NCBI GenBank assembly: GCA_041671125.1
Contig: JBAZCA010000003.1
Span: 128,689-192,688 of the forward strand
Length of the DNA stretch: 64,000 nt
Source of the DNA: Patescibacteria group bacterium
GTDB lineage: Bacteria > Patescibacteriota > Patescibacteriia > Patescibacteriales > JBAZCA01
Direction of reading: 5' to 3'
Shown piece after piece: positions 1-64,000 of the stretch; within the stretch, counting starts at the first letter, position 1, and each line of letters begins with the position of its first letter. A program made the translations under genes and the position numbers. The notes under the pieces are model-generated. The model did no database searches, was not told the origin of the DNA, and saw only the letters and a list, made by a program, of their open reading frames with translations.

Positions 1-1
1 T

Positions 2-535
2 AATTTTGTTGCCGGAGCTTTGGTAATGGGAATTTTCGCCATTGGCACCGCGCCAGGGCTTTTAGGCATCGGCGGCCTTACATCGGTTATTAAAGGAGCC
101 TTTGCAAAAAGATTTTTTAAGCTGGCCGGACTTTTAGTTATTATTTTTGCCTTTTTTAACTTTGCCAACGGCTGGAATCTAACCGGCCTTTCTATTGGTT
201 CTGCCGGCAACGCGAGAAAAGCTAATGTTTCTGCCAGCGACCCTAACGTCAGCCTGGAAAATGGCGTCCAGGTGGTAAGAATGGCCGAAGTCTCGGACGG
301 CTATGAACCGAACAAGTTTACGATAAAAAAAGGTGTTCCGGTTAAATGGGTGATTGACGCGCAAGCGCCCTATTTGTGCGCTTCAACTATCGTTTTGCCC
401 AAGCATGAAATAGTTAAGCACCTCGCGGCCGGCGAAAACATTATTGAATTTACTCCGGATGAAATCGGCGCCTTAAAATTTTCCTGCTCCATGGGTATGT
501 ATACCGGAGTGTTTAACGTCGTGGAAAATTTATGA
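2..535 (+). CDS. Membrane protein with C-terminal cupredoxin-like domain (5' end cut by window edge)
   Basis: Frame open back to nt 2. Hydrophobic N-part. C-terminal [16 protein letters not shown]...[10 protein letters not shown] pattern typical of cupredoxin-like metal-binding domains. 4-nt overlap with copA. Confidence 0.5.
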
Positions 536-2937
536 AAACCTTAAAACTGGACGTAAGCGGTATGCATTGCGCGTCTTGCGCCGCGATTATTGAGCGAAGC
601 GTGAAAAAAACCGTCGGCGTAAAAAACGCCAGCGTGAACCTGGCTTCGGAAAAAGCCACGGTTATTTTTGATGAAAAAATATTGGACTCCGAAGCGATAA
701 TTAAAGCGATAGAAAAGGCCGGGTACGGAGCAAAGGCTGGCGGAACAAGCGAGGAAGACGCAAAAAGGAAAGCCGCGGAACTAAAAAATCAATTTAATAA
801 ATTTTTAGTAAGCCTTACCCTTTCCTTGCCGATGTTTTATTTTATGCTCGCGGATTTTTTTCCCGCTCTTCCCGGCCGCGCCTCTCTTCCTTATCACGGC
901 CCTATATCTCTCTTACTTACTCTCCCAATCCAATTCATAATTGGCCTGAGTTTTTATAAAGGCATGTGGTCGGCCTTGCGGATGAAAACTTTTAACATGG
1001 ATTCTCTAATCGCCATCGGCACTTCCACCGCCTTTTTTTACAGCCTTGTAAACCTCCTGCTCTACGCGGTGAAAAACGGCTCAATCATCGGTCAAAACGG
1101 GGAGATGGTACCGGATTTGTACTTTGAAACCGCCGCTTTCCTTATCACTTTTGTTATCCTGGGTAAGTGGCTGGAGGCGCGGACTAAGGGCAGGACTTCT
1201 GACGCGATTAAAAAACTCATGAGTCTCAAGGGAAAAACCGCCCGGGTGATCCGCGAGGGCAAGACGATTGATTTGGCGATCGGCGCGGTAAAAAAAGGCG
1301 ACATTGTGATTGTCCGGCCGGGCGAAAAAATTCCGATTGATGGTAAAATTGTTAAGGGCTATTCTTCGGTTGATGAATCCATGCTCACCGGCGAATCCAT
1401 CCCGGTTGAAAAAAATATCGGCGCCAATGTCATCGGCGGGACAATCAATAAAACCGGTAGTTTTGAATTTAAGGTTACCAGGGTCGGAGAAGAAACAACC
1501 CTCTCGCAAATTATCCGGGTGGTTGAAGAAGCCCAAGGGTCAAAGGCGCCGATCCAGGGTTTTGCCGACCGGATTTCGGCTTATTTTGTCCCGGCGGTAA
1601 TTATCATAGCGATTATCACTTTTATTTCCTGGTACTTTTTTTTGAGCGCGACGCTCGTATTTTCTTTAATGGCTTTTACCGCCGTTATCGTTATCGCCTG
1701 TCCTTGCGCCCTAGGGCTCGCTACCCCGACCTCGCTCATGGTCGGGACTGGTAAGGGCGCCCAGTACGGTATCTTAATTAAAGGAGGAGAACCACTAGAA
1801 GTGGCGGGAAAAATTAATGCCATTGTCTTTGACAAAACCGGAACCATAACCAAAGGCAAACCCGAGGTAACTGATGTGGTTAAATTCCATCCCGCAGTAA
1901 GCGGAATCAAATTCCAAAATTTAGATATTATTCAAATCGCGGCATCTTTGGAAAAGAGCTCCGAACACCCATTGGCAGAAGCGATAATCAGAAAATCCAG
2001 AGAAATGGAAATCGAATTATTGCCGACAGAAAATTTTATGGCCATTCCTGGTCAAGGCGTAATCGGCGAGATAGCCGACAAAAAATATTATTTAGGCAAT
2101 CGGAAGTTAATAACTGAAACGGCCAGGCTGGCCGTAGCTAAAATTGAAGCTGAAATATTAAAACTGGAGGAGCAAGGAAAAACAGTTATGATTTTAGCCG
2201 ATGGAAAAGAGATTCTTGGCGCTATCGCCGTCGCTGATACGATCCGGGAAACTTCGCGTGAAGCAGTATCAAAATTAAAAGAGCTTGGCCTCGCCGTTTA
2301 TATGATTACCGGCGATAACAGCCGGACAGCTAAAGCCATAGCCTTGCAAGCGGGAATTGATGTTAATAACGTGTTTTCCGAAATTCTGCCGGAGGATAAA
2401 GCAAATATAATCAAAGAGATACAAAATAAAAATCGTCAATCGTCAATCGTCAACCCGCCTGCCGGCGAGGCAGGTCGTCAATCCTATGTGGCAATGGTCG
2501 GTGACGGAATAAACGACGCGCCGGCTTTAGCCAGAGCCGATTTGGGCATTGCCATGGGCGGCGGCGCGGACGTCGCCATGGAAACCGGCGGCATCGTAAT
2601 TATGCGGAATGATTTGCGGGACGTTGTCACGGCTTTTGAGCTCTCCCGCGAAACCATGGGCAAGATAAAACAGAATATGTTTTTCGCTTTGTTCTATAAC
2701 GTCATCGGCATTCCGGTTGCCGCTCGGGTATTTATGGGCTTTGGACTGGTATTAAAGCCGGAACTCGCCGGCCTGGCTATGGCTCTAAGCTCAATCTCAG
2801 TCGTCAGTAATTCCCTTCTCCTCCGCCTCTTCCGCCCGGGTAAGCGCAATTATTTATCAATGGCGGCGCCGATTATCATGGTAATATTATTTTCTTTTCT
2901 CTTTTACGAATTCGCCAAATTTAGTTCAAAAATGTAG
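532..2937 (+). CDS. copA: Copper-translocating P1B-type ATPase
   Basis: HMA domain [19 protein letters not shown] ([11 protein letters not shown]), [16 protein letters not shown]. 801 aa. Confidence 0.95.
2431..2485. repeat. In-frame short-word/palindrome element inside copA ((AATCGTC)x3 + 20-bp palindromic core)
   Basis: Core CCGCCTGCCGGCGAGGCAGG at 2455-2474 is the exact reverse complement of 19604-19623. Encodes [18 protein letters not shown] just before GDGINDAP. Confidence 0.8.
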
Positions 2938-2966
2938 TATGAAAGATAAATAATTGATGTAAAAAT

Positions 2967-2990
2967 ACCCGGCCTGGACCGGGTGTTTTT
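2967..2990 (+). terminator. Rho-independent terminator after copA
   Basis: ACCCGG-cctgga-CCGGGT stem followed by a T-run. Confidence 0.6.
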
Positions 2991-3066
2991 ATGGTCTTGA
3001 CGGAAATTATGAATATATATATACTTAATCCATACTTAATTAGTAGGAGTTAGAATTTAACAAAAT

Positions 3067-3465
3067 ATGAAATTTTCAACCAGGGCGGAATACGGCTTAA
3101 AGGCCATCATTAATCTGGCTAACGCCTATCCGAAGCAAAGGAGTATTTCTGAAATTGCAAAAGAAGAGCGCATTTCCATCAAATATCTTGAAAGACTGAT
3201 GGGCGAGTTCAGGAAGAAGAATCTGGTAAAAAGCTCAAAAGGCAAGGCCGGCGGATATGCTTTGATAAGAAAACCGTCGCGGGTGGCGGTCGGCGAAGTA
3301 ATTGAGATTATTGAAGGCCCGATTTCGCCGATGAAATGCGTCGGAGAGGATTGCGCCCTAAGGCACACCTGCCCTTCCGGCCGGGTTTGGACAAAGCTCG
3401 GAGAGCAGATCAAAAAAACATTATACGGGATTAAACTTAGTGAATTAATAAACTCTAAAATATGA
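3067..3465 (+). CDS. Rrf2-family transcriptional regulator (IscR-like)
   Basis: Rrf2-type wHTH at the N-terminus. Three-Cys cluster (KCVGEDCALRHTC). Overlaps the nifS start, so it belongs to the Fe-S operon. Confidence 0.85.
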   Translation: MKFSTRAEYGLKAIINLANAYPKQRSISEIAKEERISIKYLERLMGEFRKKNLVKSSKGKAGGYALIRKPSRVAVGEVIEIIEGPISPMKCVGEDCALRHTCPSGRVWTKLGEQIKKTLYGIKLSELINSKI

Positions 3466-4706
3466 CTGAAGAAAAGAAAATTTATTTAGACCACGGGGCG
3501 ACGACTCCGGTGGACAAAAAAGTTTTAAAGGCTATGTTGCCCTATTTTAATGAAAATTATGGCAATGCCGCTTCGCATCACGCTTTTGGCAAAGACGCCT
3601 GTAAGGCGGTTGAAGCGGCGCGCAACGAGGCGGCCATATTTTTTCACGCCAACCCGGAGGAAATTATTTTTACGAGCGGAGCTACCGAATCCAACAACCT
3701 AACGGTCAAAGGAATTATAAAACGGGCGAAAATTGAAGGCGCGAAGTCCCATATTATAACCACCGCTTTTGAGCATCACTGCGTATTGGACGCTTGTGGA
3801 GCGATGCAAAAAGAGGGTTTGGCGGAGGTGACTTTTCTTAATCCGGAAACGGATGGCGTGGTTAGCGTGGAAAAAATCAGGGAAGCGATCCGGCCGAATA
3901 CGGTTTTAATATCCGTCATGTACGTCAATAACGAAATCGGCACGGTTCAGCCGATTGCCGCTATCGGCAATATGATAAAGGAGCAAAATTCCAAAATTTT
4001 ATTTCATACTGATGCGACGCAGGCAGTTAATTATTTTAACTGTAATGTAGATGAACTGAATGTAGACCTGTTATCAATGTCGGCCCATAAAATTTACGGG
4101 CCTAAAGGCGTCGGGCTTCTCTATATCCGCAAAGGCACGCCAGTCGCGAGGATTCAGGACGGCGGCGACCAGGAAGCAAGGCTCAGGGCTGGCACCCATA
4201 ATGTCCCTGGGATAGTCGGCCTCGGGAAAGCGCTGGAGCTGGTTGGAAAAAACAATAAAAAGGACGCTAAAAAAATCGCCAAATTAAGGGACAGGCTAAT
4301 TGACCGGGTGCTTAAGGAAATACCGGATACCTTTTTAAACGGGTCGCGCGAATTGCGCTCGCCCAATAATGCCAATATCAGCTTTAAAAACGTTGAAGGC
4401 GAAAGTATGCTTATGCTTTTAGACATGGCCGGCATTGCCGCTTCAACCGGCTCGGCCTGTTCTTCGGATTCTTTGGCGCCGTCGCACGTATTGCTCGCTA
4501 TCGGGAGAAAGGCCGAAGAAGCCCACGGATCAATCCGGATAACCCTCGGAAAACAAACAACCGAAGAAGAAATTGATTACGCCGTGGAAAAATTAAAAGA
4601 ATCAGCGAAAAAAATTAGGAAAATTTCCGGGCAGGTATTAAATGATTTTTACGCGAGTAAAAACAATATGGCTCTCGATGAGGATGGCCATGACCATAGT
4701 CATTAA
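3462..4706 (+). CDS. nifS: Cysteine desulfurase (class V aminotransferase)
   Basis: PLP-lysine motif SAHKIYGPKGVG. Catalytic loop STGSACSS. Located between Rrf2 and iscU. Confidence 0.9.
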   Translation: MTEEKKIYLDHGATTPVDKKVLKAMLPYFNENYGNAASHHAFGKDACKAVEAARNEAAIFFHANPEEIIFTSGATESNNLTVKGIIKRAKIEGAKSHIITTAFEHHCVLDACGAMQKEGLAEVTFLNPETDGVVSVEKIREAIRPNTVLISVMYVNNEIGTVQPIAAIGNMIKEQNSKILFHTDATQAVNYFNCNVDELNVDLLSMSAHKIYGPKGVGLLYIRKGTPVARIQDGGDQEARLRAGTHNVPGIVGLGKALELVGKNNKKDAKKIAKLRDRLIDRVLKEIPDTFLNGSRELRSPNNANISFKNVEGESMLMLLDMAGIAASTGSACSSDSLAPSHVLLAIGRKAEEAHGSIRITLGKQTTEEEIDYAVEKLKESAKKIRKISGQVLNDFYASKNNMALDEDGHDHSH

Positions 4707-4862
4707 AAGTGAAAAATTATCAATTATCAATGATCAATTTTCAATAAATTTTCAATTTATCAATAACGCGATTTTCAAATAGTCTGAAATAATGTTAAAT
4801 TTGAAAATTGTTTAATTGAAAATTCATTGATCATTGTAAATTGATAATTGAAAATTGATTTT

Positions 4863-5234
4863 ATGCAGTATTCAAAAAAACTAATTGACCATTTTACTAA
4901 TCCGCGTAACCAGGGCAGATTGGAAAAACCTTCGGCTACCGGTATCGTTGGCAATCCGGTATGTGGGGATTTAATGAAAATTTATCTTGACGTGAAAAAC
5001 GGCTTGATTAATGATATTAAATTTGAAACTTTAGGCTGCGCTTCGGCCATCGCCACCTCTTCCATGGTAACGGAGCTGGCTAAAGGAAAAACCTTGGACG
5101 AAGCTGAAAAGATTACCCGAAACGACGTCGCTAACGCCTTAGAAGGTCTGCCCCCGATAAAAATGCACTGCTCCAACCTCGCGGCTGACGCCCTAAAAAA
5201 AGCCATCGCGGAATACAAGGGGAAAAATAAATAA
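4863..5234 (+). CDS. iscU: Fe-S cluster assembly scaffold IscU/NifU-N
   Basis: Three conserved Cys contexts (GNPVCGD, LGCASAIA, KMHCS). ATG at 4863 preferred over the TTG at 4848, which lies in the repeat spacer. Confidence 0.9.
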   Translation: MQYSKKLIDHFTNPRNQGRLEKPSATGIVGNPVCGDLMKIYLDVKNGLINDIKFETLGCASAIATSSMVTELAKGKTLDEAEKITRNDVANALEGLPPIKMHCSNLAADALKKAIAEYKGKNK

Positions 5235-5284
5235 TATTCTCTTCCGGCAGATTCTGCCGCAAAACAATTTTTAAATACAAAAAA

Positions 5285-5316
5285 ACCGCTGGTTCATTTG
5301 ATAGGCGGTTTTTTTG
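5285..5316 (+). terminator. Rho-independent terminator after iscU
   Basis: ACCGC...GCGGT stem followed by T7. Confidence 0.5.
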
Positions 5317-5335
5317 GTGGCTTATGGAAGATTTG

Positions 5336-5354
5336 GTGGACCCTGGGAGACTCG
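5336..5354. repeat. Duplicate of the tRNA-Ala 3' end (19 bp), here followed by an encoded CCA
   Basis: GTGGACCCTGGGAGACTCG at 5336-5354 equals 5462-5480. Confidence 0.9.
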
Positions 5355-5462
5355 CCCGGCATCCGCCGGGCATGCGCCCGGCGAATGCCGGGCGGGGAGC
5401 GGACTTTGTCGGGCGCATGCCCGATGCTCCCCCGAACTTTAACAATAAGCCTCTTATAATTG

Positions 5463-5536
5463 TGGACCCTGGGAGACTCGAACTCCCCGCCTCCTGCGTG
5501 CAAAGCAGGCGCTCTACCGGATGAGCTAAGGGCCCT
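5463..5536 (-). tRNA. tRNA-Ala (anticodon UGC)
   Basis: Cloverleaf read by hand: acceptor GGGCCCU with G3:U70, anticodon loop uuUGCac, T-arm GGGAGTTCGAGTCTCCC. No encoded CCA. Confidence 0.9.
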
Positions 5537-5813
5537 TTATTACTAATATGATTAGCGTTGTAGCAGAATTAAATTCATCAGGCTGTTTTTTTACAATAAA
5601 CTATTACATAAGCTTCGCGGATTAAAACGCGAAATTGACGCTGAAAATAGTTGTTCTGCAGTCTAATAATAGCAGTAATTTACCTATTAGCCGGTAAACT
5701 GCCAGTTAATGCAACTGGCAGTTTATTGCGGATAGGGCGAGATCGGTATGTTATTTAATCCCTTCTTAATGGTTTAACTGCCTGTCAGTTCCGTGTTGCG
5801 CGCGGGAAAAAAT

Positions 5814-6068
5814 TTAAACCGGATTGCTTGCCTTAATTAACGGCTCAAGCACCCAGCCTAAAAATCCGCCAATCAGGTTGGTAAAAATTAAGATGCCGAT
5901 AAAGGCGACTAAAAGCCCGATAAGCTTATAGCCGAGACGCGATCCGCCTTCAACGCCAAGATAGCGTTCAAAAAATCCGATCCGGCCAAAAGCCCTGAGC
6001 ATAGCTTCTGATTTAATCGTGATAAACGCGCCGGCCGCCAGTATAAAAATTCCAAGGATAAAATGCAT
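5814..6068 (-). CDS. Small integral membrane protein
   Basis: 84 aa with two or three hydrophobic helices. No recognisable motif. Confidence 0.45.
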   Translation of the reverse strand: MHFILGIFILAAGAFITIKSEAMLRAFGRIGFFERYLGVEGGSRLGYKLIGLLVAFIGILIFTNLIGGFLGWVLEPLIKASNPV

Positions 6069-6158
6069 GCTTAAAAAGTAAATAGTAAATAGACACTAGT
6101 AAATATAATTTAAGATATACTCGGAACTTACTTTTTATGAATAATTTTGTTCTATTTA

Positions 6159-7280
6159 CTATTTTATATAGTTCAGTGGATTATATTTTGCTCCGTTGAT
6201 GATTATTTCAAAATGCAGATGCGATCCGGTTGACCAGCCGGTGGAGCCCATGGCGCCGATAGATTCCCCTTTTGAAACTTGCTGGCCTTTTTTCGCGTAG
6301 AATTTTGAAAGATGGGCGTAGCGGGTTTTCTTTCCGCCGCCATGGTCAATAACGATCTGGTTGCCGTAGCCCGTTCCCCAGCCGATGAACTCAATGGTTC
6401 CGGCGTCAGCGGCGTAAATCGGCGTACCAATTTTATTGGCAATATCAACCGCGGTATGCCGCCAGGAATAATACTGGGTGATCCGGTAGCCGGCGGTCGG
6501 CCAGTTCATCTTATTGCCGGATATCGGTTTTGAATTATTGGGTTTGATAATTTTTCCGAGATCTTTTAAGACGGAAATTCCCGAATAAGACGGCTGGCGG
6601 TAAGCGATAGCCTCAATCCTTCTTCCGCCCGGGATAATTAATTTTTGGCCGGCCTGGATAGACCCTTGTGCCAGCTTGTTGGTCTTTATTATTTCGTCCT
6701 GAGAAATGCCATATTTATTGGCTATATTTATAAGTGTATCGCCGCGCGCGACTTTATAGGAAACTCCGGACATGGGGAGGATTTGAAGGCTGTCGCCGGG
6801 CCGGATAATGCTGTAAGCGGTAAGATTGTTTTCCCAGAGGATTGTGTTGACGCTGATGGCAAATTTTTGGGCGATGGTTGAAACCGTATCGCCTTCGGCC
6901 ACCGTATAAGCAATGGCGCTCTCACGGGGCCGGATAGTTTTATCAGTGGAAACCATTTCCGGCTTTTGTAGGGCTGTCCCGTCCTGATTAAGGACGGCGA
7001 ACTCGTCTTCGGCATTTAAATCTTCGTCCATAATGGCGGGCTGGGAGCGGAAACTTGAAAGATTCTCAAGATAGCTTTGCTGGATCGGTGAGATGACCGT
7101 TTCCTGGTCAAAAAATTCTTCAATCAGTCGCTCGTCTTCAACCGTCCCGAATTCGTTTTGAATTAGACTGGAAAGGATGGTCTCTCCTGAACCGGCGCCC
7201 TGGCTTATGGCGGACGTGGGTTCGGTTATGTTGAAAAAAACAATAGTCAAAGAAATAAAAACCATTAAAAAATGAATCAT
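6159..7280 (-). CDS. LysM-repeat M23 family metallopeptidase
   Basis: Signal peptide. Three LysM-like repeats (Y.V..GDT...IA.K). M23 motifs HTAVDI and GSHLHFEI. Confidence 0.9.
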   Translation of the reverse strand: MIHFLMVFISLTIVFFNITEPTSAISQGAGSGETILSSLIQNEFGTVEDERLIEEFFDQETVISPIQQSYLENLSSFRSQPAIMDEDLNAEDEFAVLNQDGTALQKPEMVSTDKTIRPRESAIAYTVAEGDTVSTIAQKFAISVNTILWENNLTAYSIIRPGDSLQILPMSGVSYKVARGDTLINIANKYGISQDEIIKTNKLAQGSIQAGQKLIIPGGRRIEAIAYRQPSYSGISVLKDLGKIIKPNNSKPISGNKMNWPTAGYRITQYYSWRHTAVDIANKIGTPIYAADAGTIEFIGWGTGYGNQIVIDHGGGKKTRYAHLSKFYAKKGQQVSKGESIGAMGSTGWSTGSHLHFEIIINGAKYNPLNYIK

Positions 7281-7581
7281 CTTCTGGTTTAAAAAACTCC
7301 AGGCCGGGGAATCCGACCAGCCGCTTTTCTTAGTGATATAGAGGTAGAAGCGGTAGATTTTTACGACAAAATTGTAAAAAATAAACCTTAATCCCGGCCG
7401 GCCGGCTTTCTCGTAAAAATAAACAATGCCTTTAGAGGAGAAGTCTATTATTAATTTTCCCAGATTAAAAACCTGGATAATCAGCTCAACAAAAAAAATA
7501 ATGACGTTTTTCAGTAAGCGGCTCTTCCCTTTTATTTTTTGGGGTTTGTAGTATCTGATATTTTTACTGTTAATCCATCTG

Positions 7582-7654
7582 TGCGCCCACCAGGGGTCGA
7601 ACCTGGAACCTTGGACTTAAGAGGTCCCTGCTCTGCCAGTTGAGCTATGGGCGC
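7582..7654 (-). tRNA. tRNA-Lys (anticodon CUU)
   Basis: Hand-folded cloverleaf: acceptor GCGCCCA/TGGGCGC, anticodon loop cuCUUaa, T-loop GGTTCGA. Confidence 0.85.
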
Positions 7655-7907
7655 CCTACTTCATTAAAATTTCGTAGGGCGAGCTTATAAATGAATTAGT
7701 ATTCCTAAAAATGCTCGTCCGCCGAAGCTTTAGCGAAGGCGGAAGCTATTGGCGCTTTGAAGCGATTCCGCGGCTGTTTCGGTTTTACGCTTTTTTCGCG
7801 CCAGCGGCATCTATCATTTATAGCATAGCAGGTGGCTTTTTTCAACCACTCTCCGCGAAAACCGTTATTTAAACTTTAAAACATTTTTTATCGCCCGAGA
7901 GTTCCCG

Positions 7908-8888
7908 CTAGGCTATTATCCAGCCATCCGATCCGGCGGAGGACAACCGACCTTTAAAAGAAAAGCCGGCGGCTTTTTTATGACCGCCGCCGCCAAGAAT
8001 CCGGGCCAGCGCCGACACATCGCCGCTAGGTAAAGCCGTCCGGAGGCTCCCTCTTATGATTTCCGGTTCGGTTTGGCGTAGGAATAAAACCGCCCGGACG
8101 CCGGAGAGGTTACTAATAAAACCCGACAATCCTTCATATGCCTCTTCGGAAATATTCTTCTCTACGTATTCTTCATGGGTTAAAACGGCCACGGCAATGT
8201 TATATTGCCGGTTAATCAGCATCTTATCAAGAATATTGCCCCAGCCCTTTAAAGCCGTGAGGCTTTTGTTCCGTAAAAATTTATCAACTATCTTTGCGTG
8301 GCAGGCTCCGGATAAAAGCATTTCAGAACCGATTTTTATGGTTTTTAAAGTCGCGGACGGATAAAGGAAAGCTCCGGTGTCGGCTATGATCCCGGTCAGG
8401 ATACAGGTTGCCGCCTTAGGGCTGATTTTTATACCGCCGGCCTTAAGGAAATTATAAACGATTTCGGTAGTGGAAGAAGCCTGGGGATCGCGCAATTCAA
8501 TCTCGGCGTAATTTTCAACGCCCGGGTGGTGATCAAATTCAATTACCTTCTGGCTTAATGGGCGTTTGCCGATTAGCCGGGCGATAGCGGTTCTTCCCTT
8601 TTCAGCGCAGTCAAAAACAAGGATCAAATCAAAATTATTTATTGGTTTGTCGACGTCAAAGAAAATTTCTTCCGAATTTTTTATTTTATCGGCGTGGGGA
8701 ATGGATTTAAAAATTTCCGGCACCGGAGTATGGCAAAAAGCCAGATACTTTTTATTTCCGCTTTCCAGATAATCAATCATGGCACAAACCGAAGCAATCG
8801 CGTCCCCGTCCGGATTCAAATGGGTGACCAATAAAATCCGTCCGGCCCGGCTTATTTCTTTATGGGCTTTATGAAAAAAATGGTTCAT
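7908..8888 (-). CDS. nrnA: DHH/DHHA1 phosphoesterase (NrnA-like oligoribonuclease/pAp phosphatase)
   Basis: NPDGDA, FDHHPG (DHH) and GGGGHKKAAG (DHHA1) motifs. Confidence 0.8.
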   Translation of the reverse strand: MNHFFHKAHKEISRAGRILLVTHLNPDGDAIASVCAMIDYLESGNKKYLAFCHTPVPEIFKSIPHADKIKNSEEIFFDVDKPINNFDLILVFDCAEKGRTAIARLIGKRPLSQKVIEFDHHPGVENYAEIELRDPQASSTTEIVYNFLKAGGIKISPKAATCILTGIIADTGAFLYPSATLKTIKIGSEMLLSGACHAKIVDKFLRNKSLTALKGWGNILDKMLINRQYNIAVAVLTHEEYVEKNISEEAYEGLSGFISNLSGVRAVLFLRQTEPEIIRGSLRTALPSGDVSALARILGGGGHKKAAGFSFKGRLSSAGSDGWIIA

Positions 8889-8892
8889 TTAG

Positions 8893-9207
8893 TTATGGGT
8901 TTTCTTCGGCTTCGCCGTACGGCAGATTTTTGTTAATAACCCAATTGAGCTTGCACATCCGGCTTAGCCGAATTCGTTTTTGGGTCAAGGCTAAAAGATA
9001 CGGACCTGATTTGCGGAGTTTTTTCAGGGTGAAAAGGGTTTTTTCGTCCGGCAAAACCGAAAATCCGATTTCGGCCGACTGGAAATCAGGAGTGCATTTG
9101 ACGTAGCTTAGGGAAATAAAACCTTCTTCCATCGGAATTTCCCGGGAAATTGTTTGCGCGAGTTCCCTGAGGAGAAGCTCATTTACTTGTTCAATGTTTC
9201 TTGGCAT
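8893..9207 (-). CDS. rbfA: Ribosome-binding factor A
   Basis: Size about 100 aa. N-terminal R...V..L..EL pattern. Sits among translation genes. Confidence 0.7.
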   Translation of the reverse strand: MPRNIEQVNELLLRELAQTISREIPMEEGFISLSYVKCTPDFQSAEIGFSVLPDEKTLFTLKKLRKSGPYLLALTQKRIRLSRMCKLNWVINKNLPYGEAEENP

Positions 9208-9211
9208 ATAT

Positions 9212-9688
9212 TTACCGGTTTAACGGCGTTTGTTCTTTATCTGGCCCGAGATTGGTAAAGAAAAGGCTTAAAACCCCTAAAGTTACCATTGCGTCGGCTA
9301 AGTTAAAAACCGCGAAAAAAGCTAAGTTAAAATAATCAATAACATATCCATAGCTTAAACGGTCGTATAAATTGCTCGCGCCGCCGACAATAATAAGGAT
9401 GAGAAAAGGGATTTTTTGCCCCAGTTCGCTACCCTTTTTTATTATCAGAATGAGAATCGCCGCCAGCAGAATAAAGATAGCGGCCTCAAGCGCTCGGCCA
9501 GACAAGGGAATAGAAAATGCGATATTTTTGTTTTTGCTTAAGCCAAAAGATAGAAAATTTTTAAGAAGTAATATTTTTTCATCTGTAAGGCCGTAGAAAA
9601 CGTACCATTTAAGGTAGCGGTCCGCAAAAATAAAAAAGACAACAACCGAATAAAAAGTTATCATCTTTTTTCCAAGCCATAATTTCAT
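9212..9688 (-). CDS. lspA: Lipoprotein signal peptidase II
   Basis: Four TM helices. N.NIAFS, NLYDR and FNLAD motifs. Confidence 0.85.
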   Translation of the reverse strand: MKLWLGKKMITFYSVVVFFIFADRYLKWYVFYGLTDEKILLLKNFLSFGLSKNKNIAFSIPLSGRALEAAIFILLAAILILIIKKGSELGQKIPFLILIIVGGASNLYDRLSYGYVIDYFNLAFFAVFNLADAMVTLGVLSLFFTNLGPDKEQTPLNR

Positions 9689-9703
9689 GTCATTGTTTTT
9701 ATT

Positions 9704-10078
9704 TTAAGAGCCGTTTTGAAGCTTTTTTTTACAATCCACGCAAGCACTGGCAAAAGGACGCGCGAGCAGTCTTTTCGGGTTAATCTCATTTTTGCAGTAT
9801 TTGCAGATTCCATAAGTTCCCCCTTTAATCCTTTTTAGGGCTGATTCAATATCCCGCAGAGTCCCTTCCAATATTCGCTCAGTTACGATATTGGCGGAAT
9901 ATTCGCTTATTTCTTGGGCGTTTTCATCGCTCTTATTGCCATATTCCGGGAACATGGTTTTATGTTCGTCCTTGTCGTGCTCGCTTTTGGAAGTAAAATT
10001 GCTTAATTCCTTGAGGACTTTTTTTTTCTGTCCTTGTAACTCCTTCTCAATTTGTGAGAGGGTTTTTTTGTCTATCAT
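9704..10078 (-). CDS. DksA/TraR-family C4 zinc-finger protein
   Basis: C-terminal CKYC...CVDC four-Cys finger preceded by a coiled coil. Confidence 0.8.
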   Translation of the reverse strand: MIDKKTLSQIEKELQGQKKKVLKELSNFTSKSEHDKDEHKTMFPEYGNKSDENAQEISEYSANIVTERILEGTLRDIESALKRIKGGTYGICKYCKNEINPKRLLARPFASACVDCKKKLQNGS

Positions 10079-10760
10079 ACAAGCTTTTTAATAAATAAAA
10101 GCCATTATCGGCTTAGCAACTTCTGCAGTTATTATAATTGAAAATATCCATAAATGCAAGCCGTTTGGCAGGAACGTAAAGGCTAAGTTAAAGTGTCGTA
10201 GCGGCTTGGCAGAAAATAAGAACCAATAAAAAAGGGGCCCAGACGGGCCCAAATAAAAATAAATTTTGTGGCCTATTGTCTTGAGCCCCAGCCCTAAGAG
10301 TTTATTCTTGGCCATCTTTATGATGGGTTAAGAAAATCCCTACCCTCAGGGTTTTGGGCGCAATTCTACCAACTTGGAATTTGCTCTCCTCTTACCGATC
10401 TTCAGCCAGATTTGGACTTTTTATGTTTGTCCATTCCAGCCGGTTTTTTTGTTTTTGTTTTTTTGCCGGTGTTGGCACCCGGCAGTTTAGATCAGTTAGA
10501 AGAGGTACACAACTGAATTCAATTGTGCATCCGGCTTACCGGATTAATAAATCCGAAAAAGCCAATAAATTGTCAATGCACTATCTATAAATAATTATAT
10601 CAAAATTGGGTACTTGAGTCAAACATCCGCAATAGTCTCGTGTTGTAGTTGCTAAAACTGAAATATTTTGCTAATATTAAATATTATAATGGCTTAACTG
10701 TGTTATTAAGTTATTTGTTTCGTACTTATGTCCAGAGAATCGTGGACATAAAATCATGAG

Positions 10761-10769
10761 TTATCCACA
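10761..10769 (+). promoter_or_regulatory. Perfect DnaA-box consensus TTATCCACA within a long AT-rich non-coding region
   Basis: Exact 9-mer. Near-boxes and TTATGTCYA/TRGACATAA palindromes are nearby. Confidence 0.3.
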
Positions 10770-10898
10770 GTTTCCACCGTCTGTGCACAGTTATGTCTAG
10801 AGTTTTGTAGACATAGTAAAAATTATGTTATAATACATTTTATCCAAAATATATTATAACCCTATCTCGTTAATCACCCAGGAGAAATTTATTTTTTG

Positions 10899-10969
10899 AG
10901 GCCAGGAGGGGAATCGAACCCCTGATAAAAGTTTTGCAGACTCTCGCCTTACCACTTGGCTACCTGGCC
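10899..10969 (-). tRNA. tRNA-Cys (anticodon GCA)
   Basis: Hand-folded: acceptor GGCCAGG/CCTGGCC, anticodon loop cuGCAaa, T-loop GGTTCGATTCC. Confidence 0.85.
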
Positions 10970-11067
10970 CTAAAAACAGGATATTGATTATTGGTTATTT
11001 GTTTATAAACATAACCGGCTTTTATTGTATTACTATTCAATATTACCAGAAATTAAACAAAAAACAA

Positions 11068-11094
11068 GTTAATAAAACCCCTTTGATGAGGGGT
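11068..11094 (-). terminator. Rho-independent terminator of the 3D-domain gene
   Basis: ACCCCT-6nt-AGGGGT stem followed by a T-run on the minus strand. Confidence 0.6.
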
Positions 11095-11129
11095 CTGGCA
11101 TGTTTTTCAGCTTAGAGAAGTTGATAGCT

Positions 11130-11711
11130 TTACTTTAAAATTTCAATTTTAGCGGTTTTTAGACCAAATTTAACGGCATCTTTGTGATTTAACATCCAAA
11201 CATCAACCCGGTCATGATAGCGGGAATTCATTCTATCTCTGACAATGAAAATCCGGTCGCCGAAAAGATCGGGAATGCGGACCCGGGTGCCAAAAGGTAA
11301 GGCATTGGCGGCGATAGTGTCTTCTATGCCGTGCTTGCAGACATTAAATCCATTGGCAGTCGTGCAGGGGTCGCCGTCACACTGCCCCACTTCTGAGTTA
11401 TAAGCGGTAATTTGAACAACCTTAACCTTTATTGGTGAGGTGTCTTTATTTATTGGAAGATTAGCTGTTGGAGTTGTGCTTTTAAGCGCAACTGGGATGT
11501 TTTGGCCTTCTAGTTCGACTAAATCAGTAATTTCCCCGCTAGCCGAAACTTCCGGTTCGACCTGGGCTAATACCGGCAGAGGAAATAGAAAATAATCAAA
11601 AACCAAAACAATCACCAAAAAAGAAAAGATGACTGTCTTGTGTTTTTTTGCTTTTCTGCTTAGATAAGCCAAAAAATCGCTAATTTTGTTTTTGTTTTTG
11701 TTTAAGTCCAT
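11130..11711 (-). CDS. 3D-domain (MltA/RlpA-like double-psi barrel) cell-wall protein with N-terminal TM anchor
   Basis: ITAYNSEVGQCDGDPCTTANG...FGTRVRIP...DRM pattern of 3D domains. Confidence 0.7.
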   Translation of the reverse strand: MDLNKNKNKISDFLAYLSRKAKKHKTVIFSFLVIVLVFDYFLFPLPVLAQVEPEVSASGEITDLVELEGQNIPVALKSTTPTANLPINKDTSPIKVKVVQITAYNSEVGQCDGDPCTTANGFNVCKHGIEDTIAANALPFGTRVRIPDLFGDRIFIVRDRMNSRYHDRVDVWMLNHKDAVKFGLKTAKIEILK

Positions 11712-12124
11712 ATTTGGTCTTGGTTGGCGGGACTCGTCTTGCGCTGTTTATTTTTATCCGGAAATATTTTTTGCTAATATTCCAATCTTTTTGTAATAAA
11801 AAAATCCCTATTCCTCACTTCTAATTGAGGCATAGGGATTTTCTTATCTTTCTTAATCATAGCAAGCTTATCAAAAAAAGTCAACCATGGCGGGGAAAAG
11901 TCCCAGCTTTACAATAAGCATTATTATTGATATAATATATACAAGATCAATCAAAAATAAAAAAAACGAGCGGATAGAAAGTCAGTTTTTCTGTCAAAAA
12001 AATAAAGAAAAGCAGAAGTTAAAACAAAAACAAAAACCACATGCAAAACCAAAACGCGGGCGCCGGACTTAGAAGTATCGGGAGTGTCAGCTGGCGCTAT
12101 TACAACTTAATAAGAAAGAAGGCA

Positions 12125-12388
12125 ATGGATAAGGAGCCGGGTTTTTCCGGGCTTCTTCTAAGCATGTCCATTGCTTTTTTTATTGTCATCGGCGGGGCTG
12201 AAGGTCTCAGTTTTACTTATAAAATATATAGCGGCGACCGCAACCCGGCCAAGGCTTTTAGGGAAGAGGCTGTCGGCGAAAAAAAGTTGATTAACAGGTT
12301 TGAAAATATTTTTCAATACGTTGCCAGGATCCGTGCGTTAAACGGAATAAATAATGCTTTGGCAATGGATCTGAAATCCGGAGCTTAG
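12125..12388 (+). CDS. Hypothetical small membrane protein
   Basis: ATG at 12125, one TM helix, terminator downstream. No motif found. Confidence 0.3.
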   Translation: MDKEPGFSGLLLSMSIAFFIVIGGAEGLSFTYKIYSGDRNPAKAFREEAVGEKKLINRFENIFQYVARIRALNGINNALAMDLKSGA

Positions 12389-12447
12389 CGGAATAATAGT
12401 ATTTAGTTAAGGAGGCTGTTCTTTAAAACAAAATTTCATTACCTACG

Positions 12448-12478
12448 AATCCCGCTTGATGGCGGGATTTTGTTGTTT
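12448..12478 (+). terminator. Rho-independent terminator
   Basis: AATCCCGC-loop-GCGGGATT stem followed by a T-rich run. Confidence 0.6.
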
Positions 12479-12625
12479 CGGGTAAATATTGTATAATGGC
12501 ATTAAAGAAAATTCGGACGGATTAATTTTTGAACTTTGAGCTTCGCTTGTCCTTCATGGCTTTCGCGCTTTCTGTCGTTTTAAAAATATACGCGCCAGAG
12601 GAGGGAACTTTTGAGCTAATTTATT

Positions 12626-15445
12626 ATGCATCTTGAGCGATTGGAAATTCAGGGGTTTAAATCATTCGCCAGTAAAAACATTCTCATGTTTCCCGACCCC
12701 AAGGGCGGAAGCAAAGGCATTACCGCTATTGTCGGTCCTAACGGTTCGGGAAAATCCAACATAGCCGACGCGGTCAGATGGGCTTTAGGTGAGCAGAGCA
12801 TGAAGACGCTTCGGGGAAAGAAATCCGAAGACGTTATTTTTTCTGGATCAGATAAAAAAGGAAAACTCGGCATGGCTGAGGTTTCTCTCTATTTTAACAA
12901 TGAGAATTCCGCGCGATTCGGGAAACGCGCCAAAGTCGGAAAAAATACTTTGCCGGATGAGATAGAGGATGGCAACCTGGAGAATGCCGGGAGCGCCGAA
13001 ATGGCCGGAAAAAAACCGGAAGCGGAAGAAAGCGAAATTGAATATTCGCAAGTCGTCCTGACCCGGCGGCTTTTTCGCGACGGGGAAAGTGATTATCTCT
13101 TAAACGGTTTAAAAGCCCGGCTCTCGGATATCCAGATGTTTCTCGCCAAAGCCAAGTTCGGCCAGCGCACCTACAGCGTTATCGGGCAGGGAACGGTAGA
13201 AGGTTTTTTAAACACCAGTCTGGCTGAGCGAAAAGAATTTTTTGATGAGGCAACCGGCGTAAAACAGTTCCAAATTAAAAGGGATGACTCTTTAAATAAG
13301 CTTCGGGCAAGTTTTGAAAATTTAAACCAGGCGAGCCTGCTTCTTGATGAAATTTCCCCGCGGCTCAGGACACTGACCCGGCAGGTGGAAAAACTGAAAA
13401 AAAGGGATGAAATTGAAGCGGAATTAAAAGAGCTTCAGCAAAAATATTACGGCCGGTTATGGCAGGAAATAAACGGAAAATTCAGCGAATACAACAGGCA
13501 ATTTCTTGAACTGGAAAAGGTAAAAAAAGAAAAAGAGAAAAAAATGGAGCTCCTTAAAAAGGAGCATATCCGGCTGGAAGCTGAAGGGGAGCGGGTAGGA
13601 GAAGCAGACTTTTCGCAAAAAGAATTATCCGATTTGCAGAGTGAAAAAGAAAAAATAGTCAGCGAACTCGCCCGGCTGGAGACGCGGGCGCAGATGAAAC
13701 TTGAGACTGAGGGTAAGTATGATCTTTCCTGGATGAAAGGGAAAATTGAGGAATTAAGCCGGGAATTGGTGAAAATTGAAGAAGAAAAAATAAAGACCGC
13801 GATAGAAGGGGAAGGATATTTTAATGAAAGAAACGGCTTGCAGGACGATTTAGACGGATTGAACGAAGAAATAAGGGAATTGGAAAAAAAATATCGGCAG
13901 GCTGGGGCCGAGTCGCTCGCCGGAGGCGAAAAAGCGATTTTAAAAAAAATTGAAATCCTCCTCGCGAAGATGGGGCGGATGGAATATGGTGAAGATTTAG
14001 CCGGATTAAAAAAAATCGTGGCCGAAATAAGGAACGAACTGGAGAAAATTATTTTCCGGAAGGAAGACGATGACGGCGGAATAAAAACGATTCAGGATGA
14101 ACTGGAAATGAAAATAAAATTCAGGGAAGAGTTGGCGGAGAAGACCGGCCGGATTTCCCTTAAAGCGGCAATGGCAAAAGAGAGGGAAAAGATGATTGTT
14201 GAAAAAGAAAAAGAAGCGCGAAACGAATTAGCGGGTTTTGAAAAAAAGATCCGGGAAGGCGGGAATGAAAAAAATAAAAGCGCCGGAGCTGAAGACGCAA
14301 AAAAATTAAAGGAAAAATTAACGGCGATAAACGCGAGAATCCTGGAAATTAAAGGAAAAATTGAAGCTATGTCCCGGGCTGGCGAAGAAGAGCGGAAGCA
14401 TCTTTTTAAAATTCAGCGCGCGATCCAGGAAGCACAAAATGAACTTAACGCTCTCGGCAACCGGCTTGGCGAGCTTCGGGTTTCGGCGGCTCGTTTTGAA
14501 ACCCGGCTGGAGGATTTAGAAAAAGAAATCAGGGAAAATTTTGTTGACATGAAAGGCGTAAAAAGCTGCCCGGCTTCGGATGGGGATTTTAACGCGCCGG
14601 TTGCGGAAGAGAAAATCAGCGTTTTAAAAAGGCAGATGGATTTAATCGGCGGACTGGATCTGGAAATAGAAAAAGAGTATTTATCAACCAAAGAGCGACA
14701 TGATTTTTTAAGCGAGCAGGCCGACGATCTGACCCGGGCGATTGCGTCGCTCGAAAAAATTATCCGCGAATTGGACGCCAATATTAAGGAGCGCTTTGAT
14801 CGGGAATTTAAAATAATCAGCGCCAAGTTTGAAGAGTATTTTAAAATTTTATTTTCCGGTGGCAGCGCGAAAATCGTTAAAATTATGGAATCGGCCCTGG
14901 ACGAAGCTCTGGAGGCCGGAAAAGGCGCGTCCGGGGAAGAAACGGCCGGAAAAAACAAGGGCTTTGACGCTGATCCGGACACCAAAGGGAAAAAAGCTGT
15001 TCCAGAAAAAGCAAAAAATCCGGTTAGCGAGCGATCGGCGGGACTGGATAAAATAAAGTTTTTACAGAAGCGCAACGCGACCGGCCTGGCCGGAATTGAA
15101 ATCCAAGCCACTCCGCCAGGGAAAAAAATTCGCTCCATTTCCATGCTTTCGGGAGGGGAAAGGGCTTTAACCGCTATCGCGCTAATCTCGGCCATAATCA
15201 GCGCCAATCCGTCGCCGTTCGTCGTTTTGGACGAAGTGGACGCGGCTTTAGATGAATCCAACTCAGAGCGCCTCGCGAAAATTTTAGATGACCTTTCCCA
15301 TAAAACTCAATTTATAGTTATTACTCACAATCGGGCTTCCATGCGCCGGGCTAATATATTGTATGGCGTAACCATGCAGGACGATGGCGCCTCAAAACTT
15401 CTTTCGGTAAAGCTGGAAGAGGCGCCGCAGGTGATTAAAAAGTAA
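12626..15445 (+). CDS. smc: SMC-family chromosome partition ATPase, short form without recognisable hinge
   Basis: Walker A GPNGSGKSN, FKSF start, signature LSGGE, Walker B VLDEVDAALD. About 650 aa of Glu/Lys coiled coil lies between the two head halves. Confidence 0.85.
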   Translation: MHLERLEIQGFKSFASKNILMFPDPKGGSKGITAIVGPNGSGKSNIADAVRWALGEQSMKTLRGKKSEDVIFSGSDKKGKLGMAEVSLYFNNENSARFGKRAKVGKNTLPDEIEDGNLENAGSAEMAGKKPEAEESEIEYSQVVLTRRLFRDGESDYLLNGLKARLSDIQMFLAKAKFGQRTYSVIGQGTVEGFLNTSLAERKEFFDEATGVKQFQIKRDDSLNKLRASFENLNQASLLLDEISPRLRTLTRQVEKLKKRDEIEAELKELQQKYYGRLWQEINGKFSEYNRQFLELEKVKKEKEKKMELLKKEHIRLEAEGERVGEADFSQKELSDLQSEKEKIVSELARLETRAQMKLETEGKYDLSWMKGKIEELSRELVKIEEEKIKTAIEGEGYFNERNGLQDDLDGLNEEIRELEKKYRQAGAESLAGGEKAILKKIEILLAKMGRMEYGEDLAGLKKIVAEIRNELEKIIFRKEDDDGGIKTIQDELEMKIKFREELAEKTGRISLKAAMAKEREKMIVEKEKEARNELAGFEKKIREGGNEKNKSAGAEDAKKLKEKLTAINARILEIKGKIEAMSRAGEEERKHLFKIQRAIQEAQNELNALGNRLGELRVSAARFETRLEDLEKEIRENFVDMKGVKSCPASDGDFNAPVAEEKISVLKRQMDLIGGLDLEIEKEYLSTKERHDFLSEQADDLTRAIASLEKIIRELDANIKERFDREFKIISAKFEEYFKILFSGGSAKIVKIMESALDEALEAGKGASGEETAGKNKGFDADPDTKGKKAVPEKAKNPVSERSAGLDKIKFLQKRNATGLAGIEIQATPPGKKIRSISMLSGGERALTAIALISAIISANPSPFVVLDEVDAALDESNSERLAKILDDLSHKTQFIVITHNRASMRRANILYGVTMQDDGASKLLSVKLEEAPQVIKK

Positions 15446-15465
15446 GAAAATAATTACCAATATCC

Positions 15466-16989
15466 ATGTCTTCCAAAGTATTCTCATCCGCCGTTATCGG
15501 GTTGGACGCGGAAGTAATTGAGGTTGAAGCTGACTTGGGCGGAGGGGAGCTCGGTAAATTCACTGTGGTCGGATTGCCGGACGCGGCCATTAATGAGTCT
15601 CGCGAGAGGGTTAAGAGCGCCATAAAAAATTCCGGCCTCTATTTTCCAAAACTTAAAGTAACAGTAAACCTCGCTCCGGCGGATTTAAAAAAATACGGCC
15701 CGAATTATGATCTGCCTATTGCCGTTAGCATCCTGATTCTTACTAAGGAGGTAAGTCTGGCCGAAGATATCGGAAAGATGATGTTTGTCGGTGAGCTAGC
15801 TTTGTCCGGGCGGCTCCGGCCGATAAACGGCGCGTTATCTGTTGCCATAAAAGCTAAAAAAGATAATTTTAAGCAACTGTTTGTCCCTAAAGAAAACGCC
15901 AAAGAAGCTAAGCTGGTCAGCGATCTTGAAGTTATTCCCGTAGATAATCTCGGGGAATTAGTAGAGCATTTAAGAGGAAAAAAATTGATTGAACCGGCAG
16001 AAACGTATGAATTTGATTTTGCTGAAGCGCCATCAATTTTTGATATGTCGCACGTGAAAGGCCAGGAACATGTTAAGAGAGCCATGGAGATTGCCGCGGC
16101 CGGAGCCCACAACGTCTTAATGAGCGGCGCGCCAGGATCGGGAAAAACTTTAATTGCCCGGACACTGCCTTCAATATTGCCGGAACTTACCCTGGATGAA
16201 GCTTTGGAAGTAACAAAAATTTACAGCGTAGCCGGAAAACTGCCGAGAAATGCCGCCCTGGTTATTACCCGGCCATTTCGGTCTCCTCATCATACGGCTT
16301 CAGGCGCCGCGCTTGTTGGCGGCGGAGCCTGGCCCCGGCCCGGGGAGATTAGCTTAGCTCACCGGGGCCTTTTATTTCTTGATGAATTCGGGGAGTTTCC
16401 GAGAAAAGTTCTTGAAAATTTAAGACAGCCTTTGGAAGACGGCGTTATTCACGTAAGCCGGGTAGCGGGAAACTTAAGTTTTCCCGCTAAATTCATATTA
16501 ATAGCGGCCATGAACCCGTGCCCTTGCGGATTTCTCGGGGATAAAGAAAAAGCATGTCAATGTTCTTCAAATCAGATTTTAAATTATAAAAAAGGTATAT
16601 CCGGGCCGATCCTTGACCGGATTGATATGCATGTTGAAGTGCCGAGAATAAAATTTGAAAAACTGGCCGGAGAGAGTTATGGAGAGACGTCATTAGAGAT
16701 AAAGGCCAGGGTGGAAACGGCAAGAACGGTCCAAAAGAAAAGGTTTGAGGGCTTGCCTTTTATAACTAATTCGGAAATGAGTTCCGAGGCGGTTCGGAAG
16801 TTCTGCCCGATTGACGCGGTTTCGGTTAATCTTCTCCGGGGGGCTGTGGACCAGCTTCATCTATCGGCTCGTTCCTATTTCCGGGTGTTAAAACTCGCGA
16901 GAACCATAGCCGATCTCGCCAGTGTAGAAAGGGTTCTGATGCCCCACCTCGCCGAGGCTCTCCAATATCGGCCAAAGTTGGATTATTGA
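15466..16989 (+). CDS. comM: YifB/ComM Mg-chelatase-like AAA+ ATPase
   Basis: Lon-like N-domain. GAPGSGKT Walker A. LFLDE Walker B. C-terminal Mg-chelatase domain. Confidence 0.9.
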   Translation: MSSKVFSSAVIGLDAEVIEVEADLGGGELGKFTVVGLPDAAINESRERVKSAIKNSGLYFPKLKVTVNLAPADLKKYGPNYDLPIAVSILILTKEVSLAEDIGKMMFVGELALSGRLRPINGALSVAIKAKKDNFKQLFVPKENAKEAKLVSDLEVIPVDNLGELVEHLRGKKLIEPAETYEFDFAEAPSIFDMSHVKGQEHVKRAMEIAAAGAHNVLMSGAPGSGKTLIARTLPSILPELTLDEALEVTKIYSVAGKLPRNAALVITRPFRSPHHTASGAALVGGGAWPRPGEISLAHRGLLFLDEFGEFPRKVLENLRQPLEDGVIHVSRVAGNLSFPAKFILIAAMNPCPCGFLGDKEKACQCSSNQILNYKKGISGPILDRIDMHVEVPRIKFEKLAGESYGETSLEIKARVETARTVQKKRFEGLPFITNSEMSSEAVRKFCPIDAVSVNLLRGAVDQLHLSARSYFRVLKLARTIADLASVERVLMPHLAEALQYRPKLDY

Positions 16990-17046
16990 GCAGTTAAATG
17001 CTATAATTGAAGAAAGGAAAATGTTTAATGATTAATAATCAATATC

Positions 17047-18444
17047 ATGCCAAAAAGAATAGCCGCCTTTCTATTAATTGCCGTTTTCATTTTGACTTCC
17101 GGTTTTGGCTGCGCGTTCCTTGATCCAGAAACGCAAAACGCCATGAAGCCGATTACCCTGAAATACTGGCGGGTATTTGATGGGGAAGATGCTTTTAACG
17201 AGATAATAAAAAATTATAAAGCCATCCATCCGTATGTAAGTATTGAATACCGTAAATTGAGATACGCCGAATATGAAAAAGAGCTTTTGGAAGCGATGGC
17301 CGAAGACAAAGGGCCGGATATTTTTTCCATTGGCAATTCCTGGGTCGGAAAATATGAATCAAAAATAGAACCGTTGCCGGAAAAAACAACCATGGTTTAC
17401 CCGGTAGAAAAAGGCACCCTGAAAAAAGAGATAATACCTGAACTCCGGAGCGCGAAGACTATAAGCTTGAAGGAATTTAAAGATCAGTTTGTTGATGTAG
17501 CGGTTGATGATGCCGTAGTTGGTATTAAAGACGGAGAAACCGGCAAGCTGAAAGAAACAATAATGGCAATGCCGCTTTCGGTTGACGCGCTGGCGGTTTA
17601 TTATAACCGCGACCTCCTTAATAATGCCGGTATTGCCGTTCCGCCAGCGTACTGGAACAAGGATTTTCAGGAAGCAGTAAAAAAATTAACCAAGCAGGAT
17701 ATAAACGGCCAGGTGATACAGTCGGGGATTGCCCTCGGCGGCGGGAAGAATATAGAGCGTTCAGGGGATATTTTGTCCGCGCTGATGCTACAGAATGGCG
17801 CTGTAATGATGAGCGACGGCCGGGTGACTTTTGACCGGATACCGGCGGCTTTTGCCGGTGAAAAATATAATCCCGGAATTGAGGCGCTTCGGTTTTACAC
17901 GGACTTTTCCAACCCAGCTAAAGAAGTTTATACCTGGAACAAGGATATGACCGGCTCACTAGACATGTTTTTGTCCGGCCGGCTCGCCATGATGGTCGGT
18001 TACGCCTATCATCTCCCGACTATAAAGTCCCAGGCTCCGAAGCTAAAGTTAGGAATCGCCAAACTGCCACAGATTGAAGGAAGCGGCCAAACCGTAAATT
18101 TCGCTAACTATTGGGTTGAGGTGGTATCAAAAAAAAGCGGACATAAAGACGAAGCCTGGGATTTTATCCAGTTCGCGGCTAAGGCCGAAAACGCGAAAAC
18201 TTATCTCGCGAAAACCGGAAAGCCGCCGGCTCTGCGCTCGCTTATTGACGAGATGAAAGAGGACGAAGAGACTGGGGTATTCGCCGACGAAGTTCTAACC
18301 GCGAAAAGCTGGTATCACGGGAAAGACGCGTTGGCCGTTGATGAAATAATGGCCGCGTTGATTGACGACGCGGCGACCGGAACGGATAAGATTGAAAATC
18401 TGATCAGCCAGGCGGCGACTAAGGTCCAGCAAACAGTAGATTAA
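17047..18444 (+). CDS. ABC transporter extracellular solute-binding lipoprotein (family 1, sugar-type)
   Basis: Lipobox LTSGFGC. Size and pattern match family-1 solute-binding proteins. Confidence 0.75.
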   Translation: MPKRIAAFLLIAVFILTSGFGCAFLDPETQNAMKPITLKYWRVFDGEDAFNEIIKNYKAIHPYVSIEYRKLRYAEYEKELLEAMAEDKGPDIFSIGNSWVGKYESKIEPLPEKTTMVYPVEKGTLKKEIIPELRSAKTISLKEFKDQFVDVAVDDAVVGIKDGETGKLKETIMAMPLSVDALAVYYNRDLLNNAGIAVPPAYWNKDFQEAVKKLTKQDINGQVIQSGIALGGGKNIERSGDILSALMLQNGAVMMSDGRVTFDRIPAAFAGEKYNPGIEALRFYTDFSNPAKEVYTWNKDMTGSLDMFLSGRLAMMVGYAYHLPTIKSQAPKLKLGIAKLPQIEGSGQTVNFANYWVEVVSKKSGHKDEAWDFIQFAAKAENAKTYLAKTGKPPALRSLIDEMKEDEETGVFADEVLTAKSWYHGKDALAVDEIMAALIDDAATGTDKIENLISQAATKVQQTVD

Positions 18445-18464
18445 TTGCGAATTATGAATTACGA

Positions 18465-18851
18465 ATGAAAAAATTAAAATATTCAATTCTTTTGTCCGTC
18501 ATCGGCTATTTACTGTCCGCGAATATTTCATCAGCGGCCATAATAGATGGTTTGGGATGCGCGACTGACACAACCGGGGCGACCAATTGTAGCCTTAACG
18601 ACTTTGTCCGCATCGGCTTAAACGCGGTTCAGCTAATTTTCGGGCTGGCCGGTTCTTTGGCCTTGTTATTCTTTATCTACGGCGGTATAATGTGGGTGAT
18701 TTCGGGAGGCAATCCGGATCGGGTGAAAAAGGGTCAGGACGCCCTGAAGAACGCGGTTATCGGCCTGGTAATTATTTTTACCAGCTACATGATTATTAAT
18801 TTTGTTATGACTACATTGGGATATAAAGGGACTTGGAATACTACTCCGTAA
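18465..18851 (+). CDS. Small secreted two-TM protein, TrbC/VirB2-pilin-like
   Basis: Signal peptide plus two hydrophobic helices flanking GGNPDRVKKG. Architecture typical of VirB2-like proteins common in CPR. Confidence 0.4.
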   Translation: MKKLKYSILLSVIGYLLSANISSAAIIDGLGCATDTTGATNCSLNDFVRIGLNAVQLIFGLAGSLALLFFIYGGIMWVISGGNPDRVKKGQDALKNAVIGLVIIFTSYMIINFVMTTLGYKGTWNTTP

Positions 18852-18854
18852 ACT

Positions 18855-19517
18855 ATGGTAAATTTTAAAGCGACAAAAATTTTAGCCGACTCCGAAGTCC
18901 TGGCCGAAGAATTTAAAGCGGCGCGCCGTAACCGGGGTTTAGGCGTTCCCGAGGCGGCCCGGAAATCGCAGATTGGGATTAAATACATTAAAGCCATTGA
19001 AGCCGGCCGATTAGAACTTCTTCCGGCCGGAATTTACCGGAAGAATTTTTTAAGGGAATACGCGGATTTTTTAGGGTTTGACTCAAAGGAGCTTTTAAAA
19101 AGTTTTCCCGAAGCGCAGGCTGATAGGGAAGTTAACAGCCCCTTTTCCTGCCGCGTCGCCCGAACCCGGACCATCATCATCCCAAAAATAATGAAAGGAA
19201 TCGGCGTTGCCGCCGTAGCCGTAACCTGCCTTTTTTATTTGCAGACCCGTTTTTCTATGGTGGTTTCGCCTCCGAGCCTTTCTATCGCTAATCCGTCCGA
19301 AGACATGAAGCTGGATGCCAGGGAAATTAATATAATCGGCATGACCGATCCGGAGACGGAAGTAACTATTAATAATAACCTGGTTTTAACCGGCGCTAAC
19401 GGCGATTTTTCCAAAATGATCAATCTGCGTGAAGGAATAAATGTTATTACCATAATCGCTAAAAATAAATTCGGCCCGGAAAAAAAGATTGTTAAGCAGA
19501 TTCTCGTAAGCGATTGA
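18855..19517 (+). CDS. RodZ-like HTH membrane protein
   Basis: N-terminal XRE-type HTH (AARKSQIGIKYIKAIEAG), central TM helix, beta-rich C-terminal domain. Confidence 0.55.
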   Translation: MVNFKATKILADSEVLAEEFKAARRNRGLGVPEAARKSQIGIKYIKAIEAGRLELLPAGIYRKNFLREYADFLGFDSKELLKSFPEAQADREVNSPFSCRVARTRTIIIPKIMKGIGVAAVAVTCLFYLQTRFSMVVSPPSLSIANPSEDMKLDAREINIIGMTDPETEVTINNNLVLTGANGDFSKMINLREGINVITIIAKNKFGPEKKIVKQILVSD

Positions 19518-19589
19518 TTTTAATTATATGGCGTGGTAGGCTGGGCAAAGATTGTTTATAGTTAATAATTATTATAGCTAATTGTAAAA

Positions 19590-19645
19590 TTGATCATTGA
19601 TTACCTGCCTCGCCGGCAGGCGGATTAATCATTGGTTATTGATTG
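19590..19645. repeat. Short-word/palindrome element in the recA leader (same 20-bp core as in copA)
   Basis: CCTGCCTCGCCGGCAGGCGG at 19604-19623, flanked by ATTGATCA/ATTGATTGAC words. Confidence 0.8.
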
Positions 19646-19650
19646 ACTAT

Positions 19651-20763
19651 ATGGCTGAAGAAAAAAAAGCGGTTAAAACTAGGGAGGAAACGGACACGTC
19701 CAGTAAAGCGGCCGGAGAGGGAAAATCCCCTGTTGTCAAAGTTGCAGTAGACAAGGAAAAGGATGAAAAAATGAAAGCGGCTTTGACCGCTATTGACCAA
19801 ATAAAAGAGCGGTTCGGCGAAGGCTCAATCATGCGGTTCGGCGAGGTGAAAGCGGCGCAGGTTGAAGCCGTTTCAACCGGCTGCCTTTCTTTGGATATCG
19901 CTCTAGGGGTGGGCGGAGTGCCGCGCGGCCGGGTGGTTGAAATTTTCGGGCCCGAAGCCTCAGGAAAAACTACCCTGGCTCAGCATATCGTCGCTGAAGT
20001 GCAAAAACTCGGCGGCATCGCGGCGTTTGTTGACGCCGAACACGCCTTGGATCCGGATTACGCGGTAAAAATCGGTATTAATATCAAAGATCTTTTAATC
20101 TCCCAGCCCGATACGGGCGAGCAGGCGCTGGAAATCGTGGAAACCCTGGTTCGCTCCAACGCGGTTGACGTTATTGTAATTGACTCGGTTGCGGCTTTAG
20201 TCCCCCAAAAAGAAATTGAAGGCGATATCGGCGATTCGCACATGGGGCTCCAGGCTCGGCTCATGAGCCAGGCTTTGCGCAAACTCACCGGCGTTATTTC
20301 TAAAAGCAAAACCATTGTAATTTTTATCAACCAGATCCGTTTAAAAATCGGCGTCTTTTTTGGCAATCCGGAAACTACGACCGGCGGTATGGCTTTGAAA
20401 TTTTATTCTTCGGTCAGGATAGAAGTTCGGCGCGCGGCTCAGATTAAGCAGGGCGATCGGATTATTGGCAGCCGGGTAAAGTGCAAGGTGGTGAAAAACA
20501 AAGTGGCGGCGCCTTTCCGGACGACTGAATTTGACATCATGTATAACGAAGGAATTTCCTTGTCCGGCGATTTAATTGATACCGGAGTGCTGCACAAAGT
20601 TATTAACAAATCAGGCAATTCGTATAGTTACGGCGACATCAAACTGGGCGTCGGCCGGGAAAACGCCAAGCGGACTCTTAAGGAAGATAAAAAGCTCATG
20701 AAAGAACTGCGCAATAAAATTTGGACCGCGGTTAAAGAGGAAGAGGCGAAGGAATCAAGTTAG
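19651..20763 (+). CDS. recA: Recombinase RecA with about 35-aa Lys/Glu-rich N-terminal extension
   Basis: GPEASGKTT Walker [12 protein letters not shown]1/L2 loop regions. ATG at 19651 preferred, because the upstream part of the ORF crosses the repeat element. Confidence 0.95.
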
Positions 20764-20780
20764 AAGGAAGAAGTTAGAAT

Positions 20781-20820
20781 AAAAAAATTCCCTTGTTTAT
20801 AATAATGGGAATTTTTTTAT
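20781..20820. terminator. Bidirectional terminator between convergent recA and efp
   Basis: AATTCCC-14nt-GGGAATT flanked by an A-run and a T-run, nested within a longer GAAGTTAGAAG word hairpin. Confidence 0.6.
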
Positions 20821-20864
20821 TGCTCTCTCTTTTTTCTTCTTACTTCTAACTTCTTACTTTTTTA

Positions 20865-21422
20865 CTACGCCCGTTCAACGTATTCTCCCGTATCGGTGTT
20901 GATAATTATTTCGTCGCCTTCTTTTACGAACATGGGGACGCCGATTTCGGTTCCGGTTTCCAGCGTGACTTTTTTTGTTACGCTGCCGGCCGAATTGCCT
21001 TTTACTCCCGGCGGGGCGGAAACGACTTTGAGTTTTATTTTTATTGGCAGGTCAATGGCTGCCGCCTTGCCTTCAAAATAAAGCGCGTCAACGTCAATTC
21101 CTTCCCGCAGAAAGCTGATTTTTTCGCCCAGACTTTCGTTGTCCAGGGAAAACTGGTCATAGCTTTCATTATCCATAAAATAAGCTTGGTGTTCGTCCTT
21201 ATACAAATAATTAACTTTGCGTTTTTCGGTTTGGGCCTCATCCAGCTTTTCATTGCCCTGGATGGTTTTATCCAGGATATTGCCGGTCAAAAGGTTGCGG
21301 ACTTTGATTTTTAAGACCGCCCCGCCCCGCCCCATTTTATGGTGGTCGGTTTTAATGACAGCGTAAGGTTCGCCAGAAATTCTGACCAAACGGCCCACTT
21401 TTATTTCGTTCATGCTCAGCAT
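20865..21422 (-). CDS. efp: Elongation factor P
   Basis: 185 aa. KTDHHKMGRGGAVLKIKVRNL loop region. Three-domain length. Confidence 0.95.
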   Translation of the reverse strand: MLSMNEIKVGRLVRISGEPYAVIKTDHHKMGRGGAVLKIKVRNLLTGNILDKTIQGNEKLDEAQTEKRKVNYLYKDEHQAYFMDNESYDQFSLDNESLGEKISFLREGIDVDALYFEGKAAAIDLPIKIKLKVVSAPPGVKGNSAGSVTKKVTLETGTEIGVPMFVKEGDEIIINTDTGEYVERA

Positions 21423-21465
21423 AATAATGAATTCAAAAATTTTTCATAATCTGAATTTATGTTTG

Positions 21466-21687
21466 TTATCTTGAAGTAAACGGGACCAGCGCCATAATTC
21501 GCGCCCGCTTAACCGCTAAAGATAGTTTTCTCTGGTGAGTGCCGCAAATGCCAGTCCTTCTCTTAGGAAGGATTTTTGAATAATAATTCATAAATTTGCG
21601 GAGGTTTTCCGTGTCTTTGTAATCAATACTATTAATGTTATTTTCGCAAAAATAGCATTTTTTTTCTTTTTTTATTGGTGTGGCCAT
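21466..21687 (-). CDS. rpsR: 30S ribosomal protein S18
   Basis: YKD...LRKF......IL.RR.TG.C...QR.L..A.KRAR pattern. Confidence 0.9.
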   Translation of the reverse strand: MATPIKKEKKCYFCENNINSIDYKDTENLRKFMNYYSKILPKRRTGICGTHQRKLSLAVKRARIMALVPFTSR

Positions 21688-21781
21688 AAATTAAATTCCA
21701 AATTCCAAATTCCAAATTCCATCCTGAGCGCTCGGGATTAGAATTCGGATATTTTGGAATTTGGTGCTTGTGATCTGGAAT

Positions 21782-22246
21782 TTAAAAAGGTATATCTTCA
21801 ACCTTTATCTCATCTTCAGCCGCTTCAACCGCCTGAGAACCGCGGGAAGCCGACGCCGACGGCTCTTCATAAGAAGGGGCGTATTCCTGGCTATTAGACT
21901 GGTTTGACTGGCGGTTACCCGGTCGGTCCAATAAAATCATGTTTTCAGTCACGATTTCCGTCCGGTATCTTTTTACTCCGTCCTGACCCACCCAGTCCCT
22001 CGTCTGGAGCCGGCCCTCAATATAGACTTTTCCGCCTTTTTTCAGGTATTGGCCGCAGATTTCCGCAAGCCTTCTCCAGGCGACAACGTTATGGAATTCG
22101 GCCCGGTCCTGCCGCTGGCCCGAAGCGTCGGTCCAGACTAGATTGGTGGCGACCGAAAAACTAGCGACGGTCGCGCCGGCTGGCGTGTTCCGGATTTCCG
22201 GATCCCTGGTAACGTGCCCGATAATCATAACTTTGTTGAGAGTCAT
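21782..22246 (-). CDS. ssb: Single-stranded DNA-binding protein
   Basis: OB-fold N-terminus (NKVMIIGHVTRDPE). Disordered tail ending in the acidic DIPF. Confidence 0.9.
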   Translation of the reverse strand: MTLNKVMIIGHVTRDPEIRNTPAGATVASFSVATNLVWTDASGQRQDRAEFHNVVAWRRLAEICGQYLKKGGKVYIEGRLQTRDWVGQDGVKRYRTEIVTENMILLDRPGNRQSNQSNSQEYAPSYEEPSASASRGSQAVEAAEDEIKVEDIPF

Positions 22247-22393
22247 AATTTTTAGACCTAAGCCCCGATTTTTATCGGAATTTTAGGCGGTAATAAATTA
22301 ATCAACGCACCTTAATTTTAGCTTTTAGTCCGGAGAAAATCAAGGCAACGGGTTAAGAGAAAATTCAGTCTTGCGGGGTGTTTTAGATGAAAA

Positions 22394-22885
22394 CTATTTT
22401 AAGAGGTCGCCGCCTTCAAGGATTTTGTCCAGTTTTTCATCCAAATCTTTAAGATCAACCTTGGAAGCGTCTTTTTTGGCAACCGTCTCTTCAACTTTTG
22501 GCGCGGGTTTGGGTTTTTCTTTCCTTACAGCCTCGTTTTCCGCGGCTTTGACCGGCCTTGGCTTAGGTTCTTTCTTGCCGTCGGTTTTGATTACGATGTG
22601 CCGAAGGATCTCCGGCGTGAGGCGAAGCAAGCGGTCAATGTCGTTTATTTTTCCGTTGCCGACACTTATTTGGCTTAACTGGTAGTAGCCGTAAATCTGG
22701 CCTTTTATTGCGTAAGCCAGTCTTTTTTTACCCCAGTCTTCAGTCCGGCTTACCGTCCCCTCATGGTCAGTAATGATTTTATTGACCTTCTCGGTAATTG
22801 CCGGCACCTCGTTTTCCGAGAATTTATTCGGGATGAGATATAGAAGCTCATACTCCGGGATTTTTGATGATTTTACCTTTGCCAT
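22394..22885 (-). CDS. rpsF: 30S ribosomal protein S6 with charged C-terminal extension
   Basis: YELLYLIP start motif. rpsF-ssb-rpsR gene order. ATG at 22885 preferred. Confidence 0.85.
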   Translation of the reverse strand: MAKVKSSKIPEYELLYLIPNKFSENEVPAITEKVNKIITDHEGTVSRTEDWGKKRLAYAIKGQIYGYYQLSQISVGNGKINDIDRLLRLTPEILRHIVIKTDGKKEPKPRPVKAAENEAVRKEKPKPAPKVEETVAKKDASKVDLKDLDEKLDKILEGGDLLK

Positions 22886-23342
22886 AATTTTAAACGGTCC
22901 GGCGTCTTTTAAATAAAAACGGCGGGTCGAAATATAAATTTTTAGCGGATATCTCCCGCGTTCCGGCAATCTGCCTAATGATTAAAAACCCTAAAGGTAT
23001 TGAAAAACGCTTCAGGGCGGTTAGCAAATACCTTTATCCCGTTCCGCCAAGGCGGAAAGGAATATCCCGCGGAGAAGCAGGACACGGAAAAGGTTAAGAT
23101 TTATTATTATAATAAGCTTATCAGGATTTACGGATAAAATCAAGGGTAGGGGCAGAACTGTAGGGGCAGAACACTGTTCCGCCCCTACAGTTCTGGTCGG
23201 CGTTATATCTAATATTGACTTTTAACCGGGCTTTAGGTAATATAAAAACCAGTCTGTTAGACAATCATTAAAAAATAATTTAAGAATTTAAGAACTTAAA
23301 AAAAAGAGCGACCGTCAACAGTCGATCGTCAAAGAATAGTTT

Positions 23343-23729
23343 ATGCTGGCAATAAAATTATCAAGAATCGGAAAGAAAAATCAACCCCATTACCGCCTGA
23401 TTATTTGTGAAAAAGGCCGTGATCCTTATGGTGAGGCACTGGAGATTCTCGGCAATTACAACCCTCATTCCAAAGATTTGCAGGTTAAAAACGAGCGGAT
23501 AAAGTACTGGATCAGTAAAGGGGCGCAGATGACGCCGACCGTAAATAACCTTTTGGTGGAAAATAAAATTATTGAGGGGAAAAAAGTAAAAGCCTCAAAA
23601 AACCCGAAAAATACCGAAATCGTGGAAAAATCAAAGGAAGAGGCGCCTAAGGCCGAGGCTCCGGCTTCGGCTGAAGCCGCTAAAGAAGCTGTAGCGGACA
23701 AGCCGGCGGAAGCAGAAGCGAAAGAATAA
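23343..23729 (+). CDS. rpsP: 30S ribosomal protein S16 with Ala/Glu/Lys-rich tail
   Basis: MLAIKLSRIGKKNQPHYRLI N-terminus. Confidence 0.9.
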   Translation: MLAIKLSRIGKKNQPHYRLIICEKGRDPYGEALEILGNYNPHSKDLQVKNERIKYWISKGAQMTPTVNNLLVENKIIEGKKVKASKNPKNTEIVEKSKEEAPKAEAPASAEAAKEAVADKPAEAEAKE

Positions 23730-23737
23730 CAATAAAA

Positions 23738-23765
23738 TTGACATTTATTGTAAGTTTGCTATTAT
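23738..23765 (+). promoter_or_regulatory. Sigma-70-like promoter upstream of the KH-domain gene
   Basis: TTGACA, 16 nt, TATTAT. Confidence 0.45.
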
Positions 23766-23914
23766 ATATTATAGTTTCCTGATATTTTTTATAAGTCAGG
23801 ACTGCCTGAAAATGAAGGGCAGGGTTAAAAAATAAGTTTCTTTCAGCCTGAACATTTTTTAAAGCTTAGAGCTTCCTGAAATGCCTGTCAGCTTGAAAGA
23901 AATAAGAAAACACT

Positions 23915-24232
23915 ATGGGAGATCAAGACAAGGACTTCTTGGAATTCATCGTAAAGTCAATCGTCGGAAATCCGCAGGACGTAAAAGTGGAAAGGATTAT
24001 TGATGAAAGAGGCGTTCTTCTGACTTTAACGATCAACCCGGCAGACATGGGTTATGTGATCGGAAAGCAGGGACAAACCGCTAAATCAATCCGCACTTTA
24101 CTGAAAATAGTCGGTGCCAAAAACAACGCCAGAGTAAACCTTAAAATCAACGAACCGGAAGGACGCGAAAGACGCCCGAGAGTGGAAAGGGAAGATTTTG
24201 ACACTTCTTCGGTTGATGATTTGAAAATTTAA
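23915..24232 (+). CDS. KH-domain RNA-binding protein (YlqC-like)
   Basis: GxxG loop VIGKQGQTAKSIRTLL. Located in the rpsP-trmD neighbourhood. Confidence 0.8.
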   Translation: MGDQDKDFLEFIVKSIVGNPQDVKVERIIDERGVLLTLTINPADMGYVIGKQGQTAKSIRTLLKIVGAKNNARVNLKINEPEGRERRPRVEREDFDTSSVDDLKI

Positions 24233-24259
24233 CCGCAAAAAAACCAGATAAACAAAAAA

Positions 24260-24284
24260 ACCCCGATACAGCGGGGTTTTTGTT
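24260..24284 (+). terminator. Rho-independent terminator
   Basis: CCCCG-atacag-CGGGG stem followed by T5. Confidence 0.7.
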
Positions 24285-24366
24285 TATAAGGCGATTGATG
24301 TATAATCATAAAAACAGCATGTCGGTTGTTTTAAGGGTTGAGCCGTAAACGATAAGATATAATATC

Positions 24367-25041
24367 ATGACATTCCATATAATCACGATTTTTCCCGAAA
24401 TTTTTAACTCGTATTTTAATGAGTCCATTATCCGTCGGGCCAAAGAGAAAGGGAAAATTAAAATAAAAATTTATGATTTGCGAAACTGGGCGTCCGGCCG
24501 GCACCGCGCCGTTGACGATAAACCTTACGGCGGCGGGGCGGGTATGGTTTTGATGGCCGAACCGCTTTTTAAGGCCGTTCATGACATTAAGAAAAAGATT
24601 CCCAAAAAAGAAAAAACGCGGGTGATACTTTTTTCCGCCAAAGGAAAAAAATACAACCAGACGCGAGCGAAAAAATTCGTTGGTTTTAAAAACTTCATCA
24701 TGATTTGCGGCCGCTACGAAGGTGTTGATGAAAGGGTGGCAAAATATCTCGCTGACGAGGAAATTTCCGCCGGCGATTTTGTTTTAACCGGCGGGGAAAT
24801 CCCGGCCATGATATTGGTTGATTCAATAAGCCGGCTTTTGCCTGGCGTGCTTGGCAATAAGGAAAGCCTCGTTCGCGAATCCCATGACGAAGAAGGGTAT
24901 CTTGAATATCCTCATTACACTCGGCCGGAGATTTTAACGGTTAAAAAGAAAAAAATGAAAGCCCCTAAAATATTATTGTCGGGCGATCACGGGAAAATTG
25001 AAGAGTGGAGAAAGAAGAACAGCAAAATTGTGGTTCAATAA
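24367..25041 (+). CDS. trmD: tRNA (guanine37-N1)-methyltransferase
   Basis: IITIFPE start, VDDKPYGGGAGMV, CGRYEGVDER, SIGDFVLTGGE-like motif. Confidence 0.95.
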   Translation: MTFHIITIFPEIFNSYFNESIIRRAKEKGKIKIKIYDLRNWASGRHRAVDDKPYGGGAGMVLMAEPLFKAVHDIKKKIPKKEKTRVILFSAKGKKYNQTRAKKFVGFKNFIMICGRYEGVDERVAKYLADEEISAGDFVLTGGEIPAMILVDSISRLLPGVLGNKESLVRESHDEEGYLEYPHYTRPEILTVKKKKMKAPKILLSGDHGKIEEWRKKNSKIVVQ

Positions 25042-25142
25042 AAACAATTAACGGATAAAAGAGCGTGGTTATCTGAAAATTGCGCTGTTCGCCCGTTTTT
25101 ACCCATTGACCGCCGGTTGATATTTAATCATACCGAATAATT

Positions 25143-26063
25143 ATGCCAAAAGAAAATACCCATTTGTTTTTTGCCCGCAAGTTCGCGGGCGGTGTAAAAG
25201 ACAGGGAAGCGGAAAAGATAATCAACGCCAACTTGGACTATTTTTATTTCGGGGCGGTGGCGCCGGACATTTTCTTTTACGGAAGAAATGAAACGGAACT
25301 TAAAATATCCGCCGCCCTGCACGGCAAAGACGGCGAACCGACGAACGAAATTGTTTTTGAGATGCTTGATTTTGCCAAAGAGAAAAGGAGTGAAAAAGAT
25401 TTAGCCTTTACTCTCGGATATCTAAGTCATTCCGTCCTGGACGGCATTTTTCATCCGGTCATTATTTACCTTACCGGAAATATTTTCAGCCGCGAAAAAG
25501 AAATTTATCGCCGCGCCAACTACGCGCACCGAAAATGGGAAACGAGCCTTGATAAGGCGATTAATGATTCATGTTATTATTCTGACTTGATAAAAATTGA
25601 AGCCGCCGGAAAAATCCGCTACGCTGATTTAGCGGCGAAAAAATTTAGCCTACCTCGCGAGAGGACGGTGAAATTAATAAAAAGGCAGGCGCTGATAAAC
25701 CGGTTAATAAGAAACTGGGCGGTTTATTATTTTATCTCGGCTCTCTGCCGGCTGGGAATATACAGACGGACCGAAGACCTTTCCCTGTCTTATTATAATT
25801 TAAAAAAAGGTGAAGAGATTATTCCGGCAATAATCCGATACAGGGATTTTATAAGCGGCGAAGAAAAAGAAACCTCGCTTGAGAAACTGATTGGAGAATC
25901 TGCTGCGAAGGCGGAAAAAGTAATTTCTGCCGCCGTTGGTTATTATGAAGGAAAAATAGGGAAAAAGGAACTGGCGGCGATAATCCCCGGTGAAAGCATG
26001 GAAACCGGAAAAATAAACTGTCCGGCAAAGCTAATCAGATTTTTCGCGGACACGGCGGAGTAA
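25143..26063 (+). CDS. Zinc-dependent phospholipase C-like family protein (tentative)
   Basis: N-terminal His, FGAVAPD and LSHSVLDGIFHP histidine/aspartate pattern. Confidence 0.4.
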   Translation: MPKENTHLFFARKFAGGVKDREAEKIINANLDYFYFGAVAPDIFFYGRNETELKISAALHGKDGEPTNEIVFEMLDFAKEKRSEKDLAFTLGYLSHSVLDGIFHPVIIYLTGNIFSREKEIYRRANYAHRKWETSLDKAINDSCYYSDLIKIEAAGKIRYADLAAKKFSLPRERTVKLIKRQALINRLIRNWAVYYFISALCRLGIYRRTEDLSLSYYNLKKGEEIIPAIIRYRDFISGEEKETSLEKLIGESAAKAEKVISAAVGYYEGKIGKKELAAIIPGESMETGKINCPAKLIRFFADTAE

Positions 26064-26127
26064 AGCGCCCGTTGTTAAGAAAGTCTGATTGAGGTATAAT
26101 TTAAGCAAGCAGGCAAGCTAAGCCAGG

Positions 26128-26706
26128 GTGATAAATTTAATAAATAAATTTTCATTTATGATGACGGGAGGGAACGCGCTCTTAGACGCGAAACTAATAC
26201 TCGGCCGCGCCGGAATAAAAGAGGGGATGAAGGTGGCGGATCTCGGTTGCGGCGCTTCGGGGCATTTTGTTTTTCCTTCGGCCCGGATTGTCGGGAAAAA
26301 AGGCTTGGTTTACGCGGTGGATATTATTAAAACTATTTTACAGACCATTGAAAAACGAGCTAAGCTGGAGAACGCGCAGAACGTCCGGACGGTCTGGAGC
26401 GACTTAGAAATTTTTGGCGCGACAAAAATTGAAGCCGGAAGTCTTGACGCGGCGTATCTCATCAATACTCTTTACCAGTCAAAAAAGCGGATGGAAATAA
26501 TCCGCGAGGCGGCGAGACTCCTGAAAAAATCGGGGAAACTCGTAATTGTGGAATGGAAAAATTCAGCCCTGCCTTTCGGCCCTTCGGTTGAGGACAGGGT
26601 GGACAAGGAGCTCGTTAAAACCGGGACAGCCAAACTCGGATTTAATATTGAAGAAGAGTTTGAGGCGGGCGATTACCACTACGGCATCATTCTCGTAAAA
26701 GCCTGA
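26128..26706 (+). CDS. Class I SAM-dependent methyltransferase
   Basis: Motif I VADLGCGASG. Rossmann-fold periodicity. Confidence 0.75.
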   Translation: MINLINKFSFMMTGGNALLDAKLILGRAGIKEGMKVADLGCGASGHFVFPSARIVGKKGLVYAVDIIKTILQTIEKRAKLENAQNVRTVWSDLEIFGATKIEAGSLDAAYLINTLYQSKKRMEIIREAARLLKKSGKLVIVEWKNSALPFGPSVEDRVDKELVKTGTAKLGFNIEEEFEAGDYHYGIILVKA

Positions 26707-26768
26707 GTCCTTCATTTGACTAAAAGGAAAATCTGCCTTAATATTGCTGAATACTAAATTTAAACAAT

Positions 26769-27158
26769 ATGCAAAACCTTTTAACTTTTAAATATTGGTT
26801 CGCCTTGAATCCCGGAGCTCCGGCGCCGGTTATGGTTAAAGGCCTTGCCGGTTTAATGATTCTGTTTTTTTTCGCCGCTTTCATATTCGCTCTGGCGAAA
26901 AAAAGATACCGGAAAACCCTTAATTTTCGGACGCTGGAAAAAGTTTATCTCTTCAGCCTGGCGAATTTTTTCTTAAGCCTCTTTTTCCTTTTTTTCGTTT
27001 ATGAATCAGTCCCCTTTTTTTCCAGCCGCTTCTGGTTTATTTTGTGGGCCGGAGAGATGGCGGTCTGGCTTTATTTTATTGCTAAATTTTTTATGAGTCT
27101 GCCGGAAAAAAGGGCTAGTCTGGAACGGGAAAGGGAGTTCAAAAAATACATTCCGTAA
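26769..27158 (+). CDS. Integral membrane protein
   Basis: Four hydrophobic helices. No motif found. Confidence 0.45.
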   Translation: MQNLLTFKYWFALNPGAPAPVMVKGLAGLMILFFFAAFIFALAKKRYRKTLNFRTLEKVYLFSLANFFLSLFFLFFVYESVPFFSSRFWFILWAGEMAVWLYFIAKFFMSLPEKRASLEREREFKKYIP

Positions 27159-27159
27159 A

Positions 27160-27522
27160 ATGCGCCGCAACAAAGCCGTCGGAGAATTCGGCGAAGAGAT
27201 CGCCCGGAAATATTTAGTTTCCAAAGGCTTCCGGCTGGTCGCTTCTAACTTAAAATTAAGCTATCGGGAAATTGATATCATCGCCTTAGAGGGCGATGTT
27301 TTAGTTTTCGCGGAAGTAAAGACCCGCGTTTACCCTGGTTTAGGTAGCGCTTCGGACGCTTTGGGCGGGTTAAAAATAAAGCGGCTAAAAACCGCCATTG
27401 GGCATTATTTAAGCGAATACAGAGGGGTAAAATATTGCCGAGTGCGGCTGGATTTTATTGCCATAGACATTAACCGCGAACAAAAAACCGCTAAAATAAA
27501 GCATTTTCGGGATATAGTTTAG
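27160..27522 (+). CDS. YraN-family (UPF0102) endonuclease-like protein
   Basis: GE..A..YL...G......N.......EIDIIA.....LVF.EVK pattern. Confidence 0.8.
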   Translation: MRRNKAVGEFGEEIARKYLVSKGFRLVASNLKLSYREIDIIALEGDVLVFAEVKTRVYPGLGSASDALGGLKIKRLKTAIGHYLSEYRGVKYCRVRLDFIAIDINREQKTAKIKHFRDIV

Positions 27523-27859
27523 CGACGGGGAGAGGCTTGCCGACATTGCCGCGCCGCGTAAAATGACTTGAGAAATTATTTTCCCCGCCCCCCCGGATAA
27601 ACGGATAATCGTTGGGGATTGACATTTTACCGGGCTGAGCTAAGCTTAGGAAGCAACTTGAAATAAAGTCCCGAATTTTCGGGACAAGCCCTCCCTTGCT
27701 TCCTTCTCCGCTAAAGCTATGGCGGACAAGAAAGCTACGGAAGGACAAGCTCTTTTAAAATTAAAAGTTCTTTTAAAGTCATTCTAATGTTCCTTTAAAG
27801 AAACACTCTTAAAGGTCGAACTAAATTATTAAGCTTAGCAAGGAGGGAACTTAGAATAT

Positions 27860-29272
27860 ATGACTTACTTTAAAAGATTATTAGCGGTATTTGCTATAAG
27901 CGTCATCGGCTTAGCGTTTTTCTCCGCCCCAGCCAAAGCAACGGTCAATTCTCCGATAATTGAAGAGGTGAGGAAGGGCGCCGAAAACACTTTATCTTTG
28001 CCCATGATAACCGGTACAACGGATTTAGGCACTGACGCGCTAATCTATATTGACGGGACTTACCGGGGAACCGGCGTAGCCAACATCCTTCTCGGGCAGA
28101 AATACAGATTTTTTTACCAGGAAAGGGTTAGTCTGAGCGAAGGAGTCCATAGCGTCATGGTCGTAGCGAAGAATAAAACAACATTAGAGCTTTCTTCGCC
28201 ATCAACCACCGTTCAGTTTATTGTTCCGGCTATCCCCACCCCCACCCCGACTCCCACTCCGGTTCCGACACCGGCTCCTACTATCCTTTCCCCGAATCCG
28301 GCAACTAGAACAGGCAACACCCGGGAAATTATCAAAGGGTTAACCAAATCCGGCACACGAGTCCATATCTATATTGACGGAATACATGACGGACAAACTA
28401 AGACCGTTTATCACGCTTCCGGTACCGGCGCGTTTTACTACAAGCCATTTTTGGACTTAAGCCGGGGAGAACATAAGGTCTGGGCAGTGGCCGAGGACAT
28501 TTACGGCAATAAAAGCAAAGTTTCCAGCTTTATTAATTTCCGGATTGAATACCCCCTGCCGGCTCCGACCATGATTCGCACGGTAGTAAATAAAAATACT
28601 ACCCCGATCCGGCCGTTTATCACCGGCGTGGCCAAAAACAATTCTGAAGTGGTTGTGTATATTGATAACAGGCCGGATGGCGCTTTCATCGTAAAAAACC
28701 ATCCGTCGGGAACCGCGAATTTTGCCTACAAACCTTCTTATGATTTATCCAAAGGGATAACCCATAAAATACAGGCCAGGGCGATTGATATTCACGGAAA
28801 GGAAAGTATCCTGTCAAATCCGCTCTATTACCTTTACCCGAGACCGGCAGTTAAGGCGGCGCCGGTTGCTCCGAAGAAAATCAGCGGAACCCCGAAAATA
28901 ATCGCCCCAAAACCGAGCCAGCCGGAAGATAAAAAGACAACTCCGCCAACCGAAACCGCGAAGGCTCCGGCCGCGACATCCACAGAGGAAAAAAAGCCCG
29001 CCAGCGGAACAAACAACAGCTTAAACAACCTGCTTAACGGGAATGAAGTATCCGAAGAAGTAAGCACTTCTTCTGTGCTGTCAACCATCACAAGCAAATT
29101 AAGCCTGAATTTAATCATATTTCTCGTTTTTCTCGCCGGGGTAATCGGCTGGATTTTCTGGGTTAACCGGGAATTGGCGCGCGAGAGAAAGGAAAGAGAA
29201 ATAAGCATTAGCGAAGAAACAAAAAAAGAAAGCAACCCCTATCTCAATCAGGATCAAAATAAAAACGTATAA
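27860..29272 (+). CDS. Cell-surface protein with three Ig-like repeats, Pro/Thr linker and C-terminal TM anchor
   Basis: Signal peptide. Three repeats of about 95 aa sharing YIDG...G.F.YKP..LS.G.H.V.A.A.D..G. PTPTPTPTPVPTPAPT linker. Terminal TM helix. Confidence 0.7.
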   Translation: MTYFKRLLAVFAISVIGLAFFSAPAKATVNSPIIEEVRKGAENTLSLPMITGTTDLGTDALIYIDGTYRGTGVANILLGQKYRFFYQERVSLSEGVHSVMVVAKNKTTLELSSPSTTVQFIVPAIPTPTPTPTPVPTPAPTILSPNPATRTGNTREIIKGLTKSGTRVHIYIDGIHDGQTKTVYHASGTGAFYYKPFLDLSRGEHKVWAVAEDIYGNKSKVSSFINFRIEYPLPAPTMIRTVVNKNTTPIRPFITGVAKNNSEVVVYIDNRPDGAFIVKNHPSGTANFAYKPSYDLSKGITHKIQARAIDIHGKESILSNPLYYLYPRPAVKAAPVAPKKISGTPKIIAPKPSQPEDKKTTPPTETAKAPAATSTEEKKPASGTNNSLNNLLNGNEVSEEVSTSSVLSTITSKLSLNLIIFLVFLAGVIGWIFWVNRELARERKEREISISEETKKESNPYLNQDQNKNV

Positions 29273-29380
29273 ACAAAAAACATTATCCGGATAATAGCTA
29301 TTTACGCAAAGCCCCGCCGAAAGCGGGGTTTTGTTTTCACTGGCAATCGGTTTATGGTATAATTTTCTTAAATCACGAAA

Positions 29381-29461
29381 CGTCATCCTGAGCGAAGCGA
29401 AGGATCTCGTGTTTAGCGGAAACACCACGAGATTCTTCGGCCATCGGCCTCAGAATGACGG
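29381..29461. repeat. GTCATYCTGA...GAAGRATCT palindromic intergenic element
   Basis: Imperfect 80-bp palindrome. Arms are related to those at 36471-36569 and to 21721-21738. Confidence 0.75.
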
Positions 29462-29535
29462 GGTAGAAAAAGCGTTTCGTAATTTAAAGTGATTTATAAA
29501 GCCGTAGTTATTTGTTTTGCGGCCATAATCCGACT

Positions 29536-30759
29536 ATGCCTAAGATATTAAAATTTCCTCCCGACTTCCTCTGGGGCGCGTCCACCTCGGCTCATCAGGT
29601 TGAAGGCGGCAACAGAAACGACTGGAGCGAATGGGAGAAGTCAGAAGGAAGAAGAAAGAAGTTAGAAGAAAGCGGCCTGAACCCCGAGGATTTTATAAGT
29701 GGCAAAGCCTGTGATTCATATAACCGTTATGAGGAGGATTTTGATTTGTGCGTGGCTATGAATAATAATGTTCATAGGCTTGGAGCGGATTGGGCGAGGA
29801 TAATGCCCGAAAAGGGAAAAATTGACACGAAGGAAATTGAACATTACAGAAAAGTTTTTGAGGCTCTAAAGAAAAGAAAACTTAAAATAGTGTTTACCCT
29901 TTGGCATTGGCCTTTCCCCTTATGGATCAGTAGTCGGGGCGGCTGGACCAATAAAAAAACGATAAAATATTTTGCCCGATACGCCGACGTTATGTCTCGG
30001 GAATTCGGAGAATATGTTGACTATTGGGTTACTTTAAATGAACCAATGATTCATGCCGGGCATGGTTATATTGATGGCAAATTTCCTCCGCATAAAAAAA
30101 ACGATTATATCGGAGCCATGAGAGTGATTAGCAATCTGATTTGCGCGCACAAAGAAAGTTATAAAATAATCAAAAAAAATTGTCCGGGCGCGCAGATTGG
30201 CATAACCATGGTTACCGGTTATTTTGAACCGAATATAAAATGGCATTTAATGGATGTCGTAGCGGCAAAAATTGGCAATTATTTTAGGAATAACTGGTTT
30301 CAAGGCCGCGTTAAGGGGTATTTTGATTTTATTGGAGTCAATTATTATCATCACGTCCGTCTGAGCTGTATTCCGCCGTTTGTCCGAAATGAAAATAAGC
30401 TGGTTTCGGATTTTGGCTGGGAGATTTATCCGGAAGGGATTTACCACGTCTTAAAAGGCTACGCTAAATACAAAAAGCCGATCCTTATCCTTGAAAACGG
30501 CGTGGCTGACGCGAAAGACCAGTACCGGAAAGATTTTATCGTTGACCATTTAAAATGGGTTCATAAAGCTATAAGCGAGGGGGTGGATGTCCGCGGTTAT
30601 TTTCACTGGTCCTTACTGGATAATTTTGAATGGGCTGACGGTTACGGAATGAAATTCGGCCTGCACGCCGTTGATCGGAAAACTTTTAAACGCACTCCGA
30701 GGCCGAGCGCGAAGGTTTACGCGGAGATTTGCGAGAGGAACGGAGTGGAGATTAATTGA
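29536..30759 (+). CDS. Glycoside hydrolase family 1 (beta-glucosidase-like)
   Basis: FLWGASTSAHQVEG, acid/base TLNEP, nucleophile ILENG, WSLLDNFEW. Confidence 0.9.
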   Translation: MPKILKFPPDFLWGASTSAHQVEGGNRNDWSEWEKSEGRRKKLEESGLNPEDFISGKACDSYNRYEEDFDLCVAMNNNVHRLGADWARIMPEKGKIDTKEIEHYRKVFEALKKRKLKIVFTLWHWPFPLWISSRGGWTNKKTIKYFARYADVMSREFGEYVDYWVTLNEPMIHAGHGYIDGKFPPHKKNDYIGAMRVISNLICAHKESYKIIKKNCPGAQIGITMVTGYFEPNIKWHLMDVVAAKIGNYFRNNWFQGRVKGYFDFIGVNYYHHVRLSCIPPFVRNENKLVSDFGWEIYPEGIYHVLKGYAKYKKPILILENGVADAKDQYRKDFIVDHLKWVHKAISEGVDVRGYFHWSLLDNFEWADGYGMKFGLHAVDRKTFKRTPRPSAKVYAEICERNGVEIN

Positions 30760-30840
30760 CAGCCATAATCCTGACAGCTAAATATTGCGCAAAAATAAAA
30801 CCGCCTTTATCGGCGGTTTCTTGTTTATATTAATGTCCGA

Positions 30841-32046
30841 TCATGACAACCGATTTTTAAAATCCTCGTAGCCGAACTTTTTTACTAAGCGGATTTTATT
30901 TTTGAGGCCTCTTATTAAGATTGACGGCAGACCGATGCCGTTAAAGGTATTATTCTTGACCATGGTGTAGATCGCCATGTTCATAAAAATTATTTTGTCG
31001 CCGATTTTTAATGGTTTTTTAAATGAATAATCGCCGATTATGTCGCCCGCGAGACAGCTCGGTCCGGCCAGGCGATAAACGTGTTCATATTTTTTGCCTG
31101 CGTCAGCGCCTAAAAACGTTGGCTCGTAAGGCATTTCAAGAACATCAGGCATGTGCGTCGCCGCTGATACGTCAAGAATCGCGATATTCATCTTGTTATT
31201 AATAATATCAACGATTGACGAGACGAGAACGCCGGCGTTTAAAGCGATTGCCTCGCCCGGCTCAAGGTAAGTTTTTAGATGAGGATGGCGGATTTTAAAA
31301 TCTTTGATGATTTTTACAAGAAGCCTTGTGTCATAGCCGCGCCGGGTTATATGGTGACCGCCGCCAAAATTCACCCATTTCATCCGGGAAAGATAGCGGC
31401 CGAATTTTTTTTCAAAAACTCGAAGCGTTCGATCGAGCGGCTCAGGGCCGAGTTCGCAGAGCGTGTGAAAGTGAAGACCTTCAATACCATCCAGTTCGTC
31501 CGGCTGAAAATTTTTCTTAGTTACGCCGAGCCGGGAGAAGGGCGCGGCCGGGTCATACATCGGGGTCTCGGTCTCCGAATGCTCCGGGTTAACCCGGAGT
31601 CCGCAGGAAATTTTTTTCTTAGCGCCTAAAACTGTTTTTCTGAATTTTTTCCACTGGGAAAAAGAATTAAAGATCAGGTGATCGGAATATTCTATGAAAT
31701 CATGAATATTTTTTTCCGCGTAGGCCGGAGAAAAAGTGTGGACTTCACCCCGGAATTTTTCATGCCCGAGCCGCGCTTCATTGACCGAACTCGCCGCTAT
31801 GCCGGGAAGATATTTTTTTACCAAAGGAAAAACGCTCCACATGGAAAAACCTTTTAAGGCCATGATAATTTCACAACCGGACTCTTTTTGGACTCTAGCT
31901 AAAATTTTCAGGTTGCAGAGAAGTATTTTTTCATCCACTACATAAGCGGGCGTTTCCAGGTTTTTAAAATCCCAGGCCCGCCAACCGGAAATATCAATCC
32001 AGGGTTCGGTAAATAGGGCGCGTTTTCGGTTATTAATGTTGGACAT
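30841..32046 (-). CDS. nspC: Carboxynorspermidine/carboxyspermidine decarboxylase
   Basis: Alanine-racemase-fold PLP decarboxylase pattern. Adjacent to the CANSDH gene. ATG at 32046 avoids overlap with it. Confidence 0.8.
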   Translation of the reverse strand: MSNINNRKRALFTEPWIDISGWRAWDFKNLETPAYVVDEKILLCNLKILARVQKESGCEIIMALKGFSMWSVFPLVKKYLPGIAASSVNEARLGHEKFRGEVHTFSPAYAEKNIHDFIEYSDHLIFNSFSQWKKFRKTVLGAKKKISCGLRVNPEHSETETPMYDPAAPFSRLGVTKKNFQPDELDGIEGLHFHTLCELGPEPLDRTLRVFEKKFGRYLSRMKWVNFGGGHHITRRGYDTRLLVKIIKDFKIRHPHLKTYLEPGEAIALNAGVLVSSIVDIINNKMNIAILDVSAATHMPDVLEMPYEPTFLGADAGKKYEHVYRLAGPSCLAGDIIGDYSFKKPLKIGDKIIFMNMAIYTMVKNNTFNGIGLPSILIRGLKNKIRLVKKFGYEDFKNRLS

Positions 32047-32069
32047 GTTTAACTTTTTAGCCGGGCTGT

Positions 32070-33320
32070 TTAATAATTTTTCTTTAACGGCGCCGGCACG
32101 TCTTTTAATTCTTTTATTACCCAAGGCAAACCGTTTTTAGCGAGCGCTTTTAAGAATGGCCGGGAATCAAGCGTCCTATCTTCTGGGGTAAAAACGCCCG
32201 CGCCTTTCCATTGTCCGGTCAATACCATTTCGGCCGCCGTAACCGTCGGGATGGCGGTCGTATAACCGATGGCGTTGCCGCCAGTTTCGCGAAAAGCCGC
32301 CTGATGGTCGCAGACATTATAGATGTAAATAATTTTTTTCTTCCCGTTTTTCACGCCCGAGATAATATTGCCGATGTTGGTTTTGCCAATGTATCCTTTG
32401 TTAAAATCCTCGCCTTTCGGCAGGATGGCTTTTAAAAATTTAACCGGAATGACATCACAGCCGTTATATTTTATTGGATCAATCCTCGTCAGGCCGATAT
32501 TATAAAGAACTCTTAAATAGGTAAGGTAAGCCGGAGAAAAAGTCATCCAAAACCGGATACGTTTTAAACCGGGAATATGGTTAATGATGGTTTCCATTTC
32601 TTCGTGGTACATAAGGTAAGGCGTAAAAATACCTGCTTTTGGAAAGTCAAACTCAAAGAAGGCCGCTTCTTCATCAATTAACCGTCCGCGCTTTTTCCAG
32701 CGGCCGTTTTCCCAGAATTCAACCGGCAGGATTAGTTCGCGCAAGTTTATTTCCGGGTCAAAGTTAGGGGCGAATTTTATTTTTTTATCTTTGGAGCCGC
32801 CGTTGCAGTCTAATATGTCTATGGTCTTAATTTTATCAAAAATAAAATCGCGGGCGTAGGCGGAGAAAATGTTAGTAACGCCCGGATCAAAACCCATGCC
32901 GGTTATCGCTAAGAGGCCTTTTTTCTTAAAAGCCTGATTTTTTTTCAGCTGTAATTTATAGGAAAAGCCGTATTTTTCCGGATGTTCGTAGCAGGCCGTG
33001 TCAATGTAGTTGATTTTGGCTTTAAGGCAAGCGTCCATTATGACCAGGTTGTCATAAGGATGCCCCCAATGAACTACTAGGTCGGGGTTAACCTTTTTTA
33101 AGAGCTCATAAAAATTATTGCCCTGGCCGACATCGGATTGGTGAATTTTAAGGCTCACCTTGCCTTTGGTTTTTTTTATAATTGATTCATTTACCCGGTC
33201 GCATTTTTTTCTGGTTCGGCTGACAACATGAATTTCGGAAAAAATTTCCGGATTTCGCGCCATTTTATGGAGTCCGACCGATCCGACGTTGCCGCAGCCG
33301 ATTACAAGAACTTTGGCCAT
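32070..33320 (-). CDS. Saccharopine-dehydrogenase-like carboxynorspermidine synthase (CANSDH)
   Basis: N-terminal VLVIGCGNVGS Rossmann motif. About 415 aa. Paired with nspC. Confidence 0.8.
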   Translation of the reverse strand: MAKVLVIGCGNVGSVGLHKMARNPEIFSEIHVVSRTRKKCDRVNESIIKKTKGKVSLKIHQSDVGQGNNFYELLKKVNPDLVVHWGHPYDNLVIMDACLKAKINYIDTACYEHPEKYGFSYKLQLKKNQAFKKKGLLAITGMGFDPGVTNIFSAYARDFIFDKIKTIDILDCNGGSKDKKIKFAPNFDPEINLRELILPVEFWENGRWKKRGRLIDEEAAFFEFDFPKAGIFTPYLMYHEEMETIINHIPGLKRIRFWMTFSPAYLTYLRVLYNIGLTRIDPIKYNGCDVIPVKFLKAILPKGEDFNKGYIGKTNIGNIISGVKNGKKKIIYIYNVCDHQAAFRETGGNAIGYTTAIPTVTAAEMVLTGQWKGAGVFTPEDRTLDSRPFLKALAKNGLPWVIKELKDVPAPLKKNY

Positions 33321-33451
33321 AAATTTATTGGTAAGAAATTATTTATTCGCTAATCAAAGTGTATTATAGGCGGAGGACGGTGTCAAACGCCAAAGGCGTA
33401 TTTACAGGCCTGATTATTTGGTTTAGTATTAAAAAAGAATAATAAGATTAT

Positions 33452-34309
33452 ATGAAGCATAAAAAAATATCCGTCGGAGCTATCCAAGCCGCTTTATCCA
33501 AAGACCAGGACAATAATCTTGAGAATGCCAAAAGAAAAGTAATAGCGGCGGCGAAAAAAGGGGCGAAAATAATTTGTCTTGAAGAGCTTTTCAGGTCGCG
33601 TTATTTTCCGCAGAATAAAAACGCCGAATTTGAGCAATACGCTGAAACCATTCCGGGCGAATCAACCCGGGAATTTTCAAAAATTGCCAAAGAATTCGGA
33701 GTAGTAATTATAGTCCCGATTTTTGAAAAAGCGGGAAACGGCCGTTATTATAATTCGGCGGCGGTGATAAATGAAAAGGGAAAGCTGATGGAAACTTACC
33801 GGAAGATTCATATTCCGCACGACCCTTTGTTTTACGAAAAAAATTATTTTAGCGATGGCGACGCGGGTTATAAGGTTTATAAAACCAAATTCGCGACTTT
33901 CGCGGTCCTCATCTGCTATGACCAGTGGTTTCCGGAGGCGGCCAGGATGGCGGCTTTGGTCGGAGCGGAAATTATTTTTTATCCGACCGCCATCGGGACG
34001 ATAACCGGCGATAAGGATAATTACGGTAGCTGGCATGACGCTTGGGAAACGGTCCAGCGGGGGCATGCTATCGCGAACAGCGTTAATGTTGTTGCCGTGA
34101 ACCGGGTCGGCCGGGAAGGCAAAATAAATTTCTGGGGGCAGTCATTCATCTGCGACGCTTTCGGGAAAATTATAAAAAAAGCCGGAGCGAAAAAAGATGA
34201 AATATTAATCGCTGAACTGGACTTAAGTAAAAACAGCCATATCCGGAAAGAATGGGGATTCTTTGCCAACCGTCGGCCGGATACTTATGGACGGCTTTTA
34301 AAGAAATAA
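33452..34309 (+). CDS. aguB: N-carbamoylputrescine amidase (CN-hydrolase/nitrilase family)
   Basis: Glu-Lys-Cys triad context (CLEELF, YRKIH, LICYDQWFPE). Adjacent to aguA. Confidence 0.85.
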   Translation: MKHKKISVGAIQAALSKDQDNNLENAKRKVIAAAKKGAKIICLEELFRSRYFPQNKNAEFEQYAETIPGESTREFSKIAKEFGVVIIVPIFEKAGNGRYYNSAAVINEKGKLMETYRKIHIPHDPLFYEKNYFSDGDAGYKVYKTKFATFAVLICYDQWFPEAARMAALVGAEIIFYPTAIGTITGDKDNYGSWHDAWETVQRGHAIANSVNVVAVNRVGREGKINFWGQSFICDAFGKIIKKAGAKKDEILIAELDLSKNSHIRKEWGFFANRRPDTYGRLLKK

Positions 34310-34346
34310 CTCTGGAAGTTATTGTCATCGTGAAAGTAATTGAATT

Positions 34347-35387
34347 ATGAACAAAACTCCTAAACAATCTGGCTATCGGCTGCCGGCTGAATGGGAAAAG
34401 CATGAGGCGATCTGGCTTTCCTGGCCTTATGACAAAGTATCTTTCCCGGATCGGGTAGCTATTATTGAAGACCGGTTCGCGGAAATTATCCGGGCAATTC
34501 ACAAAAGCGAAAGGGTTGAGCTTTTGGTAACGGATGAAAAAATGAAAATCAGGGCGGCGCGGAAACTGGAAAACATGAAGGTAGATTTAAAGTTGGTTAA
34601 TTTGCGAGTGGCTGATTACGCCGATGTTTGGTTTCGGGATTTTGGCCCGTCATTCATCGTTAATGGAGAAAAAAAACAACTGGCCATGGTTGACTGGAAT
34701 TATAACGCTTATGGTGGAAAATGGCTGGAGCTGTTAAGGGACGATAAAATACCGGTCTGGATGAATGATTCTTTGGGCCTGCAATATTTTAAGCCGGGAA
34801 TAACTTTGGAAGGCGGAGCCATTGAAGTTAACGGCCAAGGAACATTAATGACGACCGAGGAATGCCTTTTAAATGAAAACCGGAATCCGAAATTATCAAA
34901 AAATGACCTAGAAAAATATTTAAGCGATTACCTTGGCGCGAGTAATTTTATCTGGCTGAAGAATGGACTCGCGAACGACCATACTGACGGGCATATTGAT
35001 AATATCGCGAGATTCACCGGTCCGGACAGTATTATTTATGTTTACGAGAGCGACGTTAATGACATAAATTATTCGGCCCTAAAAGAGAATTTGGAAATTT
35101 TAAAAGTGGCAAAGGATCAGGACGGCAATAAATTTAATTTAATCGGTTTGCCGCTCCCTAAGATCGCTGACGAGAACGGTCGGCGGATTCCGGCAAGCTA
35201 CGCGAATTTTTATATCGGTAATGAGGTTGTATTAGTCCCGGTTTTCGGCCATAATAATGATAAGATAGCCTTGGAAGTCATAAAGAAAGCTTTTTCTGAT
35301 AGAATGGTTATCGGCATAGATTCGGGGGATTTGATTTACGGCGGAGGAACTATCCATTGCATAAGCCGCGAACAGCCGGCATTATGA
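34347..35387 (+). CDS. aguA: Agmatine deiminase
   Basis: LPAEWE, WFRDFGP, DGHID and C-terminal GGGTIHCISREQP catalytic Cys motif. Confidence 0.9.
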   Translation: MNKTPKQSGYRLPAEWEKHEAIWLSWPYDKVSFPDRVAIIEDRFAEIIRAIHKSERVELLVTDEKMKIRAARKLENMKVDLKLVNLRVADYADVWFRDFGPSFIVNGEKKQLAMVDWNYNAYGGKWLELLRDDKIPVWMNDSLGLQYFKPGITLEGGAIEVNGQGTLMTTEECLLNENRNPKLSKNDLEKYLSDYLGASNFIWLKNGLANDHTDGHIDNIARFTGPDSIIYVYESDVNDINYSALKENLEILKVAKDQDGNKFNLIGLPLPKIADENGRRIPASYANFYIGNEVVLVPVFGHNNDKIALEVIKKAFSDRMVIGIDSGDLIYGGGTIHCISREQPAL

Positions 35388-35473
35388 TATTAAACAAAAT
35401 ATGTTATAAGATTTGAGAAATTGCTTATATTTATTATTAATTGAAAATTGTCAATTTAAAATTGTAAATTCGT

Positions 35474-36439
35474 ATGTGGCTACCCGTCGCGATTACCGCC
35501 TATTTCATCAATGCCGGAGTTTATCTCGCGGATAAATTTTTGCTTTCAAAAAAAATCCACTCTTCCATCGTCTATTCCTTTTACGTCGGCATCTGGAGCA
35601 TATTTAATTTGTTCCTGCTTTTTTTCGCCCCCTGGGTGCCGAGCCTGAATGAGCTGTTGATTGATTTATCGGCCGGCCTCTTATTTTTAATTACTCTGAT
35701 ATTTTGGTATAAGGCGCTCCACCAAAGCGAAGCCACGCGAGTCGTACCGATTGTCGGCGGCCTGGTACCGGTTTTCAGCCTTGTGTTTTCCATGATTTTT
35801 CTCGGCGAATCGCTTGACGAAAAACAACTGCTGGCTTTTGTAATTCTTATTACCGGCGGGGTGCTTATTTCCGTTAAAAGAACCCGCTTTTACATGATAA
35901 AAAAGGTTTACGACCGGGTTCGGTCGGTTTTTGGCGACACTTTGGGGGAAATCCACGCTAAATACCGGCCCGGACGCAGGTTGCTTTTAAATTCAATCGT
36001 TTCCGCGTTCTTTTTCGCCGCCTTCTACGTCCTCATGAAATATATTTATCTCCATCAGCCGTTTATTGGCAGTTTTGTCTGGTCGCGATTAGGGACTTTT
36101 CTCGGCGCCCTCTTTCTTCTAGTCGTTCCTTCCTGGAGAAAAGATATTTTTTCGTACCAGGAAAGCGCCACCGCCCCGAAAAGTTTAAGTTTTTTTCTTA
36201 CTGTCCGGCTATCCGCGGCTTTGGCCTTTATCATGCTCAACTGGGCCATTGACTTAGGCAACGTCGCCATGGTTAACGCTCTGCAGGGAGTCCAGTATCT
36301 TTTTTTTATAATTTTCGCGGTCATTATTTCCGTCCGCTTCCCCAAAGTATTCAGCGAAGAAATCGGAAAAGAAATTCTCGCCCAGAAATTAATCGGCGCC
36401 GGACTCGTAAGTATCGGGCTTTATATGCTCGTAGTTTAG
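35474..36439 (+). CDS. EamA/DMT-like transporter
   Basis: About ten TM helices in two similar halves. Confidence 0.55.
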   Translation: MWLPVAITAYFINAGVYLADKFLLSKKIHSSIVYSFYVGIWSIFNLFLLFFAPWVPSLNELLIDLSAGLLFLITLIFWYKALHQSEATRVVPIVGGLVPVFSLVFSMIFLGESLDEKQLLAFVILITGGVLISVKRTRFYMIKKVYDRVRSVFGDTLGEIHAKYRPGRRLLLNSIVSAFFFAAFYVLMKYIYLHQPFIGSFVWSRLGTFLGALFLLVVPSWRKDIFSYQESATAPKSLSFFLTVRLSAALAFIMLNWAIDLGNVAMVNALQGVQYLFFIIFAVIISVRFPKVFSEEIGKEILAQKLIGAGLVSIGLYMLVV

Positions 36440-36454
36440 TTCCCATAACGCGTA

Positions 36455-36592
36455 CAGACTACCCGAGAATTGTCATTCTGACCCCGCATTTGCGGGGGAA
36501 GAATCTACATATGTAAATTTTGTCAAGGTTGCAGATCCTTCGCTTCACTTCGTTTCGCTCAGGATGACAAAATGGGAGTTCTCGGACAGTCT
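36455..36592. repeat. GTCATYCTGA-family palindromic element with outer arms
   Basis: Inner palindrome at 36471-36569. Outer arms CAGACTACCCGAGAA / TTCTCGGACAGTCT. Overlaps the annotated ORF start at 36572. Confidence 0.75.
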
Positions 36593-36604
36593 AAACACAT
36601 TAAC

Positions 36605-38095
36605 ATGATGATGTTATTGACTGTGTTATTTTTCTTTTTTTTCACAGCCATTGCCTGGCGCCGTTTGGATTGGGCAATGATGATTATTGTTTTTGCCCTG
36701 CCTTCTTATCTTATTCGCTTTAATATCATGGGTTTGCCTTTTACCTTGCTTGAAGGCATGATTCTTATTGCTTTTACGGTTTGGTTTTTAAAGAGTTGGC
36801 CGACGGTTTTTTTGGGACTGAGGGCAAAAATTAGGGGAATGAAAGAACTCGGCCGGGAAAATTATCCTTTTGGTCTGGAAATAATTTTACTGCTCATAGT
36901 CGCGTTTATAGCGGCGGGCGTGGCCGGTTTTTCAAGGGAATCCCTCGGGATTTTTAAAGCCTATTTTTTTGAGCCAGCCTTATTTTTTATCCTGCTTTTT
37001 AATACTCTTGGCCGGGAAGCTCTGGAGGACATAAAAAGCCGTTGGCCGGAAAAAATATTATGGCCGCTCGCGATATCCGGGCTGGCGGTTTCGCTTCTCG
37101 CGGTTTACCAGAAGTTTACCGGCAACCTGATTGATAATCCGCTTTGGCAGGCCGAAGGGACGAGGCGGGTGGTTTCCTTTTTTGGCTATCCAAACGCGGT
37201 GGGATTGTATCTCGGGCCATTGATTTTGTTATTCACGGGATGGCTGGCAAAGGAATTTAGCGAAGTTAAACAAGGCAGTAATAGAATTTTCAATTTTCAT
37301 TTTTCAATTTTCAATTCTAAAATTTTTAAAATATTTTTTATTGCGTTTGTCATTGCGATATCGTTATTGGCTATTTATTTTGCTAAATCCAGGGGGGCAA
37401 TAATCGGCGTGGCCGCCGGAATCTTTGTTTTCGGTCTTCTGGCCGGAAAAAAAGTAAGATTAATAACGCTTGGTCTCGGCCTTATATTGGCCGCTGGAAT
37501 CTATTTTTATCCGCCGGCCAAAGAAATCGCGGCTGAAAAGATCGCCCTTAGAGATTTATCCGGCGAAATAAGAAAACAGCAGTGGCGAGAAACTTGGGCG
37601 ATGCTTAGCGATGGAAGATTAATATCCGGCGCCGGGCTTTCCGGCTATCAGGCAGCCGTAGCGCCCTATCATCAGGAAGGCATATTTTTTAATAAATTAA
37701 AAAATCCGGATTTTCACCGAAAAACCGTTTTTGACGCCGCATACCGGAAGCTGGTCTGGCAACCGGTGGAAATTTACATGTATCCACACAATATATTTTT
37801 AAATTTTTGGTCCGAGCTGGGGCTGGCGGGTATGCTTTTATTTATCTTTATTATCGGGAAATATTTTGTCGTCGTGATTTTGAATTTAAAACGTAAATCG
37901 GACGGGTTAAAATATAAATATTTGAATATCGGGCTGATCGGGGCCATGGCCGTTATCGTCGTCCATGGATTAGTTGACGTCCCGTATTTTAAAAATGACC
38001 TCTCGGTCATGTTCTGGATTTTTATTTTTATGGTGAGCTTAATTAATTTAAAACATAAGTCCGCTTTATCCGGGGCGGGCCAGGAAAATGTATGA
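36605..38095 (+). CDS. O-antigen ligase/polymerase-like (Wzy_C) membrane protein
   Basis: At least ten TM helices with a large loop containing H-rich YPHN. ATG at 36605 lies outside the palindromic element. Confidence 0.65.
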   Translation: MMMLLTVLFFFFFTAIAWRRLDWAMMIIVFALPSYLIRFNIMGLPFTLLEGMILIAFTVWFLKSWPTVFLGLRAKIRGMKELGRENYPFGLEIILLLIVAFIAAGVAGFSRESLGIFKAYFFEPALFFILLFNTLGREALEDIKSRWPEKILWPLAISGLAVSLLAVYQKFTGNLIDNPLWQAEGTRRVVSFFGYPNAVGLYLGPLILLFTGWLAKEFSEVKQGSNRIFNFHFSIFNSKIFKIFFIAFVIAISLLAIYFAKSRGAIIGVAAGIFVFGLLAGKKVRLITLGLGLILAAGIYFYPPAKEIAAEKIALRDLSGEIRKQQWRETWAMLSDGRLISGAGLSGYQAAVAPYHQEGIFFNKLKNPDFHRKTVFDAAYRKLVWQPVEIYMYPHNIFLNFWSELGLAGMLLFIFIIGKYFVVVILNLKRKSDGLKYKYLNIGLIGAMAVIVVHGLVDVPYFKNDLSVMFWIFIFMVSLINLKHKSALSGAGQENV

Positions 38096-38412
38096 ACAAT
38101 TTAAAATTGATTTCCATCGGGTTTTTAAATTCATTCGGCGTCCTCGTCTACATCGCTTTGGTGAGTTTTGCTTTAAGGAATGGGGAAAGGATTTTCGGGC
38201 AAATGGACAGCTTTCTCGCGCCAGTTGCCTTCCTCATGCTTTTTGTTTTTTCCGCCCTGACAACGGGACTATTGGTTCTCGGACGACCGATCTATTATTA
38301 TCTTAACGGCAAAAAAGCCGAAGCATTTAAGCTCATGCTTTTTACCTTGCTCTGGCTTTTTGCCATGCTGGTCGCGGTTTTCGGGAGCCTTATTATTATA
38401 AGGCTGGCATGA
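38092..38412 (+). CDS. Small integral membrane protein
   Basis: Three TM helices. Start and stop overlap both neighbouring genes. Confidence 0.5.
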   Translation: MNNLKLISIGFLNSFGVLVYIALVSFALRNGERIFGQMDSFLAPVAFLMLFVFSALTTGLLVLGRPIYYYLNGKKAEAFKLMLFTLLWLFAMLVAVFGSLIIIRLA

Positions 38413-39125
38413 AAGTAATTCTTCAAAAATATATCGCCCAATCAGGCCTCGCTTCAAGGCGGGCGGCTGAAATTTTGATCCGGCAGGGAAAAGTTTTCGT
38501 AAACGGCAAAAAAGCGCAAATCGGCATGGCGGTTGACATCGGTGACGCGCCTGAGGTTAAAGTTGGCGGGAAAAAATTAAGGTTGCCAGAAGAGAAAATA
38601 TATACTAAATTGAATAAGCCATCGGGCTATACCTCAACCGCTAGGAAGTTTAAGGGGGAAAAAAACGTTTTTGACCTCATAAAACTAAAAGAGCGGCTGT
38701 TCATAGTCGGACGGCTGGATAAAGACAGCCGGGGGCTAATCCTTTTAACTAATGACGGCGAGCTCGCCAACAAACTTACCCATCCGCGCTACGAAAAGGA
38801 AAAAGAATACATAGCAGAAATTTCAAATTCCAAATTCCAAATTCCAAAAAGAGAAAAAGAAGTAGTTTTTCAATTTACAGAAGGAATTGATATCGGGGAG
38901 GGGGATGGAATAGTAAAAGCTAAGAAAGTAAAATATCTGGGTGATAATAAATTCAACTTAGTTTTAACCGAAGGGAAGAAGCGGCAGATTCGGCGGATGT
39001 TTAAGAAGCTCGGGCTGGAAGTAAGAGATCTTGTCCGGGTAAGAATCGGCAAGCTGGAACTCGGGAATTTAAAAGAGGGGGAATGGAAAAAACTGACTGA
39101 GGACGAAATAAAAAAACTGAAGTAA
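38409..39125 (+). CDS. RsuA/RluB-family pseudouridine synthase
   Basis: N-terminal S4 domain (SRRAAEILI..G.V.VNG). Catalytic GRLDKDSRGLILLTNDG. Confidence 0.85.
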   Translation: MKVILQKYIAQSGLASRRAAEILIRQGKVFVNGKKAQIGMAVDIGDAPEVKVGGKKLRLPEEKIYTKLNKPSGYTSTARKFKGEKNVFDLIKLKERLFIVGRLDKDSRGLILLTNDGELANKLTHPRYEKEKEYIAEISNSKFQIPKREKEVVFQFTEGIDIGEGDGIVKAKKVKYLGDNKFNLVLTEGKKRQIRRMFKKLGLEVRDLVRVRIGKLELGNLKEGEWKKLTEDEIKKLK

Positions 39126-40731
39126 TGAGAAAATTAAATAACACGGAGAGGTGGCCGAGTGGCTGAAGGCACGACTCTCGAAAAGTCGCAGGGCGGCAAC
39201 GTCCTCCAGGGTTCAAATCCCTGCCTCTCCGCCAATTTTTACTTTTTGTGAAATCGTAAGAAACAGCCTCGGCGCAAAGCGCCTCGGCATGGTATTTTTC
39301 CGCAATTTTAAAGGCATTTTTGAAATCCAAAACCAAAGTGCGGTCGGCAATGTGGAAGTTCGAACCAATCTTTTTGAGAAAATCCCGAATCCTTTCGGGA
39401 TTTTCTTGTTGAGCGTATTTTTCGGCTTGGTTGGCGTCTTTTAGAAAGGCAATGGCAAGTTCGAACCGATTATTGCTCTTTCGCCCAAAAGCAGAGATTT
39501 TTTCTTCCAAATCTTTTTTAGCGAGAATGAGCTTGTACTTTTTGGCGGTATATTCTGTTTGCGACAAATTGCCGTCCAGTTGCAAGTCAAGTAAACGATC
39601 AAGTTTTGTTTCTATCTCTACAAGCTCATTTCTCGCTTTTTGGGCGAAAGAGCTTTCCGTTTGGGCAATTTTAATTTTTTCGTTTTCGAAAAAATTGATT
39701 GAAGCGTTTGCCCAAGCGGAAGACAAAGAAACTTTTTTGATTTCCTCTTTTATTTGAGCAGTGATGGCGTCCTCTCTGGCATACCTTTGCGAACAAGGAT
39801 TTTTCCGTTTGGTGCATCGCAAATAGTTGTGACCTTTTTGCGTTTCGGTGGTAATGAAACAACCGCACTCTCCGCAACGGAAAAATCCTCTAAAAATGTA
39901 CGGTTTGAGTTTTGGCGATTTCGGTTTGCTCTTGTTCGCCATCACTTCTTGAACGGAATCAAAAAGTTTCTTTGTGATAATCGGTTCATGCTTTCCGTCA
40001 TACAATTCACCGTTATATTCAATCATTCCATAATAGATTTTATTTTTGAGCATATACTGATAATTTGAGACGGAAAGCATTTTGCCTTTCTTGCCAACCA
40101 AGCCAATGGAATTGATAATCTTTCGGATTTGAGCGAGGGGGTATTCGCCAGTTGAGTACATTTCAAAAGCCCGCTTGATGTATTTTGCCTTTTCTTTGTC
40201 CACGGCGATACAGCGGGCGTTTTTGTCGTTCACATAGCCAAGTGGCGCCCAAGCAGGCCATATTCCATTGCGCAATTTCTGGCGAATACCCCTCTTTATA
40301 TTTTCCGAAAGATTATCCACATAGTATTTTGATTGCCCAAAAGCGATGGACAACATAAATTTTCCTTGCGGCGTCGGATCAAACCAAAAAGTAGGAAATT
40401 TTAGCGTGGTAATTTTTCCAGTATCTACGAGATAGATTATCCGTCCGCCGTCTATGGAATTACGAGCTAATCTATCGGGGTGCCACGCTAAAATTCCCTC
40501 AGCTTCATTTTTCTCTATGCTCGCCACCATATCGTTAAAAATCTCTCTGCCCGGCTCTTTGGCGGTTTTGCTTTCCACAAATTCACGGACGATATTCAGG
40601 TTTTCTTTTTTGGCATATTCTCGCAATTCAAACATTTGTGCCTCGATACTCAAAACCTGCCTTTCGGGTTCGTCCGTGGATTTGCGGGCATAGAGAAAAA
40701 TCTTTTTGGTTTGTAAATTTATGTTGTCCAT
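39001..40731 (-). CDS. Large serine recombinase (integrase). The conserved part ends near 39235; the ORF then reads antisense through tRNA-Ser.
   Basis: Catalytic-Ser motif IFLYARKSTDEPERQ, recombinase domain, zinc ribbon CGECG...LRCTKRKNPC, C-terminal coiled coil. The last 76 codons are the antisense of the tRNA and the rluB-like gene's 3' end. Confidence 0.85.
   Translation of the reverse strand: MDNINLQTKKIFLYARKSTDEPERQVLSIEAQMFELREYAKKENLNIVREFVESKTAKEPGREIFNDMVASIEKNEAEGILAWHPDRLARNSIDGGRIIYLVDTGKITTLKFPTFWFDPTPQGKFMLSIAFGQSKYYVDNLSENIKRGIRQKLRNGIWPAWAPLGYVNDKNARCIAVDKEKAKYIKRAFEMYSTGEYPLAQIRKIINSIGLVGKKGKMLSVSNYQYMLKNKIYYGMIEYNGELYDGKHEPIITKKLFDSVQEVMANKSKPKSPKLKPYIFRGFFRCGECGCFITTETQKGHNYLRCTKRKNPCSQRYAREDAITAQIKEEIKKVSLSSAWANASINFFENEKIKIAQTESSFAQKARNELVEIETKLDRLLDLQLDGNLSQTEYTAKKYKLILAKKDLEEKISAFGRKSNNRFELAIAFLKDANQAEKYAQQENPERIRDFLKKIGSNFHIADRTLVLDFKNAFKIAEKYHAEALCAEAVSYDFTKSKNWRRGRDLNPGGRCRPATFRESCLQPLGHLSVLFNFLITSVFLFRPQSVFSIPPLLNSRVPACRFLPGQDLLLPARAS
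39145..39234 (+). tRNA. tRNA-Ser (anticodon CGA), CCA encoded
   Basis: Hand-folded: acceptor GGAGAGG/CCTCTCC, anticodon loop cuCGAaa, long variable arm, T-arm CAGGGTTCAAATCCCTG. Confidence 0.9.
39216..39234. repeat. attL core (19-bp direct repeat, tRNA-Ser 3' end)
   Basis: AATCCCTGCCTCTCCGCCA, identical to 45158-45176. Confidence 0.85.
39266..39362. repeat. Inverted-repeat copy A (3' end of the recombinase gene)
   Basis: 95/97 identical to the reverse complement of 40846-40942. Confidence 0.9.
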
Positions 40732-40845
40732 ATTGTTTTTAAATTAGTTTTTGGGCAATCAAAGAAAAATACGCTCAACCTTTCGCCAAAGGCGAAAGAA
40801 AAAAGATTGGTTTGCAAAATTTCATTTTGCCAGAGCTTCGCTCTG

Positions 40846-40942
40846 CGAACTTCCGCATTGCCGACCGCACTTTGGTTTTGGATTTCAAAAATGCCTTCAA
40901 AATTGCGGAAAAATACCATGCCGAGGCGCTTTGCGCCGAGGC
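40846..40942. repeat. Inverted-repeat copy B (orphan duplicate of the recombinase 3' end, plus strand)
   Basis: Encodes ...ADRTLVLDFKNAFKIAEKYHAEALCAEA, as does the recombinase C-terminus. Confidence 0.9.
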
Positions 40943-40975
40943 TTCCAACCCTGATTTTTCGAAATGTGATTCTTG

Positions 40976-41281
40976 GCGGTGTTTTTTGAACGAAGTTCGA
41001 ACATTTTTTGAGCAAAACCCCCAATAAGGAAGCCAGCCCCGCCGTCGCTCGGAAACCTCGCCACCCCGCAAAAAAGTTTTCTTCACATTTTATATTTTGC
41101 GCGCGCCGATTTTTTTCTTCTAAAAGGAAAAGAAAACTTTTGTGCGGGGTTCTGCTCTTAACGAGCAGGACGGCGGGGCTGTCCGCTTTTTGTATTCGCT
41201 CGGGCGTGGCGGAATTCCCCCCAAACCCCCCTTCCGCCACGCCCTCGCTTCCGACGGCAATTTTTTTGGCGGAATTTTCTT
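40976..41281. repeat. 306-bp perfect inverted repeat, left copy
   Basis: Exact reverse complement of 44776-45081, checked base by base at both borders and via identical mirrored ORF translations. Confidence 0.9.
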
Positions 41282-41392
41282 TCTTTTCCTTGTCCCACCC
41301 TCCCAACGCGGAAAAGACAAAGGAACTCCCTTTTTTCTTTACTATTTCCAAATATTTTGGTAATATTATATTGTGGTTGCGAAGTTTGAACA

Positions 41393-41405
41393 TATAATCA
41401 TTATA
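41393..41405. promoter_or_regulatory. Palindrome TATAATcATTATA over the putative -10 upstream of the controller gene (candidate C-box/operator)
   Basis: Perfect 13-bp palindrome flanked by a 7-bp inverted repeat ATTGTGG/CCACAAT, 27 nt before the XRE gene start. Confidence 0.35.
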
Positions 41406-41431
41406 CCACAATTTAATATTACTAATAAAAT

Positions 41432-41626
41432 ATGGTAGAGTCAAGCAAAATCAAACGAATAAGGGAAAAGCTAGGTTTGTCGCAAGAGAAACTGGCTCGT
41501 CTTGCCGATGTTTCAAATAATACGATAATAAACATAGAGGCAGGCAAACAAGATAATCCGACCATTGATACACTTAAAAAAATCGCAAAAGCGTTAAATG
41601 TGCCGATTGAGGATTTAATAAAATAA
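41432..41626 (+). CDS. XRE-family HTH protein (likely R-M controller C-protein)
   Basis: LGLSQEKLARLADVSNNTIINIEAG HTH. 64 aa. Directly precedes the REase gene. Confidence 0.8.
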   Translation: MVESSKIKRIREKLGLSQEKLARLADVSNNTIINIEAGKQDNPTIDTLKKIAKALNVPIEDLIK

Positions 41627-41630
41627 AACT

Positions 41631-42479
41631 ATGGAAACAAATTTACTTATCGCTATCACAAATTTAGTTAAAAACCCAATTACAAATTTGGTTTCTCATT
41701 ATCGTGCCGCCAATCGGGCTAACCATATGGGCGACGCTTTAGAATTTTATATTAAGGATTTATTTTGCAATTCCCTAAATGAAAACAACCTTGAAAAGAA
41801 AAATGAAATTTACAGTAAGTATTTTTCCTACATTGGAAACCAAAATAATCCGCCAGATATTATTATCAAGCAAGGCGACGCAATAGAGGTAAAAAAGATT
41901 GAAAGTTTGCGCTCGGGAATTGCTCTTAATAGTTCATATCCAAAAGATAAGTTGTATTCTGATAGCCCGATGATAACAACGGCTTGCAGAAATTGTGAAG
42001 ATTGGCGAGAAAAAGATTTGGTGTATGTTGTTGGTGTTTCAAAAGATGACAAACTAAAAGCACTTTGGCTGGTTTATGGTAATTGCTATTCAGCAAGTAA
42101 AGAAGTTTACGAGAGAGTAAGAGATAAAATTTCAAAAGGTGTTAACGAATTGCAAGATGTTGAATTTTCAGAAACCAATGAGCTTGGTAGGGTCAACAGA
42201 GTTGATCCACTAGGAATAACTTATTTGCGTATTCGTGGAATGTGGGGCATTGAAAATCCCATCAAGGTTTTTGATTATGTCGTCCCGACAGAGCAAAATC
42301 CCGAATTTTTTGTTAATGCAATTTTGCTGAAAGAAAAATATTTGTCCTTTCCAGAAAAAGACAGAAAAAATCTTGAGAGTTTGGTTGGTTCTAACTTTTC
42401 AATAAAAGATATAAAAATAAAATCGCCAAACAACCCAGCAAAATTGCTGGAGGCAAAATTATTGAGTTTTAGAAAATAA
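41631..42479 (+). CDS. Type II restriction endonuclease (PD-(D/E)xK)
   Basis: NNPPDIIIKQGDAIEVKK gives a PD...EVK catalytic motif. 1-nt gap to the MTase gene. Confidence 0.7.
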   Translation: METNLLIAITNLVKNPITNLVSHYRAANRANHMGDALEFYIKDLFCNSLNENNLEKKNEIYSKYFSYIGNQNNPPDIIIKQGDAIEVKKIESLRSGIALNSSYPKDKLYSDSPMITTACRNCEDWREKDLVYVVGVSKDDKLKALWLVYGNCYSASKEVYERVRDKISKGVNELQDVEFSETNELGRVNRVDPLGITYLRIRGMWGIENPIKVFDYVVPTEQNPEFFVNAILLKEKYLSFPEKDRKNLESLVGSNFSIKDIKIKSPNNPAKLLEAKLLSFRK

Positions 42480-42480
42480 T

Positions 42481-43458
42481 ATGAAATTAGCTTCTTTATT
42501 TACAGGTGCGGGCGGACTAGATTTAGGCTTTGAAAGAGCTGGTTTTCATATTGTTTGGGCAAATGAATATGACCCAACAATTTGGGAAACATTTGAGCAT
42601 AATTTTCCCAAAACAAAACTAGACAAAAGAAGTATTGTAGATGTTCCAGCGTCTGAAATTCCAGATGTTGACGGAATAATCGGCGGGCCACCTTGTCAGA
42701 GTTGGAGTGAGGCAGGTGCTGGTCGTGGAATAAATGATAAGCGAGGTCAATTATTTTATGATTATATCCGTTTGCTAAAAGAAAAACAGCCAAAATTTTT
42801 TCTTGCAGAAAATGTATCGGGTATTTTACATCCAAAACATAAAGAGGCATTTTCAAATATAATCAAGGAATTTGAAAATGCGGGATATGAAATTTCATGT
42901 AAATTGCTAAATGCGAATGATTACGATGTTCCAGAGGATAGACTTCGAGTTATTATCGTTGGCTACCACAAAAGATTAAAAAAGAAATTTGAGTTTCCAG
43001 AACCACAAAAATATAAACCTGTATTGAAAGACGCTATTTATGATTTGCGTTTAGCAAAACCAGCTTTAGATAAAAATAAGACAAACGGCGATGAGCTAAA
43101 GATTCCAAACCATGAATATATGAATGGCGGTTTTTCTTCAATCTATATGTCAAGAAATCGAGTGCGTTCGTGGGATGAACCCTCTTTCACAATTCAAGCT
43201 GGAGGTCGCCACGCACCTATTCACCCTCAAGCACCAAAAATGAAATTCATAAGCCAAAACGAAAGAATTTTTGTTCCCGGAAAAGAAAATTTGTATCGCC
43301 GTTTGTCCGTAAGAGAATGTGCAAGAATTCAGACATTTCCTGACGATTTTATTTTCAAATATCGTGATATTGCTGACGGATATAAAATGATTGGTAATGC
43401 CGTTGCTGTAAATTTTGCTTTTCACTTGGCAAAAAAAATAATGGACGATCTAAAATAA
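42481..43458 (+). CDS. DNA (cytosine-5)-methyltransferase, HaeIII-like
   Basis: Motif I LFTGAGGLDLG, motif IV GGPPCQSWS, ENV, QTFPDDF, GNAV. From memory, the target-recognition region (ALDKNKTNG...PNHEY...MSRNRVR.W.EP.FT.QA.GR...HPQAP) closely resembles M.HaeIII. Confidence 0.9.
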   Translation: MKLASLFTGAGGLDLGFERAGFHIVWANEYDPTIWETFEHNFPKTKLDKRSIVDVPASEIPDVDGIIGGPPCQSWSEAGAGRGINDKRGQLFYDYIRLLKEKQPKFFLAENVSGILHPKHKEAFSNIIKEFENAGYEISCKLLNANDYDVPEDRLRVIIVGYHKRLKKKFEFPEPQKYKPVLKDAIYDLRLAKPALDKNKTNGDELKIPNHEYMNGGFSSIYMSRNRVRSWDEPSFTIQAGGRHAPIHPQAPKMKFISQNERIFVPGKENLYRRLSVRECARIQTFPDDFIFKYRDIADGYKMIGNAVAVNFAFHLAKKIMDDLK

Positions 43459-43461
43459 TTT

Positions 43462-43992
43462 ATGGAGAATTTTTTTAATCAAATCACAAATTTCTATAAT
43501 CACCCATTATTTATTATAGTTGGCGGAATAACTGTAACCATAGCGTTTATTGCATTTGTTTACAGATTGGCTTGTTGGACTTTTGGAATTACTCCGATTG
43601 TTTTTCGCTTGGGAATTGCCCTTTGGCAAAGAAAGGTGGCTATTTTTGGAAGTGTTGAAATATTTGAAAGCTTGAAAAATTCTCTTATTGATTCAAATAT
43701 TTTCAAAAGTAAAAACATCATACATATAAGTTTAGATAATATCGACAAGGCAAAGAATGAAACTATTTTTTTGGTCGATTGGGAAACATTTGGAGACAAA
43801 ATAGAGCAGATTTTTTCTGCAAGAAAAAATCATCAAACGGCAATAGTGATTTATGCTAAACCAGCAAGTATTCCTCAAGAAAAAATGAGCGATATCGCGA
43901 ATCGTGCAAATACCGTTGTCGTAAATTTTCGAGGTCGTCTTTTGAATGATATTTTGACCTCACTAATCACGACAAGCTATGACCGAAATTAA
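43462..43992 (+). CDS. Membrane-anchored protein with cytoplasmic Rossmann-like (alternating beta/alpha) domain; candidate effector/sensor
   Basis: TM helix PLFIIVGGITVTIAFIAFVY plus a second amphipathic hydrophobic segment, then strand-like KVAIFGS / IIHISL / IFLVDW / AIVIYA / VVVNF. Overlaps the next gene. Confidence 0.6.
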   Translation: MENFFNQITNFYNHPLFIIVGGITVTIAFIAFVYRLACWTFGITPIVFRLGIALWQRKVAIFGSVEIFESLKNSLIDSNIFKSKNIIHISLDNIDKAKNETIFLVDWETFGDKIEQIFSARKNHQTAIVIYAKPASIPQEKMSDIANRANTVVVNFRGRLLNDILTSLITTSYDRN

Positions 43993-44764
43993 TATGTATT
44001 TGAATCAGATATTACAAAAATATAATGGGAGAGATATTTCAGGCTATTCCAATGCACTTTCTCAACTTCAAACGTCCTTGAAAACATGGGCATCGTCTTG
44101 TTATGCAAATCTTTTGTATTCTGGCTCTCGAGCAAAAGGCACGGCGATATCTCTTGCGTCTGATGTAGATTATTTAGTTTCTTTGACAAGTAGCTGTAAC
44201 GAAAATAGCGGTGGTCTAAAAAGTATTTACGATTCTTTGTATACAACATTGAAAAGTAAGTATCCATCAGCTAGTAAACAAAATGTTTCCGTAAGAATAA
44301 ACTTGAATGGATTAGAAGTAGATATAACCCCAGCAAGAAAACAAACGGGAAATACGAACGACCATTGGTTATATGTCTCGAAACTTGACACAAGAAAGCA
44401 AACAAATATTCAGAAGCATATCAATGATATATCTCAATCGGGCAGAATAAACGAGATAAAATTGTTGAAGATTTGGAGAGAGTTAAACCACCTTGATTTT
44501 TCATCAATATATTTGGAATACCTGCTTGTCAATAATATTTTGCTGAATAAATCAAAAGATGAAAATAGCCTTGGGGATAATGTTTGGCACGCTCTTAATG
44601 AATTAGCAAAAACTCAAGGCAATCCATTGTTTGCAAGAATTGTCGACCCAGCCAACTCTGCAAATATTCTTTCCGATCTTTTGACAAGTACCGAAAAGAA
44701 TAAGATAATAAGCCAAGCACAAACAGCAATTCGTCAAACAGATTGGAATCAAATTGTTTGGTAG
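43979..44764 (+). CDS. Minimal Pol-beta-fold nucleotidyltransferase, cGAS/DncV (SMODS/CD-NTase)-like
   Basis: GSRAKGTAISLASDVDYLVSL (GS...DxD), third acidic residue in GLEVDITPA, then TNIQKHI...IKLLKIWR helical-domain pattern. An alternative ATG at 43994 is 1 nt after the upstream stop. Confidence 0.65.
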   Translation: MTEINMYLNQILQKYNGRDISGYSNALSQLQTSLKTWASSCYANLLYSGSRAKGTAISLASDVDYLVSLTSSCNENSGGLKSIYDSLYTTLKSKYPSASKQNVSVRINLNGLEVDITPARKQTGNTNDHWLYVSKLDTRKQTNIQKHINDISQSGRINEIKLLKIWRELNHLDFSSIYLEYLLVNNILLNKSKDENSLGDNVWHALNELAKTQGNPLFARIVDPANSANILSDLLTSTEKNKIISQAQTAIRQTDWNQIVW

Positions 44765-44775
44765 TTTGGATTTAT

Positions 44776-45081
44776 AAGAAAATTCCGCCAAAAAAATTGC
44801 CGTCGGAAGCGAGGGCGTGGCGGAAGGGGGGTTTGGGGGGAATTCCGCCACGCCCGAGCGAATACAAAAAGCGGACAGCCCCGCCGTCCTGCTCGTTAAG
44901 AGCAGAACCCCGCACAAAAGTTTTCTTTTCCTTTTAGAAGAAAAAAATCGGCGCGCGCAAAATATAAAATGTGAAGAAAACTTTTTTGCGGGGTGGCGAG
45001 GTTTCCGAGCGACGGCGGGGCTGGCTTCCTTATTGGGGGTTTTGCTCAAAAAATGTTCGAACTTCGTTCAAAAAACACCGC
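44776..45081. repeat. 306-bp perfect inverted repeat, right copy
   Basis: Exact reverse complement of 40976-41281. An imperfect extension of about 9 bp lies outward. Confidence 0.9.
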
Positions 45082-45157
45082 AGAGAATCAGCGGTAAATT
45101 TCAAAAGAAAGTTTGGGTTCGGGAGGCATACGCCTCCCGCCCGGCGCAGGCCGGGCG

Positions 45158-45176
45158 AATCCCTGCCTCTCCGCCA
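45158..45176. repeat. attR core (19-bp direct repeat)
   Basis: AATCCCTGCCTCTCCGCCA, not embedded in a foldable tRNA. Confidence 0.85.
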
Positions 45177-45191
45177 GATAAAATTTAATTT

Positions 45192-45881
45192 ATGTATTTG
45201 GAAAAATTCAGCGAATTTTTAAAGACAGTTGATTTGCAGGGTTTTAGAAAAAAGTATAGCCGGGTAAAAATTGTTGAAATGGATTTAAGTAAAGACATTC
45301 AGGCTATTGAATTATTGTATCGGGTGTATTGGGATGAAAAAAAGTTTTTATCCTTTGATGATTTTTACGACCGCTATTTTAGCGAGAAAAGACAAGCGGC
45401 GGAGAATTTTCGTATCAGATCAACTATGTGTAAAGATTGTTTCCGCCGCGGCTTGAAAGCAAGGATTTATAGAACCTGGGCAGGACTAATAACACAGATT
45501 CACGCCGGGTACGTGGCCGAATTTGTTTTTGGCGAAGGAACGGTTTCTATGTCTGCCGAACTTGACCATCAGGGAGCGGATATAAGAGTAAAATATAGGG
45601 GTCACTTTTTAAATTATCAGGTTAAAAAAACCAGCTATAGCGGCGTAAAAAGCGGACGGCCGTTGCCACGGAAGGCTAAACTTGAAGGTGAGTCAATTGA
45701 TATTAAATATGAGGTCCCTAGTTGTCTTCAAAACCCAAAAACAAAAAAAGGCGAGCTCAGAGAACCTTATTTAAGGTTCTGTAAAGACGAGAGAATAAAG
45801 TCTTTTGATAACGGCTTCGTGGTTTTCACTACGAAAATTTTTAAAGATAAAAAAAGAGAAATTGATTCAAGGTCAAAATAG
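45192..45881 (+). CDS. Putative type II restriction endonuclease (TaqI-like family, tentative)
   Basis: LKARIYRTWAGLITQIHAGY...ELDHQGADIRV...NYQVKK gives a D...(Q)xK nuclease-like core. From memory it resembles R.TaqI. Convergent with the MTase gene and overlaps it by 9 nt. Confidence 0.5.
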   Translation: MYLEKFSEFLKTVDLQGFRKKYSRVKIVEMDLSKDIQAIELLYRVYWDEKKFLSFDDFYDRYFSEKRQAAENFRIRSTMCKDCFRRGLKARIYRTWAGLITQIHAGYVAEFVFGEGTVSMSAELDHQGADIRVKYRGHFLNYQVKKTSYSGVKSGRPLPRKAKLEGESIDIKYEVPSCLQNPKTKKGELREPYLRFCKDERIKSFDNGFVVFTTKIFKDKKREIDSRSK

Positions 45882-47399
45882 CTTAAGAGCCGTTTTTACC
45901 GACGCAATCGCCTTTTCGGCGATTTTTTTGTACTCAGGGTTAATTTCAAAGCCGATATAATTTTGATTTAGTTCTTTGGCGGCCGCGCATTCAGCTCCGC
46001 TTCCCGCGAAGGGAACAAGTATAACGCCATTTCCTTTCGGCATGGCCGATCTGATAAGCCGGCGGCAAATCTCTAAAGGTTTCTGAGTCGGATGCTTTAT
46101 TATATCGTGGCCGATATGTTTTTTTAATTCTCTTGGCGCGAAAACTCCGCCCCCGCAAGTTTTACAGATAAACCACCTCTCGTTCATGCCCGCTCCCCCG
46201 GCCAAGGCCGGAATCTTTATAACATCTCTCGGTAAGGCGCCTCCTTCGTGAGCATTATATACGGTTTCTTTTCCATTCTTACTGTAACGACCAACCGTTC
46301 CTTTGCGTATTTTTCCGGCCGCTCCATTTAAAAAACCTTCGGTGTAAGGCTCCCGCACTTCGTCCCGGTTATAGATCGGATTGTTTTTCCAGGCGCAGAT
46401 TATGGCTTCATGGCTTCTTTGCCAAAAATTTAGAGAAGCAACGTTTTTGTTTGTATAGTGCCAAATAAGCCATCTTTTATTTATTGGTATCTCAACCGAA
46501 AGATGAGCAAGAATTTCACTAAAACCATAAATAAACATTGTGCCAGTTGGTTTTAAGACCCTAATAGATTCATCTATCCAACTTTTTGACCAACGAATAT
46601 ATTCATTCATTTCTCGTTTATCAATGTTGTTGCCAAAATCTTTACCGATATTATATGGCGGATCAATTATAATAACATCGCAACATTCATCTGGTAATTT
46701 CCTTAATTCTTCAACTGCATCATTTAAAATAATTTGATTGAGAGGTAATCTATTATTACGTTTAATATTTTTTGACGTAATCAGCTCTTTTGCAAAATTA
46801 TTTTCATCGTTTTTTATAACATCAATTACAATACCTTGTATTGTTAACGGGGTTTGTTTGGAAATAATTATGGGATCCATTGTTCTGTTGGCTGGCTGAA
46901 GTCTAATATGCCCCTTTTCTTTGTAAAACTTTTTTAATGTAGTTTGATAGTTATCAATTAAAGCAACAATTTTTTGCCCATTTTCGGCGGTATCCTGCTG
47001 TTTGACTATCACTACATCGCCGTCATTAATATTCTCTTCAATCATACTATTGCCAACAACTCTCAATGCATAGAAATTGCCAGAGCTTGGTAATTTACTC
47101 TGTGGAACGGCAATAACATTCCTTTCTTTAATAGCTTCAATGGGTTGTCCGGCCGCGATATTCCCCATGAGCGGAATATTTATCATTTTTTCGCTCTCAA
47201 AAACAGAAATCGCTCTTGGTTGATTATCTTCTTTTCTTAAAAAGCCTTTTTCCTGGAGTTTTTTTATATGAAAGTGAGCGGTAGAAACAGAAGCTATTTT
47301 TAGATGCTTCTTAATTTCTTCAAGGGAGGGGGCGTATTTATGCTTAAAGCAATATTGTTTTACAAAATCCAATACATTTTTTTGTTTTTTAGTAAGCAT
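45873..47399 (-). CDS. LexA-like repressor (wHTH + S24 peptidase) fused to a beta-class N4/N6 DNA methyltransferase
   Basis: Residues 1-200: LexA wHTH, cleavage-site IAAGQP, Ser motif VGNSM, Lys in TTLKKF. Residues about 225-508: IIIDPPYN (motif IV) precedes VPFAGSGAE (motif I), with PTQKP and a CxxC insert. Confidence 0.8.
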   Translation of the reverse strand: MLTKKQKNVLDFVKQYCFKHKYAPSLEEIKKHLKIASVSTAHFHIKKLQEKGFLRKEDNQPRAISVFESEKMINIPLMGNIAAGQPIEAIKERNVIAVPQSKLPSSGNFYALRVVGNSMIEENINDGDVVIVKQQDTAENGQKIVALIDNYQTTLKKFYKEKGHIRLQPANRTMDPIIISKQTPLTIQGIVIDVIKNDENNFAKELITSKNIKRNNRLPLNQIILNDAVEELRKLPDECCDVIIIDPPYNIGKDFGNNIDKREMNEYIRWSKSWIDESIRVLKPTGTMFIYGFSEILAHLSVEIPINKRWLIWHYTNKNVASLNFWQRSHEAIICAWKNNPIYNRDEVREPYTEGFLNGAAGKIRKGTVGRYSKNGKETVYNAHEGGALPRDVIKIPALAGGAGMNERWFICKTCGGGVFAPRELKKHIGHDIIKHPTQKPLEICRRLIRSAMPKGNGVILVPFAGSGAECAAAKELNQNYIGFEINPEYKKIAEKAIASVKTALKLF

Positions 47400-47403
47400 A
47401 TTA

Positions 47404-47465
47404 TTGACAGACGATTTTTATTAGGTATATAATACTATTATAGAAAATAAATAGAAAACTTACAA
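47404..47465. promoter_or_regulatory. Divergent overlapping promoters sharing a 15-bp palindrome TATAATAcTATTATA (candidate LexA-MTase operator)
   Basis: Plus strand: TTGACA (47404), 18 nt, TATAAT (47428). Minus strand: TTGTAA (47465-47460), 17 nt, TATAAT (47442-47437). Palindrome at 47428-47442. Confidence 0.5.
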
Positions 47466-47626
47466 TAGCCCGTAATTCACGTATACTTTTATCAATATCC
47501 TTAAATTTGAGCGACTTTTACCGACCTTCGCTAAAACTTCGGCGGGTCACAGTCGGTTCAAACTTCCGGACATCGCCACCGCCAAGACATTTTTTTATCG
47601 CGCAGACCCGAGTGACCCTAAATAAT

Positions 47627-48187
47627 ATGAACTTTCAAGATTTAAAATTCAAGATTGGATTCTGGCACCCGTTTGGCCCTCATGCAGGAGAGAGCGCTGA
47701 AGATATTATTAAAAGGAAGCAAAGTGAAATCAAGAAAAACGGCTGGACCCTTTGGTCTTTTCAATTTAGGAAAAGCCTTGAACTTTGGTCTAAAGAGGTC
47801 AAAAAAGTAAATCCAAGTAATGTTTTGGTTTTTTGTTCGAAAGGTGATGGAACTAAAGATCCTAAAAGTGAGCCAAAACGCTGTAATTACTATATACCCA
47901 TAGGCGAGGTTGAACCTAAAAAAATTCCTTCCGGAGTAGAGATTCCTCATCCTATGGGAAAAAAGATGAAGGGATCTGCCTTCATTGTAAAAAGAATTAT
48001 TTACCCGCTTCCCTTTGACTACGGGGCAATACCAATCGAATGGTTAAAGGACGGCGAGTGGCAAACAGCGATGTTGCCGACTCGACCCGAATACTTAATA
48101 AAAATTGGACAAGGTCCGCCTATGAGAAAATTTCGCGCTGTGCTTGAACTTCAAGTGCCATATCTTGCCGAGGTTGGTATACGGTAA
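47627..48187 (+). CDS. Hypothetical protein (186 aa) divergent from the LexA-MTase gene
   Basis: ATG at 47627 preferred, because the upstream TTG-initiated part crosses a tRNA-like remnant. No motif recognised. Confidence 0.5.
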   Translation: MNFQDLKFKIGFWHPFGPHAGESAEDIIKRKQSEIKKNGWTLWSFQFRKSLELWSKEVKKVNPSNVLVFCSKGDGTKDPKSEPKRCNYYIPIGEVEPKKIPSGVEIPHPMGKKMKGSAFIVKRIIYPLPFDYGAIPIEWLKDGEWQTAMLPTRPEYLIKIGQGPPMRKFRAVLELQVPYLAEVGIR

Positions 48188-48356
48188 ATCCCTACCGACT
48201 CACGTGCCTCGGTCAGGGAAGTTTCTAAAAATTATTAAGACACCTTGATTTTTGGTTACTTAACCCGAGTGTCCTGCCATGTTGGCAACATTAACCTGAA
48301 TCAATTCGCAAAAATTTTTGATCTCAATAAAAATGAGTCGGACAAAAATCCCGCTC

Positions 48357-48560
48357 TTACTTTTTGTATTCCAATATATCTCCAGGCTGACAATCCAGAG
48401 CCTTGCAGATTGCTTCCAGCGTTGAAAGGCGAATTGCTTTTGCCTTGCCGTTTTTCAAGACGGAAATATTGGCCATTGTGATGCCGACTTTTTCAGAGAG
48501 CTCGGTAACGCTCATCTTTCGCTTCGCCAACATAACGTCTATGTTAATAATGATCGCCAT
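48357..48560 (-). CDS. XRE-family HTH regulator (YozG-like)
   Basis: MSVTELSEKVGITMANISVLKNGK HTH. 67 aa. Downstream of its usual membrane-protein partner. Confidence 0.8.
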   Translation of the reverse strand: MAIIINIDVMLAKRKMSVTELSEKVGITMANISVLKNGKAKAIRLSTLEAICKALDCQPGDILEYKK

Positions 48561-48564
48561 AGTA

Positions 48565-49044
48565 TTAAACGGTTAAGTCGTTCTCGGACTTTATATCTAC
48601 AGCGCTTTGTAAAGTTTTTTCAAACACCGCCGCGGCCGTGGCGATTATGATAGAAATAAAAGTAGTCACAATGCATATAGCAAGAAAACCCGCCGGATCG
48701 TCATCTTTGGCGTGAAATATCCTTATGTATAGTCCTGCCATTACAATCGCAGCGCCCTCTATGATTGCAGAGTATTTTATAGTCCTTAAAGCTTTCACTG
48801 AGCTTAGTGAAAATACTTTATTTTGCCCGATGTACCTGAGTAATTTAAACGCCTGATAGAGCGCCGTAAAAAATGGGATAGACGCTACGTAGATATAGGC
48901 TATGAACGGATCGGAGTAAATACTAAACAGGTCTAGGTTCGCGGCTCTCCCCTCGGTCAAGGGAAACCGAATCATGCCCGCCAGCGTCGCGATGCCGATG
49001 AGCACAATCACTACCTGAAGAAAAATTGTTGAGCTTCTTTTCAT
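48565..49044 (-). CDS. DUF2975-like four-TM membrane protein
   Basis: Topology and pairing with a YozG-like HTH. Confidence 0.55.
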   Translation of the reverse strand: MKRSSTIFLQVVIVLIGIATLAGMIRFPLTEGRAANLDLFSIYSDPFIAYIYVASIPFFTALYQAFKLLRYIGQNKVFSLSSVKALRTIKYSAIIEGAAIVMAGLYIRIFHAKDDDPAGFLAICIVTTFISIIIATAAAVFEKTLQSAVDIKSENDLTV

Positions 49045-49352
49045 GGATGATTTTTAGTTATAGTAATAATTACAGCTTAATCTATCGATTATCGTTTGTC
49101 AATATATTTTTATTGTTGTTTAAAATGGTGGATTTAAGGCAAAAAGGGCTTATTAAATAAGATGCCGGTTTTTTAAATCCTTACCAATATTAAAAAAACG
49201 GATACAATAAAACCATGAATAAAAATTAAAAACATCTAAATTATATAGACACGGTTAACCTCGGCTCTATATACCATACAGTCCGCTTTAACAGAGCAGT
49301 TTTTTGTGGTATTATTTAATCAGTAAAGGAATAATAAAATTAACTAATCAAT

Positions 49353-49685
49353 ATGAGAATTATTAAATGGATCTCCAGGATATTAGCGCTATGCATCTTA
49401 ATTTTTGCCTTGCCATTTTATTTCGGTTACGGTAATCCGTTGCCGTTTGCCAATCCTGATTACTCATTATGGGAAAACGTCGCGCTGGCGATGATGCCGT
49501 TGGTTTTTATTGGTTTAGCTTTGGGCTGGAAATATCCTAAAATTGGAGGCTGGCTTATAATCAGCTCAATTGCAATCGGTTTTGTCGTCGGACTTTTAAC
49601 GGAAGCAAGCCTCAGTATCAACCTAGCGGTTCCTGTTATTCCTGGAATTTTGTATCTGATAGACGGATATAAAAAATATGAATAA
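49353..49685 (+). CDS. Small integral membrane protein
   Basis: Four hydrophobic helices. Confidence 0.5.
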   Translation: MRIIKWISRILALCILIFALPFYFGYGNPLPFANPDYSLWENVALAMMPLVFIGLALGWKYPKIGGWLIISSIAIGFVVGLLTEASLSINLAVPVIPGILYLIDGYKKYE

Positions 49686-49842
49686 AAATATTAAAATAAT
49701 ACTTTTTATTCTTGCGATATTGCTCGGAGTATTTTTGATCGTGTTTGGCGGATATGATGACAGTCCTGGAGCGCAAGGACTCGGCCTTATACTGATTATT
49801 GCTGGCGTGGTTGTTATGATCAGGGGTAAGAAAAAAAAATAA
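49678..49842 (+). CDS. 54-aa two-TM micro-protein (not in the supplied ORF track)
   Basis: ATGAATAA overlap with the upstream stop. MNKNIKIILFILAILLGVFLIVFGG...LILIIAGVVVMIRGKKKK. Confidence 0.4.
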   Translation: MNKNIKIILFILAILLGVFLIVFGGYDDSPGAQGLGLILIIAGVVVMIRGKKKK

Positions 49843-50104
49843 TAGTCCATGTTATTTTAATCGCAATAACTACTACGAAGAACAAATCAATGTTTGCGAC
49901 AGCGAAAGATAAACTTTTAATATTGACTCTGCCGTTGACAGGATTGTTCAGACGATTAAATAAAACACCCTCAAATAAAAACAGAGACTTTTATAGTCGC
50001 TGTTTTTTAAATTTGACAAGGTCTAGTTATGGGTATATACTCATAATGGCAGTAGGTAAAGGTCGAATTGCCAATCATTTATTAAGACAATAATAAATAA
50101 ACAT

Positions 50105-50344
50105 ATGCCAAAAATGGATGGAACAGGCCCGATGGGGCAAGGGGTCGGAACCGGCCGGGGAATGGGTCCTTGCGGCGCTGGTAATAGAATGGGGCGAGGA
50201 TGCCTCGGAGGATATGGACAAGGTCGCAGGAGATTTATTTCCCCTAAAAATGAGCTGTTTGCCCTAGAAAACGAAGAAAAGATGCTTCTGGAAGATTTAG
50301 AAGTTATCAGAGCCGAGAAAGAAGCCCTAAGAGGCCAAAAATAA
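50105..50344 (+). CDS. DUF5320-like Gly/Arg-rich protein with C-terminal coiled coil
   Basis: MPKMDGTGPMGQG..GRGMGPCG...GRG then a leucine-zipper-like tail. Adjacent to a DUF134-like gene. Confidence 0.6.
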   Translation: MPKMDGTGPMGQGVGTGRGMGPCGAGNRMGRGCLGGYGQGRRRFISPKNELFALENEEKMLLEDLEVIRAEKEALRGQK

Positions 50345-50440
50345 AAGAAGGCGCGGGAACCGGCCTCTTTAAAAAAAGGGGCCGGGTGGTCTTCTTCTAT
50401 AACAAAATATTATCAAATTTACTTTAATTTTTCAATATTT

Positions 50441-50731
50441 ATGCCAAGACCGAGACATTGTTTATGTAAGGCGATAAAATTTAAACCAAACATAATATAT
50501 TTTAAACCGCAAGGGGTTCCGATGAGAGATTTGCAGATCGTAGAACTTTCACTTGAGGAGATTGAAGCTTATCGCCTTCGCCATATAGAAGATATGGATC
50601 AACAGGCGGCGGCTGAAAAAATGGATACTTCAACCAGTACTTACCAAAGGATACTTTACTTCGCTTATAAAAAAATTGCTGACGCCTTAATCAACGGTAA
50701 AGCGATCAGAATTATTAAACATGATAAATAG
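50441..50731 (+). CDS. DUF134/UPF0251-like sigma-70-region-4-type HTH protein
   Basis: FKP.G.P......V.L..EE.EA.RL...E...Q..AA..M..S..T..R.L pattern. Confidence 0.65.
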   Translation: MPRPRHCLCKAIKFKPNIIYFKPQGVPMRDLQIVELSLEEIEAYRLRHIEDMDQQAAAEKMDTSTSTYQRILYFAYKKIADALINGKAIRIIKHDK

Positions 50732-50864
50732 GGTTGATTTCTCCGGCCGGAGAAATCAAAAAATAAATTAAAGCTAAGCTGGATGTTCCGACTAAAATCA
50801 GACCGGCCGTCAACCCGCTTGATAAAACCGTTCTTAAAATTTAAGAGGTCAGGCCAATAAAAAT

Positions 50865-51569
50865 ATGAGAGATGTTGTTAAAGAGATAAAAAAAGAATTG
50901 AAGAAAAACGCGGACGCGAAAACAAGAGAAAGCGGCCGGAGGTTTTTTAAGGAGGAGGTAAAATTATACGGGGTCAGGGCGGCGGCGGTTTCAAAAATCG
51001 CGAGAGAATATTTTAGCGAAGTGAAGAGAATGGATAAGAAAAAAATGTTCGCGGTTTGCGAAGAGCTTTTTAAGTCGGGATACTCGGAAGAAGCCTGGAT
51101 CGCGGCCGGCTGGGTTCATAAATATGCTAATTACGAAAAATCAGACTTTCCGGTTTACGAGCGCTGGTTAGATAAATATATAGATAACTGGGCGAAATGC
51201 GACACCTTTTGCAACCACGCAGTCGGCGAGTTCGTTGAAAAATATCCGGCTTATCTTTCAAAACTGAAAATTTGGGCCCGGTCAAAAAATCTTTGGAAAA
51301 GAAGGGCGGCGGCGGTTTCTTTAATTATACCGGCGAAAAAAGGGAAATTTTTAAAAGAAATTTTTGGGATCGCCGACATTTTACTGCTGGACGAAGAAGA
51401 CATGGTGCAAAAAGGCTACGGCTGGATGCTTAAGGAGGCGAGCCGCAAGAATGAAAAACAGGTTTTTAGCTATGTTATGGAAAAGAAAAAAATCATGCCC
51501 CGGACGGCGCTCCGCTACGCAATTGAAAAAATGCCGGAAAATTTAAAAAAGCAGGCGATGGAGAAATAA
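50865..51569 (+). CDS. DNA alkylation repair (AlkC/AlkD-like HEAT-repeat) protein
   Basis: N-terminal ADAKTRESGRRFFKEEVKLYGVRAAAV pattern and about 230 aa of helical repeats. Confidence 0.7.
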   Translation: MRDVVKEIKKELKKNADAKTRESGRRFFKEEVKLYGVRAAAVSKIAREYFSEVKRMDKKKMFAVCEELFKSGYSEEAWIAAGWVHKYANYEKSDFPVYERWLDKYIDNWAKCDTFCNHAVGEFVEKYPAYLSKLKIWARSKNLWKRRAAAVSLIIPAKKGKFLKEIFGIADILLLDEEDMVQKGYGWMLKEASRKNEKQVFSYVMEKKKIMPRTALRYAIEKMPENLKKQAMEK

Positions 51570-51681
51570 TTTCGCGGGCGGACGTTGCCAAAAGACGGAC
51601 AAAAAGGCGGCGGTTTTTTAAAAAGAGCGGGAGATGGTATAATATAAGCAGGATTTAAAAAAGCGAATAATTTTTAAATTT

Positions 51682-52749
51682 ATGCGGTTACTTGAAAAGT
51701 ACAATCTAAAGCCTCTGGACGTTTTAAAGATTTGCGGGCTGGGGCTGGTAATAATAATCGTCGTTGTCTTTTCCCTGCGCATGATCGGCGCGTCTTTCAG
51801 TTCGGTTTTTAATAAAGGCGGATCCGCCGGTTTTTTAGCCGGCGTTCGTGATGCTGATTATTCCGGTAATTATTACGCGGAAGAAGCGGCTCTGGACGCC
51901 GAGAGTATGGACTTCGCGGCGGTTAAAGGCGGCGTCGCGCTGTCACAAAGAAATATCGCCGCGGAAAGAATCATGCCGCCGCAGAACGGAGGAATAGCTG
52001 GCGATACGGCCGAGGAATTTGAGGTAACTGATTACAGCGCGACAGTTGAAACGCGGAATCTCGGCGCGGCTTGCCGGACTATCGCCGATTTAAAAGCGCG
52101 CGAATATGTTATTTTTGAAAACGCGAACCAGTATGACCGAGGGTGCAACTACCAGTTTAAAGTCAGGCGGGAAAATGTTAATGAAATCCTGGAAATAATT
52201 AAAAGTTTAAAGCCGAAAGAACTTAACGAAAATGTTTATACGATTAAGCAGCTGGTTGACGATTATACCGGCGAAATTGAAATCCTTGAGAAAAAATTAA
52301 AATCAATTGACGAAACGCTTGAAAAAGCGGTTGCCGCTTACGACGATATCGCCGCGCTGGCAGTAAAGACCGAGGACGCGGAAAGCCTCGCGAAAATTAT
52401 TGATTCTAAAATCAATATTATTGAACGTCTGGCGGAAGAGCGGATTAATATTAACAGCCAGCTGGAACGGATCAGCCGGTCAAAAGCCGAACAGCTTGAC
52501 CGGCTGGAATACACTTTTTTTTACGTGAATGTTTACGAAAATAAATTTGTTGACGGTAAAAATATTAAAGACTCCTGGAAGGCGGCGATCAAAGAATTCG
52601 CCCGCGATATTAATAAGGTGGCGCAGGACATGACAATTAATCTCGTAAAACTGCTTTTCCTCGCTTTTCAGTACCTCGTATATTTATTCATTCTCCTGGT
52701 CATAGCCAAATACGGCTGGAAAGCAGGCAAGTATTTCTGGAAAAAGTAA
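51682..52749 (+). CDS. DUF4349-like membrane-anchored coiled-coil protein
   Basis: N-terminal TM helix, central alpha/beta plus coiled coil, C-terminal TM helices. Confidence 0.45.
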   Translation: MRLLEKYNLKPLDVLKICGLGLVIIIVVVFSLRMIGASFSSVFNKGGSAGFLAGVRDADYSGNYYAEEAALDAESMDFAAVKGGVALSQRNIAAERIMPPQNGGIAGDTAEEFEVTDYSATVETRNLGAACRTIADLKAREYVIFENANQYDRGCNYQFKVRRENVNEILEIIKSLKPKELNENVYTIKQLVDDYTGEIEILEKKLKSIDETLEKAVAAYDDIAALAVKTEDAESLAKIIDSKINIIERLAEERININSQLERISRSKAEQLDRLEYTFFYVNVYENKFVDGKNIKDSWKAAIKEFARDINKVAQDMTINLVKLLFLAFQYLVYLFILLVIAKYGWKAGKYFWKK

Positions 52750-52763
52750 AGGCGGGGATAGCT

Positions 52764-53741
52764 ATGAAATATAAAGACAGAATTTACGGAGAATTTGAAA
52801 TAACCGAACCGGTAATTCTGGATTTAATCAATTCACCTTCCTTAAAGCGTCTTAAAGAAATTGATCAGGCCGGCTATTTTGAGGCGCATTACCCGGGAAC
52901 CGCCCATTCGCGTTTTGAACATTCGGTCGGCGTTTATCTTTTACTAAAAATGTACGGCGCGCCGCTTAGCGAGCAAATCGCCGGATTAATCCATGACGTC
53001 TCGCATTCGGCTTTTTCCCATTGCGTGGATTACGCTTTGGATGCCGGTTCCGAAGAAGAGCAAAGCCACCAAGATAATGTCTTTGCCGGGTTTGTTAAAA
53101 AATCGGATATTCCCGGAATTCTTCGCAACCATGACATTAATTTGGATTTTATTTTGGATGACTCTAATTTTACGCTATTAGAAAGGGATCTTCCCGAGCT
53201 CTGCGCCGACCGGATTGATTACTCGCTTCGGGGAGCGGTTATTTTTAAGGAAATAACCGGCGTGAAATATTTTTTGGATAATCTTCGGGCTGAAAACGGG
53301 GAATGGGCGTTTAAGAGTTTCCAGAGCGCGAAAAAGTTCGCGGAGCTTTTCCTTAAGATGAGTTCGGTTTATTACGCCGGACTAGCTTCGGCCGTTATGT
53401 TCCGGACGGTCGGCGATTATTTAAGGCGTGCGCTCCATAAAAAATATATTACCGAAGCCGACCTCTATACGACTGACAGGGAAGTCCTGAGAAGAATCCG
53501 GCCGTTCCATAGTTCGGACGCGGAATTAAAAATGCTCTTTGACCGGATGAATAAAAAAGTCGGCTGTGAAAATTGTCCGGACGATTTTAACGCGAAAGTA
53601 ACCCTAAAATCCCGGGCCGTTGATCCGCTTTTCCGCCGGGGCGATAAAATATTAAGAGTATCTGAAGCCGACCCTTCCTGGGGCGGGATCGTGAAGCGGG
53701 AATTAGAACCGAAGAAATATTTTTTAAAGTTTAAAAAGTGA
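52764..53741 (+). CDS. HD-domain metal-dependent phosphohydrolase
   Basis: HSRFEHSVGV, LIHDVSHSAFSH, ADRIDY. Confidence 0.8.
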   Translation: MKYKDRIYGEFEITEPVILDLINSPSLKRLKEIDQAGYFEAHYPGTAHSRFEHSVGVYLLLKMYGAPLSEQIAGLIHDVSHSAFSHCVDYALDAGSEEEQSHQDNVFAGFVKKSDIPGILRNHDINLDFILDDSNFTLLERDLPELCADRIDYSLRGAVIFKEITGVKYFLDNLRAENGEWAFKSFQSAKKFAELFLKMSSVYYAGLASAVMFRTVGDYLRRALHKKYITEADLYTTDREVLRRIRPFHSSDAELKMLFDRMNKKVGCENCPDDFNAKVTLKSRAVDPLFRRGDKILRVSEADPSWGGIVKRELEPKKYFLKFKK

Positions 53742-53800
53742 TAATTTTATTAGCTCCGCCAATTTAAATAATCAGCACGAATCAACCAATTCCCTTTCTT

Positions 53801-54808
53801 ATGAAAAATAAAAAACCAATCGGGTCTCTTCCGGTCTATGCGGCTTTAGTGGGCAATAGTTTTGTTGCCTTGATAAAATTAGCGGCGGCCTTTATTTCTG
53901 GTTCAAGCGTTTTATTTTCCGAAGCCATTCATAGCCTGGCCGATACCGGCAATCAGGGTTTAATCGCCATCGGACTGGCTAGGTCAAGAAAATTGCCAGA
54001 TGAAGATTATGTTTACGGCTATGGACGGGAAAGATTTTTTTGGGCTTTAATTTCAGCTTGCGGAATTTTTTTTCTCGGCGCTGGAGTGACGGTTTATCAC
54101 GGAATCCATTCAATCTTCTCCGGGCAGGGATTTGAGATGAGCCCGATAATTTTTATCGTCTTAGCTCTTTCGTTTATTGTTGAATCGGCGACTTTAGCAG
54201 TGGCAATAAGGGAAGTCAGACATAGATACTTCGGAAGTGGCTTAAAGTCTGTCTTTAATACTGGCGATCCCGTTACTTTGTCGGTCATCCTTGAAGACGG
54301 TGTGGCGGTGTTGGGCGTAGGAATAGCTTTCTTTAGTATAATACTGTCCCGGTTAACGGGATGGCGCTATTGGGATGGAATAGGATCAATAATAATTGGA
54401 ATTTTACTGGGTTGCGTGGCTGTGATTCTCATCATGAAGAATAAGAATTATCTTATCGGCCGGACTATTCCGGACGACCTTAGGGAAGAGATAATTGAAC
54501 TGCTGGAATCAGACCCGGCCGTTGAGCGCGTGATTGATTTTAAGTCCGCGGTCCTTGATATCGGGATTTACCGCGTCAAATGTGAAATAGAATTTAACGG
54601 AAATGTCCTAATTAAGGAAATCTACCGGCGGGGCGATTTAAGGGAAGAGTATGAAAACGTAAAAAACGATTATGAAGAGTTTAAGAAATTCTGTGTTGAT
54701 TTTGCCGACCGCGTCCCGCGCTTGGTCGGAAAAAAGATTGACGAAATTGAAGTAAAGCTGAAAAAAGAGAACCCCGAAGTTAAATACATTGATATTGAGA
54801 TAAATTAG
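53801..54808 (+). CDS. Cation diffusion facilitator family transporter
   Basis: Six TM helices. HSLADTGNQ metal-site motif. C-terminal cytoplasmic domain. Confidence 0.8.
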   Translation: MKNKKPIGSLPVYAALVGNSFVALIKLAAAFISGSSVLFSEAIHSLADTGNQGLIAIGLARSRKLPDEDYVYGYGRERFFWALISACGIFFLGAGVTVYHGIHSIFSGQGFEMSPIIFIVLALSFIVESATLAVAIREVRHRYFGSGLKSVFNTGDPVTLSVILEDGVAVLGVGIAFFSIILSRLTGWRYWDGIGSIIIGILLGCVAVILIMKNKNYLIGRTIPDDLREEIIELLESDPAVERVIDFKSAVLDIGIYRVKCEIEFNGNVLIKEIYRRGDLREEYENVKNDYEEFKKFCVDFADRVPRLVGKKIDEIEVKLKKENPEVKYIDIEIN

Positions 54809-54914
54809 TCCGGGTTCATCTGCTTTTTCCGGCAACAAAAAACTCCCGCGATCCGCCTGCAACGCTACGTAGCATTGCGGACAGGCCGCGGGAGTTTTAA
54901 TATGTGAGATTTTA

Positions 54915-55160
54915 TTAGAAGCGATCTCTGCCTCCGCCGAAACCTCCGCGATTTCCTCCGAAATCCCTTCTCGGTCCGCGGGCTTTCATTCTGGTCTTAT
55001 TGCATTCGTAGCAATAAAGCCTTCCGTAAGTTCCGTCTTCTCTCTGAGTAGGCTCAAAGGGAAGCTCTTTGATTGGCGCTCCGCATTCGGCGCAGGTGAT
55101 ATTCAAAGCTGAAATATCATTCATCTGCCTTTGCGGGCGATTGTCGTCTTGATAAGCCAT
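54915..55160 (-). CDS. CxxC...CxxC zinc-ribbon protein with RGG tail
   Basis: CAECG...CYEC ribbon, then RGPRRDFGGNRGGFGGGRDRF. ATG at 55160 preferred. Confidence 0.7.
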   Translation of the reverse strand: MAYQDDNRPQRQMNDISALNITCAECGAPIKELPFEPTQREDGTYGRLYCYECNKTRMKARGPRRDFGGNRGGFGGGRDRF

Positions 55161-55573
55161 TAAAATTTTCACCTCTCTTTCTAGCTCCCCGGTTGCCGTT
55201 TTGGCGCTTTTGGCGGCCAAAAACGACAATTGAGGAAATTCCGGTGATTTATTTTGACAGCTTATCTAACGCTTGCTATATAAACTCTAAACTTATGGCA
55301 GACTATATTCTCTATAAATTAGAAAACCATGCTAAAATATTCACCTTTAAATATAATAGCAAAATAGCGCCGCAAAGTCAATGACAACGGCTATCCTGAC
55401 GACGGGAAAGGGCAATGCCCTGGTTTTCGGAGTTGTATGCGTTTTTTTAGGCAAAATCCCGGGATTAGCCGGCTTTTTCGCGGTTTTTATGGGCTTTTTT
55501 TGAGGTTGCCGAAAATTGCCTGAGTTGGTATGCTAAGGGAAAGAAATTCGGATAATTAATTAACGTGAAAAAT

Positions 55574-55930
55574 ATGGAAACATTAATCAAAATAGTTTTA
55601 AACGCCTTGGCGGTGATGGCCGCGGCTTATCTTCTACCCGGCATAGCCGTAGAAAATTTTTTATTCGCCGCGTTAGCCGCGTTAGTTTTGGCGCTGATAA
55701 ACGCCACTTTAAAACCTCTCCTTGTAATCCTCACCCTGCCGGTTACTATTTTTACGCTGGGACTTTTTTATTTCGCAATCAACGCGCTTATGGTCATGCT
55801 CGCCGGCTGGATTGTCCCGGGTTTTTCGGTTAGCGGTTTTTTTTCTGCCCTTTTATTCAGCCTGATTTTTACCGCGATCAAATTTTTACTGGACCGGATT
55901 TTCGGATCAGAAGAAGGAAAGAAATTTTAA
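55574..55930 (+). CDS. Phage-holin-4_2/YvlD-like four-TM membrane protein
   Basis: YLLPGI.V......A...A.VLALINATLKPLLVILTLP.TIFTLGLF.F.INA pattern. A GTG at 55565 is an alternative start. Confidence 0.65.
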   Translation: METLIKIVLNALAVMAAAYLLPGIAVENFLFAALAALVLALINATLKPLLVILTLPVTIFTLGLFYFAINALMVMLAGWIVPGFSVSGFFSALLFSLIFTAIKFLLDRIFGSEEGKKF

Positions 55931-55995
55931 CGGTTAACGGCGATTTATCGGAAACTTATTAAGCCGTCAGGCTATTTATTTTTACCATAAAAAAT

Positions 55996-56961
55996 ATGCC
56001 AGAAGAAAATAATAAAAAAAAGTATCCGGCTGGCGTTTTGGCCGGAGTAATCGCTTTTTCAACTTTGCTCATCATCTTAGTTTTTGTTTTTGGAGCGAGA
56101 ATTTTTAGCGGTGAAGACGGCTGGATTTGCTCGGAAGGGAAATGGGTGAGGCACGGACACCCAAGCTCTCCGGCGCCTGATACTCTCTGTCCGGGCGGAG
56201 TGGAAAATGGCGGGAATAATAACGGTGGCGTTCCGGATGATGGGCCGGAAGACGAGCCGGAGGCCAATATCCGCGTTTCGGCGCCAAAACCGGGCGCTGA
56301 AATCGGCATGCCGGTTATTATTAAAGGTCAGGCTCGGGTTTTTGAAAATACTTTTACCTACCGGGTAAAAGACGCTCGCGGCAAAATACTTATTGAAAAA
56401 AACGCGATGACATCCGCCCCGGACGCGGGAATCTTCGGCGATTTTTCCGTGGAAACCAACTACGAAGTTCCGGAAACCGAAACCGGGACAGTTGAAGTTT
56501 TTGAATATTCGGCCAAAGATGGTTCGGAAATCAATATGGTCAGCGTTCCGGTCAGGTTCGGAAAAGTTGAAACCATGAAAGTGGAAGTTTATTTTAGCAA
56601 TATAGAATTTGATCCCGATTCCATAAACTGCGGTAAAGTTTATTCCGTTCTAAGGGATATCCCGAAAACCGAGGCTCCGGCCCGGGCGGCGCTTACCGAG
56701 CTTTTATCCGGCTTAAGAATAGAAGAAGTTGATGGCGGATATTTTACCAGCCTGAATGAGGGAGTTAAAATCCAGAAATTATCCATTGAAAATAAAATCG
56801 CCCGGGTTGATTTTAACAGGGAGCTTGAACTCTCAGTCGGCGGTTCCTGCCGGGTAACGGCGATCCGCGCGCAAATAACCGAAACCTTAAAGCAGTTTCC
56901 GACCGTGGAGGATGTTATTATTTCAATTGACGGGCGGACTGAAGATATTTTACAGCCGTGA
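55996..56961 (+). CDS. Membrane-anchored Gmad2 Ig-like + GerMN domain protein
   Basis: TM anchor. The beta-rich domain pattern V..P.....I..P..I.G.A.VFE.TF..RV.D. The C-terminal GerMN-like region. Confidence 0.55.
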   Translation: MPEENNKKKYPAGVLAGVIAFSTLLIILVFVFGARIFSGEDGWICSEGKWVRHGHPSSPAPDTLCPGGVENGGNNNGGVPDDGPEDEPEANIRVSAPKPGAEIGMPVIIKGQARVFENTFTYRVKDARGKILIEKNAMTSAPDAGIFGDFSVETNYEVPETETGTVEVFEYSAKDGSEINMVSVPVRFGKVETMKVEVYFSNIEFDPDSINCGKVYSVLRDIPKTEAPARAALTELLSGLRIEEVDGGYFTSLNEGVKIQKLSIENKIARVDFNRELELSVGGSCRVTAIRAQITETLKQFPTVEDVIISIDGRTEDILQP

Positions 56962-57018
56962 TTTTTTAAAGGCAAAACTTATGGAAGGGCGGGAAATAGC
57001 GGAAATTAATATTTTTTT

Positions 57019-57321
57019 ATGACCGGGTTTTTTAAATTTATTAAAGAGCAGGGCATTGTCGGACTGGCCATGGGTTTTATTCTCGGCGGATCCATCAATA
57101 AGATGATCAGCTCGCTCGTAAACGATATTATCCAGCCGGCGATCGGCCTTTTAATCGGCAATAAGCAGGGAGAGCTGGCGGCGGCCCATTACAAAACCGT
57201 CGCGTACGGAAGTTTTATGGCTAATGCCATTGATTTTATAATTATCGCCGTCCTGGTTTACATAGCTTTCAGGACTATGAAGCTGGACAAAATTGAACTA
57301 CCGGGTATGCCGAAGAAATAA
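57019..57321 (+). CDS. mscL: Large-conductance mechanosensitive channel
   Basis: F..F......G.V..LA.G...G......I..SLV.DII.P..GLL pattern. Two TM helices. About 100 aa. Confidence 0.85.
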   Translation: MTGFFKFIKEQGIVGLAMGFILGGSINKMISSLVNDIIQPAIGLLIGNKQGELAAAHYKTVAYGSFMANAIDFIIIAVLVYIAFRTMKLDKIELPGMPKK

Positions 57322-57377
57322 ACTAGAACTTACGCGCTTGCGAAAGTTCTAATAAAGATAACCTGAAAGATTAACTT

Positions 57378-58301
57378 ATGATCAGTATTTATCACAACAC
57401 CGTCACAGAGAGGAGGCTGAAAAAAGTCAGGGATTTTGTTTCTTTGAGCTGGATCAGCCTGGTTAAGCCCCAGACGGAAGAAATAAAAAAAATCAGCAAG
57501 CTCCTTAACCTTCCCTTAGACGCTTTTGAAGACAGCCTTGACGAATTTGAGTTGCCGCGGGTCAAGGTAATCGGCCGCAATGCCATAATAATTCTTCGGG
57601 TCGGCACAGAAAGCGACAAAGGTTATAAAACCACCCCGCTAACAATAATCCTCAGCGAAAAATATATCACCACCATAGTCCGGGAAGAGAACGGGATAAT
57701 TGACGACCTGGCTAAAGAAAGAATTGAAGTTTATACCACCCAGCAGTCCAATTTTTTCATTAAAATATCCATGAGGATAATTGATAATTACCAAAAATAC
57801 ATTAATGTCATTAACCGGAGCGTGCAGAATAAAAAAAGAAACCTTAATAACATCCGAAAAAATGATATTTTGACTTTGGTGGAAAACGAGGAAATTTTAA
57901 ATAACTTCGCCGCTTCGCTTTCACCGACCATTAGCACCATAAAAAAAATCATTCAGCATAATTACATCAACCTCTACCATCAGGATAAGGAGCTGATGAA
58001 TGACCTTTTGATTGATGGCGAGCAGGTTTTAGAACTTTGCCTTACCAATTTAAAAACCATTAAAAACGTCCGCGACGGCTATACCACGGCCATGTCAATT
58101 GATATGAATCTGACCGTCCAAATGCTGACCTACATAACCGCGATATTTACCATCCCCATGGTAGTCGCTTCAACCTACGGCATGAACATCCGCCTGCCGC
58201 TTGCCGACCGGGATGATACCTTTTTCATTTTAGCCGGCGGAACCGCGGCTTTGGTTTTTATAGTGATGCTGATTTTCCTTTACATAAGAAAAAAGAGCTA
58301 A
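57378..58301 (+). CDS. corA: CorA-family magnesium/cobalt transporter
   Basis: C-terminal two TM helices with the YGMN signature. Confidence 0.85.
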   Translation: MISIYHNTVTERRLKKVRDFVSLSWISLVKPQTEEIKKISKLLNLPLDAFEDSLDEFELPRVKVIGRNAIIILRVGTESDKGYKTTPLTIILSEKYITTIVREENGIIDDLAKERIEVYTTQQSNFFIKISMRIIDNYQKYINVINRSVQNKKRNLNNIRKNDILTLVENEEILNNFAASLSPTISTIKKIIQHNYINLYHQDKELMNDLLIDGEQVLELCLTNLKTIKNVRDGYTTAMSIDMNLTVQMLTYITAIFTIPMVVASTYGMNIRLPLADRDDTFFILAGGTAALVFIVMLIFLYIRKKS

Positions 58302-58304
58302 TTT

Positions 58305-59330
58305 ATGAAAGAACCGCAAGACCAAAAAAGAATAATTTCGGTTAAGGAAGAGGAAGGCGACAAGACGCTTGATTTGTCGCTTAGGCCGGGGAGCCTCGCC
58401 GAATATATTGGTCAGAAAAAAATAAAAGACAACCTTGAAATTTCCATCATGGCCGCCAAAGCGAGGCAGGAGCCTTTGGAGCATGTCCTTCTTTACGGCG
58501 CTCCGGGGCTCGGAAAAACCACGCTGGCGCACGTCATTGCTAATGAGATGGGTGCCGGTCTAAGGATAACTTCCGGGCCGGCTATAGAAAAATCCGGAGA
58601 TTTAGCGGCGATTTTAACTAACCTTTCGGAAGGTGATTTACTTTTCATTGACGAGATCCACCGTTTAAACCGGACCATAGAGGAAATACTTTATCCGGCC
58701 ATGGAAGATTACGCCCTGGATATTATCATCGGTAAAGGCCCGTCAGCCCGGACGCTTAGGATTGATTTGCCGAAGTTCACCATCATCGGCGCGACAACAA
58801 AAACCAGCCTGATTTCGGCGCCTTTACGCGACCGGTTCGGCATGGTTTACCACCTCAATTTTTACGAAGGCGAAGAAATAGAAAAAATTGTCAGCCGGAG
58901 CGCCGGGATTTTAAAGGTGGAAATGGAGAACGAGGCGCTACGCGAGGTGGCTTCGCGCTCCCGCCGGACGCCCCGAGTGGCGAACCGGCTGTTAAAAAGG
59001 GTTCGCGACTATTGCGAAGTAAAGGGCGACGGCCGGGTGGATAATAATATTTGTTCCCTGGCTTTTGACCTTCTTGAAGTGGACGAGCTCGGACTGGACG
59101 CCATAGACCGGAAAATATTGGAAGTGATAATTGATAAGTTTAATGGCGGGCCGGTCGGGGTAAATACTCTCGCCGCCGCCACCGGCGAAGACATGGACAC
59201 AGTGGAGGATGTTTACGAACCCTATCTTTTACAGCTCGGATTTTTAGACCGCTCTCCCCGGGGCCGGATCGCGACTGATTTGGCCTACCGGCATTTAGGT
59301 CGGAAGAAAAAAGGGCAGGCCAGCTTTTAA
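58305..59330 (+). CDS. ruvB: Holliday junction helicase RuvB
   Basis: [31 protein letters not shown] sensor. Confidence 0.95.
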
Positions 59331-59334
59331 TAAT

Positions 59335-60477
<1,143 letters not shown>

Positions 60478-60670
60478 CGTGATATTACTAAGGATATGCA
60501 TTATTATGTTGTTTTGGTGTAATTGGTTGGTTTTTCTTGACCAAATTCTCTTATTTAATTATACTAAAGCTAGCAATTACAAAATAATTAAGGACATAGG
60601 GTTTATAGGGTATAGCATTTAGATTTTTATCTTTCCATGCCCCGCACCCTATGCCCCGCACCCTATTAAT

Positions 60671-60865
60671 ATGGTCCAGATGAAAAGGCACACCCGCCAT
60701 TCCACCTTATCCCGGAGGGCACATCACGCTTTAAAAAAAGTTAAAACCGGAGTCTGCCCGAAATGCGCGAAGCCGGTCAAGCCGCACCACGCCTGCGCGT
60801 TTTGCGGAACCTACCGGGGACGCGACGTTCTTAAAGTTAAAGCCAAAAAGGCGAAGAAAAAATAG
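60671..60865 (+). CDS. rpmF: 50S ribosomal protein L32
   Basis: Basic N-terminus and CPKC...CAFCG zinc ribbon. About 60 aa. Confidence 0.85.
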   Translation: MVQMKRHTRHSTLSRRAHHALKKVKTGVCPKCAKPVKPHHACAFCGTYRGRDVLKVKAKKAKKK

Positions 60866-60926
60866 GGAGGGCGTGGGGGTGTTTTATATCAAGGCAACCC
60901 TAAACCTTAAACCCTAAACCTTAAAA

Positions 60927-61364
60927 ATGTCCAACAGACATCTTGCTCGCACCATCGCCATGCAAACTTTATTCCTTTGGGATTTCAAAGGAGGGGATGT
61001 TGATGTTGAAAAAGTCCTGAGGGAAAATTTTAATAATTTCGCGCCGGAGTTTGACGATAACGGATTCGCCCTAAACCTTGTTAAAGGGGTTATGTCAAAC
61101 CTTGAAGAGATTGACCGGAAAATTATAAAGTACGCGACTGACTGGCCGCTTTCCCAGATTACGACGGTTGACCGGAATATCCTCCGTATCGGCGTTTTTG
61201 AACTGCTTCTTGACAAGGACATACCGGAGAAGGTGGCGATTAACGAAGCCATAGAAATTGCCAAAAATTTCGGCGGTGAAGCTTCGGGACGGTTTGTTAA
61301 CGGGGTTTTGGGCGCGATCTATAATGATTTATTTAAGAATAAGAAAATAGTAAACAGTAAATAG
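60927..61364 (+). CDS. nusB: Transcription antitermination factor NusB
   Basis: R..AR..A.Q.LF..D pattern, W......[21 protein letters not shown]. Confidence 0.9.
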
Positions 61365-61422
61365 TAAACAGATGCTAGCTCAGAGTCTACTATTTACTAT
61401 TTGCTATTGTCTGTTTACTGGG

Positions 61423-62118
61423 ATGAAAGACTTTAGCGAGCTGGAAAAAAAGATAGAAACAAAATTTAAGAATAAAGGACTTCTAAGGCAGGCGGTTGTC
61501 CACCGGTCTTACTTAAACGAACATCCTGATTTTGAGCTCGGGCATAACGAGCGGTTTGAATTTTTGGGCGACGCGGTTTTAGAACTCATTGTGACGGAAA
61601 AATTATTTTACCAGTTTCCCGAAACGCCGGAAGGCATCCTTACGAGCTGGCGGGCGAGTTTAGTTAACGCGGAAATGCTCGCCGATATAGCGATTGAGCT
61701 TGGGATAGAAGATTATCTTTACCTTTCCCGGGGAGAATCCAAGGATAAAAATACCAAAGCCCGGCGCTATATATTGGCGAACGCGGTTGAAGCGTTAATC
61801 GGCGCTATATATCTTGACCAGGGAACGCCGGCATCGGAAAAATTCATAAAAAAATGGATCTACTCAAAGCTGGACAACATCCTTAAGAACGAATTGTATC
61901 TGGATCCGAAATCAAGGTTCCAGGAAAAAGCTCAGGAAATAAACGGCGTTACGCCGCATTACAAAGTCCTCGGCGAGACTGGCCCGGACCACGCAAAAAT
62001 TTTTGAGATTGGATTGTATTTAGGGGAAGAACTGGTCGCCAAAGGCAAAGGTTCTTCAAAGCAGGAAGCGCAGGTTGAAGCGGCAAGGAAGGGAATTAAG
62101 AAAAGAGGCTGGGTATAA
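61423..62118 (+). CDS. rnc: Ribonuclease III
   Basis: Signature NERFEFLGDAVLE. C-terminal dsRBD (KS.FQE...., G.G.SK.EA...AA). ATG at 61423 lies outside the hairpin repeat. Confidence 0.9.
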   Translation: MKDFSELEKKIETKFKNKGLLRQAVVHRSYLNEHPDFELGHNERFEFLGDAVLELIVTEKLFYQFPETPEGILTSWRASLVNAEMLADIAIELGIEDYLYLSRGESKDKNTKARRYILANAVEALIGAIYLDQGTPASEKFIKKWIYSKLDNILKNELYLDPKSRFQEKAQEINGVTPHYKVLGETGPDHAKIFEIGLYLGEELVAKGKGSSKQEAQVEAARKGIKKRGWV

Positions 62119-62158
62119 AAATTAATCCCGTTTTTTAATTGAGCCTTAACTAATAAAT

Positions 62159-63169
62159 ATGACACTTAAAGAAATTTTTAAAATCGCCGCGGAAAAAAAA
62201 GCTTCCGATGTGCACCTGGTAGTAAATCAGGCGCCGATTTTTCGGGTGGATGGGAAATTAAAAGAATCGGCCGGCAAAAAGATCAGCCGCAAGGAAATGG
62301 CGGATCTAATTTTTCCCATATTGACCAATGAACAGAAAAACCTTTTTATTGCTAATAAAGAACTGGATATCGGCATCGAAAATGATAACGGAACAAGGTT
62401 CCGAGTCAACGTATATCTGGAAAAAGACAACATCGCGTTAGTGGCGCGGATTATACGGCAGGAAATTCCCACGCTGGAAGAATTAAAGATGCCCGAAGTG
62501 GTTAAGGAACTTTTAGACCTAAAACAGGGTTTGATTTTGATAGTCGGGCCGACGGGCTGCGGAAAATCAACCAGTCTGGCCGCGATGGTTGGTTATTTAA
62601 ATAATAAATATCCATATAAAATAGTCACCCTTGAGGATCCGATTGAATATGTTTTTTCTCCAGTGAAGAGCGTAATAGTACAAAGGCAACTTGGAACCGA
62701 CATGTTAAACTTTTCCGAGGGTTTAAAGCACGCCTTAAGGCAAGACCCGAATGTTATTATGGTCGGGGAAATGAGGGATTTGGAAAGTATTGCCACCACC
62801 ATTACTCTGGCTGAGACCGGACATTTGGTTTTGGCCACCTTACACACTTTTGACGCCGCCCAGACTATCAATAGAATTATTGACGCTTTTCCTTCCGGCC
62901 AGCAGAATCAGATCCGCTCCCAGCTCGCCATTACACTAATCTCCATTATTTCCCAAAGACTGATTCCGGCTTCAGGCGGCGGCAGAGCGGCGGCGAGGGA
63001 AATATTAATCAATAATTCGGCGGCGGCTAATTTAATTCGGGAAGGAAAAGTCGCGCAGATTTCTCATGTAATTGAAACCGGCGCCAAAGACGGGATGATT
63101 AGTTTTAAAAGAGATGTAGACAGGCTTTATAAGGAGAAAATAATTGATAAAGAAATTGACCCCGAATAA
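62159..63169 (+). CDS. pilT: PilT-family type IV pilus retraction ATPase
   Basis: ASDVHL, Walker A GPTGCGKST, GEMRD, HLVLATLHT (His box). Confidence 0.85.
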   Translation: MTLKEIFKIAAEKKASDVHLVVNQAPIFRVDGKLKESAGKKISRKEMADLIFPILTNEQKNLFIANKELDIGIENDNGTRFRVNVYLEKDNIALVARIIRQEIPTLEELKMPEVVKELLDLKQGLILIVGPTGCGKSTSLAAMVGYLNNKYPYKIVTLEDPIEYVFSPVKSVIVQRQLGTDMLNFSEGLKHALRQDPNVIMVGEMRDLESIATTITLAETGHLVLATLHTFDAAQTINRIIDAFPSGQQNQIRSQLAITLISIISQRLIPASGGGRAAAREILINNSAAANLIREGKVAQISHVIETGAKDGMISFKRDVDRLYKEKIIDKEIDPE

Positions 63170-63172
63170 CCC

Positions 63173-63200
63173 TTGACAAGGTTTTTAAATGGGGTATAAT
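63173..63200 (+). promoter_or_regulatory. Consensus sigma-70 promoter (TTGACA, 16 nt, TATAAT) overlapping the end of pilT
   Basis: Both hexamers are exact matches. Confidence 0.55.
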
Positions 63201-63300
63201 AAATATCACTGATTAAATCTCAATTATTTATGGATAGAATAAACATAAATCATAAATTCAAAAGCGGTTAATAAACACGTCCGTATTAATGCGTTTATTG

Positions 63301-63321
63301 GCCGCCGGAAGGCGGTTTTTT
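63301..63321 (+). terminator. Rho-independent terminator
   Basis: CCGCC-GGAA-GGCGG stem followed by T6. Confidence 0.7.
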
Positions 63322-63529
63322 AGTCCCCCGGAAAATTCCATAACTCATAACCCATAACTCATAACCCGATCCGAAAGATGCAAAGCGAGTTATAAGTTAT
63401 AGGCTAGAAGTTATGGATAGCTATGATCAAACCGATGAACTTTGACAATTGAATATTAGAGAACCAAAAATAGAAAATTTTCGTCAATTATATATCACAC
63501 TTCGGAGCTTTAGGCGGCTCCGAGTCAAA

Positions 63530-64000
63530 AGTGTGGGAAAATCTCGTAAGAGTATATGGTGGATGCCTTGACGCAAAAAGACGATGAAGGACGCAGCAGC
63601 CTGCGATAAGCTTCGGTGAGGTGGCAAGCAACCTTTGACCCGAGGATTTCCGAATGGGGAAACCCTTCCCGTTGAAGACGGGAAATCCGTATTTTGAATA
63701 CATAGATTTACGGAGGAGTACCCGGGGAACTGAAACATCTAAGTACCCGGAGGAAAAGAAACGAATAAATGTTAGTTAATTAGTGATTATTCTAGTCACT
63801 AATTAACTAATAAGATTCCCTGAGTAGTGGCGAGCGAAAGGGGAGAAGTCTAAACTTTTATAACCGCGTTTTTCTTTGTACTTGTACAAAGGGGAACAGA
63901 AGGCGCCAGAGCCATATGTTATAGAGGTGTTGCAAGATTGGTGCTTCTTCTTTTCTGGAAAAAAGAAGGTGAAGTCATAAAAGGCAGTTGTTAGCTTAAG
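63530..64000 (+). rRNA. rrl: 23S rRNA, 5' domain I (continues beyond the window). The 5' boundary is approximate.
   Basis: GGTGGATGCCTTG, GATGAAGGACG, CTGCGATAAGC, TTTCCGAATGGGGAAACC, GGGGAACTGAAACATCTAAGTACC, AGTAGTGGCGAGCGAAAGGGGA. Confidence 0.95.

What the first reader, a model, noticed from the sequence alone, without database searches (positions are those of the whole stretch)
2431..2485. Identical 20-bp palindromic core flanked by heptamer words, once in frame inside copA and once in the recA leader
CCGCCTGCCGGCGAGGCAGG (2455-2474) is the exact reverse complement of 19604-19623. Both copies are flanked by reiterated words: AATCGTC x3 here, and ATTGATCA/ATTGATTGAC at recA. In copA the 54-nt unit stays in frame, adding [18 protein letters not shown] to the loop just before the invariant GDGINDAP. 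This recalls Rickettsia palindromic elements, which colonise ORFs without destroying them.
Basis: seen in the sequence. Interest (0 to 1): 0.6.

Follow-up and report, generated by a model that had tools for sequence, protein, structure and literature searches.

The report
Tiny 21-base hairpin insertion element
The two identical palindromes are copies of a 21-base, gene-less GC-rich hairpin element, found unchanged in about a hundred bacterial species of many phyla, that drops into genes in frame, adding seven amino acids to proteins such as CopA, UvrA, UvrB and topoisomerase I.

Summary
The conserved unit is 21 nt, CCCGCCTGCCGGCGAGGCAGG: a 4-nt tail, a 6-bp stem and a 5-nt loop, with no stop codon in any frame. 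The heptamers are not part of it. They are amplified local sequence, and the window holds about 20 such period-7 arrays.

The exact 20-mer occurs in more than 120 stretches from about 100 species-representative genomes. These include Patescibacteria, Omnitrophota, Bacteroidota with cultured isolates, and Acidobacteriota. About one hit is expected by chance.

Three filled-versus-empty comparisons show a precise 21-nt insertion after a purine with no target duplication. In genomes under 50% GC, 42 of 93 copies lie in long ORFs, mostly in the frames PASPAGG and PPAGEAG. One DUF4256 site was hit repeatedly, in both orientations.

Both window copies are absent from the closest relatives. The CopA insert falls in a loop modelled as disordered.

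It behaves like a REP, a small Rickettsia palindromic element or a cyanobacterial SDR. It fails the defining tags of REP and RPE. No linked transposase was found, so the mobilising mechanism is unknown. No paper in the library holds the sequence.

The parts
2454..2474 (+). 21-nt module CCCGCCTGCCGGCGAGGCAGG, consensus sequence. It is translated as (N)PPAGEAG, CopA residues 642-648.
   Evidence: Exact match. It folds as a 4-nt tail, 6-bp stem and 5-nt loop at -6.8 kcal/mol, 93% of the ensemble. The same 21-mer occurs in more than 120 stretches elsewhere.
2431..2453 (+). Perfect heptamer array (AATCGTC)x3.3 abutting the module on the left.
   Evidence: TRF: period 7, 100% matches. Absent from all CopA orthologues examined.
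2475..2484 (+). Continuation of the same heptamer array (TCGTC AATCC) to the right of the module. Removing the 21-mer restores an uninterrupted (AATCGTC)x4.7 array.
   Evidence: Read directly from the sequence.
532..2937 (+). copA, a Cu+ P-type ATPase and the host gene. The insert lies between the P-domain helix (residues 620-640) and the strand YVAMVG (652-657).
   Evidence: ORF. PDB match 3J09, E = 6e-191, with a 17-residue gap at the insert. AlphaFold2 gives pLDDT below 50 for residues 638-649, with flanking blocks at 82-88.
1882..1915 (+). Second hairpin-in-heptamer site in the same gene: AAATTCC [ATCCCGCAGTAAGCGGAATC] AAATTCC, encoding HPAVSGIKF. At the orthologous loop, the closest relative carries a 19/21 variant of the 21-nt module with 3+1 AAATTCC units.
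   Evidence: AlphaFold2 gives pLDDT below 50 at residues 455-458.
19604..19623 (-). Second copy of the module in reverse orientation. It matches at 20 of 21 positions; the 21st position is T instead of C. It sits in the recA leader.
   Evidence: No copy is present in the recA leaders of the three closest relatives.
19589..19603 (.). Heptamer units ATTGATC ATTGATT A to the left of the recA-leader copy.
   Evidence: The relative L129 (RecA 94% identical) has only a single ATTGATCGTTGG at this place.
19624..19648 (.). Heptamer units ATTAATC ATTGGTT ATTGATT GAC.. to the right of the recA-leader copy. They stay in 7-nt phase with the left units across a 21-nt block.
19651..20763 (+). recA, the downstream gene. 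The module lies 28 nt before its ATG, after two weak sigma-70-like matches (19542-19569 and 19562-19590).

Best explanation
Both sites are copies of a 21-nt, gene-less, GC-rich hairpin module, 5'-CCCGCCTGCCGGCGAGGCAGG-3'. It is a REP/SDR-like 'nano-element' that spreads by precise insertion.

Shown: it is inserted as exactly 21 nt, immediately 3' of a purine, in either orientation and without target-site duplication. It carries no gene and has no linked gene, so any enzyme that moves it must act in trans. Because it is 21 nt long and stop-free in all six frames, an insertion in an ORF adds seven residues. The copies that survive sit in tolerant loops and mostly in the two frames that give flexible P/A/S/G peptides. 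It recurrently hits the same sites and is strongly associated with locus-specific heptamer tandem arrays. These arrays are amplifications of pre-existing local sequence and can also amplify the module in tandem.

Inferred: it is probably recognised as a single-stranded DNA hairpin by a nuclease or transposase encoded elsewhere in the genome. The arrays are landing pads, or hairpin-promoted slippage products, rather than part of the element. In this window both copies are neutral passengers, acquired after the split from the closest sampled relatives. One lengthens a disordered surface loop of the CopA P domain. The other places a hairpin in the recA leader.

The confidence given applies to the identity as a secondarily inserted member of a dispersed 21-nt family. 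The trans-acting single-strand hairpin mechanism alone I would put at about 0.35.
For: Family size. About one hit is expected by chance (my arithmetic: 2 x 5.96e11 / 4^20).

Unit and target. The base at -1 is C in 121 of 125 copies. The preceding flank base is a purine in 112 of 125.

Precise 21-nt insertion without duplication, in three independent filled-versus-empty sets:
- a duplicated tRNA-Arg 5' half against the intact tRNA in L011;
- Acido-Lenti-1 repeats with and without the module in L106;
- the DUF4256 gene, empty GAT AAA AAA AC against filled GAT AA[21 nt]A AAA AC.

Recurrence and mobility. In DUF4256, 68 homologues are empty and 15 are filled at the same position. Nine carry the consensus in reverse and six a variant in forward orientation. 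The nearest neighbours of filled proteins are mostly empty proteins.

No protein family recurs within the 8-kb flanks; the maximum is 5 of 120 loci.

ORF copies. In loci under 50% GC, 42 of 93 copies lie in stop-free spans of at least 150 codons. Frames: PASPAGG 20, PPAGEAG 11, and the other four frames 11 in total. Hosts confirmed by Pfam are UvrA, UvrB, TopA, DnaX, TsaD, a YchF-like GTPase, a SpoU methylase, DUF4256 and a second CopA.

Arrays. A strict lag-7 array touches 5.6% of copies against 0.36% of random positions. Tandem and interleaved module/heptamer arrays exist.

Window copies. They are absent from CopA orthologues at 77-81% identity and from the recA leaders of relatives with 89-94% identical RecA. 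The array unit ATTGATY is present once in relative L129.

The CopA insert is modelled as a disordered loop.
Against: No mobilising enzyme was identified, and the window's other genes were not screened for one. The target preference is only a purine, far weaker than the 4-5-nt targets of IS200/IS605-type single-strand transposition (established knowledge). Identity of a 21-mer across phyla is unexplained by any known REP/RAYT pair, since those are lineage-specific. Most carriers are MAGs, so some phylum labels may reflect mis-binning; isolates and megabase contigs secure at least Bacteroidota, Acidobacteriota and Patescibacteria. No strain-level presence/absence polymorphism was found for the window's copA site. 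Repeated precise loss, rather than repeated gain, would also explain the scattered DUF4256 pattern. The direction of causality between arrays and module is not resolved.
Confidence: 0.72

Rival explanations
1. The module spreads by recombination rather than by transposition. Copies would be pasted in by templated patch repair or gene conversion from other copies, using the repetitive heptamer arrays or short microhomology. No dedicated enzyme would be needed.
For: No linked or recurrent enzyme gene was found. There is a strong association with repetitive arrays. Tandem and interleaved amplification occurs inside arrays. Different hairpin modules occupy the same array site in sister genomes.
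Against: Heptamer units differ from locus to locus, so they offer no homology between donor and recipient. The three filled-versus-empty sets (tRNA fragment, Acido-Lenti-1 loop, DUF4256) have no array and no flanking homology, yet show exact 21-nt junctions.
Confidence: 0.15
2. The hairpin is a functional cis-element kept by selection, for example an operator or protein-binding site or an mRNA-stabilising hairpin in the recA leader. Its presence in copA would be incidental.
For: It lies between promoter-like hexamers and the recA start. Some copies at orthologous sites keep the exact core while their flanks diverge, e.g. L003/L063 and L078/L103.
Against: It is absent from the recA leaders of the closest relatives. 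The same 21-mer sits in both orientations inside unrelated ORFs and repeats in many phyla. Inserted copies decay by ordinary substitutions in DUF4256. No terminator-like T run follows it. The orthologous-pair conservation is biased by the exact-match search.
Confidence: 0.07
3. The whole ~54-nt block of heptamers plus core is one mobile unit.
For: In both window copies the core is embedded in heptamers, and array and core are absent together from relatives.
Against: The heptamer words differ between the two copies (AATCGTC against ATTGATY) and among all other copies. The recA unit pre-exists once in the relative. About 20 arrays in the window have no core. Filled-versus-empty pairs differ by 21 nt only.
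Confidence: 0.04
4. Each GC hairpin arose locally and independently, by template switching or slippage. The identity of the two copies would be convergence, chance or an assembly artefact.
For: Other GC hairpins of different sequence sit next to heptamer arrays, e.g. L121, L125, L128 and window 1889-1908.
Against: No matches in shuffles. The identical 21-mer is found in about 100 assemblies made by different groups and methods, including cultured isolates and long-read chromosomes. Insertions are in frame in conserved genes.
Confidence: 0.02

Closest known systems
REPs (repetitive extragenic palindromes) of the GTAG and CGTC super-families, including intragenic REPs (Di Nocera et al. 2013, PMC3733652)
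   Same: It is a 20-40-bp palindromic dispersed repeat with an unpaired end motif plus a stem-loop. It is found in several phyla and is nested in other palindromes. Intragenic copies lie notably in replication and repair genes such as uvrA, uvrB and polymerase genes. Here the hosts include uvrA, uvrB, topA and dnaX.
   Different: It has no GTAG or CGTC tag; the unpaired end is CCCG. The stem is 6 bp and there is no CCA tail. Copies are single or in direct tandem rather than in head-to-head dimers. About 45% of copies in AT-rich genomes are inside ORFs. One identical sequence spans many phyla. No RAYT gene lies next to copies.
Rickettsia palindromic elements (RPE). In one search, RPE-4 and RPE-6 are CGTC-type REPs.
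   Same: It inserts in frame into ORFs that stay intact, adding a peptide to surface loops.
   Different: RPE-1 type inserts are described as longer palindromic insertions (about 100-150 bp from my own knowledge). RPE-4 and RPE-6 are small but carry the CGTC tag, 8-9 bp stems and a CCA tail. RPEs belong to Rickettsia. This element is 21 nt, untagged, and found in Patescibacteria, Bacteroidota, Acidobacteriota and other groups.
Small dispersed repeats (SDR) of Nostocaceae (Elhai et al. 2008, Genome Res 18:1484). The paper is not held and is known here only through citing papers.
   Same: Both are about 20-nt dispersed repeats thought to be mobile. Both insert precisely at a defined nucleotide position; SDR5 inserts between nt 3 and 4 of HIP1. 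Both can be tandemly repeated in varying copy number.
   Different: SDRs are reported only from Nostocaceae. Sequence relatedness to this 21-mer could not be tested. From my memory only, SDRs also associate with heptameric repeats; this is unverified.
MITEs
   Same: Both are non-autonomous, gene-less dispersed repeats with dyad symmetry.
   Different: MITEs are 70-300 bp with 15-30-bp terminal inverted repeats. From established knowledge, they derive from an insertion sequence and make target-site duplications. This element is 21 nt and makes no duplication.

Membership tests
Rickettsia palindromic elements (RPE) | Found in Rickettsia genomes | tested here: not met
   The window protein is annotated as Patescibacteria. 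Other carriers are Patescibacteria, Omnitrophota, Bacteroidota, Acidobacteriota and others.
Rickettsia palindromic elements (RPE) | Long RPE-1 type palindromic insert, or for RPE-4/6 a CGTC tag with an 8-9 bp stem and a CCA tail | tested here: not met
   The element is 21 nt with a CCCG end, a 6-bp stem, a 5-nt loop and no tail. The RPE-4/6 description comes.
Rickettsia palindromic elements (RPE) | In-frame insertion in ORFs that remain intact | tested here: met
   CopA. UvrA, UvrB, TopA, DnaX, TsaD, SpoU methylase and DUF4256.
REP / REPIN with RAYT | Unpaired GTAG (or CGTC) tetranucleotide at one end of the hairpin | tested here: not met
   The unit is CCCG plus CCTGCC-GGCGA-GGCAGG.
REP / REPIN with RAYT | Units mostly paired in inverted (head-to-head) dimers | tested here: not met
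   Among 131 copies there are no inverted pairs within 100 nt. The two nearest inverted pairs are about 140 and 210 nt apart (L037, L075). Close pairs are direct.
REP / REPIN with RAYT | Predominantly extragenic | tested here: not met
   In loci under 50% GC, 42 of 93 copies lie in long stop-free spans, and fifteen hosts were confirmed by Pfam. Intragenic REPs are known but are a minority.
REP / REPIN with RAYT | A cognate RAYT (Y1 HUH transposase) gene flanked by the repeats | tested here: inconclusive
   No protein family recurs in the 8-kb flanks of 120 loci. Whole genomes of carriers could not be screened.
Small dispersed repeats (SDR, Nostocaceae) | A 21-27-nt dispersed repeat with precise insertion at a defined position | tested here: met
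   The insert is 21 nt, with exact junctions in three filled-versus-empty sets. The SDR property is taken from citing papers.
Small dispersed repeats (SDR, Nostocaceae) | Sequence belongs to one of the described SDR families; host is Nostocaceae | not testable with these tools
   The paper is not held. None of the carriers listed is a cyanobacterium.
MITE | Terminal inverted repeats of an insertion sequence, plus target-site duplication | tested here: not met
   No duplication at three empty sites. Perfect 7-bp direct repeats around GC hairpins are not enriched in the window: 3 against 0.8 in shuffles.
Intrinsic terminator | GC hairpin followed by a T run | tested here: not met
   No terminator-like sites at 19400-19750. 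The sequences after the hairpin are TCGTCAATCC and CGGATTAATC.
Known Rfam RNA family | Match to a curated covariance model | tested here: not met
   No family covers either site or the module in 20 other loci. In L106 the module sits inside a copy of Acido-Lenti-1, RF01687.

The most novel reading that the evidence does not exclude
The 21-mer may be the smallest mobile DNA element yet seen with one conserved sequence across bacterial phyla. It would be moved in trans by a widely shared enzyme that recognises the hairpin. Together with heptamer slippage arrays, it would form a general, previously undescribed route by which new loops are written into essential proteins (UvrA, UvrB, TopA, DnaX, TsaD, CopA) of Patescibacteria, Bacteroidota and other environmental bacteria.
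Probability: 0.35. Interest if true: 0.85.

Novelty: new variant of a known kind. Interest (0 to 1): 0.7.

Why it matters
If it is mobile, a 21-nt element sets a lower bound on how little DNA is needed for mobility. It also points to an unidentified, broadly distributed enzyme that recognises a specific DNA hairpin. It explains part of the puzzling short insertions and 7-residue-periodic peptides seen in conserved proteins of Patescibacteria. It gives annotators a simple signature (PASPAGG, PPAGEAG, LPRRQAG) for recognising them. Its repeated appearance in DNA-repair and replication genes echoes the unexplained bias reported for intragenic REPs (PMC3733652). Three cultured carriers (Agriterribacter humi, Aureibaculum sp., Namhaeicola litoreus) make the question experimentally testable.

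Tried and rejected
- A 7-bp target-site duplication model, in which repeated insertion and excision cycles build the heptamer arrays. Rejected as general: three empty sites show no duplication, and perfect 7-bp direct repeats around GC hairpins are not enriched in the window.
- Preferential insertion into loops of host hairpins. True for the tRNA D-loop copy and for Acido-Lenti-1, but flank-to-flank pairing is no higher than in controls.
- A linked enzyme. All-against-all clustering of ORFs from 120 loci found no recurrent family. DUF559 was found next to copies in only one locus. GIY-YIG was found in three loci, two of them adjacent to copies. This is suggestive at best.
- Phage carriage. Only 1 viral contig has the 21-mer.
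- Plasmids. Only weak GC-rich noise.
- Rfam. No family matches.
- Strain polymorphism of the copA site in metagenomes. No alternative allele found.
- Long 'ORFs' around copies in GC-rich Acidobacteria proved spurious, because frames differ between 'orthologues'. ORF statistics were therefore restricted to loci under 50% GC.
- Literature. No paper holds the sequence or its peptides. Elhai et al. 2008 could not be read.
Full report
**Observation.** The 20-mer CCGCCTGCCGGCGAGGCAGG is at 2455-2474 on the + strand, and its exact reverse complement is at 19604-19623. No other match exists in the window at up to three mismatches, and none appeared in 100 dinucleotide-preserving shuffles. The first copy lies in frame in an 801-aa P-type Cu+ ATPase ORF, 532..2937. 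The second lies 28 nt upstream of the recA ATG at 19651. Both are embedded in period-7 words: (AATCGTC)x3.3 | core | TCGTCAATCC in copA, and ATTGATC ATTGATT A | core | ATTAATC ATTGGTT ATTGATT at recA.

**The repeated unit is 21 nt.** By my arithmetic (2 x 5.96e11 / 4^20), about one hit is expected by chance.
- The hits come from about 100 different assemblies.
- Many classes of Patescibacteria are represented, as are Omnitrophota and Bacteroidota. The Bacteroidota include the cultured Aureibaculum sp. 2210JD6-5, Agriterribacter humi YJ03 and Namhaeicola litoreus CCUG 61485.
- Acidobacteriota appear on contigs of 0.2-2.5 Mb. Elusimicrobia, uncultured Gammaproteobacteria, Planctomycetia, Armatimonadota, Nitrospirae, Eremiobacterota and a Bathyarchaeota MAG also appear.
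- Some MAG labels may be mis-binned. The isolates and long contigs secure several phyla.
- Across 125 copies the base before the 20-mer is C in 121. The unit is therefore CCCGCCTGCCGGCGAGGCAGG, which is 21 nt or three heptamers.
- The last flanking base before it is a purine in 112 of 125. The first base after it varies.
- As single-stranded DNA it folds into a 4-nt tail (CCCG), a 6-bp stem (CCTGCC/GGCAGG) and a 5-nt loop, at -6.8 kcal/mol and 93% of the ensemble.
- Read directly, it has no stop codon in any of its six frames.
- Variants exist: CCTGCCTGCCGGCAAGGCAGG, CCTGTCTGCCGACGAGGCAGG and ...GGCGTGGCAGG. Among additional copies in the fetched loci, about 11 are exact and 16 differ at 1-4 positions.

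**It is an insertion of exactly 21 nt without target duplication.** Three independent filled-versus-empty comparisons show this.
1. In a Bacteroidetes MAG (L011) an intact tRNA-Arg reads GTGGATA|GAGCAGTGG. A duplicated 5' half of the same tRNA reads GTGGATA[21-mer]GAGCAGTGG.
2. In an Acidobacteriota contig (L106), copies of a repeat that Rfam identifies as Acido-Lenti-1 read GGCACGCAG|CGCAGCGG or GGCACGCAG[21-mer]CGCAGCGG.
3. In the DUF4256 gene of A. humi the sequence is GAT AA[CCTGCCTCGCCGGCAGGCGGG]A AAA ACG. A related metagenomic gene (L137) has GAT AA[CCTGCCTGCCGGCAAGGCAGG]G AAA ACA. Most homologues have ..YD KK TGEY, i.e. GAT AAA AAA AC.

**It has been gained repeatedly, or lost precisely, at one site.** The DUF4256 search is free of the exact-match bias.
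- Among the homologues whose loop could be parsed, 68 have the 22-residue loop. Fifteen have seven more residues at the same position.
- Nine of these carry the consensus module in reverse (NLPRRQAG, or decayed forms NLPRGQAG, NLPVRQAG and NLPGRQAG).
- Six carry a variant in forward orientation (NLPAGKAG and derivatives).
- With the insert columns masked, the nearest neighbours of filled proteins are mostly empty ones. For example, A. humi (filled) is 90% identical to P0247 (empty), closer than to any other filled lineage.
- Two orientations at one nucleotide position, scattered among empty relatives, mean repeated insertion at a hot spot, or precise loss as well.
- The decayed peptides show that resident copies evolve like ordinary sequence and are not homogenised.

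**Copies inside genes.** Long stop-free spans around copies in GC-rich Acidobacteria turned out to be spurious, so I restricted the count to loci under 50% GC.
- There, 42 of 93 copies lie in spans of at least 150 codons.
- Frame usage is skewed: PASPAGG 20, PPAGEAG 11, LPRRQAG 5, RLPARQ 3, PACRRGR 2, CLAGRR 1. An even spread would give 7 each. This looks like a post-insertion filter for flexible, uncharged peptides.
- Pfam confirms real hosts: UvrA, topoisomerase I, UvrB, DnaX, a RumA-like methyltransferase and another CopA.
- It also confirms a SpoU methylase and DUF4256 in cultured isolates, an MBL hydrolase, TsaD and a YchF-like GTPase.
- Di Nocera et al. 2013 (PMC3733652) reported the same odd preference of intragenic REPs for replication and repair genes.

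**The heptamers are context, not element.**
- TRF lists 22 period-7 rows, plus eight of period 14, among 65 rows in the window.
- Four perfect period-7 arrays occur where shuffles give none.
- The array words differ from place to place: AATCGTC, AAATTCC, AATTTTC, AATCGGC, AATTGGC, AACCCTA, AAAYAGT, CATAACT.
- Several arrays lie in frame inside ORFs: a QueA-like protein, a pseudouridine synthase and a membrane protein.
- Around the 21-mer elsewhere the flanks are also locus-specific heptamers: GGTTGAG, AATTGGA, GGACTTT, GTCGGAG, AATAAGT, GGTGATT, AAGGAAA.
- A strict lag-7 array touches 5.6% of copies against 0.36% of random positions in the same loci. Lags 5, 6, 8 and 9 give about zero.
- Identity between the 7 nt on either side peaks at shifts 0, 7 and 14.
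- In metagenomes the module occurs in tandem at period 21, with at least 4.8 copies in L132. It is also interleaved with one or two heptamers at periods 28 and 35 (L135, L136).
- The array unit at recA is amplified local sequence. The relative with 94% identical RecA has a single ATTGATCGTTGG, no array and no module.

**The two window copies are recent acquisitions.**
- The closest CopA orthologues (77-81% identity) and most others have KKLQxxGKKVAMVGDG. The window has [30 protein letters not shown].
- Against A. fulgidus CopA (3J09) there is a 17-residue gap.
- Three extra heptamers (21 nt) plus the module (21 nt) account for 14 of the extra residues and keep the frame.
- An AlphaFold2 model built on 40 homologues (mean pLDDT 74.9) has pLDDT below 50 for residues 638-649. 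The helix 620-640 runs into the array-encoded residues, and strand 652-657 follows. Flanking blocks score 82-88.
- The insert is therefore a disordered surface excursion of the P domain, seven residues before GDGINDAP.
- At recA, three relatives have leaders of 102, 29 and 117 nt without the module. No terminator-like site is present, and promoter-like hexamers are not above chance.

**The same CopA loops are colonised again and again.**
- Other Patescibacteria CopAs carry heptamer arrays at the very same P-domain loop, followed by other short GC hairpins.
- Examples are (AAATTGG)x4 + CCCGTCCGAGACGGG, AATTACC/AATGACC + CTCGCCAAAGGCGAG, and (GGAATTT)x3 + CCGCGCAAAGCGTGG.
- These proteins are not each other's nearest neighbours, so the events are largely independent.
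- A second site was found inside the window's own copA. At 1882-1915, AAATTCC [ATCCCGCAGTAAGCGGAATC] AAATTCC encodes HPAVSGIKF.
- At the orthologous loop the closest relative has AAATTCC AAATCCC AAATTCC [CTGCCTCGCCGGCCGGCAGG]C AAATTCC. That is a 19/21 variant of the 21-nt module with more heptamers. More distant CopAs have neither.
- Same landing pad, different hairpin, different copy number: turnover at one site.

**Mechanism.**
- Shown: precise 21-nt insertion after a purine, in both orientations, with no duplication. Also shown are the absence of any recurrent neighbouring gene, hot spots, association with heptamer arrays, tolerance in ORFs and decay after insertion.
- Inferred: the element is mobilised in trans and is probably recognised as a single-stranded hairpin. 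The arrays either expose single-stranded DNA that attracts it, or are slippage promoted by the hairpin.
- I tested and dropped two ideas. A 7-bp target duplication with footprint accumulation fails. General insertion into host hairpin loops also fails.
- An IS200/IS605- or RAYT-like mechanism fits the lack of duplication and the hairpin. It does not fit the weak target preference or the single, untagged unit.
- Spread by recombination is the main rival. The locus-specific flanks and the exact junctions at non-repetitive sites argue against it.
- Cross-phylum identity remains unexplained. The simplest reading is that the whole 21 nt is the recognition site of a conserved enzyme, so only exact copies keep moving.

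**Comparison with known families.**
- It behaves like REPs, including their intragenic minority; like the small RPEs, which equates with CGTC REPs; and like the roughly 20-nt SDRs of Nostocaceae.
- It fails the defining tags of REP and RPE (GTAG or CGTC end, CCA tail, 8-9-bp stem, head-to-head dimers). It also fails the MITE criteria.
- SDR membership could not be tested because the paper is not held.
- Rfam has no matching family.
- No paper in the library contains the sequence or its peptides, and related keyword searches found nothing.

**Verdict.** The finding is one visible tip of a widespread, apparently undescribed 21-nt insertion module coupled to heptamer arrays. I rate it a new variant of a known kind (REP/SDR-like elements), of considerable interest. 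The mobilising mechanism is unresolved.

Noticed in passing
window 21693-21780; 61345-61419; 63339-63414: Three 'heptamer array - short centre - inverted heptamer array' structures fold as long hairpins with z-scores of -3.9 to -4.1. They are (AAATTCC)x4 / TCCTGAGCGCTCGGGA / GGAATTT-like between ssb and rpsR; (AAAYAGT)x4 / 16 nt / (TACTATT)x4 at the nusB 3' end; and (CATAACY)x4 / 22 nt / (AGTTATA)x4 just upstream of the 23S rRNA. The relative L123 has a similar TAAACAG/CTGTTTA pair.
   Followed up: partly
window 59639-59669 and 60211-60244 (ORF 59335..60477); 38818-38848 (ORF 38409..39125); 37285-37316 (ORF 36572..38095): Heptamer arrays lie in frame inside ORFs and give 7-residue-periodic peptides. 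These are KSAIGNRQSAI and KIENWQLKIGNF in a QueA-like protein, EISNSKFQIPK in a pseudouridine-synthase-like protein, and RIFNFHFSIFNS in a membrane protein. Similar peptides (KLEIGNWKLEIG) occur in TopA, CopA and an MBL hydrolase of other Patescibacteria.
   Followed up: partly
L121, L125, L127, L128 (CopA loops); L135 near 523-570; window 1889-1908: A second family of short GC hairpins next to heptamer arrays has stems that differ by paired changes: CCCGTC-CGA-GACGGG, CTCGCC-AAA-GGCGAG, CCGCGC-AAA-GCGTGG, CCCGCC-GCA-GGCGGG and CCCGC-AGTAA-GCGG. Several share the CCCGCC start with the 21-mer.
   Followed up: partly
L011 7455-7875: A small GIY-YIG ORF (7516..7812) sits between a duplicated 5' half of tRNA-Arg(CCG) and the intact tRNA, like a tiny element integrated at the tRNA gene. 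The 21-mer is in the D-loop of the fragment. In L008 another GIY-YIG ORF lies between a tRNA, tandem variant modules and an exact copy.
   Followed up: partly
L097 1650-2650 (Namhaeicola litoreus CCUG 61485): A 122-aa ORF that looks like a DUF559 endonuclease (my reading; not run against Pfam) is flanked on both sides by a longer repeat of about 60 nt that contains the 21-mer. It is the only such ORF among the 120 loci.
   Followed up: partly
L132 1-100: A metagenomic contig starts with at least 4.8 head-to-tail copies of the 21-mer at period 21.
   Followed up: no
L123 13715-13745: The close relative carries a different GC palindrome, TCCCGCCAGCCCGCCCGCCCGCGGGCGGGA, in the spacer before nifS. 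The window has AT-rich heptamer arrays at 4715-4859, in the next spacer of the same gene cluster (between nifS and nifU).
   Followed up: no
window 19651-19770: RecA has a roughly 40-residue lysine/glutamate-rich N-terminal extension that is conserved in relatives (P0121: 94% identity over 100% of the query). The NCBI gene call for the same contig starts downstream, giving 330 aa.
   Followed up: no
window 63536-64000: A 23S rRNA gene starts at 63536, and Rfam finds no 16S rRNA in the 63 kb upstream. The rRNA genes appear to be unlinked.
   Followed up: no
L020 (RumA-like methyltransferase): The 7-residue insert PASPAGG falls in CQHFG-PASPAGG-HCGGC, between cysteines of what looks like the Fe-S cluster motif. 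This is an unexpectedly sensitive place for a tolerated insertion.
   Followed up: no

What the first reader, a model, noticed from the sequence alone, without database searches (positions are those of the whole stretch)
39001..39362. The att core lies inside the recombinase ORF, so integration swaps its C-terminal tail
In the integrated state, the recombinase frame has no stop after ...FTKSKNW. It reads antisense through tRNA-Ser and into the neighbouring pseudouridine synthase gene for 76 extra codons, ending at 39001. I joined the element ends on paper, continuing the minus strand from 39235 into 45176. The same frame then reads WRRGRDSPGLRRAGGVCLPNPNFLLKFTADSLRCFLNEVRTFFEQNPQ-stop. That tail ends exactly as the orphan plus-strand copy at 40812-41027 does (…DSWRCFLNEVRTFFEQNPQ-stop). 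The additional 93 nt are a multiple of three. This independently supports circularisation at these boundaries. It also suggests that the two states encode recombinases with different tails, as in SSV-type elements where attP lies within int.
Basis: seen in the sequence. Interest (0 to 1): 0.65.

Follow-up and report, generated by a model that had tools for sequence, protein, structure and literature searches.

The report
Integration site inside the recombinase gene
A small mobile element in a tRNA-Ser gene carries its attachment site inside the last codons of its own serine recombinase gene, so insertion replaces the enzyme's last 16 amino acids with read-through of the tRNA, and a spare inverted copy of the gene's end sits just upstream; dozens of related elements are built the same way.

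Summary
The large serine recombinase (LSR) ORF (40731→39001, minus strand) has no stop at the tRNA-Ser boundary and runs 76 codons further. Joining 39235 to 45176 gives the stated tail (547 aa, not 548).

The core idea is strongly supported across the family. In 56 of 60 related loci the recombinase abuts an antisense tRNA. W500 (TGG) is the tRNA's CCA. Relatives not split by a tRNA end ...W-RCFL(D/N)EVRTFFEQNP.

The 547-aa circle is probably wrong. In 16 relatives, and in a second host carrying the same cargo, host DNA starts directly beside the tail-coding half-site, with no 93-nt insert. The intact protein is therefore most likely 516 aa, with crossover near 39229-39231 and 45078-80. However, a related genome with an empty site lacks exactly 39235-45176, so the 93 nt remain unexplained.

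The "orphan" is not debris. An inverted, intact second attP with the recombinase 3' end lies upstream of the gene in 52 of 57 relatives, usually 97-100% identical to the gene's own end. A few loci show it recombined with a tRNA.

I class this as a new variant of a known kind, closest to the Mx8 and SSV1 integrases, which are tyrosine recombinases.

The parts
39145..39234 (+). tRNA-Ser(cga), the integration target. Its 3' end CCGCCA (39229-39234) is the core shared with the element. CCA (39232-39234) read antisense is codon W500 of the recombinase.
   Evidence: ARAGORN, Rfam tRNA 54.9 bits, sequence.
39001..40731 (-). Large serine recombinase ORF as it stands in the integrated state (576 aa). 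Residues 1-499 (39235-40731) are element-encoded. Residues 500-576 are antisense tRNA, spacer and pseudouridine synthase gene.
   Evidence: Pfam Resolvase + Recombinase + Zn_ribbon_recom.
39235..39362 (-). P arm of the split attachment site (39235-39264, ...VSYDFTKSKN) plus the left arm of the 98-nt inverted repeat (39265-39362).
40764..41027 (+). 'Orphan': an inverted copy of the recombinase 3' end carrying an intact second attP. It comprises two hairpins, the 98-nt repeat (40846-40943), a P arm (40944-40973), the core TGGCGG (40974-40979) and a P' half-site that encodes RCFLNEVRTFFEQNPQ* (stop at 41025-41027).
   Evidence: The same arrangement occurs in 52 of 57 relatives.
40967..41281 (+). 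Left arm of the 315-nt inverted repeat (attP core, P', tail, and about 250 nt of G+C-rich hairpin sequence).
   Evidence: No Rfam family.
41432..44764 (+). Cargo: an HTH_3 regulator (41432-41626, conserved in 14 of 17 relatives), an NgoPII-type restriction enzyme, a C5 cytosine methyltransferase, a 176-aa unknown protein and a SMODS-like nucleotidyltransferase.
   Evidence: The same 3.5-kb cargo at 97.6-97.7% identity occurs in other contexts.
44776..45090 (-). Right arm of the 315-nt inverted repeat. Read on the minus strand it holds the detached tail of the recombinase: core* CTGCGG (45078-45083), the P' half-site and the codons RCFLNEVRTFFEQNPQ* (45080->45030). The family-consensus crossover point is 45078-45080.
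45084..45176 (.). The 93-nt piece of unexplained origin. It comprises TGATTCT (matching the orphan's P arm), 67 nt with two G+C-rich hairpins, and a 19-nt copy of the tRNA 3' end (45158-45176).
   Evidence: No significant similarity to P arms. Found only in contigs of the same host. Absent from the empty site L088.

Best explanation
Window 39235-~45080 is a small (~5.85 kb) integrative element carrying restriction-modification and defence-type cargo. A large serine recombinase inserted it at the 3' end of tRNA-Ser(cga).

In this family the phage-type attachment site (attP) sits inside the recombinase's own reading frame:
- The P arm encodes roughly residues 489-499.
- The core TGG-CGG encodes W500-R501 and equals the tRNA's CCA, discriminator and last acceptor bases.
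- The P' half-site encodes the final 15 residues (CFLNEVRTFFEQNPQ).

Strand exchange inside CGG joins the P arm to the antisense tRNA. The gene loses its last helix and stop codon, and gains a host-dependent junk extension (76 codons here). The detached tail codons end up 5.8 kb away at the far junction. The un-split protein is most likely 516 aa (...KSKNW-RCFLNEVRTFFEQNPQ).

Each element also keeps a second, intact, inverted attP with a copy of the gene's last ~45-85 codons, immediately upstream of the recombinase. This copy stays nearly identical to the gene's end.

Inference: this copy lets the element exist in two states. In one the recombinase is split and points at the tRNA. In the other it is intact and points away. 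The switch could occur by integrating through either site or by inverting the recombinase segment. In this way the copy can regenerate a full-length recombinase.

Shown: anatomy, family-wide junctions, tail conservation, both states, tandem integrations. Inferred: crossover dinucleotide, the effect of the tail on activity, the purpose of the second attP.
For: Domains and catalytic serine: Resolvase, Recombinase and Zn-ribbon domains; invariant R16-K17-S18.

Target: 56 of 60 relatives with a complete 3' end abut an antisense tRNA, 52 of them tRNA-Ser of all four anticodons seen. The tblastn match stops at residue 499-501.

Two tail classes among the 120 closest homologues...W-RRGRDSNPR... (antisense tRNA, variable length) and ...W-RCFLDEVRTFFEQNP (512-522 aa).

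Far junctions in 16 relatives read host DNA | (T)(G)GCGG | TGTTTTTTGA. Variants TGCGG, GGCGG and TCGG place the exchange inside CGG.

The motif TTCGAAC lies 5 bp further from the core in P' (positions 23-29) than in the tRNA half-site (18-24) in every locus. This is the attP/attB offset described for LI integrase (PMC3783163).

Tail codons vary mostly at third positions: 0.245 versus 0.095 and 0.052. The AlphaFold model puts W500 inside a terminal helix 494-513.

Second attP: 52 of 57 loci have an inverted copy, mostly 97-100% identical within a locus even in 58-64%-identity relatives.

Intact-gene state next to a tRNA: L001. L040 has the orphan arm-tRNA junction but its recombinase end runs off the contig, and in L026 both arms are joined to a tRNA copy. 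In L093 the far junction lies on the opposite side of the same cargo.

Empty site: L088.
Against: The empty site L088 lacks the whole of 39235-45176 including the 93 nt, and the insertion is bounded by a perfect 19-bp direct repeat.

The far core reads CTGCGG, and 7 nt to its left (TGATTCT) match the orphan's P arm. A plain host-to-P' junction does not predict this.

No circular form, reads or expression data were available. Exact look-ups of the 516-, 547- and 576-aa forms found nothing.

No recombination directionality factor was identified.

Contigs showing the intact-gene state could in part be paths an assembler chose through inverted repeats. However, L001 and L026 have distinct arm sequences.

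The function of the second attP is inference only.
Confidence: 0.78

Rival explanations
1. The mobile unit is the full 5942 bp bounded by the 19-bp repeat. The circle encodes a 547-aa recombinase with a 31-aa insert, and recombination occurs within the tRNA-like repeat.
For: There is a perfect 19-bp direct repeat. The empty site L088 lacks exactly this segment. The joined frame stays open and ends in the family tail.
Against: No homologue has such an insert. The 93 nt occur only in this host's contigs. 16 relatives, plus L093 with the same cargo, have host DNA directly next to the P' half-site.

The joint would be P arm + core + tRNA-like half, which is attL-like, with the TTCGAAC motif broken (TTCGCCC). 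Serine integrases do not recombine pairings other than attP x attB without a directionality factor (PMC3783163).

L088 is a different species (about 77% backbone identity), so the 93 nt may be a lineage-specific scar that pre-dates the insertion.
Confidence: 0.2
2. The orphan copy and the inverted repeats are accidents: debris of a second decayed element, or an assembly chimera. They have no role.
For: Tandem integrations and decayed remnants do occur at these tRNA sites (L008 and L022; L033; L090-type arrays). Assemblies do break at these repeats.
Against: The same inverted copy occurs at the same place (45-420 nt upstream of the start) in 52 of 57 independently assembled loci from many phyla. 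This includes relatives at 52-64% protein identity. Within-locus identity is near-perfect while lineages differ. The site is intact (P arm, TGGCGG, P') and has recombined precisely with a tRNA in L001, L026 and L040.
Confidence: 0.07
3. The tail is conserved only because its DNA is the recombinase binding site. The peptide itself is dispensable, so the 'tail swap' has no consequence for the enzyme.
For: GTTCGAAC within the tail codons is invariant even at third codon positions, and the same motif occurs in the tRNA half-site. Integrated copies keep otherwise intact ORFs.
Against: Overall variability is three to five times higher at third codon positions, the signature of selection on the protein. 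The tail is predicted as part of a helix. The stop codon position is kept within a few residues across relatives down to about 60% identity.
Confidence: 0.2

Closest known systems
Myxococcus phage Mx8 integrase (intP / intX)
   Same: attP lies within the integrase coding sequence. Integration into a tRNA locus creates a recombinant gene with a new 3' end, and the altered protein is reported to remain active with changed specificity (PMC6070905).
   Different: Mx8 Int is a tyrosine recombinase, whereas this is a large serine recombinase with a 2-bp-type exchange. From memory, the Mx8 exchange replaces a much larger C-terminal segment. No conserved inverted second attP is described for Mx8.
SSV1-type (Fuselloviridae) integrases of archaea
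   Different: They are tyrosine recombinases. The gene is split into two substantial fragments and inactivated. Here only the last 16 residues are exchanged and all catalytic and DNA-binding domains stay together.
Canonical large serine integrases (Listeria A118/LI, Bxb1, phiC31)
   Same: They share the domain set. They use short asymmetric attP and attB sites with little identity beyond a central dinucleotide. The zinc-ribbon motif is 5 bp further out in attP half-sites than in attB half-sites (PMC3783163).
   Different: In those systems attP is intergenic, next to int. Here it is inside the ORF and the target is the 3' end of a tRNA gene. There are two inverted attP copies per element, and no directionality factor was identified.
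Integration-dependent immunity of mycobacteriophages such as BPs (my own knowledge; not checked in the library)
   Same: attP sits inside a coding region, so the integrated and free states encode proteins with different C-termini. The phage uses this as a state sensor.
   Different: There the split gene is the repressor, the enzyme is a tyrosine integrase, and the swapped part is a degradation tag.
Tycheposon-like tRNA island build-up
   Same: Successive integrations at one tRNA push older elements inward and leave partial tRNAs and degenerate remnants (bioRxiv 10.1101/2020.12.28.424599). L008 and L022 show the same process here.
   Different: Most tycheposons use tyrosine recombinases and duplicate part of the tRNA. 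Here a newcomer integrates into the older element's attL and gives the older recombinase a chimeric tail.

Membership tests
Large serine recombinase (serine integrase) integrative element | N-terminal resolvase catalytic domain with the nucleophilic serine, plus a recombinase domain and a zinc-ribbon domain with an inserted coiled coil | tested here: met
   Pfam PF00239, PF07508 and PF13408. R16, K17 and S18 are invariant in 21 homologues. Long helices 338-385 and 391-441 appear in the model.
Large serine recombinase (serine integrase) integrative element | Recombination between short non-identical attP and attB sites, with identity limited to a few central bases | tested here: met
   At far junctions in 16 loci, host sequence diverges immediately left of (G)CGG. 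At near junctions it diverges immediately right of TGGCGG. This is inferred from junctions; no reaction was observed.
Large serine recombinase (serine integrase) integrative element | Zinc-ribbon recognition motif displaced about 5 bp outward in attP half-sites relative to attB half-sites | tested here: met
   TTCGAAC lies at positions 23-29 after the start of TGGCGG in P', and at 18-24 in the tRNA half-site, in all loci listed. Rule taken from PMC3783163. I assume this motif is the zinc-ribbon motif.
Large serine recombinase (serine integrase) integrative element | A separate recombination directionality factor is needed for excision | not tested
   No candidate was identified. The only conserved companion gene is a 64-70-aa HTH_3 protein, whose role is unknown.
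attP-inside-integrase systems (Mx8 IntP/IntX, SSV1 Int) | The crossover site lies within the recombinase's own ORF, so integrated and free forms encode different C-termini | tested here: met
attP-inside-integrase systems (Mx8 IntP/IntX, SSV1 Int) | Tyrosine recombinase chemistry | tested here: not met
   The enzyme has a serine recombinase domain set. The element therefore works like these systems but is not a member.
attP-inside-integrase systems (Mx8 IntP/IntX, SSV1 Int) | The prophage-form protein has altered or lost activity | not testable with these tools
   Only indirect hints are available: protein-level conservation of the tail and a predicted terminal helix cut at W500.
Invertible-segment switches with inverted recombination sites (2-micron FLP type, DNA invertases) | Two inverted copies of the recombinase's site flank a segment, and both orientations are found | tested here: inconclusive
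   Inverted attP copies flank the recombinase segment in 52 of 57 loci. Both arrangements exist across different loci (L001, L040, L093 versus 56 others). They were never shown within one population, and attP x attP or attL x attP is not a known serine-integrase reaction.

The most novel reading that the evidence does not exclude
The conserved inverted second attP, together with the copy of the gene's end, may be a built-in two-state switch. Under this reading, integration through the in-gene site disarms the recombinase by cutting off its terminal helix. Inversion of the recombinase segment, or integration through the second site, restores a full-length enzyme and so sets whether the element is locked in or able to move. 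The intact attP in the integrated element could also act as a landing pad that captures other tRNA-bearing DNA, as L026 hints. This would be a directionality or commitment control for serine integrases that needs no separate directionality factor.
Probability: 0.25. Interest if true: 0.8.

Novelty: new variant of a known kind. Interest (0 to 1): 0.6.

Why it matters
Serine integrases are prized genome-engineering tools because their sites are short and the reaction is one-way. How natural elements control that direction is still an active question.

Here a very widespread family places attP inside the enzyme's own last codons, so the act of integration edits the enzyme. Recombinases at least 89% identical occur in genome bins labelled as many different Patescibacteria lineages, and 58-65%-identity relatives occur in Elusimicrobiota. 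Every element also keeps a second intact attP.

If the tail matters for activity, this is a self-contained state sensor for a serine integrase. It could be tested directly with about 50-bp sites and two protein forms.

The family also gives a concrete, well-defined vehicle for restriction-modification and defence genes in the candidate phyla radiation. My literature searches found no description of this family or architecture.

For annotation, it explains why these recombinases have wildly variable called lengths (499-580 aa) and why assemblies break just upstream of them.

Tried and rejected
1. I first read the 93 nt as a tRNA T-arm interrupted by a 36-nt insertion. I then read it as a 74-nt relic of an older recombinase P arm left by tandem integration. 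A shuffle test rejected the second idea: 61 of 300 shuffles reach the observed score. Only TGATTCT next to the core matches. The first idea rested on a coincidental CGAACCC.

2. A search of JGI metagenome contigs for the 93-nt piece found nothing.

3. Exact-sequence look-ups of the predicted 516-, 547- and 576-aa proteins found none in the collection, which is uninformative.

4. An Rfam search of 38300-46000 found only the tRNA. The 315-nt repeat matches no RNA family.

5. I looked for a tRNA-end repeat at the far side of the TaqI module and found none.

6. Flanking-gene look-ups found only the same occupied locus, broken at the repeats. The empty site came from a degenerate DNA pattern instead.

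7. The orphan as a small protein-coding gene is rejected. There is no conserved start codon. Its 5' part is two hairpins whose stem sequences differ between the three loci compared while still able to pair, so the peptide there is not conserved.

8. Palindromic misassembly as the explanation for L026 is rejected. The two arms and the outer flanks differ.

9. Literature searches for a serine recombinase with attP in its own ORF, or for this family in Patescibacteria, found nothing relevant.
Full report
**Observation**

The minus-strand ORF 40731->39001 encodes a 576-aa protein with Resolvase, Recombinase and zinc-ribbon domains, so it is a large serine recombinase. It has no stop where it meets tRNA-Ser(cga) (39145-39234). 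It continues for 76 codons through the antisense tRNA into the pseudouridine synthase gene.

A 19-nt direct repeat of the tRNA 3' end lies at 39216-39234 and 45158-45176. The product is 547 aa, not 548. The plus-strand copy at 40812-41027 ends in the same ...RCFLNEVRTFFEQNPQ*.

Two long inverted repeats organise the region:
- 98 nt at 98% identity (39265-39362 / 40846-40943).
- 315 nt at 99% identity (40967-41281 / 44776-45090).

In the orphan these two blocks are 23 nt apart.

**The family**

The recombinase has thousands of homologues. The C-termini of the 120 closest fall into two classes:
- About 21 end at 512-530 aa with ...KSENW-RCFL(D/N/I)(E/D)VRTFF(E/D)(Q/E)NP...
- Most of the rest continue after the same W with RRGRDSNPR... 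and stop at variable lengths. That sequence is the reverse complement of a tRNA acceptor and T arm.

None of the 120 carries both motifs.

A scan of one genome per species returned 80 loci. Recombinases at least 89% identical sit in bins labelled as many different Patescibacteria lineages. Relatives at 58-65% identity sit mostly in Elusimicrobiota bins. Key counts:
- In 56 of the 60 loci with a complete 3' end, an antisense tRNA abuts the ORF. 52 of these are tRNA-Ser with anticodon cga, gct, gga or tga. The rest are Gln, Glu or Asp in distant members.
- Residue 499 is the last element-encoded codon. W500 (TGG) is the tRNA's CCA.

The claim that the att core lies in the ORF and that integration swaps the tail is therefore a family rule, not a peculiarity of this window.

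**Where the exchange happens**

Upstream of each recombinase, on the other strand, lies an intact site: P arm - TGGCGG - TGTTTTTTGA(A/T)(C/T)GA(A/T)GTTCGAAC. A second copy of the right half lies 1.6-6.5 kb away at the far end of the element.

In 16 loci the far-end copy is preceded by unrelated host sequence, often a terminator hairpin. That host sequence reaches TGGCGG, TGCGG, GGCGG or TCGG. The host-derived bases therefore reach to within three bases of TGTTTT, which places the exchange inside CGG. These bases correspond to acceptor bases 71-72 and the discriminator. I favour GG because CG is palindromic; this is inference.

The motif TTCGAAC begins 5 bp further from the core in the element half-site than in the tRNA half-site, in every locus. 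This is the attP-versus-attB offset of the zinc-ribbon motif described for the Listeria integrase (PMC3783163). The tail-coding DNA thus behaves as a genuine attP half-site.

The tail is also under protein-level selection. Among 37 distinct copies, variability is 0.245 at third codon positions, against 0.095 and 0.052 at first and second positions. An AlphaFold model of a native homologue (mean pLDDT 72.5) puts W500 inside a terminal helix spanning 494-513. Integration therefore cuts that helix and replaces it with Gly/Pro-rich junk of arbitrary length.

**The boundary question**

By the family rule, the far crossover in the window is at 45078-45080 (CCG of CCGCAG, read CTGCGG on the minus strand). 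The element is then about 5.85 kb and the intact protein is 516 aa.

Locus L093 supports this. It carries the same 3.5-kb cargo and repeat at 97.7% identity in another host, with a plain host-hairpin | TGGCGG | TGTTTTTT junction and no 93-nt piece.

A degenerate-pattern scan also found an empty site, and it points the other way. In L088, the pseudouridine synthase gene and tRNA-Ser(cga) are followed directly by ...CCTCTCCGCCA|GATAAAATTTAATTT and the TaqI-type restriction gene.

L088 is another species. Its backbone is 73-88% identical to the window. The 2.3-kb TaqI/LexA-methylase module to the right is 97.4% identical, so that module has itself been exchanged recently.

L088 therefore cannot say whether the 93 nt arrived with the element or were already there. 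The alternatives I considered are a scar of an earlier event, or a piece of tRNA end brought in with the TaqI module.

My attempts to explain the 93 nt failed. Apart from TGATTCT next to the core, they have no significant similarity to recombinase P arms. They occur nowhere else in the data I could search.

Serine integrases are not known to use such a site.

**The 'orphan' is a conserved part**

In 52 of 57 loci with enough upstream sequence, an inverted copy of the recombinase's own last 100-130 nt lies 45-420 nt upstream of its start codon. The five exceptions have only 217-502 nt of upstream sequence available.

Within a locus the two copies are usually 97-100% identical and share locus-specific variants, while lineages differ. 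This holds in the 58-64%-identity relatives and in a 52%-identity subfamily. That pattern indicates concerted evolution of a functional duplicate.

The copy is a complete attP. It is unlikely to be a gene. It has no conserved start codon. Its 5' part is two hairpins whose stem sequences differ between the three loci compared while still able to pair.

The second site has recombined with tRNAs:
- In L001 a tRNA-Ser is followed by an antisense 40-residue recombinase C-terminal fragment (E about 1e-17). Then comes an intact recombinase with its native tail, reading away from the tRNA.
- L040 shows the same type of junction.
- In L026 both arms are joined to identical inverted tRNA-Ser(gga) copies with different outer flanks.
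- In L093 the far junction is on the opposite side of the cargo from the window.

The family therefore exists in at least two arrangements. These can be produced either by integrating through either attP or by inverting the recombinase segment across the repeats. I could not tell these two routes apart, nor show both arrangements within one population.

**Other family features**

A 64-70-aa HTH_3 protein sits next to the second attP in 14 of 17 elements. The rest of the cargo varies and is mostly restriction-modification or defence-like genes.

New elements can integrate into the attL of an older one. In L008 the older recombinase's P arm is fused through TGGCGG to the tail-coding half-site of a 52%-identity newcomer, giving a chimeric tail WRCAFENIRTDFQNL. 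L022 shows the same.

The repeats explain two assembly artefacts. Many contigs end 100-500 nt upstream of the recombinase. Many intact-tail proteins sit on contigs of about 2 kb.

**Comparison with known systems**

The principle is known for tyrosine recombinases. Mx8 has attP within int, and integration creates a new 3' end with altered properties (PMC6070905). SSV1-type integrases are split by integration (my own knowledge).

I found no description of a serine integrase with attP in its own ORF, of the paired inverted attP, or of this family in Patescibacteria. The large survey of serine recombinase sites does not mention it in its main text. Absence from an incomplete library is weak evidence.

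I therefore class the finding as a new variant of a known kind. Interest is moderate to high, mainly because of the conserved second attP and the direct testability of a self-editing integrase.

Noticed in passing
window 45192-47457: A TaqI-like restriction enzyme (45192-45881) is paired with a methyltransferase fused to a complete LexA-like N-terminus (LexA DNA-binding domain + S24 peptidase + N6/N4 MTase; 45873-47399, minus strand). The 2.3-kb module is 97.4% identical to one at the same tRNA-Ser in another species (L088), whose backbone is only 73-88% identical. It is therefore a recently exchanged cassette. A self-cleaving LexA domain on a methylase suggests damage-responsive control of a restriction-modification system.
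   Followed up: partly
window 40980-41281 and 44776-45077: The roughly 250 nt of the inverted repeat beyond the tail codons are G+C-rich with nested hairpins (for example 41063-41092 / 41121-41150). They are 94-95% conserved in several relatives (L001, L009, L017, L030, L035, L050) but absent in others. No Rfam family matches, and the ORFs called there look spurious.
   Followed up: partly
window 43462-44764: The cargo includes a 176-aa protein with predicted N-terminal membrane helices, overlapping a 261-aa SMODS-like nucleotidyltransferase. This may be a two-gene defence module riding with the NgoPII-type restriction-modification system. The whole 3.5-kb cargo recurs at 97.6-97.7% identity in unrelated contexts (L089, L090, L092, L093, L096).
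   Followed up: partly
L026 9669-11587: A 1.7-kb recombinase segment is flanked by two identical inverted tRNA-Ser(gga) genes, each precisely joined to a different recombinase arm. The outer flanks differ and no tail half-site lies within 10 kb. The second attP may have captured other tRNA-bearing DNA, or a chromosomal rearrangement may have occurred.
   Followed up: partly
L090 8600-8700 (also L089, L092, L096): Two tail-coding half-sites are joined head-to-head (...CAAAAAACA CCG TTTTTGAACGAAGTTCGAAC...), with 3-4 nt missing on one side. They sit in recombinase-less arrays of cargo cassettes downstream of a tRNA-Ser(tga). This could be a product of wrongly aligned recombination or of decay.
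   Followed up: no
L001 7650-7720: The first ~25 nt of tRNA-Ser(gct), together with its upstream AATAT, are duplicated about 120 nt upstream of the real gene and followed by G+C-rich hairpins. This is a 5'-side scar that the serine recombinase mechanism described here does not explain.
   Followed up: no
loci L008-L060: Recombinases 89-98% identical to the window's occur in bins labelled Saccharibacteria, Gracilibacteria, Paceibacterota, Moraniibacteriota, Magasanikbacteria, Andersenbacteria, Peribacteria and Berkelbacteria. They also occur in bins labelled Gammaproteobacteria, Dehalococcoidia, Caldisericales, Verrucomicrobiota and Pacearchaeota. Either the host range is extraordinarily broad and the spread recent, or these short repeat-bounded contigs are often mis-binned.
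   Followed up: no
window 40288 and 44776 versus assembly ERZ27249449 (L003, L005): An independent assembly of the same organism breaks inside the recombinase (about 40288) and exactly at the edge of the 315-nt repeat (44776). The window's continuous path through the element has therefore not been independently confirmed by a second assembly.
   Followed up: partly

Follow-up and report, generated by a model that had tools for sequence, protein, structure and literature searches.

A mobile 5.9-kb element at a tRNA-Ser 3′ end, with phage-defence genes and a large serine recombinase

The window analysed here (the whole 64,000-nucleotide stretch of DNA) contains a real 5.9-kb mobile element that carries phage-defence genes and sits at the 3′ end of a tRNA-Ser gene. 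The segment 39235–45176 very likely represents an integrated copy from a large family of small integrative elements whose large serine recombinase (LSR) inserts them at tRNA-Ser 3′ ends and whose attP lies within the recombinase ORF (Table 1). The element is documented by the anatomy of its junctions, its target specificity, an empty site, horizontal spread, the LSR fold of its recombinase and a 5-bp motif shift; it may still be active at present.

Table 1. Coordinates of the features of the element and its target in the window.
Feature	Positions	Strand	Basis or remark
Large serine recombinase ORF, integrated state, 576 aa	39001..40731	-	ORF list; PF00239, PF07508, PF13408
tRNA-Ser(CGA), intact	39145..39234	+	ARAGORN; Rfam RF00005 tRNA 54.9 bits; 3′ acceptor strand and T-arm as predicted attB B′ half, now forming attL
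19-mer direct repeat, left copy	39216..39234	+	tRNA T-loop to CCA
attL (J3) common core	39229..39232	.	CCGC on + strand (GCGG in recombinase sense); tRNA nt 71-74
P1 arm, attP P half	39233..39362	-	Last ~43 recombinase codons; 98-nt repeat I2-left and 32-nt variable part (variant a)
Upstream of recombinase gene, candidate promoter region	40732..40845	-	Family-conserved; BLAST 'up_rec': most loci, 85-99% identity
J2, complete second attP-like site, inverted vs recombinase	40846..41281	+	Inverted repeats I2 and I1; ORF 40812-41027
J2, P2 arm	40846..40975		Variant c
J2, core GCGG	40976..40979
J2, P′b arm	40980..41281
R-M control (C) protein, HTH	41432..41626	+	Pfam HTH_3 3.6e-20; PADLOC Control_protein
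NgoPII-family type II restriction endonuclease	41631..42479	+	Pfam RE_NgoPII 1.8e-118
C5 cytosine DNA methyltransferase	42481..43458	+	Pfam DNA_methylase 4.2e-98
CBASS-type 1TM effector	43462..43992	+	PADLOC PDLC00664 Effector 1TM 3.4e-82
SMODS/CD-NTase-like oligonucleotide cyclase	43979..44764	+	Pfam SMODS 1.5e-8; PADLOC Cyclase PDLC00803 2.5e-84
P′a arm with core, canonical right end (attR, J1)	44776..45081	-	Core CCGC at 45078-45081; inverted copy of P′b arm
x, 76 nt	45082..45157	.	Two GC-rich hairpins and a stretch resembling decayed P arm (variant c)
19-mer, right copy, displaced tRNA 3′ fragment	45158..45176	+	Core and 15 nt of B′ arm

The 64-kb window contains exactly two copies of the 19-mer AATCCCTGCCTCTCCGCCA, and the count is the same with up to two mismatches, where chance would be expected to give no match; the first copy forms the tRNA-Ser(CGA) gene's 3′ end, and neither ARAGORN nor Rfam recognises a tRNA at the second. 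The earlier note had read this arrangement, including the lack of a tRNA at the second copy, as an LSR-driven integrative element at tRNA-Ser(CGA), a reading borne out by an empty site, by related loci and by the 19-mer itself, which with only two copies in the window is not a dispersed repeat. The empty-site junction that it had proposed as a check (39234 joined to 45177) was found in a JGI metagenome contig (L087), where a tRNA-Ser(CGA) orthologue ending ...CTCTCCGCCA is joined directly to GATAAAATTTAATTTATG. This contig, the only empty site found, lacks exactly 39235–45176. Its right flank, which shares 97.4% identity with the window over 2.3 kb, may itself be the product of an exchange; its left flank is syntenic at 77% identity, and it thus comes from a different species from the window. 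In an independent assembly of the same strain the contigs break at the repeat ends. For the window element we saw neither a circular form nor a junction left by excision or inversion; exact look-ups of the predicted proteins returned no match, in a collection that also lacks the window's own protein.

In all, 556 relatives were recovered among GTDB species representatives; the family is hosted by Patescibacteria, and Elusimicrobia harbour relatives that are more distant. An antisense tRNA-Ser adjoins the recombinase 3′ end in 61 of 69 related loci (anticodons CGA 20, GCT 17, GGA 14, TGA 10), and a tRNA-Gln takes this position in three loci. All related loci are metagenome-assembled, so that chimeric assembly may underlie some arrangements, such as that of L025. 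Across hosts the recombinase DNA is 92–95% identical, with tRNA-Ser(CGA) genes that are only 69–80% identical; judged by these identities, the element family has spread horizontally among its hosts.

The recombinase was correctly described earlier as the sole recombinase in the insert and a serine enzyme: Pfam finds Resolvase, Recombinase and Zn_ribbon_recom domains on the minus strand and no other recombinase in the insert, tyrosine integrases included. No stop codon closes its ORF ahead of the tRNA, which it crosses in antisense as far as 39001. Since attP is internal to the ORF, the native part ends at about 39229, and antisense tRNA with upstream flank makes up the final 76 codons. Correspondingly, the C-termini of homologues fall into two classes, either tRNA-antisense or native (...NWRCFLxEVRTFFEQNPQ*). 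S18, R16 and the D86-R87-L88-x-R90 motif are invariant among 33 homologues. The AlphaFold model (pLDDT 80.7) has two long helices at 338–417, and in Foldseek it matches the full-length SPbeta, Bxb1, phiC31 and LI integrases (E-values 1e-18 to 1e-11). The ORF read-through had been overlooked in the earlier note, as had the 98-nt and 315-nt inverted repeats and a right junction 76 nt inside the second 19-mer.

Comparison of the three junction types across loci (20 J1, 39 J2 and 42 J3 sites) leaves GCGG as the sole sequence common to all. As GG is its only non-palindromic dinucleotide, we predict the crossover dinucleotide to be CC at 39229–39230 on the plus strand. The J1 consensus from 20 loci reads flank-NN-GCGG-P′, with a host-specific dinucleotide beside GCGG, and the exact 27-mer GCGGTGTTTTTTGAACGAAGTTCGAAC lies only at 40976–41002 (+) and 45055–45081 (-). 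The start of a TTYGAAC motif is +21 in 36 of 39 J2 and 19 of 20 J1 sites (P′ arm) and +16 in 40 of 42 J3 sites (tRNA arm), i.e., 5 bp nearer the core in the latter, where it is T-arm sequence of the tRNA; the half-site positions of TTCGAAC are 13–19 in the tRNA arm and 18–24 in the P′ arm. The same shift recurs in the Elusimicrobia and tRNA-Gln subfamilies, and in all subfamilies attP and attB have only 4–6 bp in common. The shift matches the zinc-ribbon rule known for LSRs, by which the attB motif lies 5 bp closer to the centre than that of attP (Rutherford et al. 2013, PMC3783163). On our assignment of protein domains to the motifs that they would read, TTCGAAC is presumably read by the zinc-ribbon domain.

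We propose that the 3′ acceptor strand and T-arm of the tRNA would serve as attB (antisense GCGG-AGAGG...GGATTCGAACC). The attP lies inside the recombinase's own ORF, with the last codons up to ...NW as its P arm, GCGG as its core, and a P′ arm that codes the final 15 residues (CFLNEVRTFFEQNPQ*) and then runs on downstream. Strand exchange would occur within GCGG, most probably at GG, corresponding to tRNA nt 71–72. Integration would regenerate the tRNA, with the CA of CCA coming from the element, and, attP being inside the ORF, would sever the recombinase from its native end and fuse it to the antisense tRNA, through which the ORF would continue. The earlier note was right that the 19-mer flanks the insert, but its view of the 19-mer as the att core of the LSR does not hold, and an in vitro test would use the wrong att sites if these were taken from the 19-mer only: attP and attB share GCGG only, attR lies at 45078–45081, and 12 of 17 related elements lack a far-end tRNA fragment.

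This right junction is the family-wide one, 76 nt inside the second 19-mer. The right 19-mer lacks TTYGAAC and hence amounts to a crippled attB half, and the 78 nt preceding it align to tRNA no better than shuffled sequence. The intervening stretch x has no BLAST match in 80 loci and is absent from the L087 empty site; its right-anchored alignment to P arms scores 10 vs 0.35 ± 2.75 for shuffles, with 5 of 2000 shuffles as high. It is probably the leftover of an earlier occupant: its resemblance to a decayed recombinase 3′ end suggests either such an occupant or an imprecisely excised donor circle, and the final 95 nt (x and the 19-mer) would be a relic outside the canonical site. Short tRNA relics also lie outside J1 in L030, L010 (14 nt) and L003 (8 nt); those of the window and L030 end within the T-loop, and an inverted relic in L044 starts in the T-loop region. 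The last insertion step in the window may not have been a simple attP × attB reaction, since the inserted block holds the extra 95 nt and a 19-bp flanking repeat that a canonical LSR event does not make.

Two inverted repeats organise the element: I2 (98 nt; 39265–39362 and 40846–40943) brackets the recombinase gene and I1 (315 nt, 99%; 40967–41281 and 44776–45090) brackets the cargo. Between the cargo and the candidate recombinase promoter region lies J2, which holds a second, orphan coding sequence for the native C-terminus (...SNPDFSKCDSWRCFLNEVRTFFEQNPQ*) and whose inverted orientation places the recombinase module between inverted P arms and the cargo between inverted P′ arms. Of the 41 loci that could be assessed, 38 carry the recombinase 3′ end a second time, inverted, upstream of the gene (median identity 99%), and this copy persists down to 60% recombinase amino-acid identity. 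The recombinase module stands in the opposite orientation, its native C-terminus restored, in L091 and probably also in L040 and L094; the cargo is flipped in L041, L044 and L092, and tandem arrays occur in L004 and L020. Under the accepted LSR model, attP × attL reactions, which tandem arrays and site-specific inversion would need, should not occur; the inverted, flipped and tandem forms may have arisen instead when the 134–460-nt repeats underwent homologous recombination. Our best guess, held with low confidence, is that J2 is a putative recombinase-binding site that permits harmless inversions and/or autoregulation.

Three other readings of the locus were weighed. If the 19-bp repeat were the att core, the circular attP would consist of P arm, 19-mer, x and P′ arm, with integration within the 19 bp common to the tRNA. 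The circle so predicted does have an in-frame, stop-free ORF (...KNWRRGRDSPGLRRAGGVCLPNPNFLLKFTADSLRCFLNEVRTFFEQNPQ*, 547 aa), the L087 site lacks precisely the corresponding segment, and the relics of L030, L010 and L003 are comparable; but most related elements have no far-end tRNA fragment, the short attP/attB overlap holds in all subfamilies, x is found in no other locus, and a P-core-19-mer site without TTYGAAC would be attL-like and a crippled substrate, and we regard this reading as unlikely. The T-loop boundaries of the window, L030 and L044 relics, and the pairing of a full tRNA with a displaced T-loop-to-3′-end fragment, the classical island signature (PMC4383910), could also point to a T-loop-targeting tyrosine integrase acting in trans that made the 19-bp repeat, the LSR element being a later passenger in a decayed island. 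Yet the insert has no tyrosine integrase, the supposed island is reduced to 76 nt that resemble the serine recombinase's own 3′ end, and relics of 8 nt (L003) and 14 nt (L010) do not fit one fixed core, which leaves this scenario barely plausible.

It is also quite improbable that the recombinase is mainly a resident invertase, a phase-variation switch for the defence genes, with the insertion made in some other way, for instance through homologous recombination following uptake of DNA. This would accord with the inverted repeats bracketing both modules, with the occurrence of each module in both orientations elsewhere and with the unseen excision product; however, protein size and fold are those of a full LSR rather than a small Hin/Gin-type invertase, near-identical recombinases with unrelated cargo occupy the tRNA-Ser of deeply divergent hosts, J1 meets unrelated host flank exactly at GCGG, and the 5-bp shift of the zinc-ribbon motif is specific to attP × attB integration.

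By domain matches, the window cargo consists of a C/R/M restriction system together with a CBASS-like pair. Its GC content is 0.30–0.37 vs 0.39–0.49 for the flanks and recombinase; GC, Pfam and PADLOC confirm the AT-richer defence cargo (controller, REase, C5-MTase and TM/NTase pair) recognised earlier. Across the family the cargo measures 2–7 kb per element and consists mostly of restriction-modification and other defence genes; each related locus carries a different one, those of 19 elements including R-M types I, II, III and IIG, GmrSD, Mrr and AAA ATPases.

Phage and ICE LSRs (Listeria A118/LI, Bxb1, phiC31, SPbeta SprA) share with the window recombinase the domain order (catalytic, recombinase, zinc ribbon with two long helices), the full-length fold, short att sites with a minimal common core and the 5-bp zinc-ribbon motif shift. 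They differ in sequence (12–18% identity, with PDB sequence matches limited to the catalytic domain) and in target, which is a protein-coding gene in their case and a tRNA gene end here; the window element further has its attP inside the integrase ORF and a second, inverted attP, is not a phage (one distant IMG/VR match only), and has no recognised recombination directionality factor. In myxophage Mx8, whose integrase IntP is a tyrosine recombinase, attP likewise lies within the int gene, and integration alters the integrase C-terminus. In both systems an att site occupies the integrase gene's 3′ end, which gives the integrated and free forms different C-termini, but Mx8 is not known to have a spare inverted gene-end copy. 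Tn3/gamma-delta resolvases and Hin/Gin belong to the small serine recombinases and use accessory sites or Fis enhancers. The res site lies between tnpA and tnpR, much as the putative recombinase-binding site here lies between divergent genes and could autoregulate, and, as with Hin/Gin, the segment between inverted sites occurs in both orientations; in contrast to these systems, the sites here are full LSR attP sites of an integrative element, for which autoregulation and site-specific inversion are conjectural.

Tyrosine-integrase islands (Islander-type; phage mv4 at the tRNA-Ser 3′ end, bioRxiv 10.1101/2023.11.06.565760) also insert at tRNA 3′ ends, restore the gene, carry accessory or defence cargo and show a displaced far-end tRNA fragment, the last matched in the window. 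The LSR belongs to an unrelated enzyme family with unrelated chemistry, and the element family overall lacks the displaced fragment because the crossover lies 2–5 nt from the discriminator base. Tycheposon-type elements, 910 of 937 of which use tyrosine recombinases and many of which have replication genes (bioRxiv 10.1101/2020.12.28.424599), and other tRNA-linked islands are similarly small cargo elements that accumulate at tRNA genes, move genes for adaptation and defence about, and leave tandem arrays and relics at the hotspot; unlike tycheposons, the window element consists of an LSR and cargo only.

We found no earlier description in the literature of this element family, which is widespread in the ultra-small Patescibacteria. 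For serine integrases, tRNA gene use was stated as not known (PMC4383910) and a survey gave 14 unproven cases among 297 (PMC7192596); tRNA targeting by these enzymes is essentially unreported in the published literature, which concurs with the earlier remark that targeting of tRNA 3′ ends is classically a trait of tyrosine integrases. The targeting of tRNA-Ser by an LSR breaks the rule that tRNA genes are targets of tyrosine integrases only.

The insert proposed in the earlier note at this tRNA gene stands in its basic anatomy. The 19-mer AATCCCTGCCTCTCCGCCA occurs twice in the window, and a check for a dispersed repeat found just these two copies in the 64 kb, with no third at ≤2 mismatches (chance expectation none). 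The first copy closes an intact tRNA-Ser(CGA) (ARAGORN; Rfam 54.9 bits), and ARAGORN, Rfam and alignment to tRNA found nothing tRNA-like at the second. Between the copies lie the serine recombinase and the predicted controller, REase, C5-MTase and TM/NTase pair (Pfam, PADLOC), with the cargo at a GC content of 0.30–0.37 against 0.39–0.49 in the surroundings. The serine enzyme is the sole recombinase of the insert, none of whose ORFs has a Phage_integrase domain in Pfam. Three features of this Patescibacteria MAG had gone unseen in the earlier note: the recombinase ORF has no stop before the tRNA and continues across the 19-mer and antisense tRNA, yielding a protein of 576 aa; inverted repeats bracket both the recombinase gene (98 nt, 98% identical) and the cargo (315 nt, 99%); and a second, inverted copy of the recombinase 3′ end lies between the two. 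In Rfam the region matches tRNA alone, with MIR6445 and sX4 far under threshold, and a promoter/terminator scan gave no usable recombinase promoter.

Coordinates of features in and beside the element, with predicted junctions
Feature	Coordinates	Strand	Content or basis
Intact tRNA-Ser(CGA)	39145-39234		
19-mer, first copy	39216-39234		tRNA 3′ end
19-mer, second copy	45158-45176		
Large serine recombinase	read-through to 39001	minus	Resolvase + Recombinase + Zn_ribbon_recom
HTH control protein; NgoPII-type endonuclease; C5 methyltransferase			cargo; Pfam, PADLOC
1TM effector + SMODS cyclase pair			cargo; PADLOC scores as CBASS components
Inverted repeat around recombinase	39265-39362 / 40846-40943		98 nt
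Inverted repeat around cargo	40967-41281 / 44776-45090		315 nt
Inverted second recombinase 3′ end (J2)	40846-41281		encoded C-terminus ...SNPDFSKCDSWRCFLNEVRTFFEQNPQ, then stop
GC-rich P′ arm	40967-41290, mirror 44776-45090		long hairpin
Canonical right junction	45078-45081		CCGC
Segment x	45082-45157		76 nt
TaqI-family endonuclease	45192-45881		second R-M system (45192-47399)
LexA DNA-binding domain + S24 peptidase + N4/N6 methyltransferase fusion	45873-47399	minus	second R-M system
226-aa ORF	47507-48187		
LSR-precise empty site, predicted	39232/45082		...CCTCTCCGC joined to AGAGAATCAGCGG
Repeat-mediated empty site, predicted	39234/45177		...CTCCGCCA joined to GATAAAATTT
Circle or native-end junction, predicted			P1 arm to P′ arm: GTAAAAATTG-GCGG-TGTTTTTTGAAC
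Inverted state, predicted			tRNA to reverse complement of P2: ...CCTCTCCGC joined to CAAGAATCACATTTCG

Judged by its catalytic residues, AlphaFold model and Foldseek matches, the enzyme is a bona fide large serine recombinase (LSR). The catalytic domain (PF00239, E 7e-20) carries Y14, R16, S18, D86, R87 and R90, invariant across 33 homologues, and is joined by recombinase and zinc-ribbon domains (PF07508, 4.5e-16; PF13408, 2.8e-9; all Pfam) with conserved cysteines C286, C289, C306 and C313. The AlphaFold model (pLDDT 80.7) has the same three domains followed by long helices at 338-385 and 391-417. Searching the PDB by sequence reached the catalytic domain alone (E ~2e-5), so that a fold search was needed; Foldseek returned full-length matches to the SPbeta, Bxb1, phiC31 and LI integrases (E 1e-18 to 1e-11) at 12-18% sequence identity. 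Homologues number in the thousands and have one of two kinds of C-terminus, which part directly after a conserved ...NWR: one continues as RGRDSNPR..., which is what a tRNA 3′ end encodes when read antisense, and the other ends in CFL[DN]EVRTFFEQNP before the stop, giving a native-end protein of ~516 aa as against the 576 aa of the tRNA-fused form.

With each GTDB species represented by one genome, a scan recovered 556 relatives, from which we examined 80 loci, all of them metagenome assemblies and 69 with sequence beyond the recombinase gene end. An antisense tRNA-Ser lies directly at the gene end in 61 of the 69 (CGA 20, GCT 17, GGA 14, TGA 10), a tRNA-Gln in three belonging to one subclade, and a tandem array in two; thus, 64/69 target tRNA-Ser or tRNA-Gln. 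Designating the two halves of attP as P and P′, with the core GCGG between them, the order in the sense of the recombinase is flank-NN-GCGG-P′, cargo of 2-7 kb, an inverted P′-GCGG-P (J2), the upstream region, the recombinase, and P-TTG-GCGG-antisense tRNA. The window has this same architecture. Of 41 assessable loci, 38 have the inverted gene-end copy (median arm identity 99%), and it is kept down to 60% protein identity, in Elusimicrobia. Recombinase DNA 92-95% identical to the window gene occurs in hosts whose tRNA-Ser(CGA) is only 69-80% identical to that of the window, a disparity showing that the recombinase has spread recently among deeply divergent hosts. Cargo varies by locus, with type I, II, III and IIG restriction-modification (R-M), GmrSD, Mrr and AAA ATPases predominating; among the cargo of related elements are also two proteins that match histidyl-tRNA synthetase families and, in one element, RadC. 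The tRNA-Gln subclade (~70-74% recombinase identity; L048, L050, L064), inserted at the tRNA-Gln 3′ end and not at tRNA-Ser, is a natural retargeting experiment: the first two loci have the inverted gene-end copy and the 5-bp TTCGAAC shift described below, and in the third the recombinase runs off the contig start. A further array occupies one site in L033 (1590-2200). There the current recombinase leads into a divergent tRNA-Ser(GCT) whose acceptor stem, GGUGAGG, is unusual; next come a tRNA-Ser(TGA) and ~95 nt left over from the 3′ end of another recombinase, which in turn abut a second tRNA-Ser(GCT), this one canonical. The arrangement suggests that elements can carry tRNA genes along.

The far junction (J1, attR), the internal copy (J2) and the recombinase/tRNA junction (J3, attL) have only GCGG in common, corresponding to tRNA nt 74-71 and extended to 4-6 bp in subfamilies. 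At the far junction, the two bases beside GCGG vary with the host (TG at 8/20 loci, otherwise AT, TT, AG, CA, GT or CT), which places the crossover inside GCGG, with the CA of CCA supplied by the element. Because GG is the sole non-palindromic dinucleotide in GCGG and the polarity of the junctions is constant, we predict it to be the crossover dinucleotide. Counting from the first core G, a TT[CT]GAAC motif begins at +21 in the P′ arms (36 of 39 J2 and 19 of 20 J1 sites) and at +16 in the tRNA arms (40/42 sites), where it is the T-arm sequence; the 5-bp shift is repeated in the Elusimicrobia subfamily and the tRNA-Gln subclade. With GG as the centre, the motif occupies half-site positions 18-24 in attP and 13-19 in attB, inside the zinc-ribbon ranges of 16-24 and 11-19, respectively. 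The Listeria integrase shows the same inward shift, its zinc-ribbon motif lying 5 bp nearer the centre in attB than in attP (Rutherford et al.; PMC3783163). The assignment of protein domains to these motifs is an inference, as would be any present-day activity of the element.

The 19-mer is a real direct repeat and not the att core for which the earlier note took it: the junctions of the family share GCGG, the far one usually adjoins unrelated host sequence at that point, and a displaced tRNA fragment is absent in 12 of 17 elements. The fragment in the window (the core and 15 further nt, lacking the TTYGAAC motif) lies beyond the canonical right junction, separated from it by the segment x, which contains two GC-rich hairpins and has no copy in any other related locus examined and no match in JGI metagenomes. 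Anchored at the core on its right, x outscores 1995 of 2000 shuffles in alignment to P arm variant c, a significant result; an unanchored local alignment to the P arms is marginal and out of register (3/300). P-arm-like sequence also lies outside the far junction in L014, L019, L022 and L032, and in the two tandem arrays (L004, L020) an old recombinase reads into the P′ arm of the newer element. Taken together, this makes x most probably what is left, in decayed form, of the recombinase 3′ end of an element that occupied the site earlier. A decayed second tRNA-Ser formed by x and the 19-mer was rejected, with global and local tRNA alignments scoring no higher than shuffles and no Rfam or ARAGORN match. 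Similar tRNA relics, in every case beside a GC-rich hairpin, measure 17 nt in L030, 14 nt in L010 and 8 nt in L003. Two Logan contigs from two samples (L084, L085) both start at window position 45135, within x, which hints at a population branch there; another contig (L082) ends at 39190, explained by a co-occurring relative differing at D-loop position 39160.

The empty-site junction that the earlier note had predicted, 39234 joined to 45177, exists in a JGI contig (L087) found in a second scan of JGI metagenomes with the tRNA variable arm as query. There, the orthologous tRNA-Ser(CGA) ...CTCTCCGCCA is joined straight to GATAAAATTTAATTTATG, the window sequence from 45177 onward; the right flank is 97.4% identical over 2.3 kb and the left flank is syntenic at 77%. 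Relative to this contig, the insertion comprises the entire block 39235-45176, so the last insertion step in the window may have been something other than a textbook attP × attB event. The tRNA fragment beyond x could have been left by imprecise excision from a donor, by a foreign integrase, or by gene conversion between inverted arms followed by inversion of the cargo. The last route has a parallel in L053, where both inverted arms (9624-9720 and 11364-11460) end in TGGCGGAGAGGC, the core plus tRNA-like bases with no tRNA beside them, and the internal site looks to have undergone gene conversion by attL.

J2 is a complete inverted P-GCGG-P′ site that separates the cargo from the region upstream of the recombinase; it may serve as an operator, as an inversion switch or as a spare gene end. 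Given its orientation, recombination among the sites of the element would yield inversions and not deletions. Such forms exist: the recombinase module is inverted in L091, and probably in L040 and L094, with the sense tRNA upstream, the native C-terminus reading into P′ and the cargo co-directional, and the cargo is flipped in L041, L044 and L092. L091 also has a 27-nt duplicate of the tRNA-Ser(GCT) 5′ end (7648-7674 vs 7770-7796) ~100 nt upstream of the intact gene. These rearrangements may stem from site-specific or from homologous recombination; against the former, the accepted model has no attP × attL recombination by LSRs. In L025 (9669-11587), the recombinase module has an identical tRNA-Ser(GGA) on either side, in inverted orientation, with the P′ arm and cargo absent; the internal attP could have recombined with a second tRNA copy, or the contig could be an assembly chimera. 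The tandem arrays suggest that attL is reusable as a target, which would be atypical for an LSR. No recombination directionality factor (RDF) candidate was recognised, the small ORFs in the P′ repeats being low-complexity mirror images. In a bolder reading, which we consider unlikely, J2 would make the element self-rearranging: the recombinase would join J2 with its own attL and flip its gene between tRNA-fused and native C-termini, this switch rather than an RDF setting the integrating, excising or silent state, and attL would stay usable. If true, reuse of attL would let defence cargo be stacked and exchanged at tRNA-Ser, and the element would represent a new control of serine-integrase directionality and a cassette-exchange platform in bacteria lacking most known mobile-element machinery. 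For the element in the window, junctions of a circle, of excision or of inversion were not seen; exact protein look-ups gave no match for the predicted inverted-state and circle-form recombinases, an uninformative result given that the window's own protein is equally absent there. In an independent assembly of the same strain, contig breaks fall within the recombinase gene and precisely at 44776, where the right cargo repeat begins.

The GC-rich P′ arm folds as a long hairpin structure (-123 kcal/mol, z = -5.85 vs shuffles) with no Rfam family match, and terminator-like hairpins lie within the P′ arms. About 300 nt of the arm is 94-95% conserved in seven loci (L001, L014, L027, L030, L034, L054, L091); in other elements conservation is limited to the first ~45 nt.

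Three contigs from one JGI metagenome (Ga0172379; L088-L090) have a common tRNA-Ser(CGA) and left flank and diverge exactly after CCA, marking the tRNA end as a polymorphic hotspot. Beyond CCA, one has a 76%-identical TaqI-like R-M system, one an unrelated sequence and one the contig end, with no recombinase arm visible. Just outside the element in the window lies a second R-M system, a TaqI-family endonuclease convergent with the LexA/S24-methyltransferase fusion. This block is 97.4% identical to L087 as against 77% for the other flank, so the module looks to have been recently exchanged at the same hotspot, without recombinase arms. Similarity to L087 stops at 47457, and from there to 50891 length and content differ; the 226-aa ORF just past this point has no Pfam or PADLOC match.

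On the testable criteria for an LSR, the element behaves as a phage-type serine integrase. LSR attP and attB share little past the crossover and leave no long duplication, with which the family agrees and to which the 19-bp repeat of the window is an exception; known LSRs act unidirectionally on attP × attB and require a directionality factor for excision. Tyrosine-integrase tRNA islands (Islander type) are alike in target choice and cargo, but their defining tyrosine recombinase is absent here, and their full tRNA with a displaced 3′ fragment is seen in the window (19 nt) and not in those 12 of 17 related elements. Hin/Gin invertases are ~190 aa with a C-terminal HTH and short inverted sites, whereas this enzyme of ~516 aa has LSR domains and inverted complete attP sites. 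Prophages and phage satellites carry structural, packaging and replication genes, whereas the cargo here is R-M and CBASS only; a phage origin was rejected, IMG/VR holding a single distant relative (58% identical). Serine transposons (Tn4451 TnpX, Tn5397 TndX, IS607) have low specificity (a GA-like dinucleotide) and many sites per genome, in contrast to the tRNA preference here. One survey knew of no tRNA genes as serine integrase targets (PMC4383910), and another listed 14 of 297 candidates at tRNA genes as needing proof (PMC7192596). We rate the element as an LSR element widespread in Patescibacteria that reads its tRNA target via the T-arm sequence, has its attP inside the recombinase ORF, keeps a conserved spare attP in inverted orientation and carries defence cargo; the literature searched gave no earlier description of the family in these bacteria.

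Insertion at tRNA genes is classically the work of tyrosine integrases, and this family adds dozens of independent, base-precise serine-integrase insertions at such genes. The zinc-ribbon motif coincides with the near-universal tRNA T-arm sequence, which provides a structural rationale for them. The ORF-internal attP and conserved spare inverted attP are unusual design features. With att sites predicted to the base and a target in every genome of a so far genetically intractable group, the enzyme is a candidate genome-engineering tool. Patescibacteria have tiny genomes and few recognised mobile elements, and the family appears to be a major route for the exchange of restriction-modification and other defence systems among them.
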